From Hormoscilla sp. (GTDB lineage: Bacteria > Cyanobacteriota > Cyanobacteriia > Cyanobacteriales > Desertifilaceae): a DNA stretch of 21,209 nt. The notes under the pieces are model-generated. The model did not search any database. It was given only the letters and a program-made list of their open reading frames with translations, and was not told the DNA's origin. Positions 1 to 21,209 of this stretch are shown piece by piece. Each line of letters opens with the position of its first letter. The first letter of the stretch is position 1. Made by a program: the position numbers and the translations under genes. The stretch is taken from NCBI GenBank assembly GCA_051439505.1, contig JBFRWI010000186.1, positions 1 to 21,209 of the forward strand. Reading direction: 5' to 3'.

Positions 1-94
1 CAGTAAAAGTCAAGCCCCAAGCTTTTCTTGAGTCTCGAAACCATTGCACCATAAGGCTTTCAAGATTGTCAAGAATTATGTGAGTAATGGTAAG

Positions 95-154
95 CCTTAA
101 GAAGGGGGGCAACCGGTGCGCCCCCCCTTTTGCAAGGGGGGTTTGGGGGGGATC
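95..154. repeat. Cyanobacterial small dispersed GC-rich palindromic repeat (CCCCCCTT..AAGGGGGG..GGGGGGATC type), left end truncated
   Basis: Sequence ccttaagaagggggg-caaccggtgcg-cccccccttttgcaaggggggtttgggggggatc, with nested C-run/G-run inverted repeats as seen in cyanobacterial intergenic repeats. Confidence 0.6.
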
Positions 155-182
155 GGTGCTGCAACTACTTATGACCACACCC

Positions 183-247
183 GGTAGTAAACGCTTTAGC
201 GTTTGCCGGTTCGCCGTTGGTAGTAAACGCTTTAGCGTTTGCCGGTT
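183..247. repeat. Two identical 29-bp direct repeats with internal hairpin (REP-like)
   Basis: GGTAGTAAACGCTTTAGCGTTTGCCGGTT at 183-211 and 219-247. Each has GTAG followed by the stem AAACGC-ttta-GCGTTT. Confidence 0.8.
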
Positions 248-273
248 GGGTTTCGTGCCTCAACCCAACCTAC
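244..273 (-). repeat. REP-like palindrome, GTAGGTTGGGTT family
   Basis: Minus strand reads GTAGGTTGGGTTGAGGCACGAAACCCAACC: a GTAG foot and GGTTGGGTT/AACCCAACC stem. A degenerate relative lies at ~12711-12743. Confidence 0.7.
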
Positions 274-352
274 GAAAACCGGTAGTTAGGGAAATATAAC
301 AACCGGTGGTGGGGCGATCGCATTTGACGATGGCCATTCAATCGGGCTTCAG

Positions 353-1048
353 TCAATTATTCTCTTCTAATTGAAATTGCCGTTGCAACTCTTCATATGT
401 TCCATACTGCCTTAGCAATTCCTCGACATATTTTTTCAGGTCGATGAATAGATTATTGCCTTCGTCATCATATTTGGCCACCCCCTTATCTATATAATAG
501 GTAATTGGCTCTCCAGCACGATCTCTAATGGTGATGACTTCTGCTAATTCTTTAGCTGGGTCATGTTCTGGTAGCAGGGTGACTAATACTTCCTTATTAC
601 CATTACTGTCGGTTAAGCAGTTACCGGGCATGCCATCAGCAACACATAAGATCGGATAATTGTGCAGGTAATCGGTGCCGATGTACCTTAATTTTCCTTC
701 TGTGTGATACTGTTGGAATCTAGCAGATACGTGCTTACAACGAGTTTGGGGGTCGTAGCCCGAAGGAACGAAATGTTCTGTTTGCCACAAAAACATCGGA
801 AAAGTTCCCCGTGAAGTCTTCGCCATTGTAGCTGGCTTCCCGTCCCTTTCTCCACAGATGAATTTGGTTTGGACGATGATTTGGGATGCAGTTTGTCTGA
901 GTGTGGGTTTGGGCGTCGGTGCGGGAGTTGGTGCGGGAGTCGGTGCGGGAGTCGGACTGGTGATGGTTTGGCTAGTTTCGGTCGTGGAACAGCTCACTAG
1001 GCCCGCGATCGCGCACACAAATACTAAAGCTAATGTTCTGGTTTGCAT
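353..1048 (-). CDS. COP23-domain lipoprotein with Pro/Thr-rich linker
   Basis: 231 aa. Hydrophobic leader with lipobox-like LVS-C, then (PTPA)n linker. COP23-type motifs FxC...GKPAT...W...F..SGYDPQTRC..VSARF...G.L.YI...YPILC...C...LVTL. Confidence 0.85.
   Translation of the reverse strand: MQTRTLALVFVCAIAGLVSCSTTETSQTITSPTPAPTPAPTPAPTPKPTLRQTASQIIVQTKFICGERDGKPATMAKTSRGTFPMFLWQTEHFVPSGYDPQTRCKHVSARFQQYHTEGKLRYIGTDYLHNYPILCVADGMPGNCLTDSNGNKEVLVTLLPEHDPAKELAEVITIRDRAGEPITYYIDKGVAKYDDEGNNLFIDLKKYVEELLRQYGTYEELQRQFQLEENN
910..955 (-). repeat. 12-bp coding tandem repeat encoding (PTPA)n
   Basis: GTCGGTGCGGGA / GTTGGTGCGGGA / GTCGGTGCGGGA on the + strand. Confidence 0.85.
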
Positions 1049-1114
1049 AATCGCACCTCTGCTGAAAGTTTATTTAAAATATTGTACTCCGTTCGCAGTG
1101 TACCGCTATCGCGT

Positions 1115-1212
1115 TAAGCTGTCGCGCATTTAAATTGCATGGGCCAAAAAGCTGAAACGATTGTCGATAATGGCTTTCCCCATTTTGAATTTTGAATTTT
1201 GAATTTTGAATT
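1115..1212 (+). repeat. Dispersed ~100-bp element (MITE-end-like head plus ATTTTGA heptamer tail), copy 1
   Basis: TAAGCTGTCGCGCATTTAAATT...GCTGAAAC...TTTCCC followed by (ATTTTGA)x4 at 1182-1209. An inverted homolog lies at 13472-13573. Confidence 0.8.
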
Positions 1213-1214
1213 GC

Positions 1215-2153
1215 TTAATGCCACTCTTCCCAAAATGTCCGCACCGCTATAGCCACCAGAATAGCAATTCCTACGATTACGGGCACTATTAAAATTCTGA
1301 GCAAAACATCAACCCACTCAGGTAGCTTTTTATCATTCTTTGGGTCATCTTGTGGGCGTGGATCCTCAGCTATGGGCTTTTGTAGGACTTCCGGGGCGGT
1401 TACCTTGAGCTTACTCAGCACGGAATACGAAGCCCGATCGCGAAAAGCTTCTATGGAAGTGCCCCTAAATGGTCCAAATAATCTATTTGCTACGAAAATA
1501 CCCACTAATTTGCCATTTTGGTAGAGGATCGGTCCCCCACTCATGCCTGGCTGAATTTGATTCTCGGGAAACTCCAGGGCTAAAGATGTACAGCTACTAT
1601 CTATATCTAGTATTGTTATATATTCCCAATCAATTATTTTTCCAGTTGTAAATTGCTCCCGCGTCCCATCCGCCCAACCAAATAGGTGGGCTCTAGTTCC
1701 CTGATTTGGCTTACTCTCACTTTTTAACTCGATCAGCTTACTCGGACTTTCTAACTCGATCGGGCTATAGGGTCGGTCGCTAGTAAACTGCAACACTGCT
1801 AAGTCTACACATTTCCCTCCGGACATTCTTTCGGCAGTGTTAAGGTTAACTGAGTAGCGTTCGCCATCATGAGTTTTTACTTCATATGTATTATCTTTAG
1901 GGATTACGTGGTCGGCAGTCAAGACATAATAAGTATACTTATCACCCCCGGTCTCTTCCCAACCAATAATTACTCCCGAACCTTCGGGAATCATTTCCTG
2001 AGGGCCGATCACTGTTTCTCTGAGAATTAGCACCGTACTCTCTTGGGCCTTCTTTTTGATATCCGTTATACTTTGCCCCGCTGCTGCTAGAGGCACAGTC
2101 AAGATTACTGTTACCACTAACAAGACTGCTTTCACCCTTAAGGATCTCTTCAT
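1215..2153 (-). CDS. Trypsin-like (S1) serine protease with signal peptide and C-terminal membrane anchor
   Basis: GSGVII, LTADHV (His), DLAVL (Asp), GMSGGP (Ser). Signal peptide ending near PLAAA. C-terminal hydrophobic helix VLLRILIVPVIVGIAILVAIAV. Confidence 0.9.
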   Translation of the reverse strand: MKRSLRVKAVLLVVTVILTVPLAAAGQSITDIKKKAQESTVLILRETVIGPQEMIPEGSGVIIGWEETGGDKYTYYVLTADHVIPKDNTYEVKTHDGERYSVNLNTAERMSGGKCVDLAVLQFTSDRPYSPIELESPSKLIELKSESKPNQGTRAHLFGWADGTREQFTTGKIIDWEYITILDIDSSCTSLALEFPENQIQPGMSGGPILYQNGKLVGIFVANRLFGPFRGTSIEAFRDRASYSVLSKLKVTAPEVLQKPIAEDPRPQDDPKNDKKLPEWVDVLLRILIVPVIVGIAILVAIAVRTFWEEWH

Positions 2154-2155
2154 TG

Positions 2156-3841
2156 CTAGCTACCACCATCTCTAATGTATCCCATACCTTTCAGTAAATT
2201 ATCCAATTGTAGGAAATAATCCTCGCGATCGGGTTCCTCGTAATATACTTCCACTACATTCCAACCCTGCTTTGCTTGACCTAGTAAATGCTTTTCTGCC
2301 AAATAAGCTGCCAATACCCCTTTTACTTCTTCACCCCGTTTGCGTCTCATTTGATAATCTTGCCACAGCTTGACCGTATGCTTGTATACTAGAGCCTTAT
2401 ATTTACTTTCCCGGCTGACATCCAGCATTTTTCCTTGACTGTATCGCCATATTTGCACTGGATAAACTGCATCCTTTTGATTAAATACTCCGGCAAAGTT
2501 TCTGTTCCAGCTTAACAACAATATGCCAGTTGAGTCCTTCTTAAGTTTATATCTGGGTCGCTTGTCTACAGAACCCCAATCATGGATCAGAGGCTTTCCT
2601 ACCTTGCCATCTGCACTATAGCTATATATTAAGGAATAGGCATAGGATATATTTTGTTCGGCAATTAAATCGACAATTACTTCCGATCGCCCATCCCCAT
2701 CTAAGTCTAGTACCTGCAAACCTAGGTCTCGGATCTGTTCTCCTGCATCTATGGGCAGTGAGTCATCCATTAATATCTGATTATTTTCACCTTGCAGCTT
2801 CAGCTTGATGTCTGTGAACTCATCGCCTTTTTTCTGGTAAGATAGCTTCGCTTTCAAATCCTTTGCTGCTGCTTCATTTGGTTCCATAAGCGCTGGTTTG
2901 ATGTCCATACCATTTAACACTATGGGTGGCGCTTGCTCTATAAAGGTGGCAATTGCTATTGCCCAGCTATATTTATTCAGTTGCTCTCGTGGTATCTTCA
3001 CTTCTGCACCATCCTTGTAGTAATAGGGAGCATCCCAGAGGGGCTGATGTTTACCATTAACTCCCACCAGTTCCCCTTGACCATTTAGCAGCGGTCCCCC
3101 ACTCATGCCTTTGTCAATGTTAATTCCATAAGCTACTTGATAGCCCATTTTCAGGGGTTTTTCCAGCACTAGCGTGATATCGCCATTGCGGAACACAAAT
3201 GGAGTTAAATATGGAAACCCTGCTGCAAATACTTGCTCTCCATCTTGCAAGTCGGATAAATTCAGGGTGACGACTTTATAGTCATGTGTGCTGCTAAACT
3301 GGAATAGGGCTAAATCGTCACCTGACTCTATCTCCTCACCTGACTTATCCCGATCGAACCGCTGCAATAGTTCAGCTTTGTGTGCTTTCCCATCGTTGGT
3401 CTCAATTGTATGTTCGTCACCCTCACCGATCACATGTCCATTGGTGAGAACTGTATACCACGAACCTTGCTTGCTGATTATGATTCCCGAACCCGAGGAT
3501 TTTCCCGATCGCACCTTGACAGTAATTTCTCTGGCCAGACTCTCCAACTGCCCTGAATGCTGAGATGCAGGCGATCGCGAATTCCGATATTTTTCTCTTG
3601 CTTTACTATTGATCCCAGTAATAAAATCAACCTTACATACTACAGTATTGCTACCATCTGCTTGAGCGATCGTGCAGGATCTATAGCCGATAAAACCTAT
3701 TGCTGCTAATACCATGCAAGTAAAGAAGCCGCCGCCAAAACCCGATCGCCAGCCCGACCACCATATTTGACCGGTGCTCTGCTGGTTGGGTTGTTGCGGT
3801 TGCTTCTTTTGCTTAATTCGATATGTTGTTCGGCGAGTCAT
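2156..3841 (-). CDS. Membrane-anchored trypsin-like serine protease fused to a C-terminal domain with a DLDGDG (FG-GAP/Ca-binding-like) motif
   Basis: N-terminal hydrophobic segment, GSGIII, LTNGHV, DDLALF, GMSGGP. About 240 aa of C-terminal region contain DLDGDGRSEV. The stop is 2 bp from the next start. Confidence 0.88.
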   Translation of the reverse strand: MTRRTTYRIKQKKQPQQPNQQSTGQIWWSGWRSGFGGGFFTCMVLAAIGFIGYRSCTIAQADGSNTVVCKVDFITGINSKAREKYRNSRSPASQHSGQLESLAREITVKVRSGKSSGSGIIISKQGSWYTVLTNGHVIGEGDEHTIETNDGKAHKAELLQRFDRDKSGEEIESGDDLALFQFSSTHDYKVVTLNLSDLQDGEQVFAAGFPYLTPFVFRNGDITLVLEKPLKMGYQVAYGINIDKGMSGGPLLNGQGELVGVNGKHQPLWDAPYYYKDGAEVKIPREQLNKYSWAIAIATFIEQAPPIVLNGMDIKPALMEPNEAAAKDLKAKLSYQKKGDEFTDIKLKLQGENNQILMDDSLPIDAGEQIRDLGLQVLDLDGDGRSEVIVDLIAEQNISYAYSLIYSYSADGKVGKPLIHDWGSVDKRPRYKLKKDSTGILLLSWNRNFAGVFNQKDAVYPVQIWRYSQGKMLDVSRESKYKALVYKHTVKLWQDYQMRRKRGEEVKGVLAAYLAEKHLLGQAKQGWNVVEVYYEEPDREDYFLQLDNLLKGMGYIRDGGS

Positions 3842-3883
3842 GTGGTTTGGTTAAAATCTTTTCCCTTTTGCGATACACCCTCA

Positions 3884-4480
3884 CTACTCCTGACCAAATA
3901 TCTGCTGTCGATCCTTCCAGTTTGGGGCTCGGGAAAGGAAAGGTTCCACTGCTATGTGGACGCGACCTTGCGCATCTAAGCTATAGGCTGCACGGATGGC
4001 ATGTTCCAGTGGGTTGCTACCACTATCGCGGACTCTTAATAGCTTGACCAGAATTGTATTAGGATTGTCATCTTTTCTCAGAGTCAATAGCAACTCTCCG
4101 GAGTCTTTATTGATGCATGGACCATCTTTCTGTTCCGCCACGCATATTATCGGGTAACCATCCTCTTCTCCCGTGGTTATATACGCCAGCTTTCCTTGTT
4201 GATTGTAATTCTCGAATCTCATGGATACTTCCTGACAGCGCCTTGAAGGAGTCCAGCCCGAAGAACTGAAATATTCTGTTTTCCAGCGGATCAGGGGAAT
4301 GTTTCCCCGCCTGGTCTTAGCTATTGTTGCTGGCACGCCATCAATATCTCTCCCACAGTAGTAGGAGGTGGAGGAGGGGGGTTGAGCCCTTAAATGCTGG
4401 TGAGGGCTGGCCACCACCCCTAGCCCGATCGCCGCGATCGCCCCTGCTATCATCATTCCCAGTGACTTAATTTTGTTCAT
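3884..4480 (-). CDS. Secreted COP23-domain protein
   Basis: Signal peptide, then YYC...GVPATIA...PLIRW...F..SGWTPSRRC.EVS.RF...GKLAYI...GYPIIC...GPC...LLLTL. Confidence 0.88.
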   Translation of the reverse strand: MNKIKSLGMMIAGAIAAIGLGVVASPHQHLRAQPPSSTSYYCGRDIDGVPATIAKTRRGNIPLIRWKTEYFSSSGWTPSRRCQEVSMRFENYNQQGKLAYITTGEEDGYPIICVAEQKDGPCINKDSGELLLTLRKDDNPNTILVKLLRVRDSGSNPLEHAIRAAYSLDAQGRVHIAVEPFLSRAPNWKDRQQIFGQE

Positions 4481-4567
4481 AATGTCACCCCTTTGAGATA
4501 ACCTTTACTTCATCGTACTACACTGATTGCCTAATCTGCTCTTTTGCTTTCAAATTTTACCAGTCAA

Positions 4568-4720
4568 CTATACTCTCAAGCTCTTCAAGGCTGGTGAGAG
4601 CTGGCCCCCAAGCCTTGGGCCCGCGATCGCCGCCCCGATGCTCGATGTTAGTGACTTGATTTTGCTCTTCATGCCACCCCCTTTATGATCTTTCAGATCG
4701 CCTTACCTCATCCTACTACA
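4568..4720 (-). pseudogene. Degenerate duplicate of the 5' end and leader of the COP23 gene at 3884-4480
   Basis: 4590-4720 aligns by eye with 4396-4522. The ATG at 4672 gives MKSKIKSL...GAAIA (compare MNKIKSL...AGAIA). The ASSHQ match to ASPHQ is in a different frame, and the frame stops at 4568-4570. Confidence 0.7.
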
Positions 4721-4792
4721 TCTATTAGTCTTTGTTCGCTATTTTATCTTATACAGAATATTTTCATCTCTGGTGGCCACTTTGACCTCAGC

Positions 4793-4944
4793 TACCAGTA
4801 GTTCCCGGGTCATCGGACCCCACAGGATGCTTTCCCCTCAGATGGACCGTGCCTTGCTGCTGGTGGGCGATGCCCACCCTACCGGTAGTTCCAGACTGGT
4901 CACCCTCCCCCCCAGGATGCTTTCTCCTCAGGTGGTACTGTGCC
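4793..4944. repeat. Imperfect ~60-bp direct repeat pair flanking a REP palindrome
   Basis: TACCAGTAGTTCC...CAGGATGCTTTCCCCTCAGATGGACCGTGCC (~4793-4852) versus TACCGGTAGTTCC...CAGGATGCTTTCTCCTCAGGTGGTACTGTGCC (~4880-4944). Confidence 0.7.
4862..4882 (-). repeat. REP-like palindrome GTAGGGTGGGCA-nn-GCCCACC, copy 1
   Basis: ggtgggcgatgcccaccctac on +. The same family occurs at 5293, 11452, 13619 and 20906. Confidence 0.85.
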
Positions 4945-5004
4945 ACCCTATAATAGATTTGGCGATCGCGCTATGCATCAGAGGCAAATGTTCGAGAGGT
5001 AAAA

Positions 5005-5223
5005 ATGACTAACGATAATCAAATCCCAGATGCTCAAACGAGAGCAAGAAATGTGGCCCGGTTGCGGGAAGTTTGCTTGAGGTTTGACGAACTGAATATG
5101 TTATTGGCACAAGCAAACGCTCTGGCTGAGATAGAATTGCAAAATAGTCCCCTTTATGTGAGGCGCAGGCAAAGAGTGCAGAAGCAGTTAGAGGATAATA
5201 AGGTAGTTCTGAATAACAGGTAG
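5005..5223 (+). CDS. Small hypothetical helical protein (72 aa)
   Basis: ATG preceded by GAGAGG. Protein-like amphipathic composition. Fills the gap between the two minus-strand clusters without overlap. Confidence 0.7.
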   Translation: MTNDNQIPDAQTRARNVARLREVCLRFDELNMLLAQANALAEIELQNSPLYVRRRQRVQKQLEDNKVVLNNR

Positions 5224-5292
5224 GATGGGTGCGACGGGTGCAAAGCCCGATCGATCGGTAGCTGCGACCTGTCCGAAATCAGGTGGACTGTT

Positions 5293-5313
5293 GGTGGGCG
5301 GTGCCCACCCTAC
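5293..5313 (-). repeat. REP-like palindrome, copy 2, overlapping the stop codon of the PsbP-like gene
   Basis: ggtgggcggtgcccaccctac. The TAG of its GTAG foot is the stop codon at 5310-5312. Confidence 0.85.
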
Positions 5314-6125
5314 TTGATTTCAAAAGAATCAATCATTGCCTCTACCTCTGTTAGATAATCTTCATATTCACTTGCCTCTGCCGTGTAGGTGATGATGTAT
5401 GCTGAGCGATCGCCCTTTAAGGCAAACAGCTGCATCATTTGCAAATTTTGGCCTTCATTTTCCCCCTCATAGACAATTTTATAGGCATCTGGTTTATTTC
5501 CCAACTCGGTCGCCCCTTGGGAGACCACCTGATAGTTAGAAAAGTCTTGTATTTCCCGCAGCGCTATATTTTTATATGCCTCCAGACTCATCTGTTCTGA
5601 GAATTCCTGAATCGTTATCGTCACTTCTGGGGCCAATTTATTTCCCTTGGCTGGCCCAACAAACCTGGCCACCTCCGTTTCTTTCAGGATGGAATTTTTT
5701 CTATTTATCTTTTCGGGGTTCCAGTCTTCAGGGTATTTTATTTTTAGCTGTTGCTCTGGTTCAGAATAAACCTCTAAAGCTATAATATCGTCTTCTTTCT
5801 TGGAAATTAGAGCTACCAAGGCCCAGATGGCAGCACCCAATGCGATCGCGACTCCCAGGGCGATTAAGATTTTCTGCCATTTATTCCCAGGATCTGTCGA
5901 TAAGATCGTTTTTCCTAAATTCTTGGTCGGCGATGACCCCGATGTTGTTGGTGTGGATACGATTGTTTTCGACACCAGCGATCGCTCCATGGCCTCTCGG
6001 GGCAGGCCGCAAATTACGCAATATCCTCCCGAGTTTTCTTCCGGTTCATGGGGTCCAGTGCCATTGTATGCCCGATCGTTATTTTTCGGCTCGCCATCGC
6101 AGATCCAATTTCCTTGTGGGATCAT
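5310..6125 (-). CDS. Single-pass membrane protein with N-terminal Cys/His (zinc-ribbon-like) segment and C-terminal PsbP/Mog1p-like domain
   Basis: WICDG...H...YCVICG. TM helix ILIALGVAIALGAAIWALVAL. PsbP-like motifs IKYPEDW, LGNKPDAYKIVY, AYIITYTA, MIDSFEI. GGAGG SD before the ATG. Confidence 0.82.
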   Translation of the reverse strand: MIPQGNWICDGEPKNNDRAYNGTGPHEPEENSGGYCVICGLPREAMERSLVSKTIVSTPTTSGSSPTKNLGKTILSTDPGNKWQKILIALGVAIALGAAIWALVALISKKEDDIIALEVYSEPEQQLKIKYPEDWNPEKINRKNSILKETEVARFVGPAKGNKLAPEVTITIQEFSEQMSLEAYKNIALREIQDFSNYQVVSQGATELGNKPDAYKIVYEGENEGQNLQMMQLFALKGDRSAYIITYTAEASEYEDYLTEVEAMIDSFEIK

Positions 6126-6197
6126 TTGCTATCACCTCCAGACTGCTGCTGATTATTTTACATGTAAGCAGTTAGTTGTTAGGATCATACTTACCAC

Positions 6198-6974
6198 TTA
6201 CAACTCATACTTATCCTCACAAGGGCCCCATAGCAGATCGGCACAGTTTGGCAAAGAGGATGGTGCAGACGCTGGCACCGGAGCTGGTAATAATCCCAGT
6301 ATATCCATATATCGCCAAATCGTAGCGATCGAAATCCCTTCCCGTTCACTTGTATTTTCTGCACGCAGACCTTTGTGAATTCCCACTAACCGACCCCCCT
6401 GGTCTAGAACTGGTCCGCCACTCATCCCGCCATAGGTTTCATTAGTATATGTCAAAAGATGATTCTCAAAATGACCTCTAACACTTCCTCTTGTAAAAAA
6501 CCGTCTCGCCTCTTCCCCCAAATTCCTCCACCCCATCACGTAAACGTAACTGTCTCTACTTATATTTCGATTGACCCCTATTTCTGCCACATCGTAACTG
6601 CGGTTGCTCGTGAACCTTAATATCGCTAAATCTAGCTCTGGTTCCTTACTGATTATTTCCACATTATAAGTTCTCCTCTCAGACCGCGTTCCGCCAGGGC
6701 CTCTAAGTTTATACGGTTCGATCGTGCGGACAACATGTGCATTTGTGAGCACATAATAGCTGTTGCCTTCCCTTTTAACAATAACTCCCGAACCACGATA
6801 TACAAATTGATTGGGTCGAGTCGGGCTAGCGCTGACAATTTGAACTGTTATTCTTTCAGCAATCTCTTCAATTGCCGATGTTTCCAGACGCCGTGCCACT
6901 ACCGCTTCTGCCTGCATAGTGACAATGGCGGTGGCGCTAACTAATAGAGATGGAATTCTGCCGCTTAACTTCAT
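6198..6974 (-). CDS. Secreted trypsin-like serine protease with C-terminal CX7C tag
   Basis: GSGVIV, LTNAHV, LDLAIL, GMSGGP. Ends LPNCADLLWGPCEDKYEL. ATG at 6974 is preferred over TTG at 6980 because of GGAG spacing. Confidence 0.9.
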   Translation of the reverse strand: MKLSGRIPSLLVSATAIVTMQAEAVVARRLETSAIEEIAERITVQIVSASPTRPNQFVYRGSGVIVKREGNSYYVLTNAHVVRTIEPYKLRGPGGTRSERRTYNVEIISKEPELDLAILRFTSNRSYDVAEIGVNRNISRDSYVYVMGWRNLGEEARRFFTRGSVRGHFENHLLTYTNETYGGMSGGPVLDQGGRLVGIHKGLRAENTSEREGISIATIWRYMDILGLLPAPVPASAPSSLPNCADLLWGPCEDKYEL

Positions 6975-6998
6975 ACTCAATACTCCGCTATCTATACT

Positions 6999-8756
6999 TT
7001 ATTGTGAACAAAGTCCCCAGAGTGTTTCGCTACAACTAGGAAGTTGTTGCTGGGGAGGGTTAGTCCAGGGTTTAGGCTGAGGAAGAATATTCCGGGGTTC
7101 CGAAGTTATACTCGCATCCGAGGAATCCTGCCTAGTTAACAAACTGTAAAACTCTGGTAAACTTACTTGCAAACTGTCGATCGCAATTCCTTCTTTTCCC
7201 CCTTCTTCACCTTTGTGAATAGCAACTAACATACCCTTTTCGTCAAGAACCGGTCCACCTTTCATTCCCCTGGTTTGATTGTTATATTCTACTATATAGT
7301 CTGTCGGCAAATTTCTCTGACTAATTATTTCTGCCTTTGTGAATAGAAATTCCCAGCTTTTCCCTTGACCCATCTTCCAACCGGCAATATAAACATTACT
7401 GTTTTCCTCTAAATCTCTAGCATCTCCCACCAGCGCCACTTCGTCGTTATGGTTGTTAGTGAACTGCAATAAAACTAAGCCTGTACCTGCCCTTCTGATG
7501 TGGTTCAGTTCATATCGCTGCTGGTTGTAACTTACAGAAAACCTGCTACCCTGATTCTCATAATAATAAGAAGGTATTACAGATTTATGAGTGAGGGCGT
7601 AGTAGGTTGTCCCTTGTTGAGCAACGAGGACTCCGGCACCCAAAGTAATGATTTTTTCTGGTGATGATTTGTCGCTGTAACTAACTAAGACTGTGATTTT
7701 CTCTGCCTTGTTTTTAATCTCGCTCTCCGGTAGTATGGGAGTAACGTTAGTTCGAGGATTTGCAGCCTGGGTCCGAGGCTTTAGCGATCCCTGATGATTA
7801 TCTGTTCTCCCCTCCGACGAGTTGTTTTGTACAGTCGCACCTCCGTTCGATCGAGATTGTTGTTCTGCCGGTGGAGGAGTCTGTCTAGTCCTATTCCTTG
7901 GGATGTTTGCCAGTTGTCCTTGATTTAATTCTAGTGAAAGGGGAGCCTGTTGTACAAAGGTCTCGATCGGGATAGCCCAGCTAGAACTGGTCATCACGCT
8001 TAAAGGTTGCTGAACCCTGGTATTATCATCTTGATAGCGATAGATGTCAGGATTCCTAAAAATCAGAGGATCGCCCTTACCGTTGACACCAATCACTTCG
8101 CCCTGTTCGTTCAGCAGCGGTCCCCCACTCATGCCCTGGGCGATATCAATATGGTATCCTATCTGATAGCCCTCTCGCATCGGTCTATCTAAGATCAGCG
8201 AAATTATGCCACCAGGCCACAGACATACCGCCTTGCTACCTATATTTGGTTGTGATAGAGCTGGATTTACTGGAAAGCCAGCCGCCAAGACTTTTTGTCC
8301 CCGTCTCAAACTCGCGTTCGGTGCTAAAATTGCGCGATCGTATTCCTCGGGGCTAAGGAACTGCAATATAGCCAAATCATCACCCCTTGAGTTACGATCG
8401 TCAAAGCGCTTTAATAAAATCGCTTGATAGGTTTTCCCATCAGGGGTCTGAATTTGATAACTGTTCCCGAGCAGCACGTGAGCATTCGTCAACACCGTGT
8501 AGCTTTTTGTGTTGCGCCTTTCTTGTCTTTGTACTATAATCCCTGACCCCCAAGAACCTCCTGCTAGGACTTTTACCGTGATTGCTCTAGCAATGTCACA
8601 GAGCTTTAACTCGGATTTTTCCGTGGCCGAATAAGTAGCAGGGGACTCGTTTTCCGAACCCCCTCGATCCAATGCGATCAAATCAGGGGACTGGGTTAGC
8701 AGCCCGATTAACAAACTACTAACACAGACACCCAAAGTAATTGAACGTTTATTCAT
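6999..8756 (-). CDS. Secreted two-domain trypsin-like protein (active domain plus pseudo-protease domain) with C-terminal CX7C tag
   Basis: Domain 1: LTNAHV / DDLAIL / GMSGGP. Domain 2: LTHKSV / GLVLL / GMKGGP. Ends LPSCSETLWGLCSQ. ATG at 8756 chosen; TTG at 8771 is the alternative. Confidence 0.88.
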   Translation of the reverse strand: MNKRSITLGVCVSSLLIGLLTQSPDLIALDRGGSENESPATYSATEKSELKLCDIARAITVKVLAGGSWGSGIIVQRQERRNTKSYTVLTNAHVLLGNSYQIQTPDGKTYQAILLKRFDDRNSRGDDLAILQFLSPEEYDRAILAPNASLRRGQKVLAAGFPVNPALSQPNIGSKAVCLWPGGIISLILDRPMREGYQIGYHIDIAQGMSGGPLLNEQGEVIGVNGKGDPLIFRNPDIYRYQDDNTRVQQPLSVMTSSSWAIPIETFVQQAPLSLELNQGQLANIPRNRTRQTPPPAEQQSRSNGGATVQNNSSEGRTDNHQGSLKPRTQAANPRTNVTPILPESEIKNKAEKITVLVSYSDKSSPEKIITLGAGVLVAQQGTTYYALTHKSVIPSYYYENQGSRFSVSYNQQRYELNHIRRAGTGLVLLQFTNNHNDEVALVGDARDLEENSNVYIAGWKMGQGKSWEFLFTKAEIISQRNLPTDYIVEYNNQTRGMKGGPVLDEKGMLVAIHKGEEGGKEGIAIDSLQVSLPEFYSLLTRQDSSDASITSEPRNILPQPKPWTNPPQQQLPSCSETLWGLCSQ

Positions 8757-8801
8757 GTCAGATTTCGTCAAGACTTGCGCATGATTGCTGACATTATACA
8801 G

Positions 8802-9398
8802 CTATTTGCAAGGCCCCCATAGTGTTTGCGTGCAAGAGCCTATGTTTTCTGAAGGCCCTCCGACGTTATTCCGCGTCACTCCGATGAAGGTGTCCACATG
8901 CAGAACCTGTTCCCCTCTGGAGTTCCGGAGCAAACCATTCCCAGTTTGAGCGAGTGCGGGTGCGGTTCTGTCGGTATTAACGTTCACCACCTGCTGAATG
9001 ACATCGGAGGGGTTAGCCCAAGGCTTAAGCGTTAACAACATCTCCTCGCAGGGACCGTCTGCGCTGCGTGATGCGCATATCACCCCATATCCGTTCATCC
9101 GACTGGAAACGATATATGTCAAGATTCCTTGACTTTGAGCAGATTGGAATCTGGCGGAAACCGCCTCACAGCGTCTTTGCGGCGTCCAGCCCGAACCCTC
9201 GAAATAATCAGAAGTCCAGCGAATGAATACCACTTCTCCCCGGTCCGGGTGCTTAACTACCGTAGCTGGCACGCCGTTGTTGCTGCTACAGAAGAATTCA
9301 CCGTCGGCGCGGCGGGTTCCTTCAGCATAGCTAGGCAGATGCATGGCTGCACCCATCACCAGCATAACCGCTCCCGACAGTAGTGACCTGATTTTCAT
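8802..9398 (-). CDS. Secreted COP23-domain protein with C-terminal CX7C tag
   Basis: Signal peptide ending PSYA. FFC...GVPATV...IRW.S.YF..SGWTPQRRC.AVSARF...GYGVIC...GPC..MLLTL. Ends IGSCTQTLWGPCK. Confidence 0.88.
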   Translation of the reverse strand: MKIRSLLSGAVMLVMGAAMHLPSYAEGTRRADGEFFCSSNNGVPATVVKHPDRGEVVFIRWTSDYFEGSGWTPQRRCEAVSARFQSAQSQGILTYIVSSRMNGYGVICASRSADGPCEEMLLTLKPWANPSDVIQQVVNVNTDRTAPALAQTGNGLLRNSRGEQVLHVDTFIGVTRNNVGGPSENIGSCTQTLWGPCK

Positions 9399-9534
9399 GA
9401 TTGGTGCCTGTCTCTATAAATTCTCACAAAACATCTTAACAACTTATTGGCTGGCTTGCCCTCGATTATGCATTTTTCATCCCCAGGCTGCAAGTCTGCC
9501 ATTCTCTTGGTTCTGACTGCCAAGGCTGTAACCA

Positions 9535-9789
9535 TTATTGTCTACAATTTCCATAAATTGCTACATCGCAAGGGGGTAAGTCCCGGTTGTCTGCTGGCGC
9601 TTGCTGGTCTGGAAGAGGTGGATCTGGTGGAAATGGCTGCTGAACCGGTGGTACGCTATCTTTGTCCTGCTGCCTCAAAAGATTAATCCAGTTTGGCAGA
9701 CCCTCAATGATGGCCGCTATAATGACAGCAGCTGCACCCACAATTATTGCGATCACCTGAAGTTTCTCGCTCCGCGTCCATCCGTTCAT
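9535..9789 (-). CDS. 84-aa single-pass membrane micro-protein: TM helix, Pro/Gln linker, CX7C tag
   Basis: TM LQVIAIIVGAAAVIIAAII. C-terminus PADNRDLPPCDVAIYGNCRQ is homologous to the kinase C-terminus. Co-oriented within the cluster, with GAGAG upstream of the ATG. Confidence 0.8.
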   Translation of the reverse strand: MNGWTRSEKLQVIAIIVGAAAVIIAAIIEGLPNWINLLRQQDKDSVPPVQQPFPPDPPLPDQQAPADNRDLPPCDVAIYGNCRQ

Positions 9790-9867
9790 TATACTCTCAC
9801 CACGCGACCGACATACTACATACTACTACAAATCCGCCTATAGCCACCGGTTGTCAGGGGACTCTGG

Positions 9868-11430
9868 CTATTCTTCGCAATTACCGAAGATGGCTACACT
9901 ACAGGACGGTAAGTCCTGGTTGTCTGGTGGCCCTTGCGATCGCCTCTTCTCGATCTCCCCATCAATGCTATCTAGTTCCCGATTGTATTGCGCAACTTTA
10001 GCAGATGTTCCCCTATTATATGCTAGGCTATCTGTAGGAATCTGTGTTAGTTTCTCGATCGCCTGAATCAACTTAGCTCTAGCACCCTCAAGTTGGGATA
10101 TATTTTTAGCAGCAGCATAGTCTGACTTTGCCTCGTGTGCGATCGCCTCAGCCTCATTCAAGAGTTGCTGTGCATTTTCCTCAGACGTCAGACGCCCATT
10201 CATTCTTCTGAGCTGACCTTCGTATGCTGTTAATAAACTCTCCGCTTCTGAGTATACTGGGGAACTTCCTGGAATCTTTTGCAACTGAGCGATCGCCTCT
10301 TGCATGCGCTTGCGTTCCCGATACAATTCTGCTAATGTTTGGGCATTATCAAATCTAGTCCGAGCAGACTCAGCTTGGTCTTTGGCCTCATCGATCGCCT
10401 GGCGATCTTTCTCATTCCCTTCAACCTTTCCTGATGGTGGATTATCGCCCAACCCTTCTATAATTGTGGGGACAAATGTGGGGACAAATGCTATGGCCGA
10501 GACTGCGACAATGCCCAGGACGATCGCCCCAGCAATTGTATAAATCCCTACTTTAGAAGTTGTCTGCCCTGGGGAGGAAACAACGGTAGTTCCAGGTTGA
10601 TTTTGCAAAGGTATGATAGCTTGCAGGGCCTCTGTTGCCGACTGATAGCGTTGACGGCGATCGCGACTCACCATGCCATCCAATACCTCTGCCAGATCGT
10701 CGGAGACCTGCGCTTTCTGCCGCCACATAATTTCATCCGTCTTCGGGTCTGGAAGCAGCCGATCGGGAGCCAGACCGGTCAAAGCTTGGATCCCGATCGC
10801 CCCCACAGCATATACATCGCTGCTCAAATGGGGGAAACCTTCAATTTGTTCAGTGGGCATATAGCCCGGAGTACCGATCATAACAGTGCGAGACCCCGGA
10901 CTATTAATCCCTCCAGCCGTAACTTGCTTGACCGCCCCAAAATCTATCAACACCAACTTCCGATCTTTATGGCGGCGAATGATATTTTGCGGCTTAATGT
11001 CCCGATGCACTACATTGCGACTATGGACAAATTCTAGCACCTCTAATATTTCCGATACAAGGGCGATCGCTTCTTCGGATGGCAGCCTGCGATCGGGCAA
11101 TAATTCATCACTCAAAGGATGTCCGTCAATAAATTCTTGCACGATATAGAACTCGCCCTCTTCCTCAAAATAGGCCAGTAGCCGAGGAATTTGCCGATGT
11201 TCTCCCAAAGTTTCTAAAGTTTCCGCCTCCGTTGTAAACAAGCGTCGGGCCGTCTGCCTAATTTGAGGATCCGGGTTAGCAAGGTGTAGTTGCTTGACCA
11301 CGCATTTGGGCTGACCGGGGCGCTTAGTATCTTCCGCTAGATAGGTTTGGCCAAAGCTACCTGCACCCAGGGGGGCCGTGACTTGGTAACGTCCATCTAA
11401 AATTTGTCCGATTTTTCCGGAACGGTTCAT
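9868..11430 (-). CDS. Hanks-type transmembrane Ser/Thr protein kinase with extracytoplasmic helical repeats and C-terminal CX7C tag
   Basis: LGAGSFG, VVK, HRDIKPQN, DFG, GTPGYMPTE. TM IAGAIVLGIVAVSAIAFV. Repeats AIAQLQKIPGSSPVY / AIEKLTQIPTDSLAY. Ends DLPSCSVAIFGNCEE. Confidence 0.95.
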   Translation of the reverse strand: MNRSGKIGQILDGRYQVTAPLGAGSFGQTYLAEDTKRPGQPKCVVKQLHLANPDPQIRQTARRLFTTEAETLETLGEHRQIPRLLAYFEEEGEFYIVQEFIDGHPLSDELLPDRRLPSEEAIALVSEILEVLEFVHSRNVVHRDIKPQNIIRRHKDRKLVLIDFGAVKQVTAGGINSPGSRTVMIGTPGYMPTEQIEGFPHLSSDVYAVGAIGIQALTGLAPDRLLPDPKTDEIMWRQKAQVSDDLAEVLDGMVSRDRRQRYQSATEALQAIIPLQNQPGTTVVSSPGQTTSKVGIYTIAGAIVLGIVAVSAIAFVPTFVPTIIEGLGDNPPSGKVEGNEKDRQAIDEAKDQAESARTRFDNAQTLAELYRERKRMQEAIAQLQKIPGSSPVYSEAESLLTAYEGQLRRMNGRLTSEENAQQLLNEAEAIAHEAKSDYAAAKNISQLEGARAKLIQAIEKLTQIPTDSLAYNRGTSAKVAQYNRELDSIDGEIEKRRSQGPPDNQDLPSCSVAIFGNCEE

Positions 11431-11451
11431 GACAGGTTCCCTTGACCAACA

Positions 11452-11472
11452 GTAGGGTGGGCATCGCCCACC
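11452..11472 (+). repeat. REP-like palindrome, copy 3
   Basis: GTAGGGTGGGCATCGCCCACC, just upstream of the kinase start. Confidence 0.85.
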
Positions 11473-11618
11473 TCATTATACATCACCTGGCAACTATGGG
11501 GTCAGTTCCCGGGAAAAAATCTTCGGCTGAGAGAAACCGGGTTTGAAGATATTGCAAATTGTTTCCGAATATGGGGCGATCGCACTGGCCACCCCACCTC
11601 AACCCAAGGGGCGATCGG

Positions 11619-12566
11619 CTAATCAGCTTGACCAAACCGCTGCAATAGTTCCTCCCGGGATAATCTCAGCAGTAATGGTACTAACTCTCCCGATTGTAAA
11701 GCCAACAATGGCTCAATAATTCCTGTTAGTTCTTCATCCAACTCTCCAAAGCGCACTCCGAGCAAATCTTCTATCGTAGCGCGACGGCCCTGTTGAATTC
11801 CCTGTTGAATTCCCTGTTGAATTCCTCGCTGCTCTCCTTCACGGATTGCTTGTTCTCGGTCTTGCTGATAAAGTGGTTCTAATCGCATAACTAACTCCAG
11901 GTCCGATGACTCTAAATTCTCTGACTTTTGCCTCAGTTGCAAATTTTGCTGCAAGTTATACAGCAACTCCAAGGCTGTTGACCGCAAGGGGTTGTCCGGA
12001 GATAGACTCTCCAATTCATCAATGGCCTCTTTTTGCACCCCTCCTCGTCCCAGCAGCCTCAACCAGAGGGTTTCTGGCGTGGGGGGTAGCTGATGAATGA
12101 CTACGATCCCAGTTCTCCCATAAACTGGCAGAAAGTGCATTCCCGGCAGCCAGTCGGCATCGGCTGTCGCACCAAAGCCCGACAATATCCTCTCCGATGC
12201 TGTCGGCGTCAGGATCCATAATATTTGTAAGTCATCCTCAGGAAGGTCAGGAAGGTTGTTTTTCTTCCGGGCTGCTTCTCGCTTGGCTTCTGTAATTGCC
12301 AGTAACAATTTTAACCTACAAGAGCGGATTTCGTCAACCGTGACGGGGTTGCGGAATGACTCAAACAGAGAGCGGTTCGCTGCCATCCGCCCTAATAAAC
12401 CTAGGTCGCGATGGAGCGCTGCCAGCTTTTCTGGGTTGGGAATGAACCACCCATCTATCTCTAGCATCTCTGATATGATTTTACGGGCCGCTATGAATTC
12501 CCCGTATGGTCCGAGAAACCTATCTAAATAGTCTTTGGCGAATTTGTCGAACAGTAATCTGGTCAT
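11619..12566 (-). CDS. Rpn/YhgA-like PD-(D/E)XK-fold cyanobacterial protein with (QQGI)n coiled-coil tail
   Basis: N-terminus FDKFAKDYL, then EIDGWF and LFESFRN motifs, ETLWLRLLG, and EGEQRGIQQGIQQGIQQG before an RFG-containing helical tail. Confidence 0.75.
   Translation of the reverse strand: MTRLLFDKFAKDYLDRFLGPYGEFIAARKIISEMLEIDGWFIPNPEKLAALHRDLGLLGRMAANRSLFESFRNPVTVDEIRSCRLKLLLAITEAKREAARKKNNLPDLPEDDLQILWILTPTASERILSGFGATADADWLPGMHFLPVYGRTGIVVIHQLPPTPETLWLRLLGRGGVQKEAIDELESLSPDNPLRSTALELLYNLQQNLQLRQKSENLESSDLELVMRLEPLYQQDREQAIREGEQRGIQQGIQQGIQQGRRATIEDLLGVRFGELDEELTGIIEPLLALQSGELVPLLLRLSREELLQRFGQAD
11789..11825 (-). repeat. 12-bp coding tandem repeat (GIQQ)x3
   Basis: CCTGTTGAATTC repeated three times on +. 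Confidence 0.85.
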
Positions 12567-12753
12567 CTTTGCTTGCTCATCTCTCTAATGTCCCCTCCTT
12601 GGGCTTCGCGCCCCCGTTATCCAAAACCATCTGTTATTATAACCCCGATCGCATTAATTGTCATCCCACCGGATTTCTCCGGAGCGGTTGATGGCCACCG
12701 GAGCTGTTAAGGTTGGGTATATGTATATCCTACCCAACCCAACGGGCGATCGC

Positions 12754-13413
12754 CTAAGACAGCAACTCCAAGGCAGTTGACCGCAAGGGGTTATCGGTGG
12801 AAATATTCTCCACTTCTTTGATGGCCTTTTTTTGGATTGATTCTGGGCCCAGCAGCCTCAACCAAAGGGTTTCTGGCGTTTGGGGTAGCTCATCGATCGC
12901 GACTATAGCAGTGTGGAAAAAACGTGCCATCAAATATATTCCCGGCACCCATTTTTTATGAGGATCGGCACCAAAGCCAGACAAAGTACTGGTCATCGCT
13001 GTATGTTTCAGGATCCATAAGTTTGGTAAGTATGATTCAGGGAACTTTATCTTATGCCGCTTCTCGAACCGATGGATCTCTTCAAAAACCATCAATAATT
13101 TTGACATACTCTCCCGGATTTGACAGTTTTTTTTCAACTGAATTCCCTCCTGGATTTCCTCCTCTGTTTTATACAAACTTTTATCTAATTCGACTTCTGG
13201 CAATGGATCGAACACGCAGCTCTTTGCTGCCATGCGTCCTAATATGCCTAGATCGCGACGGAGTGCTGTTAGATTTTGGGACTTGGGGATAAACCACACA
13301 TTCTTTTTTCCTTCTTCTAAGAAGATTCTCTGGCACACCATCACTTCCCCGTAACCTTCCAGAATCTTGCCTAAATAGGATTTGGCGAATTCGGCATCAA
13401 AATTTTGATTCAT
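12754..13413 (-). CDS. Truncated, divergent paralogue of the 11619-12566 gene (possible pseudogene)
   Basis: Shares FAKxYL, WFIP, RDLGxLGRMAA, LWIL, LSGFGA, TPETLWLRLLG and DNPLRSTALELL, then stops. Lacks ~110 C-terminal residues. Confidence 0.75.
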   Translation of the reverse strand: MNQNFDAEFAKSYLGKILEGYGEVMVCQRIFLEEGKKNVWFIPKSQNLTALRRDLGILGRMAAKSCVFDPLPEVELDKSLYKTEEEIQEGIQLKKNCQIRESMSKLLMVFEEIHRFEKRHKIKFPESYLPNLWILKHTAMTSTLSGFGADPHKKWVPGIYLMARFFHTAIVAIDELPQTPETLWLRLLGPESIQKKAIKEVENISTDNPLRSTALELLS

Positions 13414-13471
13414 TGTTCCTTGGTAATATCAAGTACGTTTTCCTGTTAGGGTCGCGCCACATCAAGCGCCT

Positions 13472-13573
13472 AAAAAATTAAAAATTAAAAATTCAGAATT
13501 CAAAATTGGGAAAATATTTTAGCGCAAGGGTTTCAGCATTTGGATCCATGGAATTTAAATGCGCGACAGCTTA
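13472..13573 (-). repeat. Dispersed ~100-bp element, copy 2 (inverted relative to 1115-1212)
   Basis: Reverse complement reads TAAGCTGTCGCGCATTTAAATTCCATGGATCCAAATGCTGAAAC...TTTTCCCAATTTTGAATTCTGAATTTTTAATTTTTAATT. Confidence 0.8.
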
Positions 13574-13618
13574 TGCTATTATTATACTATCCCATCTCAA
13601 TCTCAGCAACTTATATCA

Positions 13619-13639
13619 GCTGGGCGGTGCCCACCCTAC
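13619..13639 (-). repeat. REP-like palindrome, copy 4
   Basis: gctgggcggtgcccaccctac, with one mismatch in the left arm. Confidence 0.75.
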
Positions 13640-13650
13640 GGTACAAAATT

Positions 13651-14286
13651 ATGTCATACAGCGATTTTACCCTTGACCAGCTCGAAACGGAATTTAATTT
13701 AATTGTTCGGGAACGATCGGTCTTGTTTCCGGAGGTCGAACCGGTTTCTCCTAGTGCTTGGTTACAAGAAACCTTAGCAGAGAATATTCCCTTAGCTTTA
13801 GACATTAACACAGAAAAAGCCCGATCGGAGATGATTGTGACTCCCATTTTAATTGAAATCCGGAAAAACTTCAATCGACAGATCTGTTTGTTTTCTGGTC
13901 GGGAGTTTAACGTGGACAAAGAGAGAGGACTCAATGGCAGATGTGATTATCTTATCGGCCAGTCTCCCAAACAGTTAAATATCGCTGCGCCCGTTGCCGT
14001 ATTCGTGGAAGCCAAAAATGAGAATATCCCATCTGCCATTCCCCAATGTCTGGCAGAAATGATGGCTGCACAACTATTCAATCAAAAGAAAAACAACCCC
14101 ATACCTTGTATTTACGGCGGGGTGACCACTGGCAGTAACTGGAAGTTTATGAAATTAGTTGATAATACAGCAGCTATTGCAGCGGGAGAACATTTTATCG
14201 GCAACATCGAGTCCCTCCTGGGGATTTTAACCCAGATTATTCAGACAACTAGACCTTATCTGGAGGAGAGTCCTACCAAGGACTGA
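13651..14286 (+). CDS. Conserved cyanobacterial hypothetical protein with restriction-endonuclease-like PD-(D/E)XK fold
   Basis: Likely true start MSYSDFTL at 13651, since the upstream extension runs through repeats. Motifs TEKARSE, GRCDY, VEAK, QCLAEMMAA, GGVTTGSNWKF. Overlaps the convergent gene by 14 bp. Confidence 0.75.
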   Translation: MSYSDFTLDQLETEFNLIVRERSVLFPEVEPVSPSAWLQETLAENIPLALDINTEKARSEMIVTPILIEIRKNFNRQICLFSGREFNVDKERGLNGRCDYLIGQSPKQLNIAAPVAVFVEAKNENIPSAIPQCLAEMMAAQLFNQKKNNPIPCIYGGVTTGSNWKFMKLVDNTAAIAAGEHFIGNIESLLGILTQIIQTTRPYLEESPTKD

Positions 14287-15751
14287 TAGGTTGGAAAGAA
14301 AATTGAGAACCAACAGGTCCACCACGACCTCTGGTGACTTTAACTAAGATGGGTTCCCCTACCCGATCGCCTGTAGGCTGAAATTGCAGTTCGCTACCAG
14401 AAGTCTCGCTTCCGGGCAGAAAGGTATACTGAAGATTATCCAAAACAGTTTGCCTGGAGGCATTTTCAGAGAAAGATTGAATCAAAGCCCGAGTAGCATC
14501 ATAGCTAGTAGCCGTGCGCCAGCTAACCTGTCCTCCCCATCTTTGCTCGGCTTTTTTGGCGTAGGTGGTTTGGGCAAACCAGGGAACCGCTAGAATTAAA
14601 CTATCAACGGCGTTGCCACCAGAGGTTAAGGTTTGCGGTCGATAAAGGGCATCGCCTCCCAGCATGGTCATCTGTTGCCTGTTGGCTACCGCGATCGCGA
14701 CAGCAACAGAGATTAAGCTAGTATTGGGAAACAGGACGATCGCATCCGCATCCTTGTCCTGAAGTTTCCTGATTTCTTGTTCGACATCCAGGTCAGCATC
14801 ATTCATATCAATGATCTCGGCATTCCCTCCGAGTGGTTGGAAACGTCCGACAAAGGCTTCCTTTAAGCTGCGACTGTAGCTGCTGTTAGGATTATAGAAA
14901 ACCGCTACTCGCTGCTTACCCAACTTATTTTTGGCATACTCAGCTAGTTTTGTACCGGATACCGCATCAGAAGGTACTGTTCTAAAGAAGACGCGACCCG
15001 ATAAGGTCGTACTGGTGCTAGTGGGCGAGACCATCGCCAAACCTGCTTTTTCATATTCAACTAGCGCTTCTTGACTGGCGCTGCTGGCATTATGTCCCAC
15101 CACTCCCAAAATTGCCGGGTTGTTGGCTAGCTTCCGCGCTACACCACCCGATATAATTCGATCGTTACCATCGTTGGCGATGACTACTTCCAGCAGGCGA
15201 TCGCCCAACCCTCCCCCATCGTTAAACTTAGTTTGGGCATCTGCTACCCCGCGCAACATTTCTTCCGCTGAGGTGGCCGCCGAGTCCACGGGCACGACTG
15301 CGGCCAGGGTGAAAGGTCTCCCTTGCAGACGCGCCTTAGCATTGTTAAGATATATCTGTACTTCGGGATCTTGCCGATCGCCCATTACCGCCTTGGCAAA
15401 GAATTCACTCGCCCGTCTTAAGTTGCCCTCACTGAATGCCTGAGTGCCCCGATCGCCATCCAGATTCGCTTTATAACGCAACAAGCGGCGTTCTCCCGAA
15501 CTGTAACGTTCCGGGGCCGTCGGTCCCCCTTTATTGCCAGGAGTCCCGAGGATCGCAGTGCCCCTTGATGGAGACTTAGGGCGAGTTACTTTCAGACAAG
15601 CATTACCTACTTTCTGCTCCCCAGGCGGACATTTAGACCCTTGCCAATAGGCTAAGCCACCGAGGGTGCCAATTCCCATCACAGTTGCTACAATAGCTGG
15701 GATAGCCCACGGATTTTGTCCTGGTGGGGGTGACGATCGTCGCGTTCCCAT
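14273..15751 (-). CDS. Membrane-anchored LivJ-like (periplasmic binding protein type 1) substrate-binding protein
   Basis: AAGGAGG SD 5 nt before the ATG at 15751. TM WAIPAIVATVMGIGTLGGLAYW, DPEVQIYLNNA, ILGVVGHNAS, MVSPTSTS, FFRTVPSD, LGGDALY, SYDA. Confidence 0.88.
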   Translation of the reverse strand: MGTRRSSPPPGQNPWAIPAIVATVMGIGTLGGLAYWQGSKCPPGEQKVGNACLKVTRPKSPSRGTAILGTPGNKGGPTAPERYSSGERRLLRYKANLDGDRGTQAFSEGNLRRASEFFAKAVMGDRQDPEVQIYLNNAKARLQGRPFTLAAVVPVDSAATSAEEMLRGVADAQTKFNDGGGLGDRLLEVVIANDGNDRIISGGVARKLANNPAILGVVGHNASSASQEALVEYEKAGLAMVSPTSTSTTLSGRVFFRTVPSDAVSGTKLAEYAKNKLGKQRVAVFYNPNSSYSRSLKEAFVGRFQPLGGNAEIIDMNDADLDVEQEIRKLQDKDADAIVLFPNTSLISVAVAIAVANRQQMTMLGGDALYRPQTLTSGGNAVDSLILAVPWFAQTTYAKKAEQRWGGQVSWRTATSYDATRALIQSFSENASRQTVLDNLQYTFLPGSETSGSELQFQPTGDRVGEPILVKVTRGRGGPVGSQFSFQPISPW

Positions 15752-16152
15752 CACAGCCTCCTTTGGTATAGCTTGAGACAATTTCCACAGTTAAGGCTAA
15801 AATTTTCCTTAAGAACTGACAGGTCCAAGCATTTTTGTTGTTACATAAATACTAAGCATCCAATATGCCGCCCAGCCTGTAGCCTATTGCTATCATCAGG
15901 CTCGGCAGCTCGAAAGCCTTGGTTGCTAGTCTAGTTAATCAACCGATAGTAGCACCCATACTATATAGTACATCACTACATTACCAACATTACCAAAAGA
16001 ATCTTCGCCAATTATCCATTGTATCAATGGGGAAAATTTATGCGTTTCCACCGTGAGGGAAAAATCGGCGGGCGATCGGCCACTTGCATTAGGCAGGTAG
16101 ATAAAAAATTTGCTACTCTAGCATTTCAACGTACAATCGATAAACAGACCAT

Positions 16153-19100
16153 ATGAACAAAAAGGAACTGCCAGGAAAACAAGGACTCTACGATCCACAA
16201 TTTGAACATGACGCCTGCGGTGTCGGGTTCATTGTCCATATGAAAGGACAGAAGTCACACGATATCGTCCAACAGGCCCTGACGATCCTTGTGAACCTAG
16301 ACCATCGAGGTGCCTGCGGTTGCGAACCAAACACCGGTGATGGCGCGGGTATTTTGATGCAAGTGCCCCACAAGTTCCTTGAGAAGGTGACTGCTGCGGA
16401 AAATATCACTCTGCCAGAACTGGGTCAATATGGGGTGGGGACGATCTACTGCTCCCCAGATCCGGCCACGCGCGCCAAGAGCCAACAGATTTTTGAAGCC
16501 ATTGTAGCAGAAGAGGGGCAGCAGATGCTCGGATGGCGGGATGTGCCGACGGACAACTCCGATCTCGGCAAGACGGCCAAAGCAAAGGAACCCAATGTGA
16601 TCCAGGTTTTCATCAAGCGGGCCCCAGACATCGCATCGGACTTAGCTTTTGAACGGAAGCTATACGTGATCCGCAAGCGTACACATGCTGCGATCCGCGA
16701 GGTGGTAGACCCCTATTGGTATGGGATCGGTCTCTCTTGCCGCACGCTTATATATAAAGGCATGCTGACGTCAGCGCAGGTGGATCGATATTATCCGGAT
16801 CTCCAGGATGCAGATATGGAAAGCGCCCTGGCCCTGGTCCATTCCCGGTTCAGTACGAATACATTGCCCAGTTGGGAACGCTCTCATCCCTATCGCTACA
16901 TCGCTCATAATGGGGAAATTAATACCCTGCGGGGCAATATTAATTGGATACACGCCCGGCAGTCGATGTTCTCTTCAGAGTTGTTCTCAGATGACCTGAC
17001 CAAAGTGCCGAATCTGATTAACGTCAATGGCAGCGACTCGGGTATTTTCGATAATACTATGGAACTGCTCGTCCTGGCCGGGCGATCGCTCCCCCATGCC
17101 ATGATGATGATGATACCGGAACCTTGGACGAACCACGAGTCCATGAGCGAGGAGAAGAAGGCATTCTATAAATATCACTCCTGTCTGATGGAACCCTGGG
17201 ATGGTCCGGCGTCGGTGGCCTTTACCGATGGCACGACCATCGGGGCGGTACTCGATCGCAATGGTTTGCGTCCCTCCCGCTATTACGTGACTAAGGACGA
17301 CCTAGTCATTATGGCATCGGAAGCAGGAGTGTTGCCCATAGAACCAGAACGAGTGGCCCACAAAGGTCGCTTGCAACCGGGGCGGATGTTCCTGGTAAAC
17401 ATGGAAGAGGGTCGCATCGTTGCGGACGAAGAACTCAAACAGCAGATCGTCACGGCCCATCCCTACCGCGAGTGGTTGGACAAATATCTAGTTCCTCTGG
17501 ATAATCTCAAAGATGGACCAGCATTAGAAGAGTTTGAGACTGCAACCCGCATCCAGCGCCAGATGGCCTTCGGTTATAGCTTCGAGGAACTGCGGATGCT
17601 GTTGACCCCCATGGCCCAGAATGGCGTGGAAGCTGTGGGTTCTATGGGTACGGATACGCCCCTGGCCGTGCTGTCCGATCGCCCGAAATTGCTGTACGAT
17701 TACTTCAAGCAATTGTTCGCTCAGGTGACGAACCCGCCCATCGATTCGATCCGGGAGGAGATTGTCACTTCGGCCCAGACGACCATTGGTTCGGAAAGCA
17801 ATTTGCTAGAACCGAAACCGGAAAGCTGCCATTTGATCGAACTGCCAACCCCGATCGTTACTAATGCCGAACTGAACAAACTGAAGCACGTCAGCGAAGG
17901 TAAATTCAAGTCCATTACCATGCCCATTCTCTTCGATCCGAAGCAGGGGGTTAAGGGTCTGGAAACGGTGATGTCTGAGATTTGTGGGCAGGCCGATCGG
18001 GCGATCGCGGAGGGAGTAAATATTATCATTCTCAGCGATCGGGGAGTAAGTCCAGAACGGGCTCCGATCCCGGCCCTGTTAGCAGTTGCGGGCCTGCATC
18101 ACCACCTGATCCGAGAAGGAACGCGCACGCGGGTGGGTCTGGTATTGGAATCAGGAGAACCCCGGGAAGTACATCATTTTGCTGTATTGATTGGTTTCGG
18201 CTGTGGGGCCATAAATCCCTATATGGCTTTTGAGACGATCGATGAGATGATTAAAGATCGCTTGCTGACGGATATCGATTATAAAACCGCTTGCAAGAAT
18301 TATATCAAAGCTGTCACCAAGGGCGTGGTCAAGATTGCTTCTAAGATTGGCATCTCGACTATTCAAAGCTATCGAGGGGCCCAGATTTTTGAGGCGATCG
18401 GGCTGAACGAAGCAGTCATAGATAAATACTTCACTTGGACGTCTTCCCGGATCGAAGGGGTAGGTCTAGATGTAATCGCTCAAGAAACGATTTTACGCCA
18501 CGCCCATGCTTTCCCCGATCGGCCTGCTAACGGCCATACCCTGGATGCGGGGGGAGAATATCAGTGGCGCAAGGATGGGGAACGACATCTGTTCAGTCCC
18601 GAGACGATTCATGCTTTGCAACAGGCAGTGCGGGAAGACAGTTACGATCTGTACAAGCAATATGCAAAGCTGATTAACGAGCAGGATAGCAAGCACTTTA
18701 CTCTGCGGGGACTGTTGGAATTTAAATCAGATCGCGAACCAGTACCTTTAGAAGAAGTGGAACCCATCGAGGCCATCATGAAGCGGTTCAAAACCGGGGC
18801 CATGAGCTATGGATCTATTTCTAAGGAGGCCCACGAAACTCTGGCGATCGCCATGAACCGGATCGGCGGCAAGTCCAATACTGGAGAAGGCGGGGAAGAT
18901 CCCGAACGCTACCGCTGGACGAACGATCTAGGAGACTCGAAGAATAGTGCCATCAAGCAGGTAGCATCGGGTCGCTTTGGAGTCACGAGTCTGTACCTAT
19001 CCAAGGCGAAGGAATTGCAAATTAAGATGGCCCAGGGTGCGAAGCCCGGTGAAGGGGGACAACTGCCCGGTCGCAAGGTCTATCCCTGGATCGCGAAGGT

Positions 19101-20739
19101 GCGTCACTCTACCCCTGGCGTAGGTTTAATCTCGCCCCCACCTCACCACGATATCTATTCCATCGAAGACTTGGCAGAGTTGATCCACGACCTGAAAAAT
19201 GCCAACCGCGAGGCCCGTATTAACGTCAAGCTGGTGTCGGAAGTAGGAGTGGGGACCGTGGCCGCTGGGGTAGCAAAAGCCCATGCGGACGTAGTGCTAA
19301 TTTCTGGCTTCGATGGAGGTACGGGTGCGTCGCCCCAGACTTCCATTAAACATGCAGGTTTGCCTTGGGAACTGGGCGTGGCGGAAACTCACCAAACCCT
19401 ATTGCTGAATAACCTCCGCAGTCGCATTGTGGTGGAGACTGACGGTCAACTGAAGACGGGCCGAGATGTGGCGATCGCGGCCTTGCTGGGAGCCGAAGAA
19501 TTCGGTTTTTCCACAGCCCCTCTGGTAACATTAGGCTGCATCATGATGCGGGTCTGCCAAAAGAACACCTGTCCGGCAGGGATAGCTACCCAGAACCCGG
19601 AACTGCGCAAGAGTTTTATCGGCGACCCCCAATATACGGTCAACTTTATGCAGTTCATCGCCCAGGAACTGCGGGAAGTTATGGCCCAACTGGGTTTCCG
19701 CAGTCTGAATGAAATGGTGGGACGGACTGACGTGCTGGAAGCGAAGAAGGCCGTCGATCACTGGAAAGCCAAGGGTATTGACCTGTCCAAGATCCTCTAT
19801 CAGCCGGAAGTGGGACCGGAAGTAGGTCGCTACTGTCAGATACCCCAGGACCACGGCTTAGAGAAATCTTTGGACATGACGGTGCTGCTGGATCTGTGCA
19901 AACCTGCCATTGAAAAGGGCGAGAAGGTCAAAGCCACTCTACCGATTAAAAATATTAATCGGGTTGTGGGGACAATACTCGGCAATGAACTCACCAAGCG
20001 CCACCCGGAGGGACTGCCAGAAGATACAGTACATTTGCATTTCCAAGGGAGTGCGGGTCAGAGTTTCGGTGCCTTTGTGCCCAAGGGCGTCACTCTGGAA
20101 CTGGAAGGTGATGCTAATGACTACTTCGGCAAAGGTTTGAGTGGTGGCAAGATTATCATCTATCCCCCTGCTAACTCTACCTTTGTACCCGAGGAAAACA
20201 TTATTATCGGTAATGTAGCTTTCTACGGTGCTACTTCTGGTGAAGCTTACATTCATGGCGTGACAGGAGAACGTTTCTGCGTCCGGAACTCGGGAATACA
20301 TGCCGTTGTTGAGGCGATCGGGGATCATGGCTGCGAATATATGACTGGGGGTCAAGTGGTAGTCATCGGTCCGACGGGGCGCAACTTTGCTGCTGGCATG
20401 AGTGGTGGTGTAGCCTACGTTCTGGACGAACAGGGAGATTTTGCTACCCGTTGCAATACCCAGATGGCCGATATCGAAACCCTGGATGCAGAAGATCTTG
20501 AATCTGTACGTCAGGCAATTAGCAAGCACGCCGAGTATACTAAGAGTCAGAAAGCCCTTTCAATACTCGCCAACTGGACAGAAATAGCGCCGAAGTTCGT
20601 GAAGGTGATGCCGCGAGACTACAAGCGGGTGATCAAAGCATTAAAAGAAGCGCTGGAGTCTGGTTTGAGTGGAGACGATGCACTCAGTGCTGCTTTTGAA
20701 CAAAATGCTCGTGATGTGGCTCGTATTGGTGGTAGTTAA
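16153..20739 (+). CDS. gltB: Glutamate synthase large subunit (GltB type)
   Basis: 1528 aa. EHDA-CGVGF amidotransferase start, [44 protein letters not shown], [3Fe-4S] motif [13 protein letters not shown]-terminal GXGXG repeats. Confidence 0.97.
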
Positions 20740-20876
20740 CCCGCAGGGGGTGTCCCACCCCTGCTAATAGCTCAAGTCGGTTACCAATGCGCGATCTTGC
20801 ACCATTCTCAATTGGTCTCCTGGCCCGCCGGGGGTTAAAACCCCCGGCTAATAGCTTAAGTGGGTTAAAACCCACT
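20740..20876 (+). repeat. Pair of hairpin-forming dispersed repeats downstream of gltB
   Basis: CCCGCAGGGGGTGTCCCACCCCTGCTAATAGCTCAAGTCGGTTA (20740-20783) and CCCGCCGGGGGTTAAAACCCCCGGCTAATAGCTTAAGTGGGTTAAAACCCACT (20824-20876). Confidence 0.75.
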
Positions 20877-20883
20877 CTCTACC

Positions 20884-20999
20884 GGGTGTGGTCAAAAGTC
20901 GTTGCGTAGGGTGGGCACCGCCCACCAGAAGCGGGCTTGGGGAAAATTTAAACACACAGTTGACAATAGCAGATGATGGGGTGTGGTCAAAAGTAGTTG
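20884..20999 (+). repeat. 21-bp direct repeat pair enclosing REP-like palindrome copy 5
   Basis: GGGTGTGGTCAAAAGT(C/A)GTTG at 20884-20904 and 20979-20999. GTAGGGTGGGCACCGCCCACC at 20906-20926. Confidence 0.75.
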
Positions 21000-21012
21000 A
21001 TAGTCATTTGTT

Positions 21013-21084
21013 GCCCTTCGGCCCTTCGGCCCTTCGGCCCTTCGGCCCTTCGGCCCTTCGGCCCTTCGGCCCTTCGGCCCTTCG
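21013..21084 (+). repeat. Perfect 8-bp tandem repeat (GCCCTTCG)x9
   Basis: Counted directly from the sequence. Confidence 0.95.
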
Positions 21085-21085
21085 G

Positions 21086-21209
21086 CTCACGCTCAGGGAC
21101 CACTCACGCTCAGGGACCACTCACGCTCAGGGACCACTCACGCTCAGGGACCACTCACGCTCAGGGACCACTCACGCTCAGGGACCACTCACGCTCAGGG
21201 ACCACTCAC
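21086..21209 (+). repeat. Perfect 17-bp tandem repeat (CTCACGCTCAGGGACCA)x7+, runs off the window
   Basis: Seven full units at 21086-21204 plus a partial unit, with no spacers. Confidence 0.95.

Follow-up and report, generated by a model that had tools for sequence, protein, structure and literature searches.

Why do five neighboring genes, most of them unrelated to one another, end in the same short sequence? In the 21,209-nucleotide stretch of DNA that was analyzed here (the window), ORF translation showed that the motif C-x3-[LI]-[WFY]-G-x-C closes five consecutive minus-strand ORFs of four unrelated families. Its carriers comprise a Ser/Thr kinase and an 84-aa microprotein, both membrane proteins, together with a COP23 protein and two S1 proteases, which we call P1 (small, 6198-6980) and P2 (two-domain, 6999-8771). 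This shared Cys motif had been reported by a first-pass annotation, and all five ORFs were found on the minus strand with the ends that it gave. In our best reading, a family of short C-terminal tails marks the exported parts of cyanobacterial Ser/Thr-kinase/COP23/S1-protease modules, and the tag represents this family locally in a Cys-bracketed form.

Genes of the tagged run

All features described here lie on the minus strand. The Ser/Thr protein kinase has 520 aa (9868..11430; Pkinase PF00069, E 1e-36) and consists of a cytoplasmic kinase domain, a TM helix at aa 298-316, a helical ectodomain of about 170 aa and a short linker followed by the tag, whose Cys-bracketed nine-residue loop was located by translation and alignment at aa 510-518 (9877..9903). 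The microprotein (9535..9789), an ORF with a TM segment at aa 10-28, a Pro-rich linker and the tag, has its loop at aa 74-82 (9544..9570, from translation); the two tag Cys are its only Cys, and its tail is closest to that of the kinase (14/22 residues identical). The COP23-domain protein of 198 aa (8802..9398; PF14218, E 9.5e-36) scored 123 bits against a family gathering cut-off of 27, so it belongs to COP23. Its N-terminus is signal-like, four Cys lie in the domain and the tag comes last; the loop (aa 189-197, 8808..8834, from translation) had pLDDT below 50 in the AF2 model.

Protease P2 has 590 aa and matched Trypsin_2 (PF13365, E 2.9e-31) in two stretches. By sequence, domain 1 is an active trypsin fold with His/Asp/Ser motifs at 94, 132 and 213, and domain 2 is a degenerate one in which the motif at 502 has Lys where the catalytic Ser would be; the tag follows after a Pro/Gln linker, with the loop at aa 580-588 (7008..7034, from translation). 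Protease P1 has 260 aa (PF13365, E 4.9e-24). Its catalytic triad is intact (H82, D117, S187), and a Pro/Ala linker leads to the tag, after which six residues remain; its loop is at aa 246-254 (6219..6245, from translation), and both Cys of the whole protein sit in the tag. The AF2 model of P1 had a mean pLDDT of 75.1 with the tail 234-260 below 50, and in both monomer models (P1 and COP23) the tails were disordered.

The last gene of the co-directional run encodes a PsbP-like protein (5310..6125; PsbP_2 PF18933, E 3.9e-12) with a Cys-containing cytoplasmic N-terminus, a TM helix at aa 86-104 and a PsbP-like ectodomain, and it is the only untagged member of the run. ORFs and Pfam matches also outlined a paralogous cluster A (353..4480) that encodes a COP23 protein, an S1 protease with a C-terminal TM, a 561-aa S1 protein and another COP23 protein, and these paralogues lack the motif, as the first-pass annotation had noted.

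In every carrier the tag lies C-terminal of a TM helix or signal-like segment and ends a segment left disordered in the models. The claim that it always follows such a segment is clear for the kinase and the microprotein, each with a single TM, while export of COP23, P1 and P2 was judged from N-terminal hydrophobic segments read by eye. A low-complexity linker before the tag, which had been described for all five proteins, is present in P1, P2 and the microprotein, but in COP23 and the kinase the linker is short and has no long Pro/Gln tract.

Rarity and conservation of the tag

With a minimum length of 50 aa, the 6.47-Mb genome contains 51,201 ORFs counted from stop to stop. A search of these for the ending C-x3-[LIVM]-[WYF]-G-x-C-x(0-8), as had been proposed, gave 6 matches, 5 of which were the consecutive genes of the window; any C-x7-C near the ORF end was found in 576/51,201. 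The sixth match was an 83-aa ORF on contig C111.

As the first-pass annotation had observed, the C-x7-C spacing was constant (5/5 window tags), and Cys, Gly and Cys were invariant across 11 aligned tails. After the second Cys, all five proteins end within 1-6 polar residues, which agrees with the earlier remark that the TM segment and basic tail of classical sorting signals are absent. No Pfam or NCBIfam model covered the tail: the five 45-aa tails gave 0 Pfam and 0 NCBIfam families at E <=10, and the full-length proteins matched no NCBIfam sorting-domain family at E <=0.1. No description of this tail was found in the literature searched; the tail family is widespread and apparently undescribed.

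The codons for Cys, Leu and Gly differ between tag copies, which means that the copies are not recent DNA duplicates. Together with orthologues of the kinase, COP23 and the microprotein that keep the Cys, Gly and aromatic residues, these codon differences point to selection rather than gene conversion, and agree with the proposal of an operon-wide tag. In the orthologues, Cys, hydrophobic-aromatic-Gly and Cys are conserved, and the remaining positions and codons vary. Five tagged kinase orthologues were found (P0010-P0013 and P0015). The tag was present in 2/8 COP23 relatives, P0002 (77% identity) and P0003 (69%), and absent from the six at <=49% identity. The tag is retained in the microprotein orthologue P0020 (79 aa, 74% identity); P0021 is a broken remnant. 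No tagged orthologues of P1 or P2 were found.

Among the 150 best kinase-ectodomain homologues, 6 carried the same tag pattern, namely P0015 (75% identity) and five at 28-44% identity. Because homologues this distant end in the same loop, the tag is, judging from sequence, older than the genus, and the view that the motif is confined to this operon or genus did not hold. In a further 9/150 of these homologues the C-terminus is [LV]-W, and P-[LV]-W-G often occurs internally as well. Linear P-[LV]-W-G or P-[LV]-W-COOH tails are an alternative to the loop on homologous kinase ectodomains, and in P0018, which is closely related to the window kinase, an end in SLW replaces the loop.

Tails of related clusters in other genera

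We compared 33 loci from other genera, 13 of them kinase-centered and 20 COP23-centered (20 genera). At the kinase-centered loci, W or F was the last residue of 8/13 kinases, 9/13 COP23 proteins, 2/19 S1 proteins and 12/103 other ORFs; at the COP23-centered loci the counts were 9/22 for COP23, 9/29 for S1, 3/5 for kinases and 11/136 for others. The background in the genome of the window was 263/5077. The check for clustering of tails with COP23, protease and kinase genes, which had been proposed, thus took the form of these enrichment counts for W/F ends across the 33 loci.

The tails common to unrelated members were cluster-specific: [VIL]-[WF]-COOH, C-P-P-[IL]-L-C and other CX7C loops, and tail types co-vary within clusters. 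For example, [VI]-W ends a COP23 protein, two S1 proteins and an HExxH protein at L112, and C-[PS]-P-[IL]-L-C ends three COP23 proteins and the kinase at L110 (4/4 consecutive genes). Two COP23 proteins at L026 end in C-[PS]-P-[IL]-L-C, with two Cys in each tail, and the related, Cys-rich kinase tail has four. L103 has WF and WW tails and a P1-like protease with a CX7C loop that encloses W-F. Tail sharing analogous to that of the window was seen at L084, L085, L091-L093, L103 and L112, and the genome of the window has a second module with W-COOH tails. We define these as a module-specific tail family of cyanobacterial kinase-COP23-S1 clusters, a grouping made in this analysis and not a published one: a short tail after a linker, on unrelated exported proteins, with a hydrophobic-aromatic core. 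All 5/5 tagged genes of the window have such a tail. The hydrophobic-aromatic(-Gly) core is also found without Cys, which makes it a better candidate for the functional core than the Cys pair.

Possible function of the tag

We consider the chance slightly better than even that the tag is a putative recognition or docking tail that works within the module in the periplasm. After export, the two Cys would shape a nine-residue loop, held on a flexible tether, in which hydrophobic-aromatic-Gly is exposed. Another member of the same module may capture this loop in trans through a peptide-binding site. The kinase, the microprotein, COP23 and both proteases would then be held together at the membrane, or presented to the proteases, and the microprotein would be a TM-plus-tag mimic of the kinase. 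The Cys bracket might set this tail apart from the W-COOH tails of the second module in the same genome. Links within the module are also suggested by the natural S1-COP23 fusion P0004 and by kinases paralogous to the window kinase that are fused to a PsbP_2 ectodomain, in a congener (L010:14150-15637) and in this genome (C2). Two congeners (G003 and G005) count against docking, in which the tagged kinase is intact and the other tagged genes are deleted. So do the clusters with C-P-P-[IL]-L-C tails (L026 and L110), whose fetched DNA held no S1 gene, and the finding that no one family occurs in all tailed clusters.

As receptor we tentatively prefer a trypsin-fold domain with its substrate cleft (protease P1, the active domain of P2 or its dead domain), a putative assignment that is itself more doubtful than docking. 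In such a cleft the aromatic residue would occupy substrate position P1 and Gly position P1', and the linear tails elsewhere (P-L-W-G internal, P-L-W-COOH terminal) would resemble the substrate and the product of such a cleavage. The disulfide might keep a cleaved loop attached, or render the loop inhibitor-like. Both proteases of the window are tagged, yet S1 proteins elsewhere are mostly tailless by the W/F counts above, which makes any choice of receptor tentative.

The loop might instead dock to a non-protease receptor of the module, and we regard this as rather unlikely: the PsbP-like ectodomain (5310-6125), a COP23 scaffold, or a kinase-ectodomain or TPR-like reader of the carboxylate-clamp type. 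The PsbP-like protein is the single untagged member of the run, and the kinase-PsbP_2 fusions imply a functional link between the kinase and the PsbP-like domain, but apart from such fusions phmmer labels show no PsbP-like genes at the other tailed clusters. Nearly every tailed cluster has COP23, and 2-3 copies are common, but the fetched DNA of L087, L088 and L094 contained no COP23 gene; the AF2 monomer of COP23 left its own tail undocked, which speaks neither for nor against this reading. Several S1 proteins of the modules end in what reads as TPR-like sequence. Less probable still is a coupling of tail to tail by intermolecular disulfides or joint metal binding (a zinc hook or clasp), which would join the kinase, COP23, the microprotein and the proteases covalently and in which no separate receptor domain would be needed. 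Each window tag has exactly two Cys, in P1 and the microprotein the sole ones, and pairing tails would naturally yield co-variation inside a cluster. The unrelated Cys tails of L110 and L026 fit as well, including the four Cys of the L026 kinase against two in each COP23 neighbor, and no S1 gene was present in the fetched DNA of these two clusters. However, most related tails are Cys-free and have the hydrophobic-aromatic(-Gly) core as their common element, and an even count of close Cys in an exported protein reads more simply as one internal disulfide.

It seems very unlikely that the tag is a signal for sorting or secretion, recognized by machinery from elsewhere in the genome for outer-membrane export or envelope attachment and analogous to the C-terminal sorting domains with an invariant Cys. 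The C-terminal position after a low-complexity linker on exported proteins would suit it, terminal aromatic residues resemble outer-membrane-protein C-termini, and no family was present in every tailed cluster of the 33 loci, so no common receptor family emerged. Against it, the motif is followed by neither a hydrophobic segment nor an Arg cluster, two of the carriers are held in the membrane as integral proteins by a TM helix near the N-terminus, the genome has the tag on five proteins of one operon (5/6 pattern matches), NCBIfam matches were zero, and a general machine would not require tails to co-vary by cluster. We give hardly any credence to a precursor of a released cyclic peptide, clipped as a disulfide-closed tail by the module proteases and sensed by the kinase. 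Proteases and a receptor-type kinase are co-encoded and a small predicted disulfide loop terminates a flexible linker, but a near-identical peptide would then have five large functional proteins as its precursors, among them the kinase and both proteases, and the many two- or three-residue tails ending in W or F cannot be such released ligands.

Comparison with known systems

Tripartite C-terminal sorting signals, including Cys-bearing ones, combine a signature motif with a hydrophobic TM segment and then an Arg-rich cluster (Haft 2023). Those with an invariant Cys resemble the window tag as short, pattern-found C-terminal signatures of exported proteins; the tag differs from them in that nothing of this kind follows the motif, it marks one operon per genome and no model matches it. 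A tripartite signal of the PEP-CTERM/MYXO-CTERM type was rejected, with no TM segment or basic cluster after the motif and no NCBIfam sorting-domain match.

Among HtrA-type periplasmic proteases, the DegS PDZ domain reads Y-x-F-COOH tails of outer-membrane proteins. This system shares short hydrophobic-aromatic C-terminal motifs, exported proteins and trypsin-fold periplasmic proteases with the modules, and the [VIL]-[WF]-COOH tails of related modules resemble it most. In the window, however, the aromatic is internal, next to Gly and bracketed by two Cys, and all five tagged members of the run carry it, the proteases included. Pfam gave only Trypsin_2/Trypsin and no PDZ domain on P1 or P2, and a PDZ-read free C-terminal aromatic does not fit tags that go on for 1-6 further polar residues.

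Bowman-Birk inhibitors and SFTI-1 have disulfide-closed nine-residue reactive loops with P1 at position 3, followed by Ser-x-Pro-Pro. The C-x7-C spacing and the proteases encoded alongside are alike, and a constrained loop, as predicted here, could bind a trypsin fold in a substrate-like way, but the window loop is unrelated: it has no Thr-P1-Ser-x-Pro-Pro and its aromatic is at loop position 6. An inhibitor loop of this type was rejected on its consensus and on the empty Pfam search of the tails at E <=10. Dockerin-cohesin pairs and the effector-associated adaptor domains of bacterial conflict systems likewise append one module to diverse proteins for assembly on shared partners, but they are folded domains of about 60-100 residues, whereas the tag is only a 9-14-residue motif with no recognized receptor. 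The TPR carboxylate-clamp ligands EEVD-COOH and PTS1 SKL-COOH are also very short motifs past a flexible linker, and some module proteases have TPR-like sequence by reading; the window tag differs in not being at the free C-terminus, and Pfam found no TPR domain in the window cluster.

Predicted contact between P1 and the kinase

The single complex prediction paired P1 (aa 30-236) with the C-terminal 45 aa of the kinase; it scored 0.63, and the best of 3 controls gave 0.00. In a benchmark, the mark for that score was attained by 116/157 solved complexes and 2/215 mismatched pairs. The runs agreed in at least 73% of contacts, with a partner pLDDT of at least 57. This supports a predicted contact between two module members, P1 and the kinase, and lends no support to a role of the tag. 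Complex modeling had been suggested by the first-pass annotation; the prediction for this pair passed, but the contact ran through the helix before the tag and the tag itself was left unplaced: residues 35-43 of the 45-mer lay outside the confident contacts, so that contact through them is uncertain. On the kinase side the confident interface comprised residues 7, 10-12 and 14-23 of the 45-mer, the last ectodomain helix, which was modeled cut from its domain with a partner alignment homologous there for kinase rows only. On the side of P1 it comprised residues 133-138, 172-173, 218-219, 222-223 and 231-235, at a distance from H82, D117 and S187.

Five neighboring genes share a C-terminal Cys loop

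The tagged genes lie among six co-directional genes of the minus strand, spaced 18-136 bases apart: a Ser/Thr kinase (9868-11430), an 84-aa microprotein (9535-9789), a COP23 protein (8802-9398), the 590-aa two-domain S1 protease P2 (6999-8771), the 260-aa S1 protease P1 (6198-6980), and a PsbP-like membrane protein (5310-6125); all but the microprotein were assigned by Pfam. The first-pass annotation had claimed that five consecutive proteins have a common C-terminal Cys motif, and translation verified both the ORFs and the loop coordinates: C-x3-[LI]-[WFY]-G-x-C (hereafter the tag), with 1-6 residues after it, ends the first five genes, and the PsbP-like protein is untagged. A generous version of the tag pattern was then searched at the C-terminus of the 51,201 stop-to-stop ORFs (50 aa or longer) in the whole 6.47-Mb assembly, and it matched six, five of which were these neighbors. 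The cluster A paralogues (untagged COP23/S1 genes at 353-4480) were not among the matches and carry no tag, as the annotation had described. The sole other fitting ORF, an 83-aa frame on contig C111 of the same genome (end at 29026, plus strand), is probably a chance match.

The Cys, Leu, and Gly codons of the tag are not the same from gene to gene, so the likeness is maintained in the protein and does not come from recent copying of DNA; recent gene conversion was ruled out as its origin on the same ground. The annotation had also placed the tag after a signal peptide or TM helix in every case. This held for the kinase and the microprotein, each with one strong TM segment ahead of the tag, and the N-termini of COP23, P1, and P2 appeared to be signal-like segments by our reading. 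At the sequence level, we could demonstrate a cluster-wide C-terminal motif under selection, predicted to lie outside the cytoplasm in all five proteins. A promoter/terminator scan stayed near shuffle expectation.

The tag in close relatives

A tail profile run against 14 genomes of the family matched only the own genome and all four sponge-associated congeners, and each congener had a single match, which was always the kinase orthologue. The remaining tagged cluster was deleted or broken in these four genomes, and comparison of their loci indicated loss through different deletions. One congener locus (L010) had a chimeric ORF with a COP23 start joined to a cluster A protease end, another (L011) had a split kinase, the congener genome G006 retained the tail in a 52-aa frame, and the microprotein tail was broken in the database protein P0021. 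The tag was retained in five further kinases or kinase fragments from a large protein collection, in two COP23 orthologues (77% and 69% identity), and in one microprotein orthologue (74% identity), and no orthologues of P1 or P2 were found in these searches, so tag conservation was seen for the kinase, COP23, and the microprotein. Loop positions 2-4 and 8 were variable, and the two Cys and the hydrophobic-aromatic-Gly core were constant. The microprotein tail most resembled that of the kinase, to which it was identical in 14 of 22 residues.

When the tail profile, which includes linker columns and is therefore probably insensitive to diverged tags, was extended to 401 genomes of the phylum, it gave 12 foreign matches (E 0.002-0.05), and the only one fitting the pattern, a 56-aa ORF, is at chance level. 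The CX7C tag was absent from 16 COP23-matched loci of genome contigs (best identity 34%) and from 12 kinase-matched metagenome loci (identity at most 55%), and a word-based search with the tail alignment, in which 8000 candidates were scored, found no new tagged protein family.

Spread of the tag core among kinases

The kinase ectodomain with its tail (aa 321-520) was used as phmmer query against 1.84 billion representative proteins, which gave 371 matches at E ≤0.001, and the tails of the best 150 of these 371 were inspected. The same tag pattern ended six of the best 150 homologues, namely P0015 (75% identity) and five proteins at 28-44% identity, and another six of the 150 had other C-x(n)-C tails, some of them clearly related. 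Nine of the 150 ended in [LV]-W, mostly as P-[LV]-W-COOH with an internal P-[LV]-W-G some 20 residues before it. P0018, which is closely related to the window kinase, had ...SLW at the place of the loop. Both forms were united in two kinases from the order-wide search (L087 and L088), which have a C-P-L-W-G-...-C loop, in one of them followed by a terminal P-L-W. From this comparison of homologous tails, the tag predates the genus and extends beyond it. The common denominator of the same-loop, linear P-[LV]-W-G, and [LV]-W tails is a hydrophobic-aromatic pair followed by Gly or a free carboxylate, and we regard the Cys pair as an optional bracket on this core.

Tails shared by unrelated members of other clusters

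To describe tails elsewhere, kinase matches were sought in 401 genomes of the order, and ORFs of 100 aa or longer were counted in 14 regions surrounding the best of these matches. One region (L097) was excluded because it had no COP23/S1 neighbor; its kinase had no W or F end. In the 13 loci, W or F ended 8/13 kinases, 9/13 COP23, 2/19 S1, and 12/103 other ORFs, and with one locus per genus the counts were 5/8, 6/8, 1/12, and 8/67, respectively. Several of the 12 "other" ORFs lay inside the clusters. An independent COP23-centered sample (20 loci from 20 genera) gave 9/22 for COP23, 9/29 for S1, 3/5 for kinases, and 11/136 for other ORFs, and the background in the own genome was 263/5077; all these counts are descriptive, as related genomes are not independent. 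They supersede a crude regex survey of the own genome, whose COP23 regex was poor and which found C-terminal W in 5/75 kinase/S1/COP23-like ORFs versus 75/5077 overall.

Individual clusters indicated that tail types co-vary within clusters. In a sister genus within the family (L112), COP23, two S1 proteins, and an HExxH protein were four consecutive genes, each ending in [VI]-W, and in L084 five of six consecutive genes ended in L-F, L-W, E-W, or V-W. C-[PS]-P-[IL]-L-C ended three COP23 genes and a kinase in L110 (5818-9751) and two COP23 genes in L026 (362-3946), where the kinase between them had a related Cys-rich tail with four Cys; the DNA fetched for these two loci had no S1 protease gene. 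L103 had WF and WW tails and a P1-like protease with a CX7C loop containing W-F. Judging from these endings, kinase-COP23-S1 clusters in general have tails common to unrelated proteins, and the tag of the window is one member of a family of cluster-specific tails.

Some further endings were recorded. The HExxH protein of L112 (8437-9393, 318 aa, I-W end like its neighbors) is a putative metalloprotease. In L089 (8602-11617) and L090 (6828-9888), G-x-R-E-L ended both COP23 and a 513-aa S1 protein from its cluster, and the kinases of these clusters ended in G-C-P-D-F-C; G-x-R-E-L likewise ended a COP23-like 477-aa ORF on contig C84 of the own genome (7598-9031). S1 proteases with a C-x4-C tail in L095 (7183-8157) and L096 (6714-7739) stood beside a 240-aa protein ending in C-x-Y-V-P.

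Partner proteins and predicted structures

COP23 is an abundant, clock-regulated envelope protein of cyanobacteria, and we know of no function for it. A COP23 match was present in 136 of 401 sampled genomes, and the own genome had at least nine COP23 genes and several COP23-S1 clusters, some with a kinase; one protein (P0004) is a natural S1-COP23 fusion. The model of the window COP23 gave a confident fold (pLDDT about 86-97 over aa 31-130), for which Foldseek against the PDB returned no match at E ≤0.001, and the best hit of a wide VIA-align search (PH-like, Z 5.3 over 47 residues) was inside the stated noise range of the tool.

The S1 proteins of the module were of two types: P2 is an active first type fused to a dead second type, and P1 is an active second type. 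In the second trypsin-fold domain of P2 (7266-7900, aa ~370-560), Lys replaces the catalytic Ser (motif at aa 502) and the Asp motif is missing, which makes this domain a predicted pseudo-protease, and P1-type enzymes were closer to this domain than to the first domain of P2. The PsbP_2 domain forms the ectodomain of paralogous kinases in a congener (L010:14150-15637) and in the own genome (C2:12092-13570), which gives a fusion link between kinase and PsbP-like domain; the cluster on contig C2 also has two W-ended members. The untagged PsbP-like protein of the window has a Cys-containing cytoplasmic N-terminus.

A complex prediction that paired P1 (aa 30-236) with the C-terminal 45 residues of the kinase scored 0.63, a value reached by 116/157 solved complexes and 2/215 mismatched pairs, and the best of three controls scored 0.00. 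At least 73% of contacts agreed between runs, with partner pLDDT of at least 57. The predicted interface puts the last helix of the kinase ectodomain on the C-terminal helix region of P1; in this single prediction, neither the tag, which was left unplaced, nor the P1 active site took part. The AF2 monomers of P1 and COP23 had disordered tails (pLDDT <50).

Possible function of the tag

We propose that the two Cys of the tag would close the loop as a disulfide, and that the loop would serve as a recognition or docking element whose reader is another member of the same module. A sorting signal is a less likely rival. According to Haft (2023), published C-terminal sorting signals with invariant Cys are tripartite, with a motif, a TM segment, and an Arg cluster, while the window proteins simply end 1-6 residues past the second Cys, so the difference from TM-plus-basic-tail signals noticed in the first pass was borne out. 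No Pfam or NCBIfam model covered the tail in whole proteins or in 45-aa tails screened alone at E up to 10, which agrees with the earlier impression that the motif matched no described signal. The open-access literature on COP23, sorting signals, and C-terminal Trp or periplasmic proteases held no description of these tails, and COP23 and protease met there in one transcriptome study, again without such a description in its open-access text. Alternatively, the Cys could couple module members tail to tail by disulfides; the tag holds all the Cys of P1 and of the microprotein, but related kinases also have linear tails. The tag might also be a released peptide, or be read by a non-protease receptor, such as the PsbP-like protein, COP23, or the helical ectodomain; the PsbP_2 fusions join one of these candidates to the kinase.

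For the docking element we favor, tentatively and with considerable doubt, the clefts of the trypsin-fold domains as reader. Aromatic-Gly and aromatic-COOH resemble the substrate and product of a chymotrypsin-like enzyme, aromatic tails were nearly always alongside S1 genes (by reading, in both locus samples), non-aromatic C-P-P-[IL]-L-C tails occur without S1 genes, and the dead P2 domain could bind without cutting. This choice is weakened on several counts: P1 and P2 carry the tag themselves, none of the families occurs in every tailed cluster, the complex prediction passed via the kinase helix, and AF2 leaves the tails disordered. A more far-reaching and rather unlikely possibility is that the tails are a so far unrecognized periplasmic address code of filamentous cyanobacteria, and the module a self-inhibited proteolytic switch gating the TM Ser/Thr kinase. 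One tail type per kinase-COP23-protease module would label its own members, and to a chymotrypsin-like protease of the module, hydrophobic-Trp before Gly or a free carboxylate would be substrate or product. In the window, each component would carry its own pseudo-substrate, held by a disulfide, in the form of the Cys-bracketed loop, and the TM-plus-tag microprotein would be a decoy.

Short C-terminal recognition tails are already known as a concept; the new elements are the sequence family of tails, the fact that whole clusters share it in several variants, and the form bracketed by Cys. A genome has many clusters in which COP23 stands beside secreted S1 proteases and membrane Ser/Thr kinases, and a tail on every exported member is a direct experimental handle, which predicts partners and can be deleted, transplanted, or tested as a synthetic peptide. 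If the tails are a recognition code with cluster-specific variants, they would be a new means of insulating paralogous periplasmic signaling modules, and a non-tripartite class would join the catalogue of bacterial C-terminal tags. The proteolytic-switch reading, if true, would give long-unexplained COP23 a concrete role.

Other features of the window

Two adjacent paralogous minus-strand ORFs (11619-12566 and 12754-13413), with N-terminal and mid-protein sequence in common, lie between the tagged cluster and the remaining window. At both window ends (20888-21209 and 87-299), ORF translations had short tandem peptide repeats, which indicate repeated DNA.
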